From a virus, in the IMG/VR virus record IMGVR_UViG_3300045988_117048, positions 1 through 48,231 of that record: a stretch of DNA of 48,231 nucleotides; one strand, 5' to 3'. The notes below the pieces were generated by a model that saw nothing but the letters and a program-made list of their open reading frames with translations, had not been told where the DNA came from and searched no databases. Made by a program: the position numbers and the translations under genes. Positions 1-48,231 of the stretch are shown in pieces. The number at the start of each line of letters is the position of its first letter. The first letter of the stretch is position 1.

Positions 1-99
1 ATTAAACCTTAAAAGTGTCAAGTTTTTGTCAATTATTTGTACTTAATAAAATACAAGTAATCTCTAATCTAACAAGTGTAACAAATACACAAAAAAAAG
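1..99. repeat. Terminal direct repeat, copy 1 (identical to 48133-48231); most likely assembler overlap of a circular or circularly permuted genome
   Basis: Read directly: first 99 nt equal last 99 nt of the window. Confidence 0.95.
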
Positions 100-150
100 A
101 AAATAATAATAATATAAGTAATTAATACAATAATAAACAATAAACTACTA

Positions 151-168
151 TATATAGTATACTATATA
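151..168. repeat. 18-bp perfect palindrome TATATAGTATACTATATA in AT-rich non-coding region
   Basis: tatatagta / tactatata are exact reverse complements. Confidence 0.85.
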
Positions 169-263
169 AGCGAGTAAGTACAAAAAAAAGAGTATATAAA
201 AGTAGTATAATGTATTTTAAGGTATAAAATAGGCACTTTTAGGGTTATATAGTAATAAATAAG

Positions 264-298
264 TACTATAATACAATATTACTATAGTAATACAATAT
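264..298 (+). repeat. Imperfect tandem repeat TACTATA-ATACAATAT / TACTATAGTAATACAATAT
   Basis: Adjacent near-identical 16/19-nt units read in sequence. Confidence 0.7.
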
Positions 299-314
299 AA
301 AACCATTTTTAAGC

Positions 315-342
315 ATAAAAAAAGACTAGTAAAATAGTCTTT
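315..342 (-). terminator. Intrinsic terminator after the 341-547 gene
   Basis: Minus sense AAAGACUA-UUUUAC-UAGUCUUU followed by UUUU; overlaps the stop codon. Confidence 0.7.
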
Positions 343-547
343 AATCTTTAAATAGTACTAAGCTATGCTTTTTTAATATTTTCAAATCTTGCAAGCTTGT
401 AGTTATGTTATTGTAAACTTGTGACTTCTTATAATAGTTTTTTAAATCATTAAGCGCTTGCTTTAAGTTAGTATATTCTTTTAAGTACCTAATATCATTT
501 AATTTACAATCGTACTGGTAAAGTGTGTAAAAGTGTTTAGTTTTCAT
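341..547 (-). CDS. Hypothetical protein (68 aa)
   Basis: ORF track; start overlaps stop region of upstream gene; followed by a terminator. Confidence 0.6.
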   Translation of the reverse strand: MKTKHFYTLYQYDCKLNDIRYLKEYTNLKQALNDLKNYYKKSQVYNNITTSLQDLKILKKHSLVLFKD

Positions 548-917
548 TTACTACATCGCCCCATAATTTTAGAATTTTCTTTTCTTCTTCTTCTTTAATT
601 GATATAATTAAAGAATTTAATAATATATCTAACTTTTCTTTAAAGTTTTTATAATAATGATATTTTTCTTTTAATTCTTCAAACATTTTATTGTAAATAT
701 CAACTAATTCTTTTGGTACTTGTTTGCCAAATGTGCGGTAACCGGTTACAATTAAAGTATTATTATCAATTTTATAGACGTCGGCGTTCCAACCATACAC
801 GCCAGCTGTGTAGTAGTCCGCTTCAATAAATTCTAATATTTTCAGCTCGCAATACCCAACACAATAAATATTTTTGAAATTCTTTTTTAATTCTTTTTCA
901 CTTATTCTTATTTTCAT
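537..917 (-). CDS. Conserved-looking hypothetical protein (126 aa; motif YCELK...GVYGWNADVY)
   Basis: ORF; GAGG about 9 nt upstream of ATG; family not identifiable from memory. Confidence 0.7.
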   Translation of the reverse strand: MKIRISEKELKKNFKNIYCVGYCELKILEFIEADYYTAGVYGWNADVYKIDNNTLIVTGYRTFGKQVPKELVDIYNKMFEELKEKYHYYKNFKEKLDILLNSLIISIKEEEEKKILKLWGDVVNEN

Positions 918-981
918 TTTTTTATAACCTCATTTCATTTTTTTATTTTTTCATATCCAACGCGTCCAACACACTTTTCAA

Positions 982-1209
982 TTAATTATACAAGTAGTTG
1001 TATTCATTAATCAAGTCATTGATGTCAAACATCATATTGTCAAGTGTTACGTTCCAAATACAAATGAAGAATTTTTTTAAGTTTTCATATTTACAAGCTT
1101 TTAAGTTTAGCTTGTCACAAAAAGTAACATATCCATTTGTAAAGTCTTTTTGGCCTTGTAAAGTTAAGTTACTTTTTAACTCTTTAACAATTAATTGATA
1201 CTTTTTCAT
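982..1209 (-). CDS. Hypothetical protein (75 aa); start refined to ATG at 1209
   Basis: GAGGTGAGAAA precedes ATG (MKKYQLIV...); the track start at 1227 is a GTG lying inside the RBS. Confidence 0.65.
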   Translation of the reverse strand: MKKYQLIVKELKSNLTLQGQKDFTNGYVTFCDKLNLKACKYENLKKFFICIWNVTLDNMMFDINDLINEYNYLYN

Positions 1210-1263
1210 TTTCTCACCTCTTTCCACTTAAAACCTTTTGTGTCTCTTGCTTTAAGTACTTTA

Positions 1264-1292
1264 ATTGTATCACTTTTTACATACAATGTCAA
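1264..1292 (-). promoter_or_regulatory. Sigma-A-type promoter TTGACA-17-TACAAT with TGn
   Basis: Minus sense cgTTGACAttgtatgtaaaaagTGaTACAAT, upstream of the 982-1209 gene. Confidence 0.75.
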
Positions 1293-1384
1293 CGTTTTTT
1301 TTCACTTTTTTTATTTTCTTTTTCTTTATCCTTATTATATATACAAAAGTTTTTTTGATTTTTTTATAAAAAGTTTTCTATTTT

Positions 1385-1414
1385 TTCCATTTTTCAAAAA
1401 TGGCGTGATATAAT
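1385..1414 (+). promoter_or_regulatory. Candidate extended -10 promoter (TGaTATAAT, weak -35) for the plus-strand cassette; implies a ~315-nt leader
   Basis: ggcgTGaTATAAT at 1406-1414; only good -10 found on plus strand upstream of 1737. Confidence 0.45.
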
Positions 1415-1564
1415 GTAATCACTTAACACGCAAAGACTAGCTAAAGTCCAACGTGCTGAGTATTGCTATTTTACAACTACTTTACACACTTTACACTCAT
1501 TTGACGTTCCATTGTCATTTTGTTGACATTGCGTGAAATTTTCGGGGCTTGTGAGTTGTGAAAT

Positions 1565-1641
1565 GTCTGGAAATATTTTGCTAGAAAATGTGGAATATCT
1601 GGAAATAAAGTGCTAGAGAAAGTGTAAAATAGTCTAGAGAT
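1565..1641 (+). repeat. Iteron array L: GTCTGGAAAT (1565), ATCTGGAAAT (1597), GTCTAGAGAT (1632)
   Basis: Three direct copies spaced about 32 and 35 nt; same motif and similar spacing recur at 4997-5096. Confidence 0.7.
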
Positions 1642-1645
1642 TTTT

Positions 1646-1702
1646 GGACTTCTAGTTGTAGCTCTTTTAGAAAAATTTGTGTCTTTTGTTTTCTAGAAGT
1701 CC
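1646..1702 (+). promoter_or_regulatory. 10-bp inverted repeat GGACTTCTAG ... CTAGAAGTCC (37-nt spacer) just upstream of first plus-strand ORF
   Basis: Exact reverse complements at 1646-1655 and 1693-1702; leader stem or operator pair. Confidence 0.6.
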
Positions 1703-1736
1703 TTAAATCTAAAAAAAAGAAAGGTGGAATATTAAA

Positions 1737-2000
1737 ATGGAAACCGAAACAATGAAAAAAACTATGTTGAAAGACTTTAGGAAAGTGAATAAGAATGGTC
1801 AATATATGTTATGTGAAAGATATGGTATATCAAATGGCATTAAGATTAGAGCAATGATATATATTCAAACACATAAAAGACATACTAAAGAATGGCATAT
1901 ATGTATGAACAATTATATTGAACATTCAAAAGAATATCAACAAGCATATGATAAATATGTTAAAGATGTAAAAGCAAGATTAGAAAAATGTTTAGACTAG
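1737..2000 (+). CDS. Hypothetical protein (87 aa)
   Basis: ORF; AAAGGTGG RBS 8 nt upstream. Confidence 0.7.
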   Translation: METETMKKTMLKDFRKVNKNGQYMLCERYGISNGIKIRAMIYIQTHKRHTKEWHICMNNYIEHSKEYQQAYDKYVKDVKARLEKCLD

Positions 2001-2061
2001 AAAATTTGTAATAGTTTCTATGTTCTAATAGGGTATTGAGAAAGGAAAGGTAAGATAAGAT

Positions 2062-2232
2062 ATGAAAGAATTAATAGAAGTTGCTAAACAAATGATAAAT
2101 GACTACTTATATTATGGGTACAACTTAGAAACATGGATAGAACAAGACTACCCAATAACTAAAGTTTTAGGAATTGAAACAATAAAAAGATTATTTAAAG
2201 AACAAAAAGAAAAACTAGGAAAAATTAATTAA
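2062..2232 (+). CDS. Hypothetical small protein (56 aa; below ORF-track cutoff)
   Basis: Hand-translated MKELIEVAKQMINDY...KLGKIN*; AAAGGAAAGG upstream. Confidence 0.55.
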   Translation: MKELIEVAKQMINDYLYYGYNLETWIEQDYPITKVLGIETIKRLFKEQKEKLGKIN

Positions 2233-2252
2233 GAAAGAGAGAGTGAATTAAA

Positions 2253-2525
2253 ATGCAAATAAAAGAATTATATGTATTAAATTTATTAGACGAAATGGCA
2301 AGTGCTATGTTAAATCATAAAGTTGATAATGAATTTTATGATTATTATATGGAAAAAGATTTAAGTTGGCTTGTTGATAATAGAGAAAAGATAATCAATG
2401 ATGTAGTTAACAACTATGATAAACTAGAATTTGATTTTAGAGCTAAATATTATGATTATCTAAACAAATGGGACAAGAACGAGCTTAAAAAAGCCGTTGA
2501 AGATATGATTAAGGGGTGTGAATAA
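2253..2525 (+). CDS. Hypothetical acidic protein (90 aa)
   Basis: ORF track; purine-rich RBS region. Confidence 0.65.
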   Translation: MQIKELYVLNLLDEMASAMLNHKVDNEFYDYYMEKDLSWLVDNREKIINDVVNNYDKLEFDFRAKYYDYLNKWDKNELKKAVEDMIKGCE

Positions 2526-2527
2526 GT

Positions 2528-2734
2528 ATGAATTATATTTATATTAAAGGTTGGGGTATTCCTGTAGGTGCTTTTGACGAAGAAGAATTAAAAAAAGGTG
2601 TTGATAGAGAAGTTTTAAAAAAATATCAAGAAGAATATCCAGAATACAAGTATGTGAATACGAAAATAGAAAAAATACACAATGTTAGAAAACTAGTAAT
2701 ATATATTTGTAATGCAAACGATTTTAAAATATAA
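2528..2734 (+). CDS. Hypothetical protein (68 aa)
   Basis: ORF track; starts 3 nt after previous stop. Confidence 0.6.
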   Translation: MNYIYIKGWGIPVGAFDEEELKKGVDREVLKKYQEEYPEYKYVNTKIEKIHNVRKLVIYICNANDFKI

Positions 2735-2747
2735 GGGTGGTGTAATC

Positions 2748-2870
2748 ATGTATTTTAATAAGAAAAAATTATTAATGATATTAAGTATTATTAATATGTA
2801 TTTAAAAAATTATAGTTGGAAAGATTTAGAAATTTTAAGGGACGAAATAATTGAAAGGTTGGCGAAATAA
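2748..2870 (+). CDS. Hypothetical small protein (40 aa)
   Basis: Hand-translated MYFNKKKLLMILSIINMYLKNY...; AAGGGTGGTG RBS. Confidence 0.45.
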   Translation: MYFNKKKLLMILSIINMYLKNYSWKDLEILRDEIIERLAK

Positions 2871-2871
2871 T

Positions 2872-3165
2872 ATGACATATTATGATTTAGAATGTAGATA
2901 TGATACTAGACAAAGTTTTTATGGTAAAGCAAAAGTTAATTGTTATGAAAATGACGAAGTAATTCACAAAGAATTGATAAGTTATGGTACTTTAGTCGCA
3001 AATTATGTTGAATATAAAAAAGAAAGTAAAGAAGTTTTTGAATATTTTGGTAAATACTCACAAACAACAACTAGACACCAAAAAGAGTTTTTTAAGCAAA
3101 ATGGCTTAAATGATAAAGAAATTAAAGAATTATTTAATAAAGGGGAATTGATAAAAAATGACTAA
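2872..3165 (+). CDS. Conserved-looking phage protein (97 aa; SFYGKA...SYGTLVA...YSQTTTRHQKEF motifs); start refined
   Basis: ATG at 2872 directly after previous stop; track TTG start at 2851 would overlap the upstream ORF. Confidence 0.65.
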   Translation: MTYYDLECRYDTRQSFYGKAKVNCYENDEVIHKELISYGTLVANYVEYKKESKEVFEYFGKYSQTTTRHQKEFFKQNGLNDKEIKELFNKGELIKND

Positions 3166-3322
3166 ATTTGAAATATATAGTATACTAGAGAATATTGATT
3201 TAGTATATAAACTTGATAATAACCAGCTAGAAGATTTACTTGAGAGAATAGGAAATAGTCCAAAAGAAAGCTTATATGGGGCAATAAATATGTTTATTGT
3301 TAGTATATATGAAAGGAAGTAG
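3158..3322 (+). CDS. Hypothetical small protein (54 aa)
   Basis: Hand-translated MTKFEIYSILENIDL...; overlaps previous stop by 8 nt. Confidence 0.45.
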   Translation: MTKFEIYSILENIDLVYKLDNNQLEDLLERIGNSPKESLYGAINMFIVSIYERK

Positions 3323-3327
3323 ATAAA

Positions 3328-3543
3328 ATGGGAGAGTATTTAATAAAATATTTACTAAAAAATACCAAAATAGATTTATCTAATGATATTACACGAGAAG
3401 TAATTGAGAACTTCATATTTTATGCAATAGAAAACTTTAATAACTATGAAAATCAGTTAGCATATTATTTAAGTGATATGATACCAGAAATAAGTTTTAA
3501 AGATTTTCAATATATTATTAATAATTATGGGGAGAGTGAATAA
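3328..3543 (+). CDS. Hypothetical protein (71 aa)
   Basis: ORF; GAAAGGAAG RBS. Confidence 0.65.
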   Translation: MGEYLIKYLLKNTKIDLSNDITREVIENFIFYAIENFNNYENQLAYYLSDMIPEISFKDFQYIINNYGESE

Positions 3544-3544
3544 T

Positions 3545-3829
3545 ATGATATATCACAATGATAGAATAGAAGAAAAAGAAGATTATGTAATAGGTAGCAT
3601 AGGAGATTTAAAAGAGTATTTTAGGTATCAACTAGCAAGTTTATGTATGACAGGTAAAGAATGTGATTATGAAGAATTTAGAGATAATGTGAACAACATA
3701 ATTGACTTACTAGATAACTTGTATGAAGATACAATGAATAATATTTTAAGTGATTTAGATGTAGTAAAGGTTAGTAAACACCCTATGGGTAGTTTTATGA
3801 TAGAAAATGAGGTGGAAGATAATGAATGA
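3545..3829 (+). CDS. Hypothetical acidic protein (94 aa); start refined
   Basis: GGGGAGAGTG RBS precedes ATG at 3545. Confidence 0.65.
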   Translation: MIYHNDRIEEKEDYVIGSIGDLKEYFRYQLASLCMTGKECDYEEFRDNVNNIIDLLDNLYEDTMNNILSDLDVVKVSKHPMGSFMIENEVEDNE

Positions 3830-4028
3830 ATATACAATAGATTTTTTAGAATTAGTAAAAAATAGAGCAATATTTTTATATGAAGATAACGATAATGAAC
3901 CTATGCCAAGTAAAAAATTACAAGAAGAAGTTGCTAAAGCTGTTACAAATGATAGTGAACTATGGGATAAGATAAGTGAAACTATTGACTATTGGCTAGA
4001 CCATAGAGACATTTTGGAGAATGAATAA
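3822..4028 (+). CDS. Hypothetical acidic protein (68 aa); start refined
   Basis: GAGGTGGAAG RBS precedes ATG at 3822; 8-nt overlap with previous gene. Confidence 0.65.
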   Translation: MNEYTIDFLELVKNRAIFLYEDNDNEPMPSKKLQEEVAKAVTNDSELWDKISETIDYWLDHRDILENE

Positions 4029-4777
4029 TGGGACTAGTACGAGAAATTAAAGAAATAAGCCGTAACCAAACACGGCTTTTAGAAAAAGAAGAGAAACAAC
4101 ATTTTGAAGTTGAATTTGAAAAAGACATCATAAATTGTTTAAGAACCAACATAGAACAAGCAACGTTTGAGTACGGAACAAATGATGTATGGTTTAAGCA
4201 AGAAGAAATAATTATTAATACTATTGAAGATTTAAAACATATTACAATTAAAAAAAATGATATGAAACAAGAACAAGATAGTTTAGAAGATGTTATAGTA
4301 AACGAGCCTAAATATAATATTAATGAGTTAGAAGAGTATCAAATAAGTACTATTTTGGAAGATATGTTTGTAAAAGAAGTAAAGAAGTATTTACAATTAT
4401 TAAATTTACAAGAAAAAGCAAGTTTAAATAATCTTGTAGACGTTTTAGAAGAAGATATTGAAAATACATACTTATATTTAAGACAAGAAAAGTACTTAAA
4501 AAAAGATATTGTTAGAGTTTTAAAAGGGAATAGACAATTGAATTTACGTATAAAGCAATTTAATGACGATTATGATGTTAGTACAATTAAGAAAGCTTTT
4601 GAAAAGGCAACTAATAAAGTTTTAAATAAATATAGTTATGATGTAGATGTAAAAGAAAATACAATTAAAAGCAAAATTAAAAACGTACCACTTGCATACA
4701 AGTCATTAGCATTCTCATTCTTGTTAGACAAATGTGCTAGTGCATGGGCTAAGCCTAATAAATACAGCTTGAGATAG
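4028..4777 (+). CDS. Hypothetical protein (249 aa), last gene of plus-strand cassette
   Basis: ORF; GGAGA RBS; ATG overlaps previous stop (TAATG). Confidence 0.75.
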   Translation: MGLVREIKEISRNQTRLLEKEEKQHFEVEFEKDIINCLRTNIEQATFEYGTNDVWFKQEEIIINTIEDLKHITIKKNDMKQEQDSLEDVIVNEPKYNINELEEYQISTILEDMFVKEVKKYLQLLNLQEKASLNNLVDVLEEDIENTYLYLRQEKYLKKDIVRVLKGNRQLNLRIKQFNDDYDVSTIKKAFEKATNKVLNKYSYDVDVKENTIKSKIKNVPLAYKSLAFSFLLDKCASAWAKPNKYSLR

Positions 4778-4996
4778 TTGTATTTTTTTATGTATAAATA
4801 ATTTGCTACTCAAATACATATCAAAAAATCAATTTTGAGCCTATTTTGGAGTACATTTCAGCCCCGTTTTAATTGTTTTAGTACAAATATACTATCTTGT
4901 ATGTTTTCTTATCAGAAAGGCTTATTTTGGGGTTATATGATGTGTACCTTTTTTTGTACATTTTTTTCGTGTGGGTCAAGAAAAGGCGTGCTTTCA

Positions 4997-5096
4997 GTCT
5001 GGAGATTTTTTAGATATGAAAACAGTCTGGAAATTTTTTGTTTGGAAAACGCAAATAAAAAACCTGGAGATTTTCTCTAGGTCTGGAGTTATTTTT
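4997..5096 (+). repeat. Iteron array R: GTCTGGAGAT (4997), GTCTGGAAAT (5025), CCTGGAGAT (5063), GTCTGGAGTT (5081)
   Basis: Four direct copies, each followed by a T-run; same orientation as array L. Confidence 0.7.
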
Positions 5097-5310
5097 TCTT
5101 AGAATTTTTTTTCTTGTATTCTCTAGCTTGTTTTTTCTTTTCATTTCTGTAAGTTGGGTTATCCCAATAATAACTTTTGCTTTGCTTAGCTTCCTCTTTC
5201 TTATGTGTCTTAGCGTATTCTAATCTGTCTTCTTTCTTCTTTTCCCTATAAGATTTATTTTTTCTATAATAATCTCTAGCTTTCTTCTTTTCTAAAGCAG
5301 TACTAGCCAT
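5089..5310 (-). CDS. Very basic Lys/Tyr-rich small protein (73 aa; repeated YY.xN..YR..KK motif); start refined
   Basis: AAAGGAGTG RBS 6 nt before ATG (MASTALEKKK...); has its own consensus promoter. Confidence 0.7.
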   Translation of the reverse strand: MASTALEKKKARDYYRKNKSYREKKKEDRLEYAKTHKKEEAKQSKSYYWDNPTYRNEKKKQAREYKKKNSKKK

Positions 5311-5341
5311 ATATATCACTCCTTTTAATAATTATATTGAA

Positions 5342-5370
5342 ATTATATCATGTTCTAGCTTGGTTGTCAA
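5342..5370 (-). promoter_or_regulatory. Sigma-A-type promoter TTGACA-17-TATAAT with TGn
   Basis: Minus sense TTGACAaccaagctagaacaTGaTATAAT. Confidence 0.8.
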
Positions 5371-5379
5371 AATGGTGTT

Positions 5380-5411
5380 ATAAAAGAAAGAGAGGTGGTT
5401 AAATAACCACC
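5380..5411 (-). terminator. Intrinsic terminator of the ORF-free unit
   Basis: Minus sense GGUGGUUA-UU-UAACCACC followed by UCUCUUUCUUUU. Confidence 0.7.
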
Positions 5412-5563
5412 ATAGAATTAAATAAATGCAGAAACAATTAATAAAAGTTTCTATGTTCTAAAGAGTGATATAGTAAAATGTATTTATACTAAAAGATTTA
5501 GGGGGTATCTCGAAAGAAAAACATTATTCAAATGCTTACTTGACTAACACCATATCACTCTCT
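5380..5563 (-). ncRNA. Candidate ~180-nt small RNA (promoter to terminator, no ORF)
   Basis: Consensus promoter 5570-5598; 12-bp closing helix 5550-5561/5462-5473 with one G-U; hairpin AGAAAC-N11-GUUUCU; terminator. Confidence 0.55.
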
Positions 5564-5569
5564 ATTCAT

Positions 5570-5598
5570 ATTGTAACATTTTATTTAAAAATTGTCAA
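5570..5598 (-). promoter_or_regulatory. Sigma-A-type promoter TTGACA-17-TACAAT
   Basis: Minus sense gtgTTGACAatttttaaataaaatgtTACAAT, immediately after the stop of the RHH gene. Confidence 0.75.
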
Positions 5599-5600
5599 CA

Positions 5601-5798
5601 CTATCTAAGATAACTCTCAACATTTAAGTTTGTATTTCTTAATTCTTGTTCTTTCTTTTCTATGCTAGAGTATTTATCAACATAAGCCTTAATTATATCT
5701 CTAAGTCTTTTTTGATAATTCTTGCCACAAAGCCTCTTAAATTCTTCAAGCAAGTCACTTTCTATACGCATATTCAAATTCGAATTTAATCGTGCCAT
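5601..5798 (-). CDS. Ribbon-helix-helix (CopG/Arc-like) DNA-binding protein, downstream of the recombinase
   Basis: N-terminal beta-strand plus helix pattern LNMRIESDLLEEFKRLC. Confidence 0.6.
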   Translation of the reverse strand: MARLNSNLNMRIESDLLEEFKRLCGKNYQKRLRDIIKAYVDKYSSIEKKEQELRNTNLNVESYLR

Positions 5799-5814
5799 AC
5801 CGTTATTCCTCCTG

Positions 5815-6705
5815 TTAGTTAAATAATATGTTGCTTACGTTGTATTCAAGCTTGCTATTATCCCTAACACATTTGTTGATGTAACGATTTGTTGTAACAA
5901 GTGATTTTTGATGAAGAGTGTCTTGGATAGTTCTTGTGTCTGCACCATTTTGATAAGCTATAGTTGCAAAACTTCTTCTAAGGCTATGACATGATACTCT
6001 ATCTTCATCTATGCCATTGTCTCTGAATATCTTTTTGATTATACTTCTAATGGTTTTATTAGTTACTCCTTGCCCTTGATTATTGTTGCTAGTAGATATA
6101 AATATATAACCACTACTTCTATTACCAATATAATTATAAAGGTCATCAATTACTTGTGGGGATAACTTATTATACTCACTTTCATCATCTCTCTTTTTAC
6201 ATTTAACAAATAATACTACTTCTCCATTGTAAGTTTTGATGTTTTCTATTTTTGCAGTGGCGATTTCATTTGCTCTCAAACCAGTAGAACAGGCAAGACT
6301 GAATATTGCCTTTTCTCTAAGGTCAGTTATACCATTATAAATGCTTTTTAATTTCTCAGCAGAGATAATTTGAGTTTTAGGAAGTACTGATGTCCTAACA
6401 CTCTTCACATCTCTAGTAATATTTTCATACAAACCATTTAACTCTAAATACTTAAATAAAGCCCTTACAGCAGTCATATATGTATTGATAGTATTAATAG
6501 TCATGCTACTCTTTAATTCGTCTCTATATGCCTTAAAATTAATTCTAGTGGGGTTATTTATGTTATGTTTTTTTAGATAAGCCATAAAATTTAATATTCC
6601 CACTCTATAAGCCTTTAATGTTAACTCGTCTACGTCAACAAATTCCTCAAAACTTTCTTGTGCTTTGGATAAATCCACATTCTTAAATACAACTTCATTT
6701 TTCAT
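5815..6705 (-). CDS. int: Tyrosine recombinase / phage integrase (XerC/D-like, 296 aa)
   Basis: Catalytic-region motifs TGLRANE, HSLRRSFAT, ...TTNRYI (R..HxxR..Y). Confidence 0.9.
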   Translation of the reverse strand: MKNEVVFKNVDLSKAQESFEEFVDVDELTLKAYRVGILNFMAYLKKHNINNPTRINFKAYRDELKSSMTINTINTYMTAVRALFKYLELNGLYENITRDVKSVRTSVLPKTQIISAEKLKSIYNGITDLREKAIFSLACSTGLRANEIATAKIENIKTYNGEVVLFVKCKKRDDESEYNKLSPQVIDDLYNYIGNRSSGYIFISTSNNNQGQGVTNKTIRSIIKKIFRDNGIDEDRVSCHSLRRSFATIAYQNGADTRTIQDTLHQKSLVTTNRYINKCVRDNSKLEYNVSNILFN

Positions 6706-6731
6706 TTTCCATTTCTCCTCTTACGTTCAAT

Positions 6732-6760
6732 ATTGTAACACATTCTTTTATAAATGTCAA
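6732..6760 (-). promoter_or_regulatory. Sigma-A-type promoter TTGACA-17-TACAAT upstream of integrase
   Basis: Minus sense gtaTTGACAtttataaaagaatgtgtTACAAT. Confidence 0.75.
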
Positions 6761-6768
6761 TACAAATT

Positions 6769-6797
6769 TAAAAAAGAATACTATTTCTTAGTACTCT
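6769..6797 (-). terminator. Intrinsic terminator after the 6781-7029 gene
   Basis: Minus sense AGAGUACUA-AGAAA-UAGUAUUCU followed by UUUUUU; overlaps the stop codon. Confidence 0.7.
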
Positions 6798-7029
6798 TCT
6801 TTTTATTTGTTTTTTCGCAAGCCTTTTCTAGTTCTTTCATAGCAAGCTCAGACATCATATCTGTTAGTTCATCTAATGATTTGTCTAGGCTTTCTTTTGC
6901 TTCTAAAACTTTCTTCTTAGCAGTCTTTCTACCTATCATGGTATCAATGAAATTAATGATTATTGATATTAAAACAGTAATACCAGTTAGATATAAGCAA
7001 ATCATAAATATGTCTTTTAAGATTTCCAT
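6781..7029 (-). CDS. Small membrane protein (82 aa; N-terminal TM helix, charged C-terminus)
   Basis: Hydrophobic stretch ICLYLTGITVLISIIINFI. Confidence 0.6.
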   Translation of the reverse strand: MEILKDIFMICLYLTGITVLISIIINFIDTMIGRKTAKKKVLEAKESLDKSLDELTDMMSELAMKELEKACEKTNKKKSTKK

Positions 7030-7044
7030 AATGCCTCCTTTCTA

Positions 7045-7434
7045 TTAGAATGGAAGTTCCAAATTGTCATTGTAACTTGAACCATCTAATTCATTTATAT
7101 CAAAGTCCTCTTTGGACTGATTATACTCGTCAAATGCTCCACTATCAATGTTAACTATCTCGTATTCAGCAATAAACAAACTCCATTGTACATCATAACT
7201 ATTCTTTGGTTTGTACCCATTCTCAAACATATCAATTATTTTTATTTGAGTGCCATCTGGAATGTCTGTACCTTTAGGAAAAGTTAATTTCTTTTCTAGA
7301 TGAGTTTCTGTGCCATCTTGGAACTTTTGTCTAACAGTAGTAGTGTAGAAAGTATATTCTCTAACATCTTTTCTGTTGACAGTGATAGTGTCTCCTAGCA
7401 TGATTTTATAAGGTCTCTTTACTTCTTCTTCCAT
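7045..7434 (-). CDS. Putative atypical single-stranded DNA-binding protein (129 aa)
   Basis: Acidic C-terminal tail ending ...DNLELPF, resembling the SSB C-terminal tip (DDDIPF); lies in the recombination module. Confidence 0.45.
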   Translation of the reverse strand: MEEEVKRPYKIMLGDTITVNRKDVREYTFYTTTVRQKFQDGTETHLEKKLTFPKGTDIPDGTQIKIIDMFENGYKPKNSYDVQWSLFIAEYEIVNIDSGAFDEYNQSKEDFDINELDGSSYNDNLELPF

Positions 7435-7679
7435 TATTCTTCATCTCCTGCAATTATTCCTAAAGCCATTTGAAGTCTTTTTTCTAATGTGAATAAATAA
7501 TCTTCCATACTAGATAATTGTTCTCTCATTGTATTTATTTCTAATTTTTGAGTTTGTGAACAAGTATCTTCTATTTGCTCTAGTTGGTCTAAATATAATC
7601 TTAGTTTAGTCTTTCTAATCAAAAGTTCAGAATATTCTGTTAGTAGTCTCTGATTATGTAATTTTTTATCTACTTCCAT
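7434..7679 (-). CDS. Hypothetical coiled-coil protein (81 aa)
   Basis: ORF track; ATGA overlap with neighbours. Confidence 0.6.
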   Translation of the reverse strand: MEVDKKLHNQRLLTEYSELLIRKTKLRLYLDQLEQIEDTCSQTQKLEINTMREQLSSMEDYLFTLEKRLQMALGIIAGDEE

Positions 7680-7894
7680 TAATCTTTCAACTCCTCATAA
7701 AACTTATTGTGTCTTTTATACACTTCTTCTTTAATGTCATCTATTTCTTTAAGTTTTTTAGAGAATTCATCTTTGTTAGTAGCATTATAAATTTCTCTAT
7801 ATCTTTTAGATAACCCATTGATTAAATGTGTAGTTTCAACATCTTTCATTGGGGTTTTAGTTCCATCACTTGATGTGTAATACTTTTCTTCCAT
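7679..7894 (-). CDS. Hypothetical protein (71 aa)
   Basis: ORF track; operon packing. Confidence 0.6.
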   Translation of the reverse strand: MEEKYYTSSDGTKTPMKDVETTHLINGLSKRYREIYNATNKDEFSKKLKEIDDIKEEVYKRHNKFYEELKD

Positions 7895-7895
7895 T

Positions 7896-8162
7896 TTATT
7901 TTCCTCCTTTGTATAAATGTTTATAGTCTATTTTGTTTTTAGTAAGCAATGCTTTTAACTTTCTAACTTCTTTGTCTTTAGTATCTAGTTTATCAGCAAA
8001 TATTTCACATTCATTACCAAGTTCTCTATTAGTATCTTCGTATGTTTTTACTAAACCTTGGGCTTCTTTTAATTCTTTTTTGATTTCTTCCAAAGTATTC
8101 ATTGCCCAATTTCTCTCGTCTACAAGGTCTCTCCAATGCTCTCTAGTCACTATTTTTATCAT
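7896..8162 (-). CDS. Hypothetical coiled-coil protein (88 aa); start refined
   Basis: GAGGAGGAATAAT precedes ATG at 8162. Confidence 0.6.
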   Translation of the reverse strand: MIKIVTREHWRDLVDERNWAMNTLEEIKKELKEAQGLVKTYEDTNRELGNECEIFADKLDTKDKEVRKLKALLTKNKIDYKHLYKGGK

Positions 8163-8163
8163 A

Positions 8164-8703
8164 TTATTCCTCCTCAAATAATCCCAATTCTTCAAGAGTG
8201 TATCTTTTTTCTAATTCCATGCTTTTGTACATAGTATTCGCTTTGAAAAATGGTAATTTTATGTCATCTCCTTTAATTTCTATCCAAATATATTCTTCTA
8301 AACTATTCCCAATTTTTTCAATATATTTCGCCTTATCTCTAAAAGGTCTTATAACTCCCTCTAGGTATCTTTTTTCTTCTTCATCAAGAATTTGTGGTTT
8401 ACCAATATAACCACCAACTACATCAATTGTACCTGTGAAGTCATTTGGTAACGTTTTGAAGAATGTACCAGATACTTTTTTAACAATATTTTCGGGTTCA
8501 AATGTACAAAACGTCTCTTCCTCTATTAGAAAATATGTCTCACGATTAGGATAAAGTATATCAACGATATTGGAAATCGTTACAACTCTCCCTAAATATT
8601 TATCCATAAGTTCATCAGTGTTCCAATTGCTAGGTCTTTTATTTGTCAATAAAACCTTATCCCCAACTTTATATGTTACTCCTTTGTATTTAAAACTCTT
8701 CAT
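8164..8703 (-). CDS. Hypothetical protein (179 aa); start refined
   Basis: AAAGGAGAGAGAAA precedes ATG at 8703 (MKSFKYKG...). Confidence 0.65.
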   Translation of the reverse strand: MKSFKYKGVTYKVGDKVLLTNKRPSNWNTDELMDKYLGRVVTISNIVDILYPNRETYFLIEEETFCTFEPENIVKKVSGTFFKTLPNDFTGTIDVVGGYIGKPQILDEEEKRYLEGVIRPFRDKAKYIEKIGNSLEEYIWIEIKGDDIKLPFFKANTMYKSMELEKRYTLEELGLFEEE

Positions 8704-9361
8704 TTTCTCTCTCCTTTTCTTTGTGTTCGTGACAATAAATATATCTGCTATTATCACTCATCATTTCCATTAAAAATTTATTTGTTTCTTCTTCACTCAT
8801 ATGTGAATTAAGTACTCTATACTCATACACATATTCTGAATTTAACTCTTTTTCTTCTATTCTTTGTTTTAATTCTTCTTCACTATAATTTCTTTCTACG
8901 AAATAATAATCTAACCCTCTCAAACAGTCCAAATAATCTAACCTTGAAGTGTCTGTTGCATAATATATCCTTATAGGTTTTAAATTAATTAAATATGAAG
9001 TATTTGGTACATCATGATATGTGTCTATAGGTTTGATAGTAAATAGCCCTAAATCATATTCTTTTAAATTATCAAGAACGAAGATGTTTTTCTTATTTAC
9101 TCCCAAGTTAATTAGTTCATCTAACAACCAAATTCTACATACGAATTTTAATGTTGGTTTGTTAAACGCTAGTTGTTTAATACAACTCTTATTAAAATGG
9201 TCACTGTGAAGTTAAAGATGAGTTAAACATACAATTTTTAAGCCCTTTAAATATGGTTTGATTTGTTTATATGATATTCCCATATCGATTGCTAAGTAGT
9301 CATTGAAAATTATACAATTTCCTGATGAACCACTTTTTAAAATATTATACTTTAACTCCAT
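8690..9361 (-). CDS. MBL-fold metallo-hydrolase, interrupted by in-frame TAA (9212-9214) inside the HxHxDH motif
   Basis: ATG 9361 with GAGGTG RBS; MELKYNILKSGSSGNC...LTHL*LHSDHF...; same frame as tracked ORF 8690-9127. Confidence 0.7.
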
Positions 9362-9397
9362 CTTAATGCACCTCACTTCCAAATTTCCATTTGTATA

Positions 9398-10090
9398 TTA
9401 CTTTTCACACTCACTCGCCTCCTCATCTAATATGTATTCTCTAATAAACCTATTAGCATGTTGTGGGTGTATCATGCTCCTACCAACTACGTTTTCTTTT
9501 TCAACTATTTTAGCCTCAACTAATTCTAGTGGTTCAAATATCACATTACGTTTTGGTTCACAATTTATAAACCAAAATTGAGTGGGTTTTATAAAATAAT
9601 CTCCATTTTCTCTTCTATTCTTATCAATTACACTAGGTTTAATACACCAATATCTCTTCAAATAGTGTTGTTCACTATATGGATTTTCAATTATCAATGG
9701 TATGTTTTTATCTATACACACAATTGCCAATTTTGTTATTAATTCATAATTTCTATTTAATTCATCATGCAATTTTAGACAATTAGATAGTTTCTTTTTT
9801 GTAGTCCATTTTTTATAGACATAACTATCTCCTCTAAAATTTAATAACACCTGGTCTTCAAACCTTACGCATGGGAAAAAAGCGATAATAGTATCTATTC
9901 CCTCAACCATTTTGTCGAATATACTTGGTAACTCCAAATATGCTTTATCTATTTCGCCAAATAGGTCTATTACATAATCTGTTTCATTGAAGTCATTTAG
10001 AATATCATAATCAAAGGCTTTATACCCAAGTTTTTTAAACTCATTTTTAAATGTGCCACTTTGTTCAAAGAAACAATGAAACTTTCTCAT
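9398..10090 (-). CDS. Putative DNA cytosine-C5 methyltransferase-like protein (230 aa)
   Basis: Motif-like strings FEQSGTF (FxGxG), FFPCVRF (PC), IENPYS (ENV-like); weak by-eye call. Confidence 0.45.
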   Translation of the reverse strand: MRKFHCFFEQSGTFKNEFKKLGYKAFDYDILNDFNETDYVIDLFGEIDKAYLELPSIFDKMVEGIDTIIAFFPCVRFEDQVLLNFRGDSYVYKKWTTKKKLSNCLKLHDELNRNYELITKLAIVCIDKNIPLIIENPYSEQHYLKRYWCIKPSVIDKNRRENGDYFIKPTQFWFINCEPKRNVIFEPLELVEAKIVEKENVVGRSMIHPQHANRFIREYILDEEASECEK

Positions 10091-10092
10091 TT

Positions 10093-10914
10093 TTATACCT
10101 CATCTAAACTTGTAGGTTTTTCTTCTGCCGGTTTTTCATAAATAGTTGTTTCGTTAACTATATTACCTTTACTATCTACTCTACTAACTGAAATTTCGTC
10201 ACTTTCAATAACTTTTCCTAGTATAGCATTTATTCTGCCACCAAATAATGTGAATAATTCTTTTGCAAGTTCTTTAACAACTTTAGTTTTAACCATTTTA
10301 GTTGGCATTGAAGTCCAAGGGCTAAATGTAGTATTTGCACTTGGTGATACTCTTTTAATGCTATCTATGTCAGCCTTACTCATACATATAGTTTTTTCAA
10401 ACCCATTAGCAAATTTTATATAAGCATAAGCATATTCAATATCATCATATTTATCACTTGTTGTTTTTGGTGTATGTATTAATTCCTCGGTTACTGGATT
10501 AAATTTGAATTCATCTCCTTTGAATACAACATTGTTAGTAAATCTTACTATTTCTGCTGGCTTGATAAGGTCAATTACTTTAAACCAACCCTCTTTTTTT
10601 CTTATGATTACTGGTTTACCTTTGAATGGAATAATATCATAGTCATTCCCTGCTTCACAACCAACCATCGCCTCTTTAAGAACTCCATATAGCATTTGCA
10701 TTTTAGATGTTCCGTCCATCTTCATTAAATCTTCTCTATTTGCTATATAAAAACCTGCACTATTTTTAATTCTTTCTACTGCAATATTACTTGGTAATAA
10801 TGAGTTGTTTTTTAATACTAGTTTCCCAATAGCATTTTCTATTCCAGACTGGTCAATTATTTGAATATAATTTTCCTCTTCTTTTTTTACTAATTCATTC
10901 TTATCATTTGTCAT
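10093..10914 (-). CDS. recT: RecT-family single-strand annealing recombinase
   Basis: SPWTSMPTKMVKTKVVKELAK motif and central IIPFKGK... segment typical of RecT. Confidence 0.75.
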   Translation of the reverse strand: MTNDKNELVKKEEENYIQIIDQSGIENAIGKLVLKNNSLLPSNIAVERIKNSAGFYIANREDLMKMDGTSKMQMLYGVLKEAMVGCEAGNDYDIIPFKGKPVIIRKKEGWFKVIDLIKPAEIVRFTNNVVFKGDEFKFNPVTEELIHTPKTTSDKYDDIEYAYAYIKFANGFEKTICMSKADIDSIKRVSPSANTTFSPWTSMPTKMVKTKVVKELAKELFTLFGGRINAILGKVIESDEISVSRVDSKGNIVNETTIYEKPAEEKPTSLDEV

Positions 10915-11165
10915 TATTTTCTATTTTTCTCCTTTCTTGTAACCTTTTTTTCTTGTTTTTCAAGGTATTTAAGTTTCTTTTTATCTTCTTCTTCAATAAT
11001 TCTTGTACATCTTTTAATTTCATTAAACAATACCTTGTTTTTTAAATCTGGTTGATGGTAATGTATAATACTTACTAATCTAGCAATAGCAACAATTGCT
11101 TCATTAGTATTGGTATCTTTAAAATTGCAAGTAGTCTTTTCATCATTTACTTCAACTCTTATCAT
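10914..11165 (-). CDS. Hypothetical protein (83 aa)
   Basis: ORF track; ATGA overlaps on both sides. Confidence 0.6.
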   Translation of the reverse strand: MIRVEVNDEKTTCNFKDTNTNEAIVAIARLVSIIHYHQPDLKNKVLFNEIKRCTRIIEEEDKKKLKYLEKQEKKVTRKEKNRK

Positions 11166-11992
11166 TTGTACTCTATCTCCTTTTCTTTCATAAATTCTTT
11201 TAATTCTCTTAGTTTAGTTCTAGTAGCCTTAACTGTGAAAGTTATTTCAAGTTCTTCTTCTTCAACCACTTCAACTGGTTTAATAATCTCTTCAACTTTC
11301 TCTTCAATTTTTTCTTCTTCCTTAACAACTTCTTCAACTTGTTCAAGTTTCTTCTTTAAAGCTTCTTTTTCTTTGTTTCTGTTGATAATAGTTAATCTAG
11401 CTTGAACATAATCAAATCCATTTTTTTGATATTCAAGAAGTATATCTTCTCTAAATTCTTCAGAAGCAATACACATCATATCATCATTAAGTTTCTTACA
11501 GAATTTGATAATCTCTTCTTTAAGGCTTTTTAGGCTATTTGAGAGATTAATTTTAATAGGCACTTGGTCTATGCTAGATATTAATTCTTCAACATGATAG
11601 AACTCTCTATATTGGTCTAAGAACTCTTGTAATTCGTCACGTTTTTCATTGATTTGTGCTACTTCAATGTCTTTAACTTTTATGTCTAAAGTATCAATGC
11701 TATTATCAAGTAACCCTTTAATTTTTTTGTTGTAATAATCTTCAAACTCTTCGTAAGGCTTGTTGATTTCTTTTTTAATTTCCTTTCGTTTGTTTTCAAA
11801 ACTAGTTTTCATTGCTCTTAGTTTTTGTAAATTCTTTTTAACTTCTTGTTTGTTTTCTTCTGTGCATTCAACTAAGTCAATGTCTTTAGTCATGTTAGTA
11901 ATAATCTCACTTGCTACATCTAGTTGAGAAAATATCTCTGGTAGTTGTTTAACTACTACTAAATCGTTAATATTAATATTCTCTTCCATCAT
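11162..11992 (-). CDS. DUF1351-like recombination-module protein (276 aa, coiled coil)
   Basis: Position directly upstream of recT and N-terminal LPEI...KK..QKLRA...ENKRKEIKK pattern. Confidence 0.5.
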   Translation of the reverse strand: MMEENININDLVVVKQLPEIFSQLDVASEIITNMTKDIDLVECTEENKQEVKKNLQKLRAMKTSFENKRKEIKKEINKPYEEFEDYYNKKIKGLLDNSIDTLDIKVKDIEVAQINEKRDELQEFLDQYREFYHVEELISSIDQVPIKINLSNSLKSLKEEIIKFCKKLNDDMMCIASEEFREDILLEYQKNGFDYVQARLTIINRNKEKEALKKKLEQVEEVVKEEEKIEEKVEEIIKPVEVVEEEELEITFTVKATRTKLRELKEFMKEKEIEYK

Positions 11993-12012
11993 TTACCTCC
12001 TCTAGTAATTTA

Positions 12013-12041
12013 ATTATATAATTATTTTTCTTTTTTGTCAA
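12013..12041 (-). promoter_or_regulatory. Sigma-A-type promoter TTGACA-17-TATAAT
   Basis: Minus sense gtaTTGACAaaaaagaaaaataattaTATAAT upstream of the recombination operon. Confidence 0.8.
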
Positions 12042-12192
12042 TACACTTATATTTAGTTTTTTTAAGCATACGTTTTAACATAACATAATCATCTGCTTTT
12101 TCAGCATTATCCTTTTTGCAAGCTAAGAACCCCTCTGTCATCATTCTTCTTGCAAATTCAATTTCGTCATTTTTTAATAATAAAACTTTCAT
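12022..12192 (-). CDS. Possible small protein (56 aa)
   Basis: Hand-translated MKVLLLKNDEIEFARRMM...; GGAGGAAATAA RBS; overlaps helicase end by 26 nt and contains the downstream promoter. Confidence 0.4.
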   Translation of the reverse strand: MKVLLLKNDEIEFARRMMTEGFLACKKDNAEKADDYVMLKRMLKKTKYKCIDKKEK

Positions 12193-13417
12193 TTATTTCC
12201 TCCATTCTTTGACACTCTTTCAAATATCTAAGCCCAAAAGAAGTATTTCTTGCACCACCACGACATTTAGGTACAAGTATCTTTATTGGCTTTTCAAGTG
12301 ATGGGCTATCTTTTAGCTCATCGTGAATTAGAAGTATAGTATCTGCACTTTGCTCTAATTCTCCACTATCTTTTAAGTCTTTCATAGTTGGCATATCAGT
12401 ACCATTTCTGTTGATTTGAGCTATCAAGAATATTGTGACGTCATAGTCCTTTGTTACGTCATTAAGCATTCTTGTTATCTCACCAATTCTATCTTTATCG
12501 CTTTGTCCAGCTTTATTAGATACATAACCTACATAATCTATGAAAACTATTAAGTGTTCATCTTTTTGTTCTTTAATAATTTTGCTTATAAGACTTTTAA
12601 TATTCTTACTACCATTAACAATTTCGTAATTAAGTTTATAAATCTCTTCTGCATTTTGTTTAATCAAACTATCTTGATAATCAGTTTCGGGTTTTATAAT
12701 ATTTGCTATTTTAATTCTACTATATATTCCAATTATCCTCTCATACACTTCTTCTTTAGTCATTTCCATGTTGAAATATAAGCATTTATAGTTACTAGCT
12801 AAATCAACGAATAGGTTAAGTGCTAAAGCTGATTTACCCTCACTAGGTCTAGCTGCAATTATGTTAATTGTATTTTTTTTGATTTTAAGTTTTTGATTAA
12901 GCACATCAAATCTGTTGAATTTAATTAATTTGTCTTTGCCTCTGATTAACTTAAGCATTTCATCAGGAGTTAACTTATCGTGAGTATCTTTAACAACTAA
13001 GTTTTCTTTCTCTAACTCTTTGATTTTTAATACAAAATCTTCAGAAGATATCTTGCCATTTTTGTACTTATCAGCAAGTTCTGTTAATTTAGTGTCTATG
13101 TATATCTCTTCTAATCTTTCTTGGTATTTATAAAACATTGAGAAATTTGGGAACAAGATAGAATGTTCTGCGTAGTAGTTCATAAACTTGTTTTGTTTAT
13201 CTTCGTCTTTAAGTAAGCTTAGTAATAAATCCATATCAAGGCTTTGTTTAACAGAGTATGCTCTTTTAAGAAAATGTATCATTCTTCTATTCTCAGGATT
13301 TAAGAATACGCATTCTTCAATAAAGAGTTCTTTAATCAATTCTTCTTTAGCAAATATCATTGCGATGACAGTGCTTTCTAAGTCTAAACCATTTTCATAA
13401 CCAGTATCATATTCCAT
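12167..13417 (-). CDS. dnaB: DnaB-like replicative DNA helicase (416 aa)
   Basis: IIAARPSEGKSALALNL Walker A region, FIDYVGY, RNGT... motifs. Confidence 0.8.
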   Translation of the reverse strand: MEYDTGYENGLDLESTVIAMIFAKEELIKELFIEECVFLNPENRRMIHFLKRAYSVKQSLDMDLLLSLLKDEDKQNKFMNYYAEHSILFPNFSMFYKYQERLEEIYIDTKLTELADKYKNGKISSEDFVLKIKELEKENLVVKDTHDKLTPDEMLKLIRGKDKLIKFNRFDVLNQKLKIKKNTINIIAARPSEGKSALALNLFVDLASNYKCLYFNMEMTKEEVYERIIGIYSRIKIANIIKPETDYQDSLIKQNAEEIYKLNYEIVNGSKNIKSLISKIIKEQKDEHLIVFIDYVGYVSNKAGQSDKDRIGEITRMLNDVTKDYDVTIFLIAQINRNGTDMPTMKDLKDSGELEQSADTILLIHDELKDSPSLEKPIKILVPKCRGGARNTSFGLRYLKECQRMEEINESFIIKK

Positions 13418-13425
13418 ACGACACC

Positions 13426-14061
13426 TCAGAATGGCAAATCTTCATCAGGAAAAGTTAATGAAATATTGTCAATACATTCACTTTTTGTTTTTTTCGAACT
13501 ATTTACATCATTTTCCTTGGTTTTTAGGGGGTTTTCACGATACGTACCACGATACGTCGACGTATCTCCATAGCCATAGCCATATCCATAACCATTTCCA
13601 TAGCCTTTTCCATTACCATATTCATTACCATTAATTTTATTTAAAAAGTTACTAATTGTTAAATTAGATATGCTATAATCTTTTAAGTGATTAATAACTA
13701 AAATAACTAATTCTTTGTTTTTTACTTCATTAAATTCCTTGTTTAAACAGTCCTCTATAGGTTTACCACCTTTTACTATGTTGTATTTGAGAAAATTTAA
13801 TATTGCTATTTCTCTTGTGTTGTCATCGTATTTGATTATTTTATAAGTGTTTTCAAATCTATCAAGTAACACATTAATTGTGTCAATAGAATAGCCTAAT
13901 TCAAAAGCCATTTGTTTCTTGCTGATTTGATAGACCCCCAATAATGCAACATGAGGGTTAGTTAGCAAATATAGCATGAATAGTTTATCTTCTGGGGAAA
14001 ACTCTTCCATAACTTTCTCATCTGTCCAAAATCTTGTGTCTACAATTCTTTTTAATGCCAT
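13426..14061 (-). CDS. Phage replisome organizer / DnaD-like protein with Gly-Tyr repeat linker and C-terminal ...DEDLPF
   Basis: N-terminus RFWTDEKV...KLFMLYLLTNPH typical of replisome organizer N domain; upstream of the helicase. Confidence 0.6.
   Translation of the reverse strand: MALKRIVDTRFWTDEKVMEEFSPEDKLFMLYLLTNPHVALLGVYQISKKQMAFELGYSIDTINVLLDRFENTYKIIKYDDNTREIAILNFLKYNIVKGGKPIEDCLNKEFNEVKNKELVILVINHLKDYSISNLTISNFLNKINGNEYGNGKGYGNGYGYGYGYGDTSTYRGTYRENPLKTKENDVNSSKKTKSECIDNISLTFPDEDLPF
13568..13632. repeat. About 10 degenerate hexamer repeats (CCATAN) encoding GNGKGYGNGYGYGYGYG
   Basis: ccatagccatagccatatccataaccatttccatagcc... read directly. Confidence 0.8.
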
Positions 14062-14816
14062 AATTCTTCCTCCAAATCATAATAATCTTTTAAATATTTT
14101 ATTACTTGGTCTCCATAATTTGACATTTGTATAAATTCTTTTATTATACCAAAGTCCTCTGTTTTATAATTCTTGTATAATATTAATTTTATTTTGCTTG
14201 GGTCGATATAACAAATAGTATCTTTCGACATTTTGACTAAATAATTAATTTCATAAGTTCTTGGGTCTTTCTTTTGCCTTAACCTTGTTTCTGCTATTCT
14301 ACCAACGCTATCAAAAACATATTCTTTGTCGTTGTCTTTTGAATAATATTGGGAAATTGAAATTTTTGCACTTTCATAAGTTTCATCAAATCCATATTTT
14401 TTTAGCCATGTATAGCATTGTTTTCTTCCCTCCTCAGAAAAAACACCATCAATTCCATCAATAAATAATTTTTCAATTTGGTTTACTTGATAATCTTCAA
14501 ATTCTTCAAGTCCTTTTTTCCATTCTATTAACATTTCAAGTTGTTGCCTTTTCTCTTCTAAGTCTGCAAGTATATCATGTTGTTTTTTTATTACGGTATT
14601 TTGAATTAGTGGGGTTTTCCCTTTCCCTCTATTGCAATCTCTACAAGATGTTATCAAATTCAAAATATCATTCGTTCCATCATCTGAAATAGGTTTAATA
14701 TGGTCAACTTCTAATATAACATCAGGGGCAGTTCTACCACAATATTGACAAGTAAATTTGTCTCTTTTAAATATCTCAAATCTTGTTTTTTTACTTAATG
14801 GTTCTCTTTTTGCCAT
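14052..14816 (-). CDS. HNH endonuclease (254 aa)
   Basis: CQYCGR...EVDHIKP...NLITSCRDCNRGK. Confidence 0.8.
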   Translation of the reverse strand: MAKREPLSKKTRFEIFKRDKFTCQYCGRTAPDVILEVDHIKPISDDGTNDILNLITSCRDCNRGKGKTPLIQNTVIKKQHDILADLEEKRQQLEMLIEWKKGLEEFEDYQVNQIEKLFIDGIDGVFSEEGRKQCYTWLKKYGFDETYESAKISISQYYSKDNDKEYVFDSVGRIAETRLRQKKDPRTYEINYLVKMSKDTICYIDPSKIKLILYKNYKTEDFGIIKEFIQMSNYGDQVIKYLKDYYDLEEELWH

Positions 14817-14826
14817 CTCTCATTAC

Positions 14827-15042
14827 CTACCTTTCTCTTAATTCAAAATAATCTTCAATTTTTGCGTCTGTTCCAATAATAGCAACTATGTCTTTGGCTA
14901 ATCTCTTTGAACAATGTTGTTTTCCTTGAAGAATTAAAGATAAGTAAGCATACCCGCATTCTAATAACTTTTCTGATACATATTTAATTGTTCTTCCTTG
15001 AAGTATATCATCTCTACGTTCTGCTTTAAACCATAAATACAT
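14827..15042 (-). CDS. Small HTH (XRE/Cro-like) protein (71 aa)
   Basis: GRTIKYVSEKLLECGYAYLSLILQG HTH-like segment; own promoter. Confidence 0.5.
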   Translation of the reverse strand: MYLWFKAERRDDILQGRTIKYVSEKLLECGYAYLSLILQGKQHCSKRLAKDIVAIIGTDAKIEDYFELRER

Positions 15043-15075
15043 CTCAATACCTCCTCTCTATTTTTGTGTAATTTA

Positions 15076-15104
15076 AGTGTATCATGTTTTTAAAGCAAAG
15101 TCAA
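15076..15104 (-). promoter_or_regulatory. Sigma-A-type promoter TTGACT-17-TACACT with TGn
   Basis: Minus sense TTGACTttgctttaaaaacaTGaTACACT. Confidence 0.65.
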
Positions 15105-15128
15105 CATAAAAGTAGTAAAAAAGAAGAA

Positions 15129-15827
15129 TTATTTTTCTCCTTTTAATATGTAATCTATGATTTTTTCATATCTTGCTATTTTTTTCTTTAATTCTTCTTT
15201 TTCTTCATCTATTTTCTCAAACTCTTGGGGAACAATGCTAACAGTTTCTTCTGGTGTATATGGTGATGTAGTAGTTTCTGTTTCTTCTTTATCTTCTTCA
15301 AAGCATTCAGGTGTTACTTCAAATGTGCTATGTATTGGTTCTTCTTCAATTGGTTCGCTACATGGCATTAATGAGTCTGCTTGCATAACTACTTCGAAAC
15401 CTGATGGAGCAGTATAATCAGTATCTTCTTCTACTTCAGTTTTTACTTTCTTGTTAAAATCATCTGTAAAGAACTTATGTAGTTTATATAGTGTTAAAAA
15501 CGATGGGTCTTTGATTTCATTTCTTTCAAGCCTGGATATAACACTTTGTTGTACACCAACTTTTTTAGACAAATCTTTTTGTCTACCAAATCCAAATTCT
15601 TCTCTCAAACTTTTTAAGTTAATACTTTTAAGCCAATTTAGCAATTCTAACTTTTGGATATCTTTTTCTTTCTTTGTCGTGTTGATAAGTTTCATATACT
15701 CATCTAATGTCTCACCTGTTATACTCCTTTCCCCATTTTCTAGTTCTTTAATTTTTTCTTCATCTACATTTAGCATACTAGCTAGTTCCTTTTTGCTAAA
15801 CGCACTCTTTTTTGTTTCTCTTTTCAT
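15129..15827 (-). CDS. XRE-family regulator with two HTH domains and acidic C-terminal half (232 aa)
   Basis: FSKKELASMLNVDEEKIKELENGER and QKDLSKKVGVQQSVISRLERNE. Confidence 0.7.
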   Translation of the reverse strand: MKRETKKSAFSKKELASMLNVDEEKIKELENGERSITGETLDEYMKLINTTKKEKDIQKLELLNWLKSINLKSLREEFGFGRQKDLSKKVGVQQSVISRLERNEIKDPSFLTLYKLHKFFTDDFNKKVKTEVEEDTDYTAPSGFEVVMQADSLMPCSEPIEEEPIHSTFEVTPECFEEDKEETETTTSPYTPEETVSIVPQEFEKIDEEKEELKKKIARYEKIIDYILKGEK

Positions 15828-15919
15828 AAAAATTCATATTTAATTTCCTCTTTCTTATTATCATTAATTTTAAGCATATTTTGAAGCCCTCTGTTGGACT
15901 TTTGGCTATGTCCTAGACC

Positions 15920-15948
15920 AATTTATCATTTGAACACTTTCGTTCAAA
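15920..15948 (-). promoter_or_regulatory. Promoter TTGAAC-16-TGaTAAATT overlapped by palindrome TTTGAAC-N6-GTTCAAA (15929-15948)
   Basis: Palindrome covers the -35 and spacer of the XRE-gene promoter; operator-like. Confidence 0.55.
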
Positions 15949-15969
15949 ATAACCCCCTTAAAATATGTT

Positions 15970-16128
15970 CTAATCGTTTTGACGATTTTTCTTAATATAA
16001 TCTAATATTGCTTCCCTCATAGCTTGTGAAGCAGTTGTGCATTTGCTAATGGCGACTTTTTTAAATTCTTCAGCCATCTCTTTTGACACTCTTGTAATCA
16101 TATTTACATCATATTTTTGTTTTTCCAC
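15970..16128 (-). CDS. Ribbon-helix-helix (Arc/CopG-like) protein, 52 aa, GTG start
   Basis: GGAGGT 8 nt before GTG; VNMITRVSKEMAEEFKKVA beta-alpha pattern; below ORF-track cutoff. Confidence 0.6.
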   Translation of the reverse strand: MEKQKYDVNMITRVSKEMAEEFKKVAISKCTTASQAMREAILDYIKKNRQND

Positions 16129-16158
16129 TTACTTATACCTCCTTTCAATTACATACTA

Positions 16159-16187
16159 ATTGTATCACAAATGGTATCTTATGTCAA
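16159..16187 (-). promoter_or_regulatory. Sigma-A-type promoter TTGACA-17-TACAAT with TGn
   Basis: Minus sense gtaTTGACAtaagataccatttgTGaTACAAT. Confidence 0.8.
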
Positions 16188-16201
16188 TACATTTTTGCAA
16201 A

Positions 16202-16233
16202 TAAAAAAAGACATTATTTAACAATTAATGTCT
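16202..16233 (-). terminator. Intrinsic terminator ending the late/lysis region
   Basis: Minus sense AGACAUUA-N9-UAAUGUCU followed by UUUUUUU; overlaps the endolysin stop. Confidence 0.8.
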
Positions 16234-17035
16234 CTCCTGCTTTTAAATCAATTTCATATGTGCTATCTTCTGTGATATTATAGATGTCTTTGTATGTTCC
16301 ACTTTCTTTAAGTTCTTCATCTAATGACTTAATTTCTTCTTTTAGTTTATCATTTTCTTCTTGCAACTCTGCCATTTGTTCTTGATGACTTTCGTTTGTT
16401 TTTCTTTCTAAATTTAATTTATCATTAAGTTCTTGAATTGTCTTTTCTTGTGCTGATATATATGTATTCAATTCATTTATCTTGTTATCTTTTTCTTTCA
16501 AAGAAGCATTCAATTTTTCTATTTCTGCTTCAAGTTCTTTTACTTTTGTATCATCTTTTTCTGTAGGCTTAGTTTCTTCTGGTGTATAGTATTTTAATGT
16601 TGCTTTTTCTAAAGTGCCTACCACTTGGTCAGGATATACATATTCATAATTCAAAGGGTTTACTCTACTTCCATTTAGGTTTACTCTATGATGGTCATGA
16701 ACTCCTAAAGATGTCCCTTTATTTCCCATTTTATTAATTAATGTGCCCATTGGATACTTTTGTCCAACCTTTAAACTACTTTGTTTATCAAAGTGTCCGT
16801 CTGCAATTATAAAAGTATTTCCCTCATCATCTACTACTTTATATTCTACAAACCAACCATAATCACTTGCATATGCATTTTGTGTGATTACACCATCGGC
16901 ACACATATAAACGCTTTTGTTATCATATTTTTTGTTCCCCACAGTTACTGCATTTGCTATATCTACTGCTTTATGCTTATTACTAAAGTATTGAGTAAAT
17001 GCTATGTATTTTGTTGGAAATTTAAGTTTAATCAT
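16214..17035 (-). CDS. Endolysin, M23/LytM-type peptidase domain plus long coiled coil
   Basis: HKAVDIA (HxxxD) and GVHDHH (HxH); directly downstream of the holin. Confidence 0.75.
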   Translation of the reverse strand: MIKLKFPTKYIAFTQYFSNKHKAVDIANAVTVGNKKYDNKSVYMCADGVITQNAYASDYGWFVEYKVVDDEGNTFIIADGHFDKQSSLKVGQKYPMGTLINKMGNKGTSLGVHDHHRVNLNGSRVNPLNYEYVYPDQVVGTLEKATLKYYTPEETKPTEKDDTKVKELEAEIEKLNASLKEKDNKINELNTYISAQEKTIQELNDKLNLERKTNESHQEQMAELQEENDKLKEEIKSLDEELKESGTYKDIYNITEDSTYEIDLKAGETLIVK

Positions 17036-17352
17036 TACTCTCCACTCCTTTCAAGTTTCTTCACTTTTTTCATTTCGCTAAATGGTTTGAATATTTTACT
17101 TTCTAAAGCACTATATAATAAATTAGCGTCTATCCAAGTAAAGAACCCAGCCCATACACAATAAATCCATGTTGCTTCACTAAATGATTTTGCAAACAAT
17201 GTTCCAATTATCATGCTTACTAAGAAACTAATTAGAAATAACCATTTTTTCTTACTTACTTGTTCTTTTATCTTTTGTACTGTTAAGGTAGTTACACACC
17301 CACTTGCTATTGCTATAACAAGTACTTGTTTTAATAAATCCATGTCTAACAT
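17035..17352 (-). CDS. Holin (105 aa, multiple TM segments, charged C-terminus)
   Basis: Hydrophobic segments VLVIAIASGCVTTL, LFLISFLVSMIIGTLF, IYCVWAGFFTW; ATGA overlap with the endolysin. Confidence 0.7.
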   Translation of the reverse strand: MLDMDLLKQVLVIAIASGCVTTLTVQKIKEQVSKKKWLFLISFLVSMIIGTLFAKSFSEATWIYCVWAGFFTWIDANLLYSALESKIFKPFSEMKKVKKLERSGE

Positions 17353-17364
17353 ATTATCTCTCCT

Positions 17365-17697
17365 TTATTCTATTTTTCCATTCCAATATTTGTCTACTAT
17401 ATTGTGTATAATATCGTGAGAATTTGACATTAAATCACACACGATTTCCTCATTAAAATCCATTTCCCAACTACAATATTCGTATATGTATATGTGCATT
17501 AATTCATGTAGCAATGCTCTGTTTTGTGAATAATAACAATTATTTACATTAAGAAATAACTTGTGGTCGCTATATCTAACGAAAGAATAAAGTCTTACTA
17601 TATCACTCGTATCAACGTCTTTATTGTATTCATCAAATATTTCATCATTCCCAACTTCTACTATCTCCCATGTATGGTCGTTCATTTTGAATTTCAT
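17365..17697 (-). CDS. Small HExxH zinc-metalloprotease-like protein (110 aa)
   Basis: ALLHELMHIY motif. Confidence 0.55.
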   Translation of the reverse strand: MKFKMNDHTWEIVEVGNDEIFDEYNKDVDTSDIVRLYSFVRYSDHKLFLNVNNCYYSQNRALLHELMHIYIYEYCSWEMDFNEEIVCDLMSNSHDIIHNIVDKYWNGKIE

Positions 17698-17725
17698 ATA
17701 ATCCCTCCTTATGATAATTATACCA

Positions 17726-17750
17726 TAAAAAAGAGAGTATTTCTACTCTC
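17726..17750 (-). terminator. Intrinsic terminator
   Basis: Minus sense GAGAGUA-GAAA-UACUCUC followed by UUUUUU; overlaps stop at 17743. Confidence 0.8.
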
Positions 17751-18225
17751 CATCAGTTTGCCATGTAAGCACTCCATTTATGTTCTTTAATGTTTGTGTT
17801 TTAGTAGCGTCATAGCCTGTTATTGTTGTTAACTTATCATCAACATATTTTTTTGTGGCAGGATTATAGTCGCCTGTTGGTGTGTATGCTTGTGTATTAT
17901 TAGACAATAATGCCCCAGGTAGTCCATTCCAAACCGAAGCAATGCGTGGGTTTGCTGGTGTATACTTTATTATATCATCTTTTATTATACCTTCCTTATC
18001 AAACCATGCATGGTATCTCATTCCTTTATATTCAAGGTAACCAATCAAATGGTTCCAAACTAATGCCGTAAAATCAAAATCGGTAGCGTAATTTATATCA
18101 TTTGTTTCTATATGAACAAGCGGTAAAATATTTTGGTCTCCAGTATGAAACCCGAAATAAACATTAGTCGGTATTACTTTATTCTTTTTATAATAATTAT
18201 AAATATAAGTAAGTTTAGTTTTCAT
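17743..18225 (-). CDS. Tail-fibre-like protein; frame stays open upstream to 18420 without any ATG/GTG/TTG
   Basis: First ATG at 18225 lacks a good RBS; the upstream 65 codons encode a carbohydrate-binding-like YTVGDYVSYQGKFYKC...W..EHW motif; C-terminus has ATKKYVDDKL. Confidence 0.5.
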   Translation of the reverse strand: MKTKLTYIYNYYKKNKVIPTNVYFGFHTGDQNILPLVHIETNDINYATDFDFTALVWNHLIGYLEYKGMRYHAWFDKEGIIKDDIIKYTPANPRIASVWNGLPGALLSNNTQAYTPTGDYNPATKKYVDDKLTTITGYDATKTQTLKNINGVLTWQTDGE

Positions 18226-18443
18226 TTCATCTTTTGTATCTTCATAATAAAGATATATGTTTGCGTCTTTCCCAAATTCATCTTTGACAGTAGTTTCACT
18301 CCAATGTTCACTATTCCATGCTTCTGCAGTTTCTATCGCAGTTGTACATTTATAGAATTTGCCTTGATATGATACGTAATCTCCTACTGTATATGTGCTT
18401 GTTGCGTTATTGTCACTTGTATATCTTTACTTATTTCACATCA

Positions 18444-18471
18444 ATTATATCATAAAATGTATTAAATTCAA
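18444..18471 (-). promoter_or_regulatory. Promoter TTGAAT-16-TGaTATAAT, 4 nt downstream of tRNA-Cys
   Basis: Minus sense TTGAATttaatacattttaTGaTATAAT. Confidence 0.65.
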
Positions 18472-18474
18472 AAT

Positions 18475-18551
18475 TGGAAGCAGTGATGGGATTTGAACCC
18501 ATGAGTAATGGTTTTGCAAACCATCTCCTTTGACCTCTTGGATACACTGCT
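18475..18551 (-). tRNA. tRNA-Cys: tRNA-Cys (anticodon GCA), CCA encoded
   Basis: Hand-folded cloverleaf: acceptor AGCAGTG/CACTGCT, anticodon arm ATGGT-TTGCAAA-ACCAT, T arm ATGGG-TTCAAAT-CCCAT, discriminator U73, CCA. Confidence 0.9.
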
Positions 18552-18569
18552 ATATTAGGGAATTAATCC

Positions 18570-18782
18570 CTATATTTTCATGCTTTGTACTTCTGTATAG
18601 AACATTTCCATAAGAGTGTTTGAGATATTCATGTATTTGTTTCTCTCATCTTCGGTTTCTGCTTCTTGTGCTAACCACTTCCATTTTTTAGCGTCACAGT
18701 ATAAGTCTATCACTCTCTTGGCATATCTCTTAGTTTCCATGCACTTTTCTTCTATTTTATCATAACTTTCCATATCTTTCAC
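18570..18782 (-). CDS. Hypothetical protein (70 aa)
   Basis: ORF track; abuts the upstream gene. Confidence 0.6.
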   Translation of the reverse strand: MKDMESYDKIEEKCMETKRYAKRVIDLYCDAKKWKWLAQEAETEDERNKYMNISNTLMEMFYTEVQSMKI

Positions 18783-19205
18783 CTATGCAATTTTCTTTAT
18801 GATAATATTTGTGTTCTCTACTAACATTGGTGTTGTATTAGTTGTGCTATTGTTCTTTATAGCAATAGTTTTAGAACCATTACATACTCTAATTAATCTT
18901 TGAGCATATACACCTAAATTAACATTAGCAGTAGCAACTGTGTAGTCCATTTGAGTGCCATTTAGGTTCTCACCATTTGAAGTCATAACAAGCCCTAATA
19001 CATCATTTGCAGTAGCACTAGTAATATTTGCTCTGAATAGTATCTCATAAATACCATTCTTTGTTAAAGTAAATAACCCACTACCTTGTTCATGTTCTAA
19101 AAAGCCTTGACATGAAGCACAACGAGTTCTAACACTATCGTTTGAAAATAACACATTAGAATTAATTGCCACTTCTTGTGAAACTTCGTTAATACTTTCT
19201 ATCAT
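18783..19205 (-). CDS. BclA C-terminal-domain-like (C1q/TNF-like) protein, 140 aa; start refined
   Basis: AAGGAG 7 nt before ATG 19205; GIYEILFRANITSATAN...NGENLNGT...NIIIKKIA resembles the BclA CTD incl. its C-terminal IIIEKVA. Confidence 0.6.
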   Translation of the reverse strand: MIESINEVSQEVAINSNVLFSNDSVRTRCASCQGFLEHEQGSGLFTLTKNGIYEILFRANITSATANDVLGLVMTSNGENLNGTQMDYTVATANVNLGVYAQRLIRVCNGSKTIAIKNNSTTNTTPMLVENTNIIIKKIA

Positions 19206-19261
19206 AAAAATTCTCCTTTCTGTAGTTTTTGAGAGTTTTTTTCTCCTGAAATATGTGATTT

Positions 19262-19330
19262 TGCACAATATTTTGAAATTTTTGTGCATTTTTGGGTTTT
19301 TAGACCCCCATTTTGCACAATTATTGTGCA
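19262..19330. promoter_or_regulatory. Operator-like inverted repeats TGCACAAT..N..TTGTGCA (19262-19288) and perfect palindrome TGCACAAT-T-ATTGTGCA (19314-19330)
   Basis: Read directly; located between a terminator and the BclA-like gene. Confidence 0.6.
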
Positions 19331-19331
19331 T

Positions 19332-19361
19332 TTTTAAAAAGATAGACTTTCGCCTATCTTT
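19332..19361 (-). terminator. Intrinsic terminator after the 19419-19958 gene
   Basis: Minus sense AAAGAUAGGC-GAAA-GUCUAUCUUU followed by UU. Confidence 0.55.
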
Positions 19362-19418
19362 GACTTCCCAATATAGGGAAAGCAATTTCCTGTAATCAGG
19401 TTACCAATAGGCTTTTGC

Positions 19419-19958
19419 TTAGATTATTGTTGAGTTTCCACAACCACAACTTGGATAAGTATGAAAACGTCCAAGTTGATTTAAAATATAAGAACTTTGG
19501 TCACGATTGCTTATTTCTGCTTTTGCGTCTAATAAAGCTGTTCTAAGTCCCTCAATGTAATTAGTTTGAATTAAATCTCTTGTCTTTTGATTTTCTTCAA
19601 TGATTAACTGCTTAGTTGCAGAGCAACATTCATTCATTTGAGCAGATAAAGTTTGAGTTTGAAGTGCATTATCATATCTATTTTGAATTATTTCTTTAGA
19701 TAATCCACAATCTCCTAATTGTGCTTGATATCTATTATTTAAGATTTCAGTACCTAAAGCATATTTAGTGTCTAATAAGTTAGTGTTTACATTAAATGTA
19801 TCTCTAGCCATTAGTCTATTGTCTAAGAACTCTTCACTAACTCCAGCAGCACTTCCACCACCAAAACCGAAACCATTACCAAATAGACCAGCAACAATAA
19901 GTAACATTATTACTCCCCAAATTCCACCAAATCCAAAATCAGTGTTATTTCCGTTCAT
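19419..19958 (-). CDS. Membrane protein with Gly/Phe-rich N-terminus and coiled-coil, Cys-rich C-terminus (179 aa)
   Basis: GFGGIWGVIMLLIVAGLFGNGFGFGGG TM region; ends ...SCGCGNSTII. Confidence 0.65.
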   Translation of the reverse strand: MNGNNTDFGFGGIWGVIMLLIVAGLFGNGFGFGGGSAAGVSEEFLDNRLMARDTFNVNTNLLDTKYALGTEILNNRYQAQLGDCGLSKEIIQNRYDNALQTQTLSAQMNECCSATKQLIIEENQKTRDLIQTNYIEGLRTALLDAKAEISNRDQSSYILNQLGRFHTYPSCGCGNSTII

Positions 19959-19991
19959 ATATTCACCTCCTTTCTATAATTTATATCAACA

Positions 19992-20231
19992 TTAATTAAT
20001 GTTAATGCCCATGCTTTTCAATTGGTTACTAACCTGTTCAGGATTTACTCCAGACTTTTCACAAGCCATAGCAAGTTGCTCTTTTTTGCTTCCACCTTGT
20101 TTCATAATTTCTTCAACTACTGGTATCGCATTAGCAATATTTGGATTACTTTTTGCTAGATTTTGTATCATTGCTTGTGGGTTTTTGCTCTTCATTATTT
20201 GTAACAACATTAGTGGATTGTTCATATACAT
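19992..20231 (-). CDS. Hypothetical protein (79 aa)
   Basis: AGGAG 5 nt before ATG; overlaps upstream ORF by 86 nt. Confidence 0.6.
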   Translation of the reverse strand: MYMNNPLMLLQIMKSKNPQAMIQNLAKSNPNIANAIPVVEEIMKQGGSKKEQLAMACEKSGVNPEQVSNQLKSMGININ

Positions 20232-20571
20232 TTAATCTCCTTTCTAGTTCTTGTATCTTTAAGTCTTTTTCATCGAGAGGTAGAACTACATCATATTCTT
20301 TAATATCTCCATTTAATTCTTTAATGTATAATTTGCCTTTTTTAGGCTCAAAGAACATTGTTTTCCTTTGAACGAGTATTTCATTAGGGTTTTCGTTTTC
20401 ATTCAAAATTCGTGCTTCAAATTCCATCTGAGAGCCATTTGTGTTTATAATATTCTGTATAGGTTGTTGCTGAGGCATATTTTGATAATTTTTTCTTAAA
20501 TTTTCCAATTCCTTAATTTGATTATCTATCCTATCAATAGGATTACCATAAGGATTATACATTCCATACAT
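20146..20571 (-). CDS. Hypothetical Gln/Asn-rich protein (141 aa); start refined
   Basis: AGGAG 9 nt before ATG at 20571. Confidence 0.6.
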   Translation of the reverse strand: MYGMYNPYGNPIDRIDNQIKELENLRKNYQNMPQQQPIQNIINTNGSQMEFEARILNENENPNEILVQRKTMFFEPKKGKLYIKELNGDIKEYDVVLPLDEKDLKIQELERRLNVYEQSTNVVTNNEEQKPTSNDTKSSKK

Positions 20572-20671
20572 CTTTATCATCTCCTAACAAAAAAAGAAGT
20601 AAAATAGTAACCATAATCGTTTTAAGACTTACTTTAAACTATTTCTTCCTCCTTTATGATTTAAGTTTACA

Positions 20672-20700
20672 ACAAAAAAAGAGACCACTATAGTCTCTTT
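20672..20700 (-). terminator. Intrinsic terminator
   Basis: Minus sense AAGAGAC-UAUAGUG-GUCUCUU followed by UUUUUU. Confidence 0.75.
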
Positions 20701-20945
20701 TATGACAACAACATATTTAATCTTGATACTTCTAAGTTCTTATATATGGCGTATTTTTCTTTTAACCTATTAACAATTCTACTAATATTTCTTTCACTTA
20801 TGTTTAATGCCAAAGACATTTGTACATAGGAATAATTTTTAATGTACATATCTAATACCTTTATCTCGTCTTCATCTAACGTCACTTTCAATATAAAGTC
20901 ATCATAGATTTGCTTTATTGATGGGTCTTTTTTCATATTTTTCAT
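20700..20945 (-). CDS. Small sigma-70 region-4-like HTH protein (81 aa); start refined
   Basis: DEIKVLDMYIKNYSYVQMSLALNISERNISRIVNRLKEKY. Confidence 0.55.
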   Translation of the reverse strand: MKNMKKDPSIKQIYDDFILKVTLDEDEIKVLDMYIKNYSYVQMSLALNISERNISRIVNRLKEKYAIYKNLEVSRLNMLLS

Positions 20946-21025
20946 ATATATCATTTCCCCTCTAATGACATTTTATGTTATTTTTTGTCATATTTACAGC
21001 CACTTTTAAGCCACATAAAGTGTGC

Positions 21026-21056
21026 AAATAAAAATACACCACTCGTTTAGTGATGT
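21026..21056 (-). terminator. Intrinsic terminator after the 21081-21398 gene
   Basis: Minus sense ACAUCACU-AAACG-AGUGGUGU followed by AUUUUUAUUU. Confidence 0.6.
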
Positions 21057-21084
21057 ATTATAACACATATTTTTATTTTGTCAA
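21057..21084 (-). promoter_or_regulatory. Promoter TTGACA-16-TGtTATAAT
   Basis: Minus sense gtcTTGACAaaataaaaatatgTGtTATAAT; overlaps the stop of the upstream gene. Confidence 0.6.
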
Positions 21085-21398
21085 GACAATTTTACACCAG
21101 TTTTTTTGATTTTCCATTTTTTGCTACGTTCATATAAATCGTGTATATAATTGTTTCCACCTCTGTCAAAATATCTATTGCATTTTTCGTTGAAACTCTT
21201 GTAAAGGTAATCTTCAACAAAGTCCATTTGGTCATATATATAAAATTTATTTGCCAAATCAGCCCTCATATCAGCAAGTTGGTCTTGTTTTAAATCCTTA
21301 AATTCTTTCAAAACTTTTTTAATCATAGTTATCATGTAGCCAATTACTACAGGAATTAAATATGAAATAATTTTTTCTATAATCAGTGATGTACTCAT
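21081..21398 (-). CDS. Small membrane protein (105 aa, N-terminal TM), own promoter
   Basis: IISYLIPVVIGYMITMI hydrophobic segment. Confidence 0.6.
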   Translation of the reverse strand: MSTSLIIEKIISYLIPVVIGYMITMIKKVLKEFKDLKQDQLADMRADLANKFYIYDQMDFVEDYLYKSFNEKCNRYFDRGGNNYIHDLYERSKKWKIKKTGVKLS

Positions 21399-21420
21399 AA
21401 AATCTTATCCTTTCATGTAC

Positions 21421-21449
21421 ATTATATTATACAATTCTCATTTTGTCAA
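21421..21449 (-). promoter_or_regulatory. Sigma-A-type promoter TTGACA-17-TATAAT
   Basis: Minus sense aatTTGACAaaatgagaattgtataaTATAAT directly after the tail-fibre stop. Confidence 0.75.
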
Positions 21450-21455
21450 ATTGTG

Positions 21456-23942
21456 TTACACTTCTTGTACTGTTATATAAGTGGTTTGGTTATCACCAGA
21501 ACTATCATTTATAGTTATTGTTGCTCCACTATTATTATACACTGTTACCCAGTCGCCACTAGACAAAGTCATTAATCTAGGAGCAAAAGAGAATGTAGTA
21601 AAATTGTCAGACCCACTTTTGCCAATAGCTTCTGCCAATGGCGAACCATTTCTTAGTATTTTTAACCATGTTCTGCCATTATAGTATACCCATACTTGGG
21701 CTGATACAAGTACTGTACAAGCACGTTTTGCATAAACTCTATTGTTCTTAAATTCAAAAGCGTCTCCAATATTAGTGTATACTTTATTAAATGGCATATT
21801 ATTCCCAGCAGCAACAGAATATGTATTATATTCAGCACATAGCATAATGCAACTTTTTCTAGTTATATATCCACTATCGTTTGTAAGTTGGCTTGTTTTT
21901 GTTGGTGGTACTGGAACTATATTCTTGAAAACCGTTTGAGTTCCACTAGGTGCTGTAGTACCAATATATCCTGTTCCATTGAATAAACCACCTATACTAG
22001 TATCGCTATATGACAAAAGCTGGACAATTACTGGCGAATAAGTACTTGTTTGTCTTATATAAACATCAAGTGTATTATCCGAATTTTTAATTGCAAATAA
22101 TATTGACCCTCCATTATAATTTATATCACCACAAGTAACAACGCCCTTAATATAAGTATTATCGTAATAACTAAGATTTATTACACCATATGGGCCATTA
22201 CCTCTTGAAGCACAATGAATTATTGCACTTAAATAGCAGTTGCCCCAACCTGGAGTTGCACGTAAATGGAATATCTTATAATACCCAGCTGCCCCAGAAT
22301 TATTATAAAAATATTTGCATTGGAATATGGCATATTCTGGTAATATTGTTTCATCTTTGTATATATTCCCATAGATTTGTAATCCATTGCCTAAATTTTG
22401 GTTTAACATACCGTTTATGGCATATTTATAACCATTCCCACTCTTCATATATGTGTCAAGATAGTTACCACCATCTAAATATGTTTCTTCTATGTCAGAA
22501 TTGAATGTAGTTGTACCATATCCATCATATACTTGAACTTGAATATCATAAGCAATATTTGCAGTAAATCCACCACTAGAACCATTTTCGTGTATCTTAA
22601 AGGCACTATCTGTAGATAAATGACCATTATATACATTACCTATAGCAGTCTTGAAAGCAGATGTTGCGTCATGCCAACTACCCCAAGTTGTCTCACCATG
22701 TTTTTTAGACCTATATTGGAATTTTATGACATCATTTGCTCTATTTGAGCCGTTGTAATTACCATTCCATAATTTCAAATCTAAGCCTAAATAAGTCTCT
22801 GTTTCCATTCCATTTTTTCTTATGGTAGTTACGTTACTTAATACTGGTGTTGTATAATTTGATATTAAAAGTGTTAGAGCCTTTTGTGCAGGTGTTTGAA
22901 AGCCTCTACTATCTTTTGCAGTTACACTTAATATTCCACTATAGTTATATTTGTTTAGTGGGTGGGTTACTTCTGCACTAGATGAATAAGCTTCTGTAAG
23001 ACCATCTTGGAATGTATAACCACTAATTGTAGCAGCTTTCTTACCTACAGCCTTGTTTGCTGTGCTTATTGTAATTTTAACATTACTATAACCACTTATT
23101 ACAATTTGGTTGTTTCCAGTTAAGGCTACAGTGGTTGAGTTAGTATCTGCATATGTGAAATTGTTAAATGTTGGCAACATCTTGCTTTCAACAAATGTGA
23201 ATATTCCATTCAAACTTACATCTGAACCTATTTGTGTAGTCTTTGAACTATCACTATATGTTTTTAGAACATACTTAAGTGTTAATGAAAGGCTTGACAC
23301 GTTCTTAGTTGCGTTATATAAAGTGTTATATTCACTTGTTGTAAATTGAATTGTGTTCTCACCATTAGACAAGTTGCCAGTAGTTTTTATCAATGTGTTC
23401 CCATAGTATATCAATATACATGAATAGAAATCACTTGAATACTTAGTAATGTTTACTTTTGTGCTTGTTTCATCTATATATTCCTTAACCCAATTGAATT
23501 TACTTTCTCTAGGTATACTTGTTAAGGCTTTCTCACCAGTATCAAATTCTACAGGAGATATTGGTAGCCAAGCAGAAGAAAGAGAATGTGAATATTTTGT
23601 AGTTACTCTTAGGTTTAATGTACCATCAGAATTATGTTCAAAATCTCCCTCCCAACTACTTATAATATTTGTTGTAGTGCCTTTTGGGATAGAAGCTACG
23701 CTATTAGACACTCTTTGTGTAATAGTTTTGCTCTTGCTATCATAAGTTGAAATCTTATTTGTTATCCCACTAAAACCACTATAAGCATGGTTGCCTAGCC
23801 CATAGGCATATTCAGTTATTTTAACATGGCTCTTATTATTTGTTTTATCAACACTAGTTTCATCTACAACTAATCTGAATGTAAAACTATTTTCATTATA
23901 TCCTATACTTCTTACTGTTTTACTTTCATCATATACTGTCAT
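21456..23942 (-). CDS. Tail fibre / receptor-binding protein (828 aa)
   Basis: Position after the Tal-like gene; PPTKTSQLTNDSGYIT collar-like motif; beta-rich C-terminal head. Confidence 0.65.
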   Translation of the reverse strand: MTVYDESKTVRSIGYNENSFTFRLVVDETSVDKTNNKSHVKITEYAYGLGNHAYSGFSGITNKISTYDSKSKTITQRVSNSVASIPKGTTTNIISSWEGDFEHNSDGTLNLRVTTKYSHSLSSAWLPISPVEFDTGEKALTSIPRESKFNWVKEYIDETSTKVNITKYSSDFYSCILIYYGNTLIKTTGNLSNGENTIQFTTSEYNTLYNATKNVSSLSLTLKYVLKTYSDSSKTTQIGSDVSLNGIFTFVESKMLPTFNNFTYADTNSTTVALTGNNQIVISGYSNVKITISTANKAVGKKAATISGYTFQDGLTEAYSSSAEVTHPLNKYNYSGILSVTAKDSRGFQTPAQKALTLLISNYTTPVLSNVTTIRKNGMETETYLGLDLKLWNGNYNGSNRANDVIKFQYRSKKHGETTWGSWHDATSAFKTAIGNVYNGHLSTDSAFKIHENGSSGGFTANIAYDIQVQVYDGYGTTTFNSDIEETYLDGGNYLDTYMKSGNGYKYAINGMLNQNLGNGLQIYGNIYKDETILPEYAIFQCKYFYNNSGAAGYYKIFHLRATPGWGNCYLSAIIHCASRGNGPYGVINLSYYDNTYIKGVVTCGDINYNGGSILFAIKNSDNTLDVYIRQTSTYSPVIVQLLSYSDTSIGGLFNGTGYIGTTAPSGTQTVFKNIVPVPPTKTSQLTNDSGYITRKSCIMLCAEYNTYSVAAGNNMPFNKVYTNIGDAFEFKNNRVYAKRACTVLVSAQVWVYYNGRTWLKILRNGSPLAEAIGKSGSDNFTTFSFAPRLMTLSSGDWVTVYNNSGATITINDSSGDNQTTYITVQEV

Positions 23943-26413
23943 TTTATATACCTCCCATATAATTTATTGTTTCCTACTGTTATTCCAGTAGTTATTAATC
24001 CATCTACATTAGTAGTATCACTTAAAGCATTCTTCATATAACCCTCATATTTATTCAACCAGAACGTTTTGGTTTCTTTATAATACTGAGCGATTTCGTC
24101 AACCATTATTCTCATTTCATCATCGCCAGAATGAATTTTATAACCTGTCTCATCTAGCAAGTGAGTTAATCCCATTACCTCTGTTCTCTTTGGTGACCAT
24201 TCAGTATAATCCCCATATTCAACCTTTATATCGCCAAGTTCAACATGAACATTTGAATTTTCATTTGGAGCAGAAACATTTATAACTAAATTTGCTGCTA
24301 TAGGGTCAAACGTTGTTAGCCAAACGTCATCATATTCAAGCCCACTATAAAAGCCAGTTTTATGCAATTCTCCATCTATATAAATTCTTTGGCTTGATGG
24401 GTGATATAATCTATTATTTTGGTCTCTTAATATGCTATCAAGTATTGTCATCTCCCAAGTTAATGTTTCATCATTATATTTATAAAGATAGAATGCACTA
24501 TCAACAGGTTTTAACCATAAAATAGTCTTATCTTCCGGTTCTGTTTCGCTATTCGTTACATTAATTGCATTCCTACTTCTTGGTATTTTGAATTTGAATT
24601 TAACCAATTGCTCAGTTTCGGAATATTCTTCAGTAGTTGTGTTAGCACCAAATCCTATTAAGAAAGTTGGTTGACTAATTACAGATGAACTTAAATCTTC
24701 ATATAAGAATAGATTTATAGTAAAGTCTCCACCATATTTCAATGCCCAACTAGCTTTAAATGACAATGTTATTTCGTCTTTTGAAGTTAATATATCAAAT
24801 GTATCACTATTAATATTATTATTATTTTCCATCAATTGGTTCAAATTATAATCATAAGTTACGTCTAATGCCTTACCACTTATATACTTTACTTTGGTAT
24901 CACCATTTGATAATATTTGCCAGTTGCTTGTTGGTGGGAATGTTTCTTCCAAATTTGAATATTTAATATTTGTTTTTACCCATATATCACTAATAAGTTC
25001 ATATACAATACCATTTTCATATTGCCCATTTGTTTTAGTACAATACCAATAAGGTGGTCTATAAGGTCCAGATGGGGGTTCATCTCCTACTCCAATAAAT
25101 ACTCTACCTAAATTAGACCACCCCTCAAAGTCATAAAACATTGTGTTCCTAACTAGGTTGTTCCCACTCTTTTGGAAGTCAACTTCTAACCCATCTATGC
25201 TTTCTTTAATTTTTGTTATTTGTTTAGTGTTTTTATCTACATTAATAATTGTATCAGTTATTGTAGCGTCTATTGTATTTATCTCTCTCTTGATAGTCTT
25301 TATAGCTGCCTTTGGGTCTTCTTCTTTTACATTGACTACTTCTTGCTGTTGTGTTGTTGGTATCTTAGGTTCTATCTTTGTCATTATGCTTTGTTCAAAT
25401 GTTATTGTGTTGTCATTGATAGTTAGATAAGATTTATCACCTAAACTAAACTCTATGATATCCCATGCGTCTAAGGTTATATCTCCCACGTTTTCATTCT
25501 TTAAAGCATATATTTCAGTGTCTTTTACTACATTGTATATGTTTTCAACAATAGTATTTATTTGTTCTCTAGTACCTGCCATGAATGGGTTATCAGACCT
25601 TATATAAAGAGTATTCCCAGTAGTATCACCATTCTCTATTCCCTCAAGTTCATATCTAACTCTTGTAATTTTATATGGTTCACCTAACTCCCATGTTTTA
25701 CTTCTTAAGGCATTTATAGTAACACTCTTAGTTGCTTTTAAAGGCACTAATTTAAGTACACCATTTCTATCTATTTTAACGTTACAGCCTTTTGTTTCGG
25801 CTATCCAGCTTAACCATTGTTTACCACTAATAGTGCTATCGTATGTTCCAGTAGTTATATTAGGTGTTTTAGGATAATTCTCGTCAAAATCTACTCCGTA
25901 TGTGTTACAAATATATTCAAATATATCATTTGTTGTTCCAACATAATTAGCTTCTACTTGTTCCATTGCCCCACGTATATCTGTTGCAGGTTTGAACTTA
26001 ACACCATAGTCTAAACAAGTTATCTCACATTTAGTATGATAATCTTCTGCCAAGTCATCTATTAGGTATTTACCCATAGGCACATATACCATTTCACCAT
26101 TTAATGTTGTTCCTATTGATAATGTTACTTCATTACCACTTTCAATAGGTAGATTATCCAAATTCCTAAATGTAATAGTTATTTGTTGGGAGATAAAACT
26201 CCCAACATAAAACATATTACTTGTAGTGTCTATGATAGGGCTTGATATAACGATTTTGGCGATTTGGCTATAAGGCACATTTACTGGTGTCTTATTTTCC
26301 CCTTTTTCCTTAATGGTAAGTTTAACATTATATATGCTACTACCACTATATTCTTTATTCCTAAATGCTTGGGTTACATCAGTACCCTCACTATTTTTAA
26401 CTATATAAGCCAT
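23939..26413 (-). CDS. Tail-associated (Tal-like) baseplate hub / minor structural protein (824 aa)
   Basis: Position after TMP and Dit-position gene; N-terminal region resembles prophage-tail (siphovirus Tal) domains. Confidence 0.65.
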   Translation of the reverse strand: MAYIVKNSEGTDVTQAFRNKEYSGSSIYNVKLTIKEKGENKTPVNVPYSQIAKIVISSPIIDTTSNMFYVGSFISQQITITFRNLDNLPIESGNEVTLSIGTTLNGEMVYVPMGKYLIDDLAEDYHTKCEITCLDYGVKFKPATDIRGAMEQVEANYVGTTNDIFEYICNTYGVDFDENYPKTPNITTGTYDSTISGKQWLSWIAETKGCNVKIDRNGVLKLVPLKATKSVTINALRSKTWELGEPYKITRVRYELEGIENGDTTGNTLYIRSDNPFMAGTREQINTIVENIYNVVKDTEIYALKNENVGDITLDAWDIIEFSLGDKSYLTINDNTITFEQSIMTKIEPKIPTTQQQEVVNVKEEDPKAAIKTIKREINTIDATITDTIINVDKNTKQITKIKESIDGLEVDFQKSGNNLVRNTMFYDFEGWSNLGRVFIGVGDEPPSGPYRPPYWYCTKTNGQYENGIVYELISDIWVKTNIKYSNLEETFPPTSNWQILSNGDTKVKYISGKALDVTYDYNLNQLMENNNNINSDTFDILTSKDEITLSFKASWALKYGGDFTINLFLYEDLSSSVISQPTFLIGFGANTTTEEYSETEQLVKFKFKIPRSRNAINVTNSETEPEDKTILWLKPVDSAFYLYKYNDETLTWEMTILDSILRDQNNRLYHPSSQRIYIDGELHKTGFYSGLEYDDVWLTTFDPIAANLVINVSAPNENSNVHVELGDIKVEYGDYTEWSPKRTEVMGLTHLLDETGYKIHSGDDEMRIMVDEIAQYYKETKTFWLNKYEGYMKNALSDTTNVDGLITTGITVGNNKLYGRYIK

Positions 26414-26423
26414 ATTTTTATCA

Positions 26424-26888
26424 CTACTCCTCTACTAATGAGAACGTATGGTCTGTAAAGTTTTCGTGCCAGTTCCCATCATCATCTTTCCATACTCTCC
26501 ACACTGTGATATTCTTATCACTTGCGTACATCTTGTGTACTTTTGGTTGTAATGTCTTTTTATCTATAAGTTCTACATAAATCCACTCTGGGTCAAGTCT
26601 TTTTAATATATATGATAAGTCATTTTCACTTAATACATTATATGAAAACTCAACATCATATACATCATGTCTAACCCTATTTCTATGTGTATATCCTTGT
26701 AAATCCGTGAATGGGTCTTTATCTACATCATGAAGTGTTATTCCTAGACCAGAGGGAGTAGGAAAGTCTTGCAAGTCTGTACACTTGTATTTGATTTGTC
26801 CATATTCATCATAACCATCTTCTTGTCCAGTATGGCCTACTCTTATGTAGTTTTCATATTTACTATAGTCTATTACTTGTTTTACCAT
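26424..26888 (-). CDS. Tail component in the distal-tail-protein (Dit) position (154 aa)
   Basis: Synteny only, immediately downstream of TMP. Confidence 0.45.
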   Translation of the reverse strand: MVKQVIDYSKYENYIRVGHTGQEDGYDEYGQIKYKCTDLQDFPTPSGLGITLHDVDKDPFTDLQGYTHRNRVRHDVYDVEFSYNVLSENDLSYILKRLDPEWIYVELIDKKTLQPKVHKMYASDKNITVWRVWKDDDGNWHENFTDHTFSLVEE

Positions 26889-26898
26889 TTCCTACCTC

Positions 26899-29800
26899 CT
26901 AAAATCCGTATTGTCTATCTTTCTGCTTTTGTTTGAATGTTATGAAGTCTAATAAGCCCTCAGCGTCTCCCTCAGCAGTTATATTAACATTAACATTTCT
27001 TCCAGTTGCCATTATTGCTTTTGCAACACCAGCACTTATTCCATCTACGATTTGGTCGTTATTTGCAACAGCTGTTTGTCCACCAATAGAACCAACATAC
27101 TCTGGAGTTCTTTCATTTGCTAAGAATAAATCTCCTTTAGTTGGGAACCCACCTTGTGCATAGGCTTTTAATGAGTATGTTCCCAAATCTTTTACTGTAA
27201 AGCCTGATTTATCTTGTAATTTTATGTTAGTTATACTAAGTTTCTTTTTAATACCATCTGATATTGCTTTACCTATAGAACTGCCAAAACTATTTGCTAT
27301 TTTTGTTGCGTCACTTTTTGATATACTAGTTTTGAATAATTTAGTAATACCTGTAGCCAAATCTTCTAGGTCGTCTCCAAAATCTGAAGCGACATCGCCT
27401 AAATCACCACTGTCTATCTTTTGTAAACAGTCTATTATGATTTTAAGACTTTCACTTACTGCATTAACTTTAGATGTTTCTACGCCAGATATTTTTGTAT
27501 AGTATGTATTAAAGTTTGTACCAAATGTTACTAAATCTTCCGAGAATGAAGCTAAATTTTGTTCCCCAGTAAACCAACTAAAGAAACCACCTTTTTCTGG
27601 AAGTGCGTTGTATAACTCAGCTAATGATTTACCTGAGTTAGCTGCTGCTTCAACTATTTCTGGTTTGATATTTTTAATCCATGAGTAGAACAAAGCCATG
27701 TGTAATCCAAATTCTGGTAAATCTTTTGATAATTCTGTTAAACTCTTTTTACCAGTGAACCAACCTTTTATTCCACCAACAGTTGGTAGAGCGTCATTCA
27801 TTTCTGCCAATGCCTTACCAGCATGAGCTGCAGATGTTACAAATTCTGCGTCAAAGTCTTTTCCTAAAGCCTTTTGGAACGAGTTCATTGCCTTACCAAA
27901 ACCAACTATAGTTGTGAAAGTTTTAATTGCTCCTAGTACACCAAATATTCCAGATATACCATTAAGAACATTTGCTACTGTAAGTGCAAGTATTGCTTTA
28001 GCCACACATTCAGCACCTTTTGCTGCACTTTCATCTATGTTATTTATTGTTTTAAAGAAACCACTAGCATTTTCAGCAAATAGGCTTAATCTAGTTCCTA
28101 CTTCTGGCAACATTTTAGTAGCACTATCTATAAGACCCTCTACTACGCCACCAATTAGAGCACCAACCATTCTGCCAATGCCCTCAAATATTTTAACTAG
28201 TACATCTATTCCTTTGTCTATCCATGTATCAATACTTGGAAATTTAGTAATTAATGCTCCTATTGCTGTAACGAATGCTCCTGTAGCTGTTATTATAGCT
28301 GCAATTATTCCAAGACCAGGAATTATAACGGTAGAACCAATTGATGTTATAGCAGCTAATGCTTCAAGTCCCAATAATGGTATTAATATTTTGCCTATTC
28401 CATCAAATATAACTACTAAAGCGTCTGCTCCAGTTCTTATTATATCAAGCGAAACCAAAGTAGCAATTCCACCTATGGCAGTTACTACAGCGGTAGTTCC
28501 ACCAATAATTACTGCAAGTTCTCCTAATCCCTTATATGTAACTTTACCTGTACTTGTTAATAAAGATAGTCCAGTTAACCCAGCAAGTGGTATAAGTATC
28601 TTTGCAATTCCAGTGAATGTAGTAACTAGAGCGTCTGTTCCAGTTTCAATCCAGTCCTCTATATTTGGAAATTTTTCTATTAAAACCCCTAATGCTGCTA
28701 CATAAACTTCTACGGCAGTAATTATTACTGCAAGTTCTGCTAATCCTTTACCCAAGCTTTTCCAATTAGGTAGTTTGAATGATGACCCAGTACCAGTCGT
28801 AGAACCTTTGTCTTTAACTCCACCAAGTCCAAATAACTTGTTAATTATACCTTTAATGCTTTGAATGCCTTTGATTACTTTAAGAACTGCTAATACTACG
28901 CCACCTACTACTGCTGCACTTGCTGCTATAGTACCAAATGTAACTCCTAAGAATTTCCATTTGCCCTCAACTTTGCCAAAACCTAGCCATTCCATAATAG
29001 TGTTTCTTATTTTAACGGCTCTATTATGTGCTTCTTTAAGTTTGTCATTATATTCATCTAATGCTTCCAATGCTTTTGGGTCTACTCCACCGAGAGTACC
29101 AGCACCAGTTCCTGATGTTGTAGGGGTTTTGATTACATTAAGTTTATCAAATCCTCTAAGAGATTTTTGTGCTGCTTTTGTTGCTTCGTTAGCACCCTCC
29201 ATATTTTTCTTATATTTGCTACTATAATCAACAATTGAAGCAAATGGAACTTCTATTCCAAAAAAACCTAATAACATTCCTAGAAGCTCATTTACGACCA
29301 TTAGAATACCGTTTAAGACTGGTAGTATAGTTTGTAGTATTGGAAGTAAAAATGCTCCTAATTGTCTCTTAAGGGTGTCTATTTGTGCATTCCATATTTT
29401 GGTTTGATTAGATACATCATTTATAGTCGCAGCATAATTACCTTGTGCGTTTTTAAGTTGGTCTATTATTAGCAAATACCTTAATACTGCTTTTGTTGCT
29501 GCACTCATATTTGTAGTATTAGTTTGTATTCCAAGATTAAATGCTTTTTGTTTAACAGCATTATCTGTTACATCTGCACCAAGTATCTTAAGTGCTTCTG
29601 CTTCACCTGTAATACCACTTATTACCCTACGAGACATTTCATCAAAGTCTTCTCCATAATATGAGGATAAATCATTTACGAATTTAAGAAGATTTTCACT
29701 TAGTAGACTTGCTTCTTCATTTGCTAAGCCTAGTGAACTTGTGAATTGCCTAAATGTTCCTAAACTATTTGTAAGTTGTGCTATATCAAGACCTGATAAG

Positions 29801-30126
29801 TCTGCCATAGTTTTAACAAGTTTTTCACCACTGCTATTTACTTGACCATAAGCAACTTGCAAATTTTGCATACTCTTGTTGTAGTCTACTTGTGCTTTAG
29901 TAACTTTTATCATACTATTAGTATATTTTTGTATTGATAATACCCAAGCACCCAGTTGTTTTATATCAAAAGCGTTTTTTAACTTCTTACCAGTATTTTC
30001 TGCAGCGTCGCCAAGTTCTTCTGTTGCTTCTGTTTGGCTTTGAGTTCTTTTTTTAAGAGCTTTCAAATCTTTTAAGATACCTTTCATTTGACCCTCAATA
30101 GCCAAAATCATATCTTCATCGCTCAT
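26899..30126 (-). CDS. Tape measure protein (1075 aa)
   Basis: Length, coiled-coil N-terminus, long Gly/Ala/Ile/Leu hydrophobic repeats; follows the chaperone pair. Confidence 0.9.
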   Translation of the reverse strand: MSDEDMILAIEGQMKGILKDLKALKKRTQSQTEATEELGDAAENTGKKLKNAFDIKQLGAWVLSIQKYTNSMIKVTKAQVDYNKSMQNLQVAYGQVNSSGEKLVKTMADLSGLDIAQLTNSLGTFRQFTSSLGLANEEASLLSENLLKFVNDLSSYYGEDFDEMSRRVISGITGEAEALKILGADVTDNAVKQKAFNLGIQTNTTNMSAATKAVLRYLLIIDQLKNAQGNYAATINDVSNQTKIWNAQIDTLKRQLGAFLLPILQTILPVLNGILMVVNELLGMLLGFFGIEVPFASIVDYSSKYKKNMEGANEATKAAQKSLRGFDKLNVIKTPTTSGTGAGTLGGVDPKALEALDEYNDKLKEAHNRAVKIRNTIMEWLGFGKVEGKWKFLGVTFGTIAASAAVVGGVVLAVLKVIKGIQSIKGIINKLFGLGGVKDKGSTTGTGSSFKLPNWKSLGKGLAELAVIITAVEVYVAALGVLIEKFPNIEDWIETGTDALVTTFTGIAKILIPLAGLTGLSLLTSTGKVTYKGLGELAVIIGGTTAVVTAIGGIATLVSLDIIRTGADALVVIFDGIGKILIPLLGLEALAAITSIGSTVIIPGLGIIAAIITATGAFVTAIGALITKFPSIDTWIDKGIDVLVKIFEGIGRMVGALIGGVVEGLIDSATKMLPEVGTRLSLFAENASGFFKTINNIDESAAKGAECVAKAILALTVANVLNGISGIFGVLGAIKTFTTIVGFGKAMNSFQKALGKDFDAEFVTSAAHAGKALAEMNDALPTVGGIKGWFTGKKSLTELSKDLPEFGLHMALFYSWIKNIKPEIVEAAANSGKSLAELYNALPEKGGFFSWFTGEQNLASFSEDLVTFGTNFNTYYTKISGVETSKVNAVSESLKIIIDCLQKIDSGDLGDVASDFGDDLEDLATGITKLFKTSISKSDATKIANSFGSSIGKAISDGIKKKLSITNIKLQDKSGFTVKDLGTYSLKAYAQGGFPTKGDLFLANERTPEYVGSIGGQTAVANNDQIVDGISAGVAKAIMATGRNVNVNITAEGDAEGLLDFITFKQKQKDRQYGF

Positions 30127-30144
30127 ATTTTCAACTCCTTTCTA

Positions 30145-30468
30145 TTAAAATCTTGCCCAATTATTATATTCATATTGGACTTTATTGTTAATTTCTTTCT
30201 TTGTTAATTTTTTAATTGTTTTCTTTTCTTCTTTCTTGAATACTTTCTCATACGCAGGGAAGTCATTTTTCTTTCCTTTAGAGAACGCATTTCCTAATGA
30301 AGTTGAATGTGCTATAAAATTCATATTCCCATTAAGCCATGAATTATATTTTATGTATTCTGTCTGTTGTTGTTGTTCCATTTCCAACTTCTTCATAAAA
30401 GAAATTCGGTATGACCAATATAGTTGAGGGTCATCTTCCCAAAACTCTTCACTAGTCATACCGAACAT
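30145..30468 (-). CDS. Tail assembly chaperone, downstream (-1 frame) part; frame is open up to the slippery site
   Basis: EFWEDDPQLYWSY motif; -1 frame open from 30555. Confidence 0.7.
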   Translation of the reverse strand: MFGMTSEEFWEDDPQLYWSYRISFMKKLEMEQQQQTEYIKYNSWLNGNMNFIAHSTSLGNAFSKGKKNDFPAYEKVFKKEEKKTIKKLTKKEINNKVQYEYNNWARF

Positions 30469-30539
30469 TATTGCACTAGGGAATAGTTCATTAAGATAAA
30501 AGTCAGTGTATGAACTATATGTTTCACTAGAGTTCTCTT

Positions 30540-30974
30540 CTACTTCTTCTTTGGGCGTAGTGCAGTTAAGTTTTTTAATTCTGTTTTTGATATTTTATCT
30601 ATATTCATGTCTTCTATCATTTGTTGTGCTAATTGAATTAATTGAACTTCACCATATTCTTCACAAGCTTTATCGTATAACTCATTTACTTGAGCTAAAC
30701 TTAATTTATGTTCAGTATATAGCATTATCCAATATAGTTTTCTAAAAGTCTTTGATATTATTTCACTATCATTTAACTCTTCATTTACTGCTTCAAATGG
30801 GTTTGTATCATCTGTAATTTCGTTGCTTACGTTAGCATATTTTGTTCCCATTTCTTGAAGTTTAGCATTTTCTTCTCTACTATATCTCTCCCACGACACT
30901 AGTCCTTGTCTATTCAAAAATAAAGTGTATTCAACCCCTGAAATCTCTATTCTTTCTTTACTAATTTCGTTCAT
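30540..30974 (-). CDS. Tail assembly chaperone (144 aa, zero-frame product)
   Basis: Position between the major tail protein and TMP; slippery site 3 codons before the stop. Confidence 0.75.
   Translation of the reverse strand: MNEISKERIEISGVEYTLFLNRQGLVSWERYSREENAKLQEMGTKYANVSNEITDDTNPFEAVNEELNDSEIISKTFRKLYWIMLYTEHKLSLAQVNELYDKACEEYGEVQLIQLAQQMIEDMNIDKISKTELKNLTALRPKKK
30549..30555 (-). other. Programmed -1 ribosomal frameshift slippery heptamer C_CCA_AAG
   Basis: Zero frame ...CGC CCA AAG AAG AAG TAG; -1 frame CCC AAA GAA GAA GTA... runs without stops into the 30145-30468 ORF (30555-30468=87). Confidence 0.75.
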
Positions 30975-31010
30975 GATTTTCTATTCCTTTCGTTTATTTT
31001 AAATTATTCG

Positions 31011-31709
31011 CTAATCTGCAGATAATACAGTTACGGCGATACTTCTATATGAAGTTGCTTCACCCTCAGCAGATACTGTAAGTTCTATCATTGTTTGACC
31101 TGCAGCAACACCTGTGATAGTTAATTTACCAGCAGAATAAGCCGCAGTGGCAACACTAGCACTTGAACTTGTAGCAGTAATAGTAGCATTGGGGCTTGTT
31201 TCAAGAGCAAGTTCATACTTTTCAGTTCCTACTAAAGTTACATCACTTAGTGGAGTTTCAATTATAGCAGTTTTCTTCATTATAGTACTTGCCATTTCAA
31301 TTGGGTCTTCTTCAGCATTTGAAACTGTAATGTAGATAGTTCCTTGTTGAACACCATCAACACTTAAACCACTTCTTGCAAAATTTAGAGTACCACTGAA
31401 TTTAATACCATTGTCCTCTCCATCTCTTTCTAAGAATGCTTTAGCCTTTCCTTTAACTTTCTTTAAAGCTCTGATATTGTCTCTGTGCCAGTTAAATGTA
31501 TAAGTTTTTTGGTCTAATGTTTGTAATCCCTCACATTGTGTAACCATTTTATCACTAAGTACAGTCTTGTCTTGTGTGCTTGGTGCACCAGCTGTTTCAG
31601 GCATATCAATTACTGGTATTAGTAATGAATAAAACCCATCAGCTCCTTGAATGTTTAATGAAGAACCTTTACTTATTAAACCTTTGTCAGTATAATATCT
31701 TTCGTTCAT
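31011..31709 (-). CDS. Major tail protein with C-terminal Ig-like (Big_2-like) domain
   Basis: Synteny; C-terminus ATITATSSS...LTITGVAAGQTMIELTVSAEG...IAVTV. Confidence 0.75.
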   Translation of the reverse strand: MNERYYTDKGLISKGSSLNIQGADGFYSLLIPVIDMPETAGAPSTQDKTVLSDKMVTQCEGLQTLDQKTYTFNWHRDNIRALKKVKGKAKAFLERDGEDNGIKFSGTLNFARSGLSVDGVQQGTIYITVSNAEEDPIEMASTIMKKTAIIETPLSDVTLVGTEKYELALETSPNATITATSSSASVATAAYSAGKLTITGVAAGQTMIELTVSAEGEATSYRSIAVTVLSAD

Positions 31710-31720
31710 TTTTTCTCCTC

Positions 31721-32143
31721 CTATATTATTCTATTATTCCAACTCTGTTGAGTTGCATTAAATATCATTATATGTCTCTTGACATTGATATCTATATATT
31801 CTCCTCTTTGACTAGTGGTTCTAATAAAACCAACGTTTCTAAAGAATTTTGCTGTTAATTCTTTTAATTCATTTATTACGACCCTAGAATGATATGTTGT
31901 ATTGCCTATAACAACATCTTTAGTATATATTTCTACTTGATATGTTAAATCATCTCCATACTCCATTTTATTCAGTGCCATAAGATTTGTATTATCAACA
32001 TTATTTGCTTCTTTAAAAATTATTGTGGGAAAATTAGAAAATGACTGGGGAGTATCAGGAAGTACAAGTAATTTATCTTTAAAGACCGAATTAGCCTTTA
32101 TAAATGAGTTATACTCTTTTAATAATCCTACTTCTAAATTCAT
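31721..32143 (-). CDS. Tail completion / tail terminator-position protein; start refined
   Basis: GAGGTG 6 nt before ATG 32143; synteny. Confidence 0.5.
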   Translation of the reverse strand: MNLEVGLLKEYNSFIKANSVFKDKLLVLPDTPQSFSNFPTIIFKEANNVDNTNLMALNKMEYGDDLTYQVEIYTKDVVIGNTTYHSRVVINELKELTAKFFRNVGFIRTTSQRGEYIDINVKRHIMIFNATQQSWNNRII

Positions 32144-32162
32144 TTTATACACCTCACAGTCA

Positions 32163-32744
32163 TCATTTTATCTTACTTCTAACATATTCTGTAATCCATC
32201 TTCTAGCGTTCTTTTTAACTCTAATAGCAAGCTCATTGAAGATTAATCTACCAGCAAAGCCATTAGTCCAAATTATATTTCCATTTTCATCAGTGTAGTA
32301 CCAACCTCTATATCCGTGATTATTAACATCATATTCCCATTCGTCATTACGAAGAGGGGAACCCTCAGGGACTACAGTAAAGTTAGCACCAGTATAACCT
32401 ATTCCATATTCTACTATCTTAGCAAGGCTAAGTTGAGCAGGATATTTGGCTTTGGTTGTCTCACTCATGTTTTTAGATGAAATATCAATTTTACTATCAT
32501 TGAATATATATATCGTACTCCCCTCAATTTTGTATTGATGTCTACTAGCATAATAGCTAGTATCTATATTTTCTTTACCGTATGAAGAAAGTTTTTGAAG
32601 TGTTATTTCATTTAGTGCTTTCATGCACCTTTCTGCAATATATTCATATAATTCTTTGCTAGATAGTATCTCCTCAATTTGAGCCAATTTACCCTCTAGT
32701 TTTTTGAAGCCAGCGACGGAAAATTTAACAGTATATGTAGCCAT
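32163..32744 (-). CDS. Neck / tail-completion protein (HK97 gp10-position), 193 aa
   Basis: Synteny only. Confidence 0.45.
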   Translation of the reverse strand: MATYTVKFSVAGFKKLEGKLAQIEEILSSKELYEYIAERCMKALNEITLQKLSSYGKENIDTSYYASRHQYKIEGSTIYIFNDSKIDISSKNMSETTKAKYPAQLSLAKIVEYGIGYTGANFTVVPEGSPLRNDEWEYDVNNHGYRGWYYTDENGNIIWTNGFAGRLIFNELAIRVKKNARRWITEYVRSKIK

Positions 32745-32923
32745 TAGTCTAAATCTTCTTTCTTATCTATCTTAAATTCCTTTTTTGGTTGAAACATAGG
32801 TTTTTTCTTTTCTTGTTTCTTCCAACCAATATTTAGATACATTGAAAGTAAGTTATTAGGGATAGTCATATCAATAAGTTTTCCCTCTTCATTGATTTTC
32901 TCAATTTTTATCATTTTTTCCAT
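32744..32923 (-). CDS. Small protein (59 aa; below ORF-track cutoff)
   Basis: AAAGGAGGAAATAAT before ATG 32923; stop overlaps the next start (TAATG). Confidence 0.55.
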   Translation of the reverse strand: MEKMIKIEKINEEGKLIDMTIPNNLLSMYLNIGWKKQEKKKPMFQPKKEFKIDKKEDLD

Positions 32924-32936
32924 ATTATTTCCTCCT

Positions 32937-33314
32937 TTATTTTACAAGTTTTAAGAAGTATAGTGATATGCTAGTATTTTGGTTTCTAACTGAGTAAATC
33001 CTATAATCAGCATTTTCTCCATTTTTGACTTCTCCATCTGGAGTTGTGTCTATGTAGACATTATCAAACTCTTTGAATTTGCCTATATACTTGGCTTTAT
33101 CAATTATAACTGCTTTCATCATTGAATTAGCATTTTCACCAAATTCTCTTATCTCACTATCTTCGCTTATACCTTGCACATTAAATCTATATTTAATTGG
33201 CTTACCATAGATAACCTCTTGGTTTAAATATTCATCTTGTACAACGTCTAATTTCTTAGCGATGTATATATTACTTTTGTAATTAAGAATACTTCGTTTT
33301 TGTACATTATACAT
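32937..33314 (-). CDS. Head closure / head-tail adaptor-position protein (125 aa)
   Basis: Synteny. Confidence 0.5.
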   Translation of the reverse strand: MYNVQKRSILNYKSNIYIAKKLDVVQDEYLNQEVIYGKPIKYRFNVQGISEDSEIREFGENANSMMKAVIIDKAKYIGKFKEFDNVYIDTTPDGEVKNGENADYRIYSVRNQNTSISLYFLKLVK

Positions 33315-33316
33315 AT

Positions 33317-33682
33317 CTATTCCTCCTTGCTTTTAGGTATACCTACTTTAGGAACAAGCATATTCATAAGGAACTCAGATAAACCATCAGTTTTTTTACC
33401 AAAGCTTAAACCATTTTCGTCATAGCTTGTAAAGCCTTGTTTATCTGCTAGATTATATAATTCTACACAACATCTAAGTTGCCAATTATAATATTTTTTT
33501 GGAAGTGGAAATTCACTATAATCTTCGTAAGGATATAACACTTCTAAGGCAATTGACTTACTATCATCTAATAAATCTTTCAATACTTGTTCCCAAGTAT
33601 TAGTATCGCCAAATATATCCTCATCAAAAGTTATTCTTTCTTTTAATTTTGGTAATTGAATACTTAATTCTTCTTCTGTCAT
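33317..33682 (-). CDS. Head-tail connector (gp6-like) protein (121 aa)
   Basis: Synteny directly after the capsid gene; acidic helical N-terminus typical of gp6-like connectors. Confidence 0.55.
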   Translation of the reverse strand: MTEEELSIQLPKLKERITFDEDIFGDTNTWEQVLKDLLDDSKSIALEVLYPYEDYSEFPLPKKYYNWQLRCCVELYNLADKQGFTSYDENGLSFGKKTDGLSEFLMNMLVPKVGIPKSKEE

Positions 33683-33709
33683 GTTATATCCTCCTTAGAT
33701 TTGTTTTAA

Positions 33710-34861
33710 TTAACCTCTTGAAATTATTCTTACAAGTGGAACTAATTTTGGGTCAATATATACTTTGTTTGAAGTATCATTGTTGTTAGCAAGTTCCCAG
33801 TTTGCACCCTTTTCAAAATCAGTATTTAATGGTGATTTCTTAGTATTATCTTTATAAGAAATTAGATAAGGAACTATCATATATCTTATTCTTGAAATTA
33901 AATCAGTATGTCCACCTTTTTCTTTAGCATTTCTATCTAATTCAACAGGGGTAACAGTACCCATATCTTCAAATTCAAAGAAGTTAGATTTCATTGCATA
34001 AGATGTATAATTTGTTGCAGGAACTACATAACTACCAGCAGCGACATCAGCAGGTTTGAAAGCAGCTTTATTAACGTCTGATAATTTGATTTCTCCAGCA
34101 CCAGGTGTTTCACTATTAGCAACAACTTTTAATGCACCAGGAGTGCTTTCAGTTGCACTATCAAATCCATTTTCTGTAGGCATATCATCATCAACGATAA
34201 CTGTTCTACCATTCCATGTTCCAATATTTAAATCTTTTGTAATTCCTCTGTCATCAGTATATTTGTTGTATTCGATTAAATTTAATCCCTCTAAGTTAGT
34301 ACTTACTGCACTGTGCATAAAGATTAAACTTAAATCTGCTTTGAAGTCTCCTAAAGCCTTTTGTGCTGCTCTATTAAGACTATCTGCACCTAAGTTACCA
34401 GTAATTTGGTAAGTGTGCTTATTTACGAAATCATTAGAACCTGTCATTGAGAAAATACCTTTAAGCATAGATAATACAGTTGCTTGTCTCTTTTCCTCCC
34501 AGTATTCTTTAATTTCACTTGCTTCAGCCATGAAGTTTTTACCTGTAATTTCACTTACATAGTCATATTCTCCCCATGCGTTTGCTCTACCATAGCATAT
34601 TTTACCTTGATAGAAAGTGTCTCTTGATGTTGAAGTGATGTCTGTTTCACCATCATAGTTTACTTCTTCTCCACCAATTCTTCCATAGATTGGTTCTACT
34701 TGATAGAAACCACCAGTTTGGCTACTTTGTTTTGCTTTATACTTATTAACATTTTGGAATATTGCACTTCCAATTAAAGCATTTTTCTTAGTACTTGGAA
34801 CTGTTCTTAAATAAGTTTCAAATACTTCTTCGTTGAATATCTTTCCACGATATTTTTGCAT
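33710..34861 (-). CDS. Major capsid protein (383 aa)
   Basis: Size and position after the scaffold gene. Confidence 0.8.
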   Translation of the reverse strand: MQKYRGKIFNEEVFETYLRTVPSTKKNALIGSAIFQNVNKYKAKQSSQTGGFYQVEPIYGRIGGEEVNYDGETDITSTSRDTFYQGKICYGRANAWGEYDYVSEITGKNFMAEASEIKEYWEEKRQATVLSMLKGIFSMTGSNDFVNKHTYQITGNLGADSLNRAAQKALGDFKADLSLIFMHSAVSTNLEGLNLIEYNKYTDDRGITKDLNIGTWNGRTVIVDDDMPTENGFDSATESTPGALKVVANSETPGAGEIKLSDVNKAAFKPADVAAGSYVVPATNYTSYAMKSNFFEFEDMGTVTPVELDRNAKEKGGHTDLISRIRYMIVPYLISYKDNTKKSPLNTDFEKGANWELANNNDTSNKVYIDPKLVPLVRIISRG

Positions 34862-34883
34862 AATTTTCTCCTCCTATTTTATA

Positions 34884-35468
34884 TTATTGTAAATTTTGAA
34901 TTGCTTCAGGGTTTTCATTTACGAACTTTATCTGTTCTTCATTAGTCATTTTATAGAACTTATCTAAAGTCATAACCCCGTCGTCTTGTTGAGGTACGTT
35001 AGTAGTCTCAGGTTTAACATTAAGATTAGTTATACTTTCTCTAGTTTGTTTTTCAACAGTATCTTTAAATGTTGTAAATCTATTTTTTAATAGGTTTGCA
35101 TTATTTATAGTTGCCTGTTCGTCTTCACTTACTAAAGTATCTATTAAGCTTTCTTCAATATCTAATCCAGATAAGATTTCTTTTGCTTTAGCCTTATTAA
35201 CAATAATCTTTGAATTTCTTAAGTTTGTTTCTGCTTCTTTTTTCATGGCTTCAACCTTTTCTTGTTCAGTCATGTTTGCTTTGTTCATCTCATCTAATTG
35301 ATGTTGAGCAGCATTATACTTAGTTACATATTCATCTTTTGTTAATACTTCGCTTTGCAAATCAGCTATTTGCTTATCTTTATCCTTTGACACTGAATGT
35401 AAAGTGTTTAAGATATCAGTAACTTGTTCCTCTGTGTATCCTTTCGCTAATAAATCCTCACGTTTCAT
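34884..35468 (-). CDS. Scaffolding protein (194 aa, helical and charged)
   Basis: Position between portal and capsid; coiled-coil composition. Confidence 0.7.
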   Translation of the reverse strand: MKREDLLAKGYTEEQVTDILNTLHSVSKDKDKQIADLQSEVLTKDEYVTKYNAAQHQLDEMNKANMTEQEKVEAMKKEAETNLRNSKIIVNKAKAKEILSGLDIEESLIDTLVSEDEQATINNANLLKNRFTTFKDTVEKQTRESITNLNVKPETTNVPQQDDGVMTLDKFYKMTNEEQIKFVNENPEAIQNLQ

Positions 35469-35654
35469 AACATCATCTCCTTTTCACTACAGTAATTTTA
35501 CGGTTTACCAACCTTGAATTGAGATTTATTTATATTTACATTGATAACGCTCAATGTTAAGCACTTATTTGGCACAGGTTCTAGGTTATGCTCCCAGTAC
35601 TTTGGTTTTGGAGACCAATGTTTTTCTGATTAAACTAAACCCATAGGTAAGGGC

Positions 35655-37205
35655 TTATTGCCCTTGTATTTCTTTTTGTTCTATATTTTTCATTTTATTT
35701 TCTTGATTATCTGTTACATCATTGTCATCTACATTTTTACTTGTATCTTGTGGCATGGTATTTTGAGAACCAGTTTGCGATACTTGTTTACCAAATAATT
35801 TGTTTTGAGCTTCAGTAACTGCGTTACTATCACTAAACAAGTTAACAATACTATTAGCAAATTCTCTAGGAATATCACAAGCGTATAAGTTCATTAAACC
35901 TTGTGTCTTAACAAGTAAGTTATCAGACATATCTCTTTGGAATTTAGCGTCAATATCAACTACTTTTAAGTTTGTTATTCCACTACCAGCAGTATCTCTA
36001 CATATCTTAAGAATAACTTTAAGTGAGTTAATATCAGCCATCTTGAACATTGTTTCATCTGCTTCGGCTCTTATACCAGCAGAAGTGAACCCTTGTCCTG
36101 TAAGTTTTGCCTTACCAGTATCACCACTTGTAACTGTACCGTTATCGGTAGCAAGTGGAACTCCTAAGATTTGGAATAATGAAGTTAATAATCTAGTGTA
36201 ATATGTTTGAGTATCAGTAGCATTTAATCTACCTTGTAACAAGTCTACACTTGCTTTCATTTGGTCGGTAGACTTAATAGATACTGCACCCAACTTTTTC
36301 ATACCTTTTAAGCCCTCTTCATCTATTTCGGCATTTGTAAATACCATAATAGCATTAACAAATTGTTCCATATCATCTTTATCAAGGCTTTCTAAGTAGT
36401 TAATATCATCAAATAGGTCTTTACCTATTTCTATCATTGATATTCTGCCTCTATTAAGGTAATATTCTGTTATAATATGTTCTCCCCATAAAAGTGGTAT
36501 TGGTTTACCCTCTCTTTTTAATGCCCCACTCTTAGTACTATAAGTTATCTTCATGTTTCTTAAATATACATCATATTGCATATAAGAAACTGGTTTAGTA
36601 ACTATTTCCTTGTTTTCTGGGTCAATATTTGGGAAGTATTGCATTGGTGTTTCTATATAAGCAAATAATTGCTCATTACCTAATGCACTTGAATAAACAA
36701 CTTCTGTATGTTCAGCAGGACAATTTATAATCTCAAATGGCGCTTCATCTTCACTACCTAATGGGTCTTTGTTTACATATCTAAAACCTCTACCACAAGT
36801 TAATACATCTTCATACAATAATAAGTCTTTAGTTTGTTTGTTTTCATATCTAACGTATTGGTTCAATTTAGATATTTCTGCTCCACCTGCGTCATTTAAT
36901 TGAACATATTGAATAGGTTTCCCTAACAAGAATGATTTTTTAAACTCAGTTAAAGCATAAACCCAGTTTTCAGTTGTCTTGTTGTTTATTTCTTCTCTAG
37001 TATATTTTACTTTGTTTTTAATATCTTGGTCTCCTAGTAGGTATCTTTTAAGATAAATTGTGTCATTTTTATTTTGTTCATGAAATTGTTCAGCATTTTT
37101 TAATACTTCAATTATCATTTCATCTCTTTTTTTAGGAGTTGCATTTAATAATTGTTCTTCTGTGAAATTTCCAAGTATTGTAATCCTACCAAAAGTTTTT
37201 TGCAT
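35655..37205 (-). CDS. Portal protein (SPP1 gp6-like), start refined
   Basis: AAAGGTAGGTGGAATT before ATG 37205; YLKRYLLGDQDI...LGKPIQYV N-terminal motif; follows terL. Confidence 0.85.
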   Translation of the reverse strand: MQKTFGRITILGNFTEEQLLNATPKKRDEMIIEVLKNAEQFHEQNKNDTIYLKRYLLGDQDIKNKVKYTREEINNKTTENWVYALTEFKKSFLLGKPIQYVQLNDAGGAEISKLNQYVRYENKQTKDLLLYEDVLTCGRGFRYVNKDPLGSEDEAPFEIINCPAEHTEVVYSSALGNEQLFAYIETPMQYFPNIDPENKEIVTKPVSYMQYDVYLRNMKITYSTKSGALKREGKPIPLLWGEHIITEYYLNRGRISMIEIGKDLFDDINYLESLDKDDMEQFVNAIMVFTNAEIDEEGLKGMKKLGAVSIKSTDQMKASVDLLQGRLNATDTQTYYTRLLTSLFQILGVPLATDNGTVTSGDTGKAKLTGQGFTSAGIRAEADETMFKMADINSLKVILKICRDTAGSGITNLKVVDIDAKFQRDMSDNLLVKTQGLMNLYACDIPREFANSIVNLFSDSNAVTEAQNKLFGKQVSQTGSQNTMPQDTSKNVDDNDVTDNQENKMKNIEQKEIQGQ

Positions 37206-37234
37206 AATTCCACCTACCTTTATAACCTGTACCA

Positions 37235-37264
37235 ATTATACTACAAATGTAAATCATTTGTCAA
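37235..37264 (-). promoter_or_regulatory. Sigma-A-type promoter TTGACA-18-TATAAT upstream of portal
   Basis: Minus sense gatTTGACAaatgatttacatttgtagTATAAT. Confidence 0.65.
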
Positions 37265-37280
37265 ATCGTTGTAAAACAAA

Positions 37281-37304
37281 TGAAAAAAGACCTTAAAAAG
37301 GTCT
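37281..37304 (-). terminator. Intrinsic terminator overlapping the terL stop
   Basis: Minus sense AGACCUU-UUU-AAGGUCU followed by UUUUUUC. Confidence 0.65.
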
Positions 37305-39071
37305 AATCATAGGTATTGCTTTAGGTGTATAAGAACCACCATCAATTATTTCGTGTGTGAACATACCACAACTATCTGGTGCGTCATCGTTAGGGTTCGT
37401 ACCAGTATTATTGTAAAGAGTTAAGTTATTCATAAATTGCCCCATTTCACTTTGCACACCAATATTATCTTGTTGTGGGAACACTAATTTTCTAATAATG
37501 TTACCCTTTTCAAGTTCTATTCTTGCTTTTTTATTTTCACAATTATATTTCTCTCTTATTTGACAATAGCCAACATTATTTGCTTTTAATATTTTCTCTA
37601 TGTTTTGTTTCAATTCACTTGTAACATTACTTTCTATTACTAATTCAATGATATGATGTTCCATAATCTTCTCTGCTACTTGATAATACATATCTTTAGT
37701 TGCAGTTCTTGTAAATAAGCAGTCTTTTAAATAATAATCATATCCATTCTCATTTGGAACTTTAATAAAAATAGGCATTGCAAAGAAGTCTTTACCACTC
37801 TTTCTTGTTGCGTCTATTACTGCATAACCCCCCATGAAATCCGTTTTTGGAATAGTCTCATAAGTTCTTAGTTTGCTATAACTAAAGAATAAAGCGTCAG
37901 GGTCTGTAGGTCTTTGTTGAAAGTTGGTTTCCCAGAGATATTCTTCCATAGCAGATTTTTCCAATAACAATTCTTTTGTTGTTTTTAACTCTGGGCAAGT
38001 AGACAAACCTGTTTCATAATCTAATGCTGGAACTTGAATAATAACAACACTACCATCTTCACTAATCCATGTATATTTAAATGTAGGGTGTTTTTTAAAT
38101 TTATGTCTCTTCTTTTGCAATTTAATTAATAAAGCGATGAAGTCCCCACTAGCCCACAATGTACCAGTAACGACTACTTTAGGTATCATATTTTGAACGA
38201 AACGTTTGCTCCATACAGTTAAATGTTTATTTAAATAATACTCATTAAGATTTTGGCTCATTGCTTCTTTATAATCGGCATATAAGTCATCAATATGTAT
38301 TCTTTGGCTTGCTCTGACACCTACAACATTACTTTGAACTGTCTTAGCATAATAACTAGATACAAGTTTGCATTGTTTTAATTTCCAATTACTCTCGGTT
38401 TCTTTTAAAAAGTAATTTTTTTTATCTTCGTTCCAAGCCATTTCAGGGAATACCTCTCCAAACCATTCACTTTTCATTTCATCAATTACAACTCTACTAC
38501 CACCTTTAACAACATCTTCATTTGAACAAAGAGACAATACAGTACCTGATGGGTCTCTTCCAAAAGCCCATGCTTCACTTATCTTTTCTGGAAATGTTTT
38601 CCCGTAACCACTAGGCATATTTGCTATAACTAAATGAACATTAGGGTTTGTTACTATCTGTTCTAAGTAATAAATATATCCTCTCATTATTTCATATCTA
38701 GGTGCAAAAAACCTTTCTGATGGAGTATCTTCCCATTCCCTATATATGAAATAACTTTCAAGTGATGTTCTGGCACTCATTCTATAAGCATTTTTAAGAT
38801 ATTTCATATATTCTATTGCTCTAGTACCATCTTTATCAAGTTTAACAACTAAGTTTAACAATGGTATATATCTCATAGTACTTAATCTACTACATTTTTC
38901 TGGGTTTAAATCATAAAATTTGTTGAAAAGCACATTCATATCGTCCATGATGTTTTTTAAATCTTGAAATGGTAGTTTTTTCTTATTCTTGCTATCAAAG
39001 TTTTTATCTAATAGTTCAAAATACTTAAGAATATAATCTAGGACTTGTTTCTCATTTAACTCTTGTTGCAT
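37293..39071 (-). CDS. terL: Terminase large subunit (592 aa)
   Basis: MPSGYGKTF (Walker A-like), RIHIDDLYAD (Walker B-like), C-terminal nuclease region; upstream of portal. Confidence 0.85.
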   Translation of the reverse strand: MQQELNEKQVLDYILKYFELLDKNFDSKNKKKLPFQDLKNIMDDMNVLFNKFYDLNPEKCSRLSTMRYIPLLNLVVKLDKDGTRAIEYMKYLKNAYRMSARTSLESYFIYREWEDTPSERFFAPRYEIMRGYIYYLEQIVTNPNVHLVIANMPSGYGKTFPEKISEAWAFGRDPSGTVLSLCSNEDVVKGGSRVVIDEMKSEWFGEVFPEMAWNEDKKNYFLKETESNWKLKQCKLVSSYYAKTVQSNVVGVRASQRIHIDDLYADYKEAMSQNLNEYYLNKHLTVWSKRFVQNMIPKVVVTGTLWASGDFIALLIKLQKKRHKFKKHPTFKYTWISEDGSVVIIQVPALDYETGLSTCPELKTTKELLLEKSAMEEYLWETNFQQRPTDPDALFFSYSKLRTYETIPKTDFMGGYAVIDATRKSGKDFFAMPIFIKVPNENGYDYYLKDCLFTRTATKDMYYQVAEKIMEHHIIELVIESNVTSELKQNIEKILKANNVGYCQIREKYNCENKKARIELEKGNIIRKLVFPQQDNIGVQSEMGQFMNNLTLYNNTGTNPNDDAPDSCGMFTHEIIDGGSYTPKAIPMIRPF

Positions 39072-39072
39072 A

Positions 39073-39759
39073 TTAGTCCCCCTTTTTCTCTATGAAATCC
39101 TTGTATTTCTCCAAGTTAGCATTAATTCTATCAGTATTAACAACTTCTTTATAGGTAATATTTACATTTGGTTGTACTTTCTCAACCATTTCATGTTGGG
39201 CTTTTAGTTTGAATATAGTGCTTTTTTCCCTGACTTGACCCATCTGAGACATAGTTAAGTTATCATCTCCTAATTGGTCATAGATTTTTTCAACCACATT
39301 ACGCATTTCAATGTCACTAGAGTTCTTATATTCTCTTAAAGTTTGATAAGAAATGCCTGCTAATTTACAAAATGACAACAAACTAGGTGGGTAATTCCCT
39401 ATCTTATCGTTTATTTCACTTATTAAATAGTTGTAATATTCAAACACTATGCCTAATTTTTCTGCATTATAAATAGGCACTTTGTTATGTAAAGGACATA
39501 TACTCTTAAAGAAGTAATTAGATATTACTATAGGTTTTACTTCTACGTAAGTATCTATTATGTCCCCCTCTTTATCGTAGATAAATTTTTCATGTTTACT
39601 AGCATAATCTATCATTTCATTAACTTTTTCTTCTTTAAGTGTGTCTATTGCTTTTGTTATATCGTTTATTGTTCCATTAACATAAAATTCTTCAAGTTCT
39701 CTAACTGCTATTTTATTTTGTTGTCTTATTGCTTGATTTTTGTCTTTCAATTCATTCAT
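39073..39759 (-). CDS. terS: Terminase small subunit (228 aa)
   Basis: Immediately upstream of terL; HTH-like SFCKLAGISYQTLREYKN. Confidence 0.6.
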   Translation of the reverse strand: MNELKDKNQAIRQQNKIAVRELEEFYVNGTINDITKAIDTLKEEKVNEMIDYASKHEKFIYDKEGDIIDTYVEVKPIVISNYFFKSICPLHNKVPIYNAEKLGIVFEYYNYLISEINDKIGNYPPSLLSFCKLAGISYQTLREYKNSSDIEMRNVVEKIYDQLGDDNLTMSQMGQVREKSTIFKLKAQHEMVEKVQPNVNITYKEVVNTDRINANLEKYKDFIEKKGD

Positions 39760-39778
39760 AAAAGCCTCCTCTTATAAA

Positions 39779-39807
39779 ATCATACCATAAAAGGCTTGCT
39801 TTGACAA
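39779..39807 (-). promoter_or_regulatory. Promoter TTGTCA-17-TATGAT for terS/late operon
   Basis: Minus sense cTTGTCAaagcaagccttttatggTATGAT; -35 overlaps the -35 of the divergent rusA promoter. Confidence 0.6.
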
Positions 39808-39829
39808 GTTTGAGGGGAAATGATACAAT
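39801..39829 (+). promoter_or_regulatory. Sigma-A-type promoter TTGACA-17-TACAAT with TGn for rusA
   Basis: TTGACAagtttgaggggaaaTGaTACAAT; AGGAGG RBS follows. Confidence 0.75.
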
Positions 39830-39850
39830 TACACTAGGAGGATAAAGTTT

Positions 39851-40243
39851 ATGCAAAATACCCCATTAAAAATCGTTGTAGAGGTCATTCCAAGAAGTAA
39901 AAAGAACTCACAAGAGATAATATTCAATAAAAGAACTGGTAGAAGAATGGTAATTCAAAATAAAAGGTACACAGAATTTGAAAAGGACTGTAAATGGTTC
40001 ATGCCAAAACTAGAGAAACCAATAAACTACCCAATTAACTTAAGTTGCCATTTTTATGTAAATGACGCTAGAAGAAGAGACATAGCAAACTACCTAGAAG
40101 CTATACAAGATATTTTAGTTAAATACAAAGTAATAGAAGATGATAATTATAGCATAATAGCTTCACTAGATGGTTGTAAAATGGAAATAGATAGGACTAA
40201 CCCACGTTGTGAAATTGAAATAACAAAAAAAGAGACTAATTAA
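39851..40243 (+). CDS. rusA: RusA-family Holliday junction resolvase
   Basis: CHFYVNDARRRDIANYLEAIQDIL...IEDDN aligns by eye with E. coli RusA [23 protein letters not shown]...LDDA. Confidence 0.85.
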   Translation: MQNTPLKIVVEVIPRSKKNSQEIIFNKRTGRRMVIQNKRYTEFEKDCKWFMPKLEKPINYPINLSCHFYVNDARRRDIANYLEAIQDILVKYKVIEDDNYSIIASLDGCKMEIDRTNPRCEIEITKKETN

Positions 40244-40289
40244 AGCCTCTTTTTTTCGTAAGACGGTGTGATAATTACCACAAATAATG

Positions 40290-40321
40290 AAAAATTGCAA
40301 GGGGAGTTGTACGCCCCTTGA
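40290..40321 (-). terminator. Intrinsic terminator ending the large ORF-free unit
   Basis: Minus sense CAAGGGG-CGUACAACU-CCCCUUG followed by CAAUUUUUC. Confidence 0.75.
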
Positions 40322-41268
40322 TAAATTGATTTAGGTATTCTTCACACTAATAGAACATAACCAAATTTTCTCAGCCAATAGGAAGTAAAAGTCCTCGTAG
40401 GGAGCGACCCTATGTCCTCTTTTACCAAGTTAAACCTATAGTAAATCTCTCTTACCCACTTTCACACACACTAGGAAATTCTATATTGTTTACTCGCACG
40501 CAAACCATTTTAGCATTCATTCTTCATTTTCGGGTGTAGATTTGTGCTACTCGTACCAGTTTCTAGTGTTATACTCCTGTCACCAGGTATCAACTACACA
40601 TTGGTTTATTGGTTTCCTGCCTAGCCTTTATGCACCACACATAATAGCATATTCGCAGTGTACTCAGTGTATGCTTGTACATACCTTTTCCTGATTACCA
40701 ACCACTAGTCCTGTGCCTTAAATTCTCTTATGCCCTACTACTATTATCTCTTTCCACACTTTGGTGTCTCAACAATAATATTACTATTATCGTACACATA
40801 ATCCCTCAAAAAATCTCTCTTCTAAGTAATACGAACGAGATAATATCCTTACCACATTGTGTTGTAGTCTTTCATAAGGTTCTAAATCAATTTATCAAAG
40901 AGCGTTCCTTACGACCAATAAGGAACTCCATGTTCATTGTTATTCACATTGGGTGTTGAATGTCAATGTCAGTGCTTACGACATTTTAATAAGCACCATA
41001 GAATGAATATATAGGCAAGCAATACTACTACCCAACTTTTCGTATTCACTCTATGCTACTTATTAGTAGCACATTTTTTTAAAACAAAGTCCACATATAT
41101 TTAAATAATGTCCTAATGGACATCGTAGGAATAGTGTGTGCTAGATGATGGTTTCGACGCTATCTAACATTAGCAGCCAATTCCAATACACTATCCCTAC
41201 GACACCTATTAGGTGTCTGAGGTTACATATACATTGCTACAGCCTTAGCAATATACTCTTCCGAGTAC
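40290..41268 (-). ncRNA. Candidate large (~0.97 kb) structured non-coding RNA
   Basis: Consensus promoter and terminator, no minus-strand ORF >=60 aa, higher G+C, many long helices with G-U pairs valid only in the minus sense, GNRA-capped hairpins. Confidence 0.6.
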
Positions 41269-41274
41269 ATATTA

Positions 41275-41303
41275 AGTATATCACAAGTCCTTTTTATTGT
41301 CAA
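41275..41303 (-). promoter_or_regulatory. Sigma-A-type promoter TTGACA-17-TATACT
   Basis: Minus sense gtgTTGACAataaaaaggacttgtgaTATACT; overlaps the stop of the 86-aa gene. Confidence 0.75.
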
Positions 41304-41541
41304 CACAATTTTCACTATTTTTTATCAAAAACAAAGGGTCATTTAAGAACTCCCAAATAGCGTCCAAATCCATCACACTTATGTTGCAATGACTATAAAC
41401 GTACCATTTATACATTGTTTTATATTTTAAACCCTTATAAAGCTTTTTTATAGCCCATTTATCTTGCCAAAAGTCTTTTCTAGTGTAAAAACGCATTCCA
41501 TCTCGTATAAATCTGCATTCCATGTACTCTTCTTTTGTCAT
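41281..41541 (-). CDS. Hypothetical protein (86 aa)
   Basis: ORF track; ATGA overlap with the upstream HNH gene. Confidence 0.6.
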   Translation of the reverse strand: MTKEEYMECRFIRDGMRFYTRKDFWQDKWAIKKLYKGLKYKTMYKWYVYSHCNISVMDLDAIWEFLNDPLFLIKNSENCVDNKKDL

Positions 41542-41939
41542 AATTTTATCCTTTCTTTAACATATTCTCTTCTAATCAACAAATGTCCTTTTTTAGTATA
41601 ATCGTGGTCGTGTTCTCTTTCAAAATATAATAGCAAATCTCTAATTTTCTTTAAATTCTCTATATCTACTCTTCTTTTAATGTTTTCATCAATTAATTCG
41701 CTTGTTATCAAATAAAATATTTCAGGGTCAACCAAATTTATGCGGTGCAAGTAATCGTGACTGGTGTTCTGCCTAAGTACTGCTCCGTTTTCAAATGTCA
41801 TAGGTCCACCATCTTTATTTGCTATAATCATGTGATGATATGAAAGTTGTTTTGTATTGTTAAATGTGTACCCCATCTGGTCGTAGCCTAACTTATTCAA
41901 TTTGAAAGTCTTTATCATTTCTCTAGTGATTTCTTTCAT
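41538..41939 (-). CDS. HNH endonuclease-like protein (133 aa)
   Basis: LSYHHMII..KDGGPMTFENGAVL...SHDYLHRI (H-N-H pattern). Confidence 0.6.
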   Translation of the reverse strand: MKEITREMIKTFKLNKLGYDQMGYTFNNTKQLSYHHMIIANKDGGPMTFENGAVLRQNTSHDYLHRINLVDPEIFYLITSELIDENIKRRVDIENLKKIRDLLLYFEREHDHDYTKKGHLLIRREYVKERIKL

Positions 41940-42207
41940 ATTCAGACACCATATCTTTCAACTTTTCTTTTCTTTTGTTAGAAGAATATTCTCTGCCTTT
42001 TGCACAATAAGGACACGAACCATGATTTCTACACGTTGGGTCTATTCTTTTAACGCCATAATATGGTTTTCTCTTCTCTTTACCATGCTCTATCGCTTTT
42101 TCAAAACTCATTATCTTTTCCTCCTGCTTAGCCCAATTTAAAAGACACAAAAAACTTGTGCCTAAAAGAGTTAAAATTATAAATAGTATACTTATTATTG
42201 TTTCCAT
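41923..42207 (-). CDS. Small protein with N-terminal TM helix and Cys cluster (94 aa)
   Basis: IISILFIILTLLGTSFLCLL; CRNHGSCPYC. Confidence 0.55.
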   Translation of the reverse strand: METIISILFIILTLLGTSFLCLLNWAKQEEKIMSFEKAIEHGKEKRKPYYGVKRIDPTCRNHGSCPYCAKGREYSSNKRKEKLKDMVSEYERNH

Positions 42208-42256
42208 ACTATCACCTAAGTATAGTATATCACATTTTTAAACAAAATAAAAGAGG

Positions 42257-42568
42257 TTATTTTACGCCCATTCTTTCTTTAAAAGTATCGTAATATTTCC
42301 AAAGAAAATGTTGTATATCTTCAACAATGGGTTTTGCCTCCTCTATAATTGTGTGGTCATCAGTCCAAAATGTTATTTCTTCATCACCAATGTCAAATAC
42401 ATTCTCGTGGTCACCATTTTCATCTTCTTTGCTCCACACATACACTCCATAAGCCTTTACCTTGTCAATATCATAATATGGTCGCAATTTATAGGCTTTT
42501 TCTCTTAAAGTTTCAAAATACCAGTCGTGAAATTCTTCATCATTCATTTTAATCTTCTCTTTTTTCAT
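42257..42568 (-). CDS. Hypothetical acidic protein (103 aa); start refined
   Basis: GAGGGTG 6 nt before ATG 42568. Confidence 0.6.
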   Translation of the reverse strand: MKKEKIKMNDEEFHDWYFETLREKAYKLRPYYDIDKVKAYGVYVWSKEDENGDHENVFDIGDEEITFWTDDHTIIEEAKPIVEDIQHFLWKYYDTFKERMGVK

Positions 42569-42791
42569 CGTTATCACCCTCTAATATTTTTAGCATTTCT
42601 TGTTGGAACTCAGGGTCTAATACTTCTCCCCAACAATGTAGTTTTTCTATGGCTTTGGTTATTCTTTTTGATAAATCTATAATAATTTCTTGATTATGCC
42701 TATTTTCTTTCTCATACCATTGTATTATTTTTGCTTGTTTGTTTACTTCTTCTTCTAATCTTTTTATTGTATTTTCTAATTCTATATTCAT
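42549..42791 (-). CDS. Hypothetical coiled-coil protein (80 aa)
   Basis: ORF track. Confidence 0.6.
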   Translation of the reverse strand: MNIELENTIKRLEEEVNKQAKIIQWYEKENRHNQEIIIDLSKRITKAIEKLHCWGEVLDPEFQQEMLKILEGDNDEKRED

Positions 42792-42793
42792 AC

Positions 42794-42991
42794 TTATTCT
42801 CCTTTACTTTCTAAATACTTATTAAAAACATAACCAGGCATTTTCATATCGTCCATACTACTTGACAAAATATGTTGTCTATATTCTTCCCAAGCCTTTC
42901 CAAACCATTCTTCTTTTCCAAATTGCTTTATGAAATCTTCTAATATTTCACAAACACAACCTGGTAAATCATTATAAAAATCTTTATTCAT
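42794..42991 (-). CDS. Hypothetical protein (65 aa)
   Basis: ORF track. Confidence 0.55.
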   Translation of the reverse strand: MNKDFYNDLPGCVCEILEDFIKQFGKEEWFGKAWEEYRQHILSSSMDDMKMPGYVFNKYLESKGE

Positions 42992-42993
42992 GC

Positions 42994-43281
42994 TTATTCT
43001 CCTATATTTTCGTGTAAAATGTTTAAATCATTCCCATCACCATCTTTGTAAACAGGTTTCTTATCATCACTATTTAATGCTCTATCTACAAATATTGTTA
43101 CTTCATCTATAAGCCCTTTTAAGCCCTCTACTGTGTTAAAACCATCATAATCAAATATTAACCCATATATCAGCTCTAAATAAGCGTCTTTTATCTCTAT
43201 TTCCCTTTGTAAAACCATAGGAAGTTCTGCATATTCTCCATCTGGACATTTTATATATAATTCACTTGATTTCTTTACCAT
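42994..43281 (-). CDS. Hypothetical protein (95 aa)
   Basis: ORF track. Confidence 0.6.
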   Translation of the reverse strand: MVKKSSELYIKCPDGEYAELPMVLQREIEIKDAYLELIYGLIFDYDGFNTVEGLKGLIDEVTIFVDRALNSDDKKPVYKDGDGNDLNILHENIGE

Positions 43282-43493
43282 TCTTTTACTCCTAAATATC
43301 TAATTTTACCATTATTGTCTTTAAACACGTTCCCTTTGTCTATTGCATAATCATGTTTACTATCAACTATATCTAAACAATTATTTATAACTAAATTTAC
43401 TATTTTTGTTTTTTCTTCATATACAATAATATTATATCCAAATATAATTTTTATTGCTAATTTTAATCTTTGTTTAAATTCGTGTAATTTCAT
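43275..43493 (-). CDS. Hypothetical protein (72 aa)
   Basis: ORF track. Confidence 0.55.
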   Translation of the reverse strand: MKLHEFKQRLKLAIKIIFGYNIIVYEEKTKIVNLVINNCLDIVDSKHDYAIDKGNVFKDNNGKIRYLGVKEW

Positions 43494-43798
43494 TACTTAT
43501 CATCTCCTATTCTTTCTAATTGTCTCTCTATCTTTTGTTCTTTTATCTTTTGTATATTGTTTTCGTCTAGGTGATAATATTCCTTAAATTGTTCTAACAT
43601 CATTGTTAAATCTGCATATTCTTCTTCAATGTGTTCTTTGCTACCAATTAATTCAGTTAATGGGATTTCATATTCTATTGTTTCTTTTAAATCATAATTT
43701 ATTACTGCTTCTATAAATTCAAACATTTCCGTTTGCATATACTTTAATTGTGGTATTACACCATAATATTCTATTATTTGCTTTTCTTTCTCTTTCAT
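43493..43798 (-). CDS. Possible MazG-like nucleotide pyrophosphohydrolase (101 aa)
   Basis: EMFEFIEAV ... EEEYADLTMML resembles the MazG ExxE...E..aD pattern; weak. Confidence 0.4.
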   Translation of the reverse strand: MKEKEKQIIEYYGVIPQLKYMQTEMFEFIEAVINYDLKETIEYEIPLTELIGSKEHIEEEYADLTMMLEQFKEYYHLDENNIQKIKEQKIERQLERIGDDK

Positions 43799-44271
43799 TC
43801 TAACACCTCATTTAATATATCTAATAATTTAGTTAAACTTGACTTGTTATAAAACTCCAAATATTCATATTCTGGTGGTTCTAATCTACTATGTTCCTCT
43901 ATATATTCTATTGCTTTATCAATTCCTTTTTTTAGCCGATAATTTTCATCTAATAGGCTGATGTCATTTATATTATGTTCTTCTCTTAATTTACAATTCT
44001 CAGCGTAAATTCTATCATAATTTTCTTGCAATTTACGATGTTCTTCTTCATCAAAGCAATGTGTAGTCCCTTTTAATTGTGATTTTAATTCTTGATTTTC
44101 TTCTAAAATAGGACTTACAATTTCATTAACTGTTGCATACATAAGTTTTCCATTGTTTGAATTAATATCAAATACCTTTGTATCTTCTCTTGTTTCGTAA
44201 GTATATTCACTAGCCAATTTTTCATATGTATCGTGAAATTTTTTTGTTATTTCTAATATTTCTTTATTCAT
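43795..44271 (-). CDS. Hypothetical protein (158 aa); start refined
   Basis: AGGAAG 8 nt before ATG 44271. Confidence 0.6.
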   Translation of the reverse strand: MNKEILEITKKFHDTYEKLASEYTYETREDTKVFDINSNNGKLMYATVNEIVSPILEENQELKSQLKGTTHCFDEEEHRKLQENYDRIYAENCKLREEHNINDISLLDENYRLKKGIDKAIEYIEEHSRLEPPEYEYLEFYNKSSLTKLLDILNEVLE

Positions 44272-44668
44272 TACTATCACTTCCTTGTTCTAGTTCTTGT
44301 ATTTTATTTTTCATATCGGTAAAACATAATCTCCCTCCAATATAATCTTTTTCATTCGTATAATAATCATAGTATTTGTTAACCCATTCTTTTAACTTGT
44401 TCCAATTATTCTTTAAACTTCTTGCATATGATTTAACATCATCAAATAATGTGTCTTCATCTAGTCCTAGTGTTTGTGTTATATCTTCCATTTCTAGTCT
44501 AAATGTTTCTTCATTTGTTTGAGCTACTAATAATTGTTCTTTTAGTTGTTTGTTTTCTTGTTGTAATTGTTCTATGCAACATAAATGATATTTTTTATTA
44601 TTTATAGTTATAAATTGTCCTATGTTTTCATTATTACATATACAACATTTCATTACTGATTTATTCAT
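44264..44668 (-). CDS. Hypothetical protein with N-terminal Cys4 zinc-ribbon-like motif (134 aa)
   Basis: CCIC...N15...HLCC; AGAGGTG RBS. Confidence 0.6.
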   Translation of the reverse strand: MNKSVMKCCICNNENIGQFITINNKKYHLCCIEQLQQENKQLKEQLLVAQTNEETFRLEMEDITQTLGLDEDTLFDDVKSYARSLKNNWNKLKEWVNKYYDYYTNEKDYIGGRLCFTDMKNKIQELEQGSDSNE

Positions 44669-44736
44669 TCTGACACCTCTATAAATTTAAACGTTACTTT
44701 ATATTCATTCATTTTATTCTATCTCAAACTCCTTTC

Positions 44737-44991
44737 TTAAATTCCATTTATTATATAAGGTCTTATGAACGCATTAAACATTTTTTTAACTTCATCATCA
44801 AACACTAGCCTTTCCCCATCTCTTTTAATAAAATATGTTTTTCTTTTGCTTTTATTTCCTGCTGGTGTTATATGTTTTTCAATGCTATACATTATTTGGT
44901 ATATAATGCCATCTTTTAACTTCACTTTCCAATAAAAGTAGCCATCTTGAATGCCTAATGTAAAAGTATCTATATCACTTATTCGTAGCAT
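44737..44991 (-). CDS. Hypothetical protein (84 aa)
   Basis: ORF track. Confidence 0.6.
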   Translation of the reverse strand: MLRISDIDTFTLGIQDGYFYWKVKLKDGIIYQIMYSIEKHITPAGNKSKRKTYFIKRDGERLVFDDEVKKMFNAFIRPYIINGI

Positions 44992-44993
44992 TC

Positions 44994-45221
44994 TTATTCC
45001 CCTTTCAAAATCTTCAAATAATCTTGTAAAAAATAAATTAGTAACTTTCTATAATCCAACTTCTCATTTGTATAAAATTCTGGGTTCCAAGTGGCTTCAT
45101 CATTTAATAAAATATGTTCATATAATTCATGCTCTATATCTCTAACTACTTTATTTATTCTTTCTTCATATATTGCTATTTGTCTTTCTAAATACATTAC
45201 TTTATCTTTTTCCTTTACCAT
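44994..45221 (-). CDS. Hypothetical protein (75 aa)
   Basis: ORF track. Confidence 0.55.
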   Translation of the reverse strand: MVKEKDKVMYLERQIAIYEERINKVVRDIEHELYEHILLNDEATWNPEFYTNEKLDYRKLLIYFLQDYLKILKGE

Positions 45222-45223
45222 AA

Positions 45224-45730
45224 TTACTCACCATACTCCTCTCTTATATCGCACTCTTCTCGATTTTCTAATTCCTTTATCTCCTCTTTTTGATGGTCTA
45301 TTATATTTAGCAAATCTTCTATTATTAGGTTCTTTTCTTTAGCAAAATCATACTCTGTCAATGTAACATTTGCCACTCTTTCCTTTAATTTGCTCTTTTT
45401 GTTAAATGTTATGCCCATCTCTCTTATGATATAGTCCGTAATAACGTCCAAATTATCCTCTAATTGGTCATACACATCTATTTTCTCATATTTGCTTAAA
45501 TCTTTCTCATGTAAGTCCCCTACAGATACCTCATATTCTCTCTTACACCAATACCTATACATGAACTCGCCCTCTAAGCATTCCTTAAATTGTAGCCTAT
45601 CCTTGATTTTGCCCTTTTTAACCATGTCTTGTAGCCTTTTTAATATATCTTCTTGTATTACATTGGTGTTTCTTATCTCCCTTGCATTTAAATCATAATA
45701 CATTGCATAATATTTAATCTCTCTACTCAT
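45224..45730 (-). CDS. Hypothetical protein (168 aa)
   Basis: ORF track. Confidence 0.65.
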   Translation of the reverse strand: MSREIKYYAMYYDLNAREIRNTNVIQEDILKRLQDMVKKGKIKDRLQFKECLEGEFMYRYWCKREYEVSVGDLHEKDLSKYEKIDVYDQLEDNLDVITDYIIREMGITFNKKSKLKERVANVTLTEYDFAKEKNLIIEDLLNIIDHQKEEIKELENREECDIREEYGE

Positions 45731-46175
45731 TTTTCTTCCTCTCTTTCTCTAACTTATTATAAAACTTCTCTAATGCTCTAAATTCTTTAATTGTAGTCCC
45801 AAATACTTCAAAATACATCATGTTATAGCATATATCTAGTCTAAAAAACCTCCCATCATACAAGTTATCCATTGGGTCTCCTGTTGTATTCTTTGTGTCA
45901 AATAATCCTCCATTTGCTTGGCTATAAAACTCCTTTATTAGGTTCTTTACTATTTGAAACTCTTCTTCCCTCGTTGTAACATTATTCTCTAGCTCATCTA
46001 TGGCTTTCTCTAACACGTTTTTTAACCCCTTTAACTGCACTAAAACTGCTTTGGGATTATTTTCCATTTCCTTTAACAAATATACCCTCTCTGGTATATT
46101 AAGGCTCTCATCTTGCATTATATCTGCTTTGATTACTCTCTTCGCTATCTCTATATTGCTCATTGCTATTCTCAT
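45723..46175 (-). CDS. Hypothetical protein (150 aa)
   Basis: AAGGAGGAAATAAT before ATG 46175. Confidence 0.65.
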   Translation of the reverse strand: MRIAMSNIEIAKRVIKADIMQDESLNIPERVYLLKEMENNPKAVLVQLKGLKNVLEKAIDELENNVTTREEEFQIVKNLIKEFYSQANGGLFDTKNTTGDPMDNLYDGRFFRLDICYNMMYFEVFGTTIKEFRALEKFYNKLEKERKKNE

Positions 46176-46176
46176 A

Positions 46177-46389
46177 TTATTTCCTCCTTAATTCTTCCTT
46201 TAATTTCTTGATTTCGTCTCTCAATTGTACATTTTCAAACTCTTGCCACACTTTATCCCTTTCTGCCAGTTTTATCTTCTGTTCGTACTTCTCTTCTATT
46301 TCCCATATAAGATTTTCCAGAAAATAAAATATTAAACCCCAATTGCATGCACAAAACACTATTAACGATATTATAAACATTATTCTCAT
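46177..46389 (-). CDS. Small membrane-anchored coiled-coil protein (70 aa)
   Basis: MFIISLIVFCACNWGLIFYF TM then charged helix; GGGAGG RBS; own promoter. Confidence 0.6.
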   Translation of the reverse strand: MRIMFIISLIVFCACNWGLIFYFLENLIWEIEEKYEQKIKLAERDKVWQEFENVQLRDEIKKLKEELRRK

Positions 46390-46419
46390 ATCATTATACC
46401 TCCCTTTAATTATGTCTCT

Positions 46420-46448
46420 ATTTTACCATCTATTATCTAAAATGTCAA
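46420..46448 (-). promoter_or_regulatory. Sigma-A-type promoter TTGACA-17-TAAAAT
   Basis: Minus sense gtaTTGACAttttagataatagatggTAAAAT. Confidence 0.75.
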
Positions 46449-46459
46449 TACATTTATAT

Positions 46460-46489
46460 AAAAAAAGAAAGGAGACCATTTAGTCTCTT
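46460..46489 (-). terminator. Intrinsic terminator of the second ORF-free unit
   Basis: Minus sense GAGAC-UAAAUG-GUCUC followed by CUUUCUUUUUUU. Confidence 0.65.
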
Positions 46490-46708
46490 AAAATGTGAAC
46501 AACGAATTAAAAAGATAACATCTAATTAACTCCGAGTAGTCATCCTCGCATTTCGTGCCTTATAAGCACCACAGGATAGACAAGTATCTTTACACGTACC
46601 GTTTCTTATGTGTCGTATCTTTACACGTTTCTTATCTACCCTATGCTGCCTATAGCAGCTTATAAAAAGTGATAAATTAGATTTAAATTTATAACCTCTC
46701 GGTTACAT
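46460..46708 (-). ncRNA. Candidate ~245-nt structured small RNA
   Basis: Perfect promoter 46714-46742; 5' hairpin UAACC-GAGA-GGUUA; 11-bp helix 46631-46641/46574-46584 with two G-U; 8-bp closing helix 46675-46682/46520-46527; terminator; no ORF. Confidence 0.6.
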
Positions 46709-46713
46709 ACTCT

Positions 46714-46742
46714 ATTATATTACTTCTTTCTTGCTTTGTCAA
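46714..46742 (-). promoter_or_regulatory. Perfect consensus sigma-A promoter TTGACA-17-TATAAT
   Basis: Minus sense gtaTTGACAaagcaagaaagaagtaaTATAAT. Confidence 0.85.
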
Positions 46743-46747
46743 TACTA

Positions 46748-46963
46748 CTATTCAATATAATCGTCATATATCATCATCATATCTTCATAAATTATTATGC
46801 TGTATTCCTTTTTTACTAGCTCCATTAATTCTTCTAATGTGTTTATCTTTATGTACCAATTATAACTTCCATCTTTATCATATTTTTTGTATGCTTTCTC
46901 TGTTGGTGGTGTGACAGCACTTTCACCATACCCATCACTCGCTCTATATATTTCAATTTCCAT
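46748..46963 (-). CDS. Hypothetical protein (71 aa); start refined
   Basis: GGAGGG 7 nt before ATG 46963 (MEIEIYRASDG...). Confidence 0.6.
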   Translation of the reverse strand: MEIEIYRASDGYGESAVTPPTEKAYKKYDKDGSYNWYIKINTLEELMELVKKEYSIIIYEDMMMIYDDYIE

Positions 46964-46986
46964 GCCTATTCCCTCCATCTATTCAT

Positions 46987-47015
46987 ATTTTATCTTTTAT
47001 TCCTCGTTTTGTCAA
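46987..47015 (-). promoter_or_regulatory. Sigma-A-type promoter TTGACA-17-TAAAAT
   Basis: Minus sense gtaTTGACAaaacgaggaataaaagaTAAAAT. Confidence 0.75.
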
Positions 47016-47036
47016 TACGTCGTTTCTCGAGTTTAG

Positions 47037-47966
47037 TTATACCTCGTCTACAAAATTCTTTATATCATCTAATATTACTTCGTTTTGCTTATCTGTATAT
47101 TCAATTCCCACTCTCTCTACATGATACCATTGATTATCTAATTTATTTTTGGTTCTTGATGTTTTCGTTTTTGCTTGTTTACATATGCTATCGTACATTT
47201 GCTTAACACTTCTCCCCATAAATTCTGCTAGTTCTTCATAACCATCTAATTGTTTAATATATCCCCCATCTAAATCATAAATATTAAATAAAATTTTAGT
47301 TTTAACCTTTGGAATTAATCTATGATATTTAGGTAATTTTAATATTTCATCTAATGTAAGCCCATGTTTTAACATTCTTTGCCTTACTTGTTCAGTATTC
47401 TTTCCTGCTTTTTCTATCCTTTCTACATCTTCTAATGTAAATCTAGTCGTTCTCTTATTCCTATTTTGAATTTCATTGGTTACCCATCTACAGTTATCAG
47501 GTGAATATCCCTTGCCATTGTCAATTCTATCTATTGATAATAAATTCCTACCTTTTTCATCTAATTCTTCTTTATACCCATTTTCTATTGCCCAATTATA
47601 GAAGTTCATGAAATCATCTAACCACTCTTGGCATATTGTTATTCCTCTATTTCCGTAATTTACATAATTTGTGCTTTTTTTATTATAACACCTCTCTTTC
47701 ATTCCTAACCACACATTAAATATCTTAGTCCCAGATAGTCCATGTTTCTCTCTACCCTCTAAATTCTTTATTCTGCTTTCTTTTAATACACACCCACACG
47801 ACATAGTCTTGCCTATGGTTAAATTGGTGTATTGGGTCTCTTTCGTTCCTCCACAGTCACATTTACATATTGCTATCACTTTCTTCCCTTTCTCTTTCTT
47901 ATAACCTACTATTGTTAGTTTTCCATATCTTTCACCTATTATTTCTTCATAATTTTTTCTCTTCAT
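47037..47966 (-). CDS. DNA-binding protein with N-terminal Cys cluster and degenerate HNH_3/AP2-like domain (309 aa)
   Basis: GERYGKLTIVG...CKCDCGG...SCGC; YVNYGNRGITICQEW; LSIDRIDNGKGYSPDNCRWVTNEIQNRN. Confidence 0.6.
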   Translation of the reverse strand: MKRKNYEEIIGERYGKLTIVGYKKEKGKKVIAICKCDCGGTKETQYTNLTIGKTMSCGCVLKESRIKNLEGREKHGLSGTKIFNVWLGMKERCYNKKSTNYVNYGNRGITICQEWLDDFMNFYNWAIENGYKEELDEKGRNLLSIDRIDNGKGYSPDNCRWVTNEIQNRNKRTTRFTLEDVERIEKAGKNTEQVRQRMLKHGLTLDEILKLPKYHRLIPKVKTKILFNIYDLDGGYIKQLDGYEELAEFMGRSVKQMYDSICKQAKTKTSRTKNKLDNQWYHVERVGIEYTDKQNEVILDDIKNFVDEV

Positions 47967-47986
47967 ATTCCTCTCCTTTCACTTCT

Positions 47987-48015
47987 ATTATATCATATTA
48001 GGTTACCCCCTACAA
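47987..48015 (-). promoter_or_regulatory. Promoter TTGTAG-17-TGaTATAAT for the first early gene
   Basis: Minus sense TTGTAGggggtaacctaataTGaTATAAT, 20 nt upstream of the AAAGGAGAGG RBS. Confidence 0.6.
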
Positions 48016-48132
48016 TAGTTTAATATTCTAAAGTATGATTTCTTGTTAGAGTTATTTGAATGGGTAACAAACAAGTTTTTGATATTCCTAAAGTGGGTAT
48101 CGGTGGGTGTCAACTTCCATTATTGATATAAT

Positions 48133-48231
48133 ATTAAACCTTAAAAGTGTCAAGTTTTTGTCAATTATTTGTACTTAATAAAATACAAGTAATCTCTAAT
48201 CTAACAAGTGTAACAAATACACAAAAAAAAG
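48133..48231. repeat. Terminal direct repeat, copy 2 (identical to 1-99)
   Basis: Read directly. Confidence 0.95.

Follow-up and report, generated by a model that had tools for sequence, protein, structure and literature searches.

A full-length ROOL RNA behind a leader of predicted bracket modules in a low-G+C tailed phage

Few natural RNAs are known to assemble into a closed cage bigger than the ribosome, and ROOL is among them. The family is catalogued as Rfam RF03087 (Weinberg et al. 2017, PMC5737381), and cryo-EM of ROOL env-120 revealed a homo-octameric cage with D4 symmetry (Kretsch et al. 2025, PMC12286853). The promoter of the L. salivarius ROOL lies 225-450 nt upstream of the RNA (PMC5643018). 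GOLLD, a large cage RNA of phages and prophages, is often found near tRNAs, which are sometimes embedded in its variable linker (PMC12286853).

The locus analysed in this work lies in a 48,231-nt stretch of viral DNA (IMG/VR record IMGVR_UViG_3300045988_117048), referred to as the window. Similar to other ROOLs, the window RNA has the closing stem P1, the annotated pseudoknots, the core motifs, the variable linker and a length of ~580-590 nt, and it is carried by a phage from a gut/rumen-type environment. It differs in having its own promoter, a leader of about 365 nt made up of bracket modules, and its own terminator. Among the ROOL-bearing IMG/VR loci examined, ROOL is often part of a same-strand tRNA array (loci L019, L057, L071, L056, L084 and L052), whereas the tRNA nearest to the unit in the window, a tRNA-Trp at 35570-35644, is 4.7 kb off; the phage setting of the family is found here and the tRNA adjacency, which is typical of the family and not defining, is absent. 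GOLLD is unrelated to the window RNA in sequence and fold, and its linker-embedded tRNA finds a parallel in a single bracket module (L154), whose cargo is a whole tRNA. We consider, at a probability of roughly 0.85, that promoter, module leader, ROOL and terminators together make up a self-contained noncoding RNA operon, in which the brackets would have a role in processing.

The transcription unit and its ROOL RNA

In this low-G+C tailed phage the unit has the early genes on one side and the terminase genes on the other, and it extends over about 975 nt of the minus strand from promoter to terminator, free of ORFs (Table 1). An earlier note, made from the sequence alone, had pointed to a near-consensus promoter, a lack of minus-strand ORFs of at least 60 aa, a G+C content above that of the flanks and a terminator hairpin followed by a U-run, and all four observations hold. 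Both hexamers (-35 and -10) and the TG are unchanged in seven related loci while the upstream ORF varies, and transcription should start near 41267. The longest stop-free stretch on the minus strand is 39 aa, and the G+C content is 0.367 in the unit, 0.300 over the whole window and 0.29-0.30 in the flanks. No sense ORF of at least 40 aa lies inside the unit in the six relatives checked, where the only sense ORF listed (45 aa, L012) begins at base 2 of the extracted stretch.

Terminator 1 was passed over by a terminator scan because its loop is 9 nt. Its stem covaries in relatives (GGGG/CCCC, GGAG/CTCC, AAGGG/CCCTT), its T-run TTTTTCATTTTT is identical in all relatives compared, and on this comparison it is a conserved predicted intrinsic terminator. 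The bidirectional terminator that follows also covaries. The phage context consists of RusA and a large terminase-like ORF, the latter with a weak Pfam match below cut-off, and a portal gene is present in relatives; a BLAST search of the unit and its 8-kb neighbourhood against GenBank phages gave no match.

Table 1. Positions of the features discussed, numbered along the window
Feature	Position	Strand	Description
Promoter	41275-41303	minus	Sigma-70-type TTGACA-17 nt-TATACT, TG-extended, 11/12 consensus matches
5'-terminal GNRA hairpin	41253-41268	minus	GUACUC-GGAA-GAGUAU
Bracket module A, diverged copy	41103-41220	minus	R1 27.2 bits over the full model; 17.0 on opposite strand
Module A parts	hairpin 41201-41217; helix 41188-41200 with 41125-41137; hairpin 41108-41123	minus	
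Bracket module B, canonical copy	40972-41073	minus	R1 match 40976-41073, 70.7 bits, E 2.6e-14; plus strand 37.3
Module B parts	hairpin A 41054-41071; helix 41043-41053 with 40999-41009; hairpin B 40972-40996	minus	
Hairpin H7	40904-40926	minus	GUUCCUUA-UUGGUCG-UAAGGAAC, adjoining ROOL 5' end
ROOL RNA, full length	40316-40903	minus	Rfam RF03087, 588 nt
ROOL stem P1	40882-40898 with 40318-40334	minus	Closing helix joining 5' and 3' ends
Intrinsic terminator 1 (predicted)	40290-40320	minus	Hairpin 40298-40320, CAAGGGG-N9-CCCCTTG, then TTTTT 40290-40294
Terminator 2, bidirectional (predicted)	40225-40256	both	13 pairs between A-run and T-run; common to convergent RusA
RusA gene	39851-40243	plus	Pfam PF05866, 31.7 bits; convergent with RNA unit
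Stand-alone module	46549-46662		R1 55.1 bits versus 27.3 antisense

The 3' 588 nt of the unit are a full-length ROOL, a known family. The match to RF03087 reaches 171.7 bits (gathering score 99.1; E 7.7e-37) and covers positions 1-574 of the 574-position model without truncation; the only other Rfam families at gathering score in the whole window are those of two tRNAs. When 40150-41450 was searched at E up to 10, the further matches were weak ones to microRNA, snoRNA and other sRNA-type families, and GOLLD, OLE, HEARO, raiA and the group I/II introns gave none. The covariance-model scan proposed in the earlier note bears out its comparison with the GOLLD/ROOL class as regards ROOL and not as regards GOLLD, and its suggestion of a new class falls away for this part of the unit. 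Its picture of a highly structured RNA of ~970 nt stands for the predicted structured, noncoding, minus-strand transcription unit, and fails for a single folded RNA, the unit being a composite.

Every annotated ROOL helix and pseudoknot strand is filled in the fit to the covariance model, with few non-standard pairs, and the core motifs all align to the consensus (CCAAUAA; GUAUAAcAc...GGUAC.AGUAGC; GUGAAAG; the GGGUCGCUCCC hairpin; GGCUGA), as was confirmed across the clade by a motif screen. An insertion-rich, low-confidence segment at ~40440-40530 aligns to the variable linker of the model, and its sequence differs between the window and L001. P1 forms 19 contiguous pairs in the window, and 9-21 pairs of differing sequence are present in 23 of 23 ROOL copies. 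In extended form (40882-40905 with 40311-40334; 24 nt, 92% complementary) it is the longest inverted repeat of the whole window. The earlier note had placed the 3' arm of this helix correctly and its 5' arm at 40872-40888, where 5 Watson-Crick and 2 G.U pairs of 17 are obtained in place of a perfect helix; the true arm lies 10 nt away and the enclosed domain is 581 nt, not 571. The 9-bp and 7-bp helices listed in the same note are present and, like the 17-bp helix, are ROOL stems, as are two of its three GNRA hairpins, all of which exist.

Relatives were gathered chiefly by anchoring on the neighbouring RusA gene, which gave a better yield than the terminase anchor. Terminase-anchored scans led to one ROOL-bearing relative, a 48,444-nt contig (IMG/VR UViG) that is also deposited as MAG contig CAAHEL010000070 of 'Bacilli bacterium HGM10818', and to three more distant terminase relatives in IMG/VR without ROOL. 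The same 48,444-nt contig was the single relative found by a strict ROOL core pattern; a looser pattern returned 94 loci, about 25 of them genuine ROOLs. A full-length ROOL occupies the equivalent site in L001, L007-L012 and L115, with scores of 155-194 bits among relatives, and the copy in L116 is 5'-truncated at the contig end. The window ROOL belongs to a lower-scoring subfamily (149-200 bits versus 272-338 bits for ROOLs within tRNA arrays), and most of the members examined are flanked by bracket modules.

The unit is present where the flanking RusA is at least 80% identical and absent in L013, L014, L015, L113 and L114; at the unit site of L013 the promoter is kept and only a short hairpin follows. 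Three modules without ROOL occur in L111, and ROOL occurs without bracket modules in L019, L057, L071, L082 and L056, with tRNAs abutting it at both ends in L019. Judged by this distribution in the sequences compared, the unit is an accessory, optional cassette.

Bracket modules in the leader and elsewhere

The leader, the 5' part of about 365 nt, is outside ROOL and is composed of a hairpin, two bracket modules and a further hairpin. Alone it folds at -114.8 kcal/mol (z = -7.1 versus dinucleotide shuffles), and it is conserved and structured in every close relative. A bracket module consists of two inverted-repeat arms, nearly invariant and each a small palindrome in its own right, which pair into a long helix; its layout is a hairpin A, a 14-bp helix with a conserved G.U pair and a GGUGCUUAUAAA tail around a variable interior. 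Around the cargo the arms can pair almost without interruption over about 28 bp, and the two alternative folds, hairpin and extended, both covary. Both 13-bp helices of the earlier note were recovered, with 12 Watson-Crick pairs and one G.U each, as the long stems of modules A and B; its two paralogous hairpins are likewise real, and one of them is hairpin B of module B.

The long helix of module B encloses a 33-nt cargo, and the arms agree with the consensus sequence derived from about 50 copies in metagenomes. The interior shares 83% identity with the one in L172; the flanks of L172 show no more than background similarity. In module A the long helix encloses a 50-nt interior and shows compensatory changes among relatives; at the same site L001 has other sequence, forming a perfect 27-bp hairpin. 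The 5' GNRA hairpin has a GAAA loop in relatives and one U-A pair changed to U.G in L001. It is deleted in L007, L008 and L010 and is therefore dispensable; where present, it likely stabilises the 5' end of the transcript. Hairpin H7 reads AUUCCCUA...UAGGGAAU in relatives, which amounts to two compensatory pairs. The search for compensatory changes among homologs that the earlier note had called for thus had a positive outcome: the helices covary.

Other identities of the leader were set aside. A decayed tRNA array was rejected for the window, where ARAGORN and Rfam find no tRNA in the leader, and the idea of hairpins H6 and H7 as T-arm or anticodon-arm mimics was dropped because their loops fit neither consensus. 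A type III toxin-antitoxin RNA array, a CRISPR-like array and a retron RNA have the wrong repeat geometry, and no toxin, cas or reverse transcriptase gene was found near the leader. Matches of the invariant leader-hairpin pattern in two unrelated viral contigs lie inside coding sequence and were taken as chance. A T-arm-like stretch was seen only in the long interior of L011 and L115.

Covariance model R1 was built from 47 metagenome copies with the window excluded, one training copy (L150) carrying a module identical to module B of the window; about 15 of the 66 metagenome pattern matches were chance or coding and were left out. R1 modules were found at about 50 metagenome loci and in 35 IMG/VR contigs, usually as same-strand arrays of 2-4, and the fetched loci hold more than 100 copies, all from uncultured gut, rumen and related metagenome and viral contigs. 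A BLAST search of the consensus module against GenBank phages and PLSDB plasmids gave no match, no Rfam family was matched by the leader of the window or by 20 module loci close to the consensus, and a full-text literature search with the module signature sequences returned only two unrelated primer matches; the module is apparently previously undescribed. The window itself contains a further, stand-alone module (Table 1), with its own perfect promoter and terminator in a unit spanning 46455-46746, and a GAGA-loop hairpin at ~46690-46705 follows the promoter of this second unit, analogous to the 5' GNRA hairpin of the leader.

In 47 module sequences 93.5% of the cells were paired and 7 pairs had changed on both sides; in 72 sequences these figures rose to 96.5% and 17 of 20 pairs, while none of 500 shuffles scored as high and slid controls gave 26-48%. 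Modules keep close company with ROOL at nine IMG/VR loci besides the window, 5-163 nt apart: on the same strand, the gap from the end of a module to the start of ROOL is 5 nt in L030, L052, L089 and L099 and 25-38 nt in L065 and L038; in L063, L034 and L058 modules follow ROOL at a distance of 41-163 nt. The interiors behave as exchangeable cassettes, with 61% identity between L007 and L010 inside flanks that are 95-100% identical, and 98% identity between L010 and L119/L166 inside flanks of 60-65%. That the modules constitute a new, widespread class of phage RNA element enclosing exchangeable small-RNA cargo is a tentative reading, to which we give somewhat less than even odds. Phage T4 offers a known case of small stable structured RNAs co-transcribed with tRNAs, in species 1 and 2 of its tRNA cluster, and the likeness of these to the modules would be one of context alone.

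Alternative readings of the leader

Nested palindromes of the REPIN/BIME type (REP doublets) and the attC sites of integrons are part of chromosomal DNA and need a RAYT transposase or an integrase. They resemble the modules as inverted palindromic pairs around a spacer, able to form one long or two short hairpins, and in being repeated, extragenic, conserved in sequence and cassette-like. The leader modules might accordingly act at the DNA level, as mobile or recombining cassettes (REPIN-, MITE- or attC-like) or as packaging/terminase sites, their transcription being incidental. The near-invariance of the palindromic arms across unrelated phages and the exchange of interiors between phages as discrete units would suit such elements, and genes for terminase or head proteins often follow directly downstream of an array. 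The window is one such case, and a nearby ORF there was read by eye as an HNH nuclease, with no Pfam or PHROG match. Covariation of both the hairpin and the extended fold would also be seen in mutually homogenising inverted repeats.

The modules differ from these DNA elements in being phage-borne, co-oriented with RNA genes, biased towards G.U pairs and provided with their own promoter and terminator, as the unit of the stand-alone module illustrates. The sense of the ROOL strand is the more stable in 15 of 15 distinct modules (summed -643 versus -449 kcal/mol) and contains 94 G.U pairs and one A.C, against 23 G.U and 15 A.C on the other strand. The conserved G.U pair is kept in 64 of 71 distinct sequences, and R1 always scores the sense strand above the antisense, with a gap of ~30-40 bits for most copies and a smaller one for a few. 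A bias of the G.U type is also expected of an element that folds as one single DNA strand. The modules share the strand of nearby tRNAs in eight of eight loci and that of ROOL in all cases, the surroundings of the arrays showed neither a transposase nor a RAYT gene, and modules occur within tRNA arrays distant from terminase genes in L119 and L166. We regard a purely DNA-level role as unlikely, and from the strand asymmetry of their sequences the modules probably act as RNA on the ROOL strand. Conservation of the arms beyond the needs of an RNase III stem points to a sequence-specific partner or to recombination.

The leader could instead be a cis-acting regulator, perhaps an antitermination element like HK022 put or an attenuator with two states, and would then govern how far transcription from this promoter runs past the two terminators into the terminase and late genes of the same strand. 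Modules are located directly after strong promoters and upstream of same-strand late genes, they have two mutually exclusive conserved folds, and in L168-L170 a distance of 5 nt separates the end of the array from a ribosome-binding site with its start codon. In the window, however, the convergent RusA gene and the bidirectional terminator separate the unit from terS, and the second copy is followed by a terminator and then by promoter-like sequence (by eye). Modules that stand 3' of ROOL, inside tRNA arrays or around a tRNA are unexpected for an antiterminator, and the variable, exchangeable interiors would go unexplained; such regulation is improbable.

The whole ~970 nt could be one giant RNA of a new class with the leader as an integral extra domain, in line with the single promoter and single terminator that frame the unit and with the conservation of leader structure in all close relatives. 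The 3' part is, however, a complete ROOL with its own P1 closure, no covarying long-range pairs were seen to join the leader to ROOL, and each part occurs without the other: leader elements in L111, at 46549-46662 and in dozens of metagenome loci, and ROOL in the five module-free loci named above. This we hold to be very improbable. A decayed gene, or a real protein gene on the opposite strand, has a probability close to nil, since the plus-strand ORFs of 94, 71 and 50 aa that overlap the unit, and the antisense ORFs of 75-76 aa in relatives, do not amount to a conserved reading frame on either strand (an outcome that the earlier note would have counted against its own reading): the 94-aa frame is broken in every relative by 1- and 2-nt indels and 3-4 stops, the longest antisense open stretch in 20 ROOL copies varies in position (38-389) and length (52-138 aa), such stretches arise because the sense strand is purine-rich, a compositional effect, and covariation at the RNA level accounts for the conservation.

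A model of the operon and its implications

The preferred reading, that of a self-contained noncoding RNA operon, suggests the following model. Host RNA polymerase would start at the strong sigma-70 promoter and produce a primary transcript of about 975 nt, ending at the hairpin and T-run of terminator 1, with terminator 2 as a backstop. From 5' to 3' this transcript would carry the GNRA hairpin, the two bracket modules, one hairpin and ROOL. By homology with the ROOLs solved by cryo-EM, the ROOL part would adopt a multi-junction pseudoknotted fold and form a homo-octameric hollow cage, and such assembly is expected of the window ROOL. The leader would be cut away from ROOL, for which the upstream offset of the L. 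salivarius promoter (PMC5643018) and the tRNAs that abut ROOL in L019 offer a precedent; were it to stay on the RNA, the extension of about 365 nt on P1 might decorate or block the cage. What the sequences show is the identity of ROOL, the limits of the unit and the RNA-type conservation and spread of the modules; where the transcript begins and ends, how it is processed, whether cages assemble and what function they serve are the parts of the model that we infer.

The bracket helices may serve as processing or stabilising RNA stems, probably as substrates of a double-strand-specific RNase such as RNase III, and would take the role that flanking tRNAs have where ROOL sits in a tRNA array. Long helices that flank a stable RNA are known from the processing stems of rRNA operons and from the RNase III sites in early transcripts of phages (T7; Bacillus phage SP82). 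The modules, as candidate processing stems, may be likened to these in forming a helix around a cargo in a polycistronic noncoding transcript, and differ from them by their near-invariant palindromic arms, an alternative three-helix fold and exchanged cargo.

One further ROOL gene is in itself no novelty. At this locus, in a small phage genome of about 48 kb, ROOL is an optional cassette whose promoter and terminator are cleanly defined, and the near relatives that lack ROOL or carry the leader modules alone provide a natural comparison set for expression and knockout work. The regular flanking of one ROOL subfamily by modules, and not by tRNAs, suggests that the release of ROOL may differ between lineages, and the bracket module, whose arms are invariant and whose cargo can be exchanged, deserves curation as a candidate new RNA family. 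Should the module indeed help to process, stabilise or assemble ROOL, or carry small RNAs from phage to phage, it would offer a first genetic handle on how cage RNAs are made and with which partners.

The ROOL gene and its transcription unit

The 3' two-thirds of the unit (40290-41303, minus strand), which the earlier note had likened to GOLLD/ROOL as part of a possibly new class of structured RNA, proved to be a full-length member of a known family. When the window was scanned against Rfam 15, positions 40316-40903 on the minus strand matched ROOL (RF03087) over model positions 1-574 with 171.7 bits (gathering score 99.1, E 7.7e-37), and beyond ROOL no Rfam family matched the unit with the cut-off relaxed to E values of up to 10. 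The locus is therefore an additional member of the ROOL family and not a new class. ROOL was reported in 2017 as an RNA of ~581 nt from phages and prophages, often close to tRNAs (PMC5737381), and according to later cryo-EM it forms a homo-octameric hollow cage (PMC12286853). The 571-nt domain described as closed by a perfect 17-bp helix is ROOL with its closing stem, P1, but the helix had been misplaced: 40872-40888 does not pair, and the true 5' arm lies at 40882-40898, from where the helix extends to 24 nt with 92% complementarity, making it the longest inverted repeat of the entire window. P1 was found in 23 of 23 ROOL copies with coordinates, with 9-21 contiguous pairs made by quite different sequences. 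Every other listed helix (two of 13 bp, one of 9 bp and one of 7 bp) pairs as described, as do the look-alike hairpin pair and the three hairpins with GNRA loops. Of these, the helices of 9 and 7 bp and the hairpins capped by GUAA and GUGA correspond to stems of the ROOL family consensus.

The proposed transcription signals and composition also stood. A near-consensus minus-strand promoter (TTGACA, 17 nt, TG-extended TATACT) is present at 41303-41275, the longest minus-strand open frame downstream of it has 39 codons, and the unit is richer in G+C (0.367) than the window (0.300) or its flanks (0.29-0.30). The CAAGGGG-N9-CCCCTTG hairpin at 40298-40320, with its T-run, was passed over by the terminator scan solely because of its 9-nt loop. 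Among relatives the promoter is invariant wherever the unit occurs, despite differing upstream ORFs; the first terminator keeps its T-run unchanged and its stem paired by differing sequences. Covariation is also seen in the bidirectional terminator, and comparison with relatives revealed no conserved reading frame on either strand. The ROOL gene is shown to sit in a conserved promoter-to-terminator unit.

A variable slot in a low-G+C tailed phage

The window represents a tailed phage of low G+C content, for which GenBank phages offered nothing similar. A 48,444-nt contig, deposited as a MAG contig under the title 'Bacilli bacterium HGM10818', is closely related and carries ROOL in the corresponding place. 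Anchoring the search on RusA yielded relatives of graded similarity; L numbers denote these and the other loci compared here. ROOL is carried by loci whose RusA is at least 80% identical (L007-L012, L115 and L116), and L013, L014, L015, L113 and L114 (72-76% identical) have neither gap nor ROOL, a pattern of presence and absence from which the unit is an accessory cassette occupying a variable slot. In L013 a promoter and no more than a short hairpin RNA precede the shared bidirectional terminator, and L111 has a 1.1-kb gap at the ROOL site that holds three tandem copies of a leader unit without ROOL; some small RNA seems to be expressed from the slot in every case.

The large terminase also varies, with 592 aa in the window, 921 aa in L008 (455-3220) and at least 1230 aa in L010 (1-3221), the last with faint Hint and intein domain matches, and two genes (437 and 157 aa) at its position in L007 and L009; terL of the relatives appears to carry intein or other insertions. 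Both tRNA genes of the window are distant from ROOL, and the same tRNA-Trp occurs in L001, a relative with ROOL.

Features of the window and of related loci
Feature	Locus	Position	Strand	Remarks
tRNA-Cys(GCA)	window	18475-18551	minus	
tRNA-Trp(CCA)	window	35570-35644	minus	adjoins 526-aa ORF 35655-37235, which precedes large terminase-like ORF
Large terminase-like ORF	window	37293-39071		weak Pfam match, below cut-off
Small terminase-like ORF	window	39073-39759		weak match, below cut-off
RusA gene	window	39851-40243		convergent to unit; clear Pfam match
Module B, canonical	window	40972-41073	minus	
Module A, diverged	window	41103-41220	minus	
133-aa ORF	window	41538-41939		two genes upstream of ROOL promoter; HNH-like motif by eye; no Pfam or PHROG match
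Stand-alone small RNA unit	window	46455-46746	minus	early region
Its perfect TTGACA-17-TATAAT promoter	window	46746-46718	minus	
Second bracket module copy	window	46549-46662	minus	R1 55.1 bits, E 1.2e-10
309-aa HNH endonuclease	window	47037-47966	minus	PHROG 374, E 8e-60; adjoins second module unit
Promoter TTGACA...TATTAT and one hairpin RNA	L013	4375-4647	minus	GUAAAUUAGUGUUA...UUAACACUGAUUUAC, ~55 nt; ROOL-less relative
~1.1-kb noncoding stretch in ROOL slot	L111	4390-5529	minus	RusA 78% identical
Three bracket modules	L111	4522-4637, 4780-4961, 4990-5082	minus	
Module B, ~180-nt interior	L011	5127-5345		
Module B, ~180-nt interior	L115	5135-5353		
Bracket module enclosing tRNA-Trp	L154	625-782	minus	73 bits
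Second, ordinary module	L154	818-916		just upstream of tRNA-bearing module
Module array	L168	4488-4681		
Module array	L169	1310-1971		four copies
Module array	L170	3606-3724		

The bracket module of the leader

The 365-nt leader between promoter and ROOL matched no Rfam family. Its fold is much more stable than those of shuffled sequences (z = -7.1), and the transcribed sense is favoured over the opposite one by ~20 kcal/mol. Across relatives it is a mosaic of conserved helices, with several pairs changed on both sides, and variable, indel-rich stretches between them. The three tandem copies of L111, where ~300 nt separate a promoter-like site from the first module, made the repeat unit recognisable in the leader of the window. 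This bracket module consists of a hairpin, a long helix starting CAUAGAGU around a variable interior, and a second hairpin starting GGUGCUUA.

A two-part pattern across the long helix hit 66 metagenome loci, ~50 of them true modules whose samples came from the rumen, the human gut and fermentations, and 35 IMG/VR contigs; searches of GenBank phages and of plasmids found no module. Modules are usually arrayed in tandem on one strand, 2-4 copies at a time. Their arms hardly vary, and this extends far past the bases fixed by the search pattern. The 5' arm recurs in inverted orientation as the 3' arm, and either arm taken alone is a small palindrome, so that the module can fold in two ways, into three helices or into a single extended hairpin of ~28 pairs. 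Covariation supports the predicted structure: with 47 sequences, 93.5% of cells were paired and 7 pairs had changed on both sides, a level reached in none of 500 shuffles. With 72 sequences, in an alignment that takes in array copies never selected by the pattern and that is fitted to the model and so biased towards the structure, the values were 96.5% and 17 of 20 pairs (26-48% of cells in slid controls). The extended fold covaries too.

Four lines of evidence point to the modules acting as RNA on the ROOL strand. In all 15 distinct modules the sense strand is the more stable; it forms 94 G.U pairs with a single A.C mismatch, where the other strand has 23 G.U pairs and 15 A.C mismatches, and a G.U pair at one position is kept in 64 of 71 distinct sequences. 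The covariance model built for the module, R1, scored higher in sense than in antisense in every case, by ~30-40 bits for most copies. All tRNAs near modules, at eight loci, share the strand of the module, which in L119 and L166 lies within a tRNA array. Finally, the window has a stand-alone unit with a perfect promoter of its own, a 5' hairpin (GUAACC-GAGA-GGUUAU), a module and an intrinsic terminator (~46459-46488), a layout that is the same as the start of the ROOL unit. The leader is thus shown to be built from an independent, covarying and strand-specific module family. The loop motif (U)GUCGUA or GGUCGUA with a short closing stem, seen in the window hairpins at 40972-40996 and 40904-40926, also occurs within the interiors of unrelated modules (L123, L139 and L140), and the closing stems show compensatory changes.

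Judged from sequence comparison, the module interior behaves like an exchangeable cassette. L007 and L010 are 95-100% identical in their flanks, with interiors at background similarity (61%). Between L010 and either L119 or L166, identity is 98% in the interior and the flanks show background similarity. One interior of L154 is a complete tRNA-Trp (663-738) with an encoded CCA end, arranged as 5' arm, 9 nt, tRNA, 3 nt and 3' arm. The module B interiors of L011 and L115 contain a T-arm-like stretch (AAGGTTCAACTCCTATCCCTGCTA) that may be a tRNA remnant; ARAGORN called no tRNA there. In L168, L169 and L170, 5 nt separate the end of the array from the start codon of a conserved protein of 143-152 aa (no PHROG match for the L168 copy). 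Its ribosome-binding site overlaps the tail of the module, which could therefore influence translation in these loci.

Association with ROOL and a possible role in processing

In unrelated IMG/VR phages, modules are found beside ROOL and in the same orientation, ending exactly 5 nt 5' of ROOL in L030, L052, L089 and L099, ending 25-38 nt before it in L065 and L038, and lying 41-163 nt after it in L063, L034 and L058. The ROOLs in these loci all score 149-185 bits, like that of the window. Five high-scoring ROOLs (272-338 bits) had no R1 modules, and several (L019, L057, L071 and L056) lie within tRNA arrays.

In the mechanism that we propose, the ~975-nt primary transcript would be cut to release ROOL, which would then assemble into the cage. 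The bracket helices would serve as processing or stabilising stems and take the place held elsewhere by flanking tRNAs. A removed leader has precedents in L. salivarius, whose ROOL promoter maps 225-450 nt 5' of the RNA (PMC5643018), and in L019, where tRNAs contact both ends of ROOL directly. A simple RNase III stem does not explain the near-invariance of the arms or the swapping of cargo, two features that leave room for a recombination or single-stranded DNA role, or for a sequence-specific protein partner. Neither Rfam 15 nor the searchable papers yielded the bracket module, which to that extent is new, as is its link with one ROOL subfamily.
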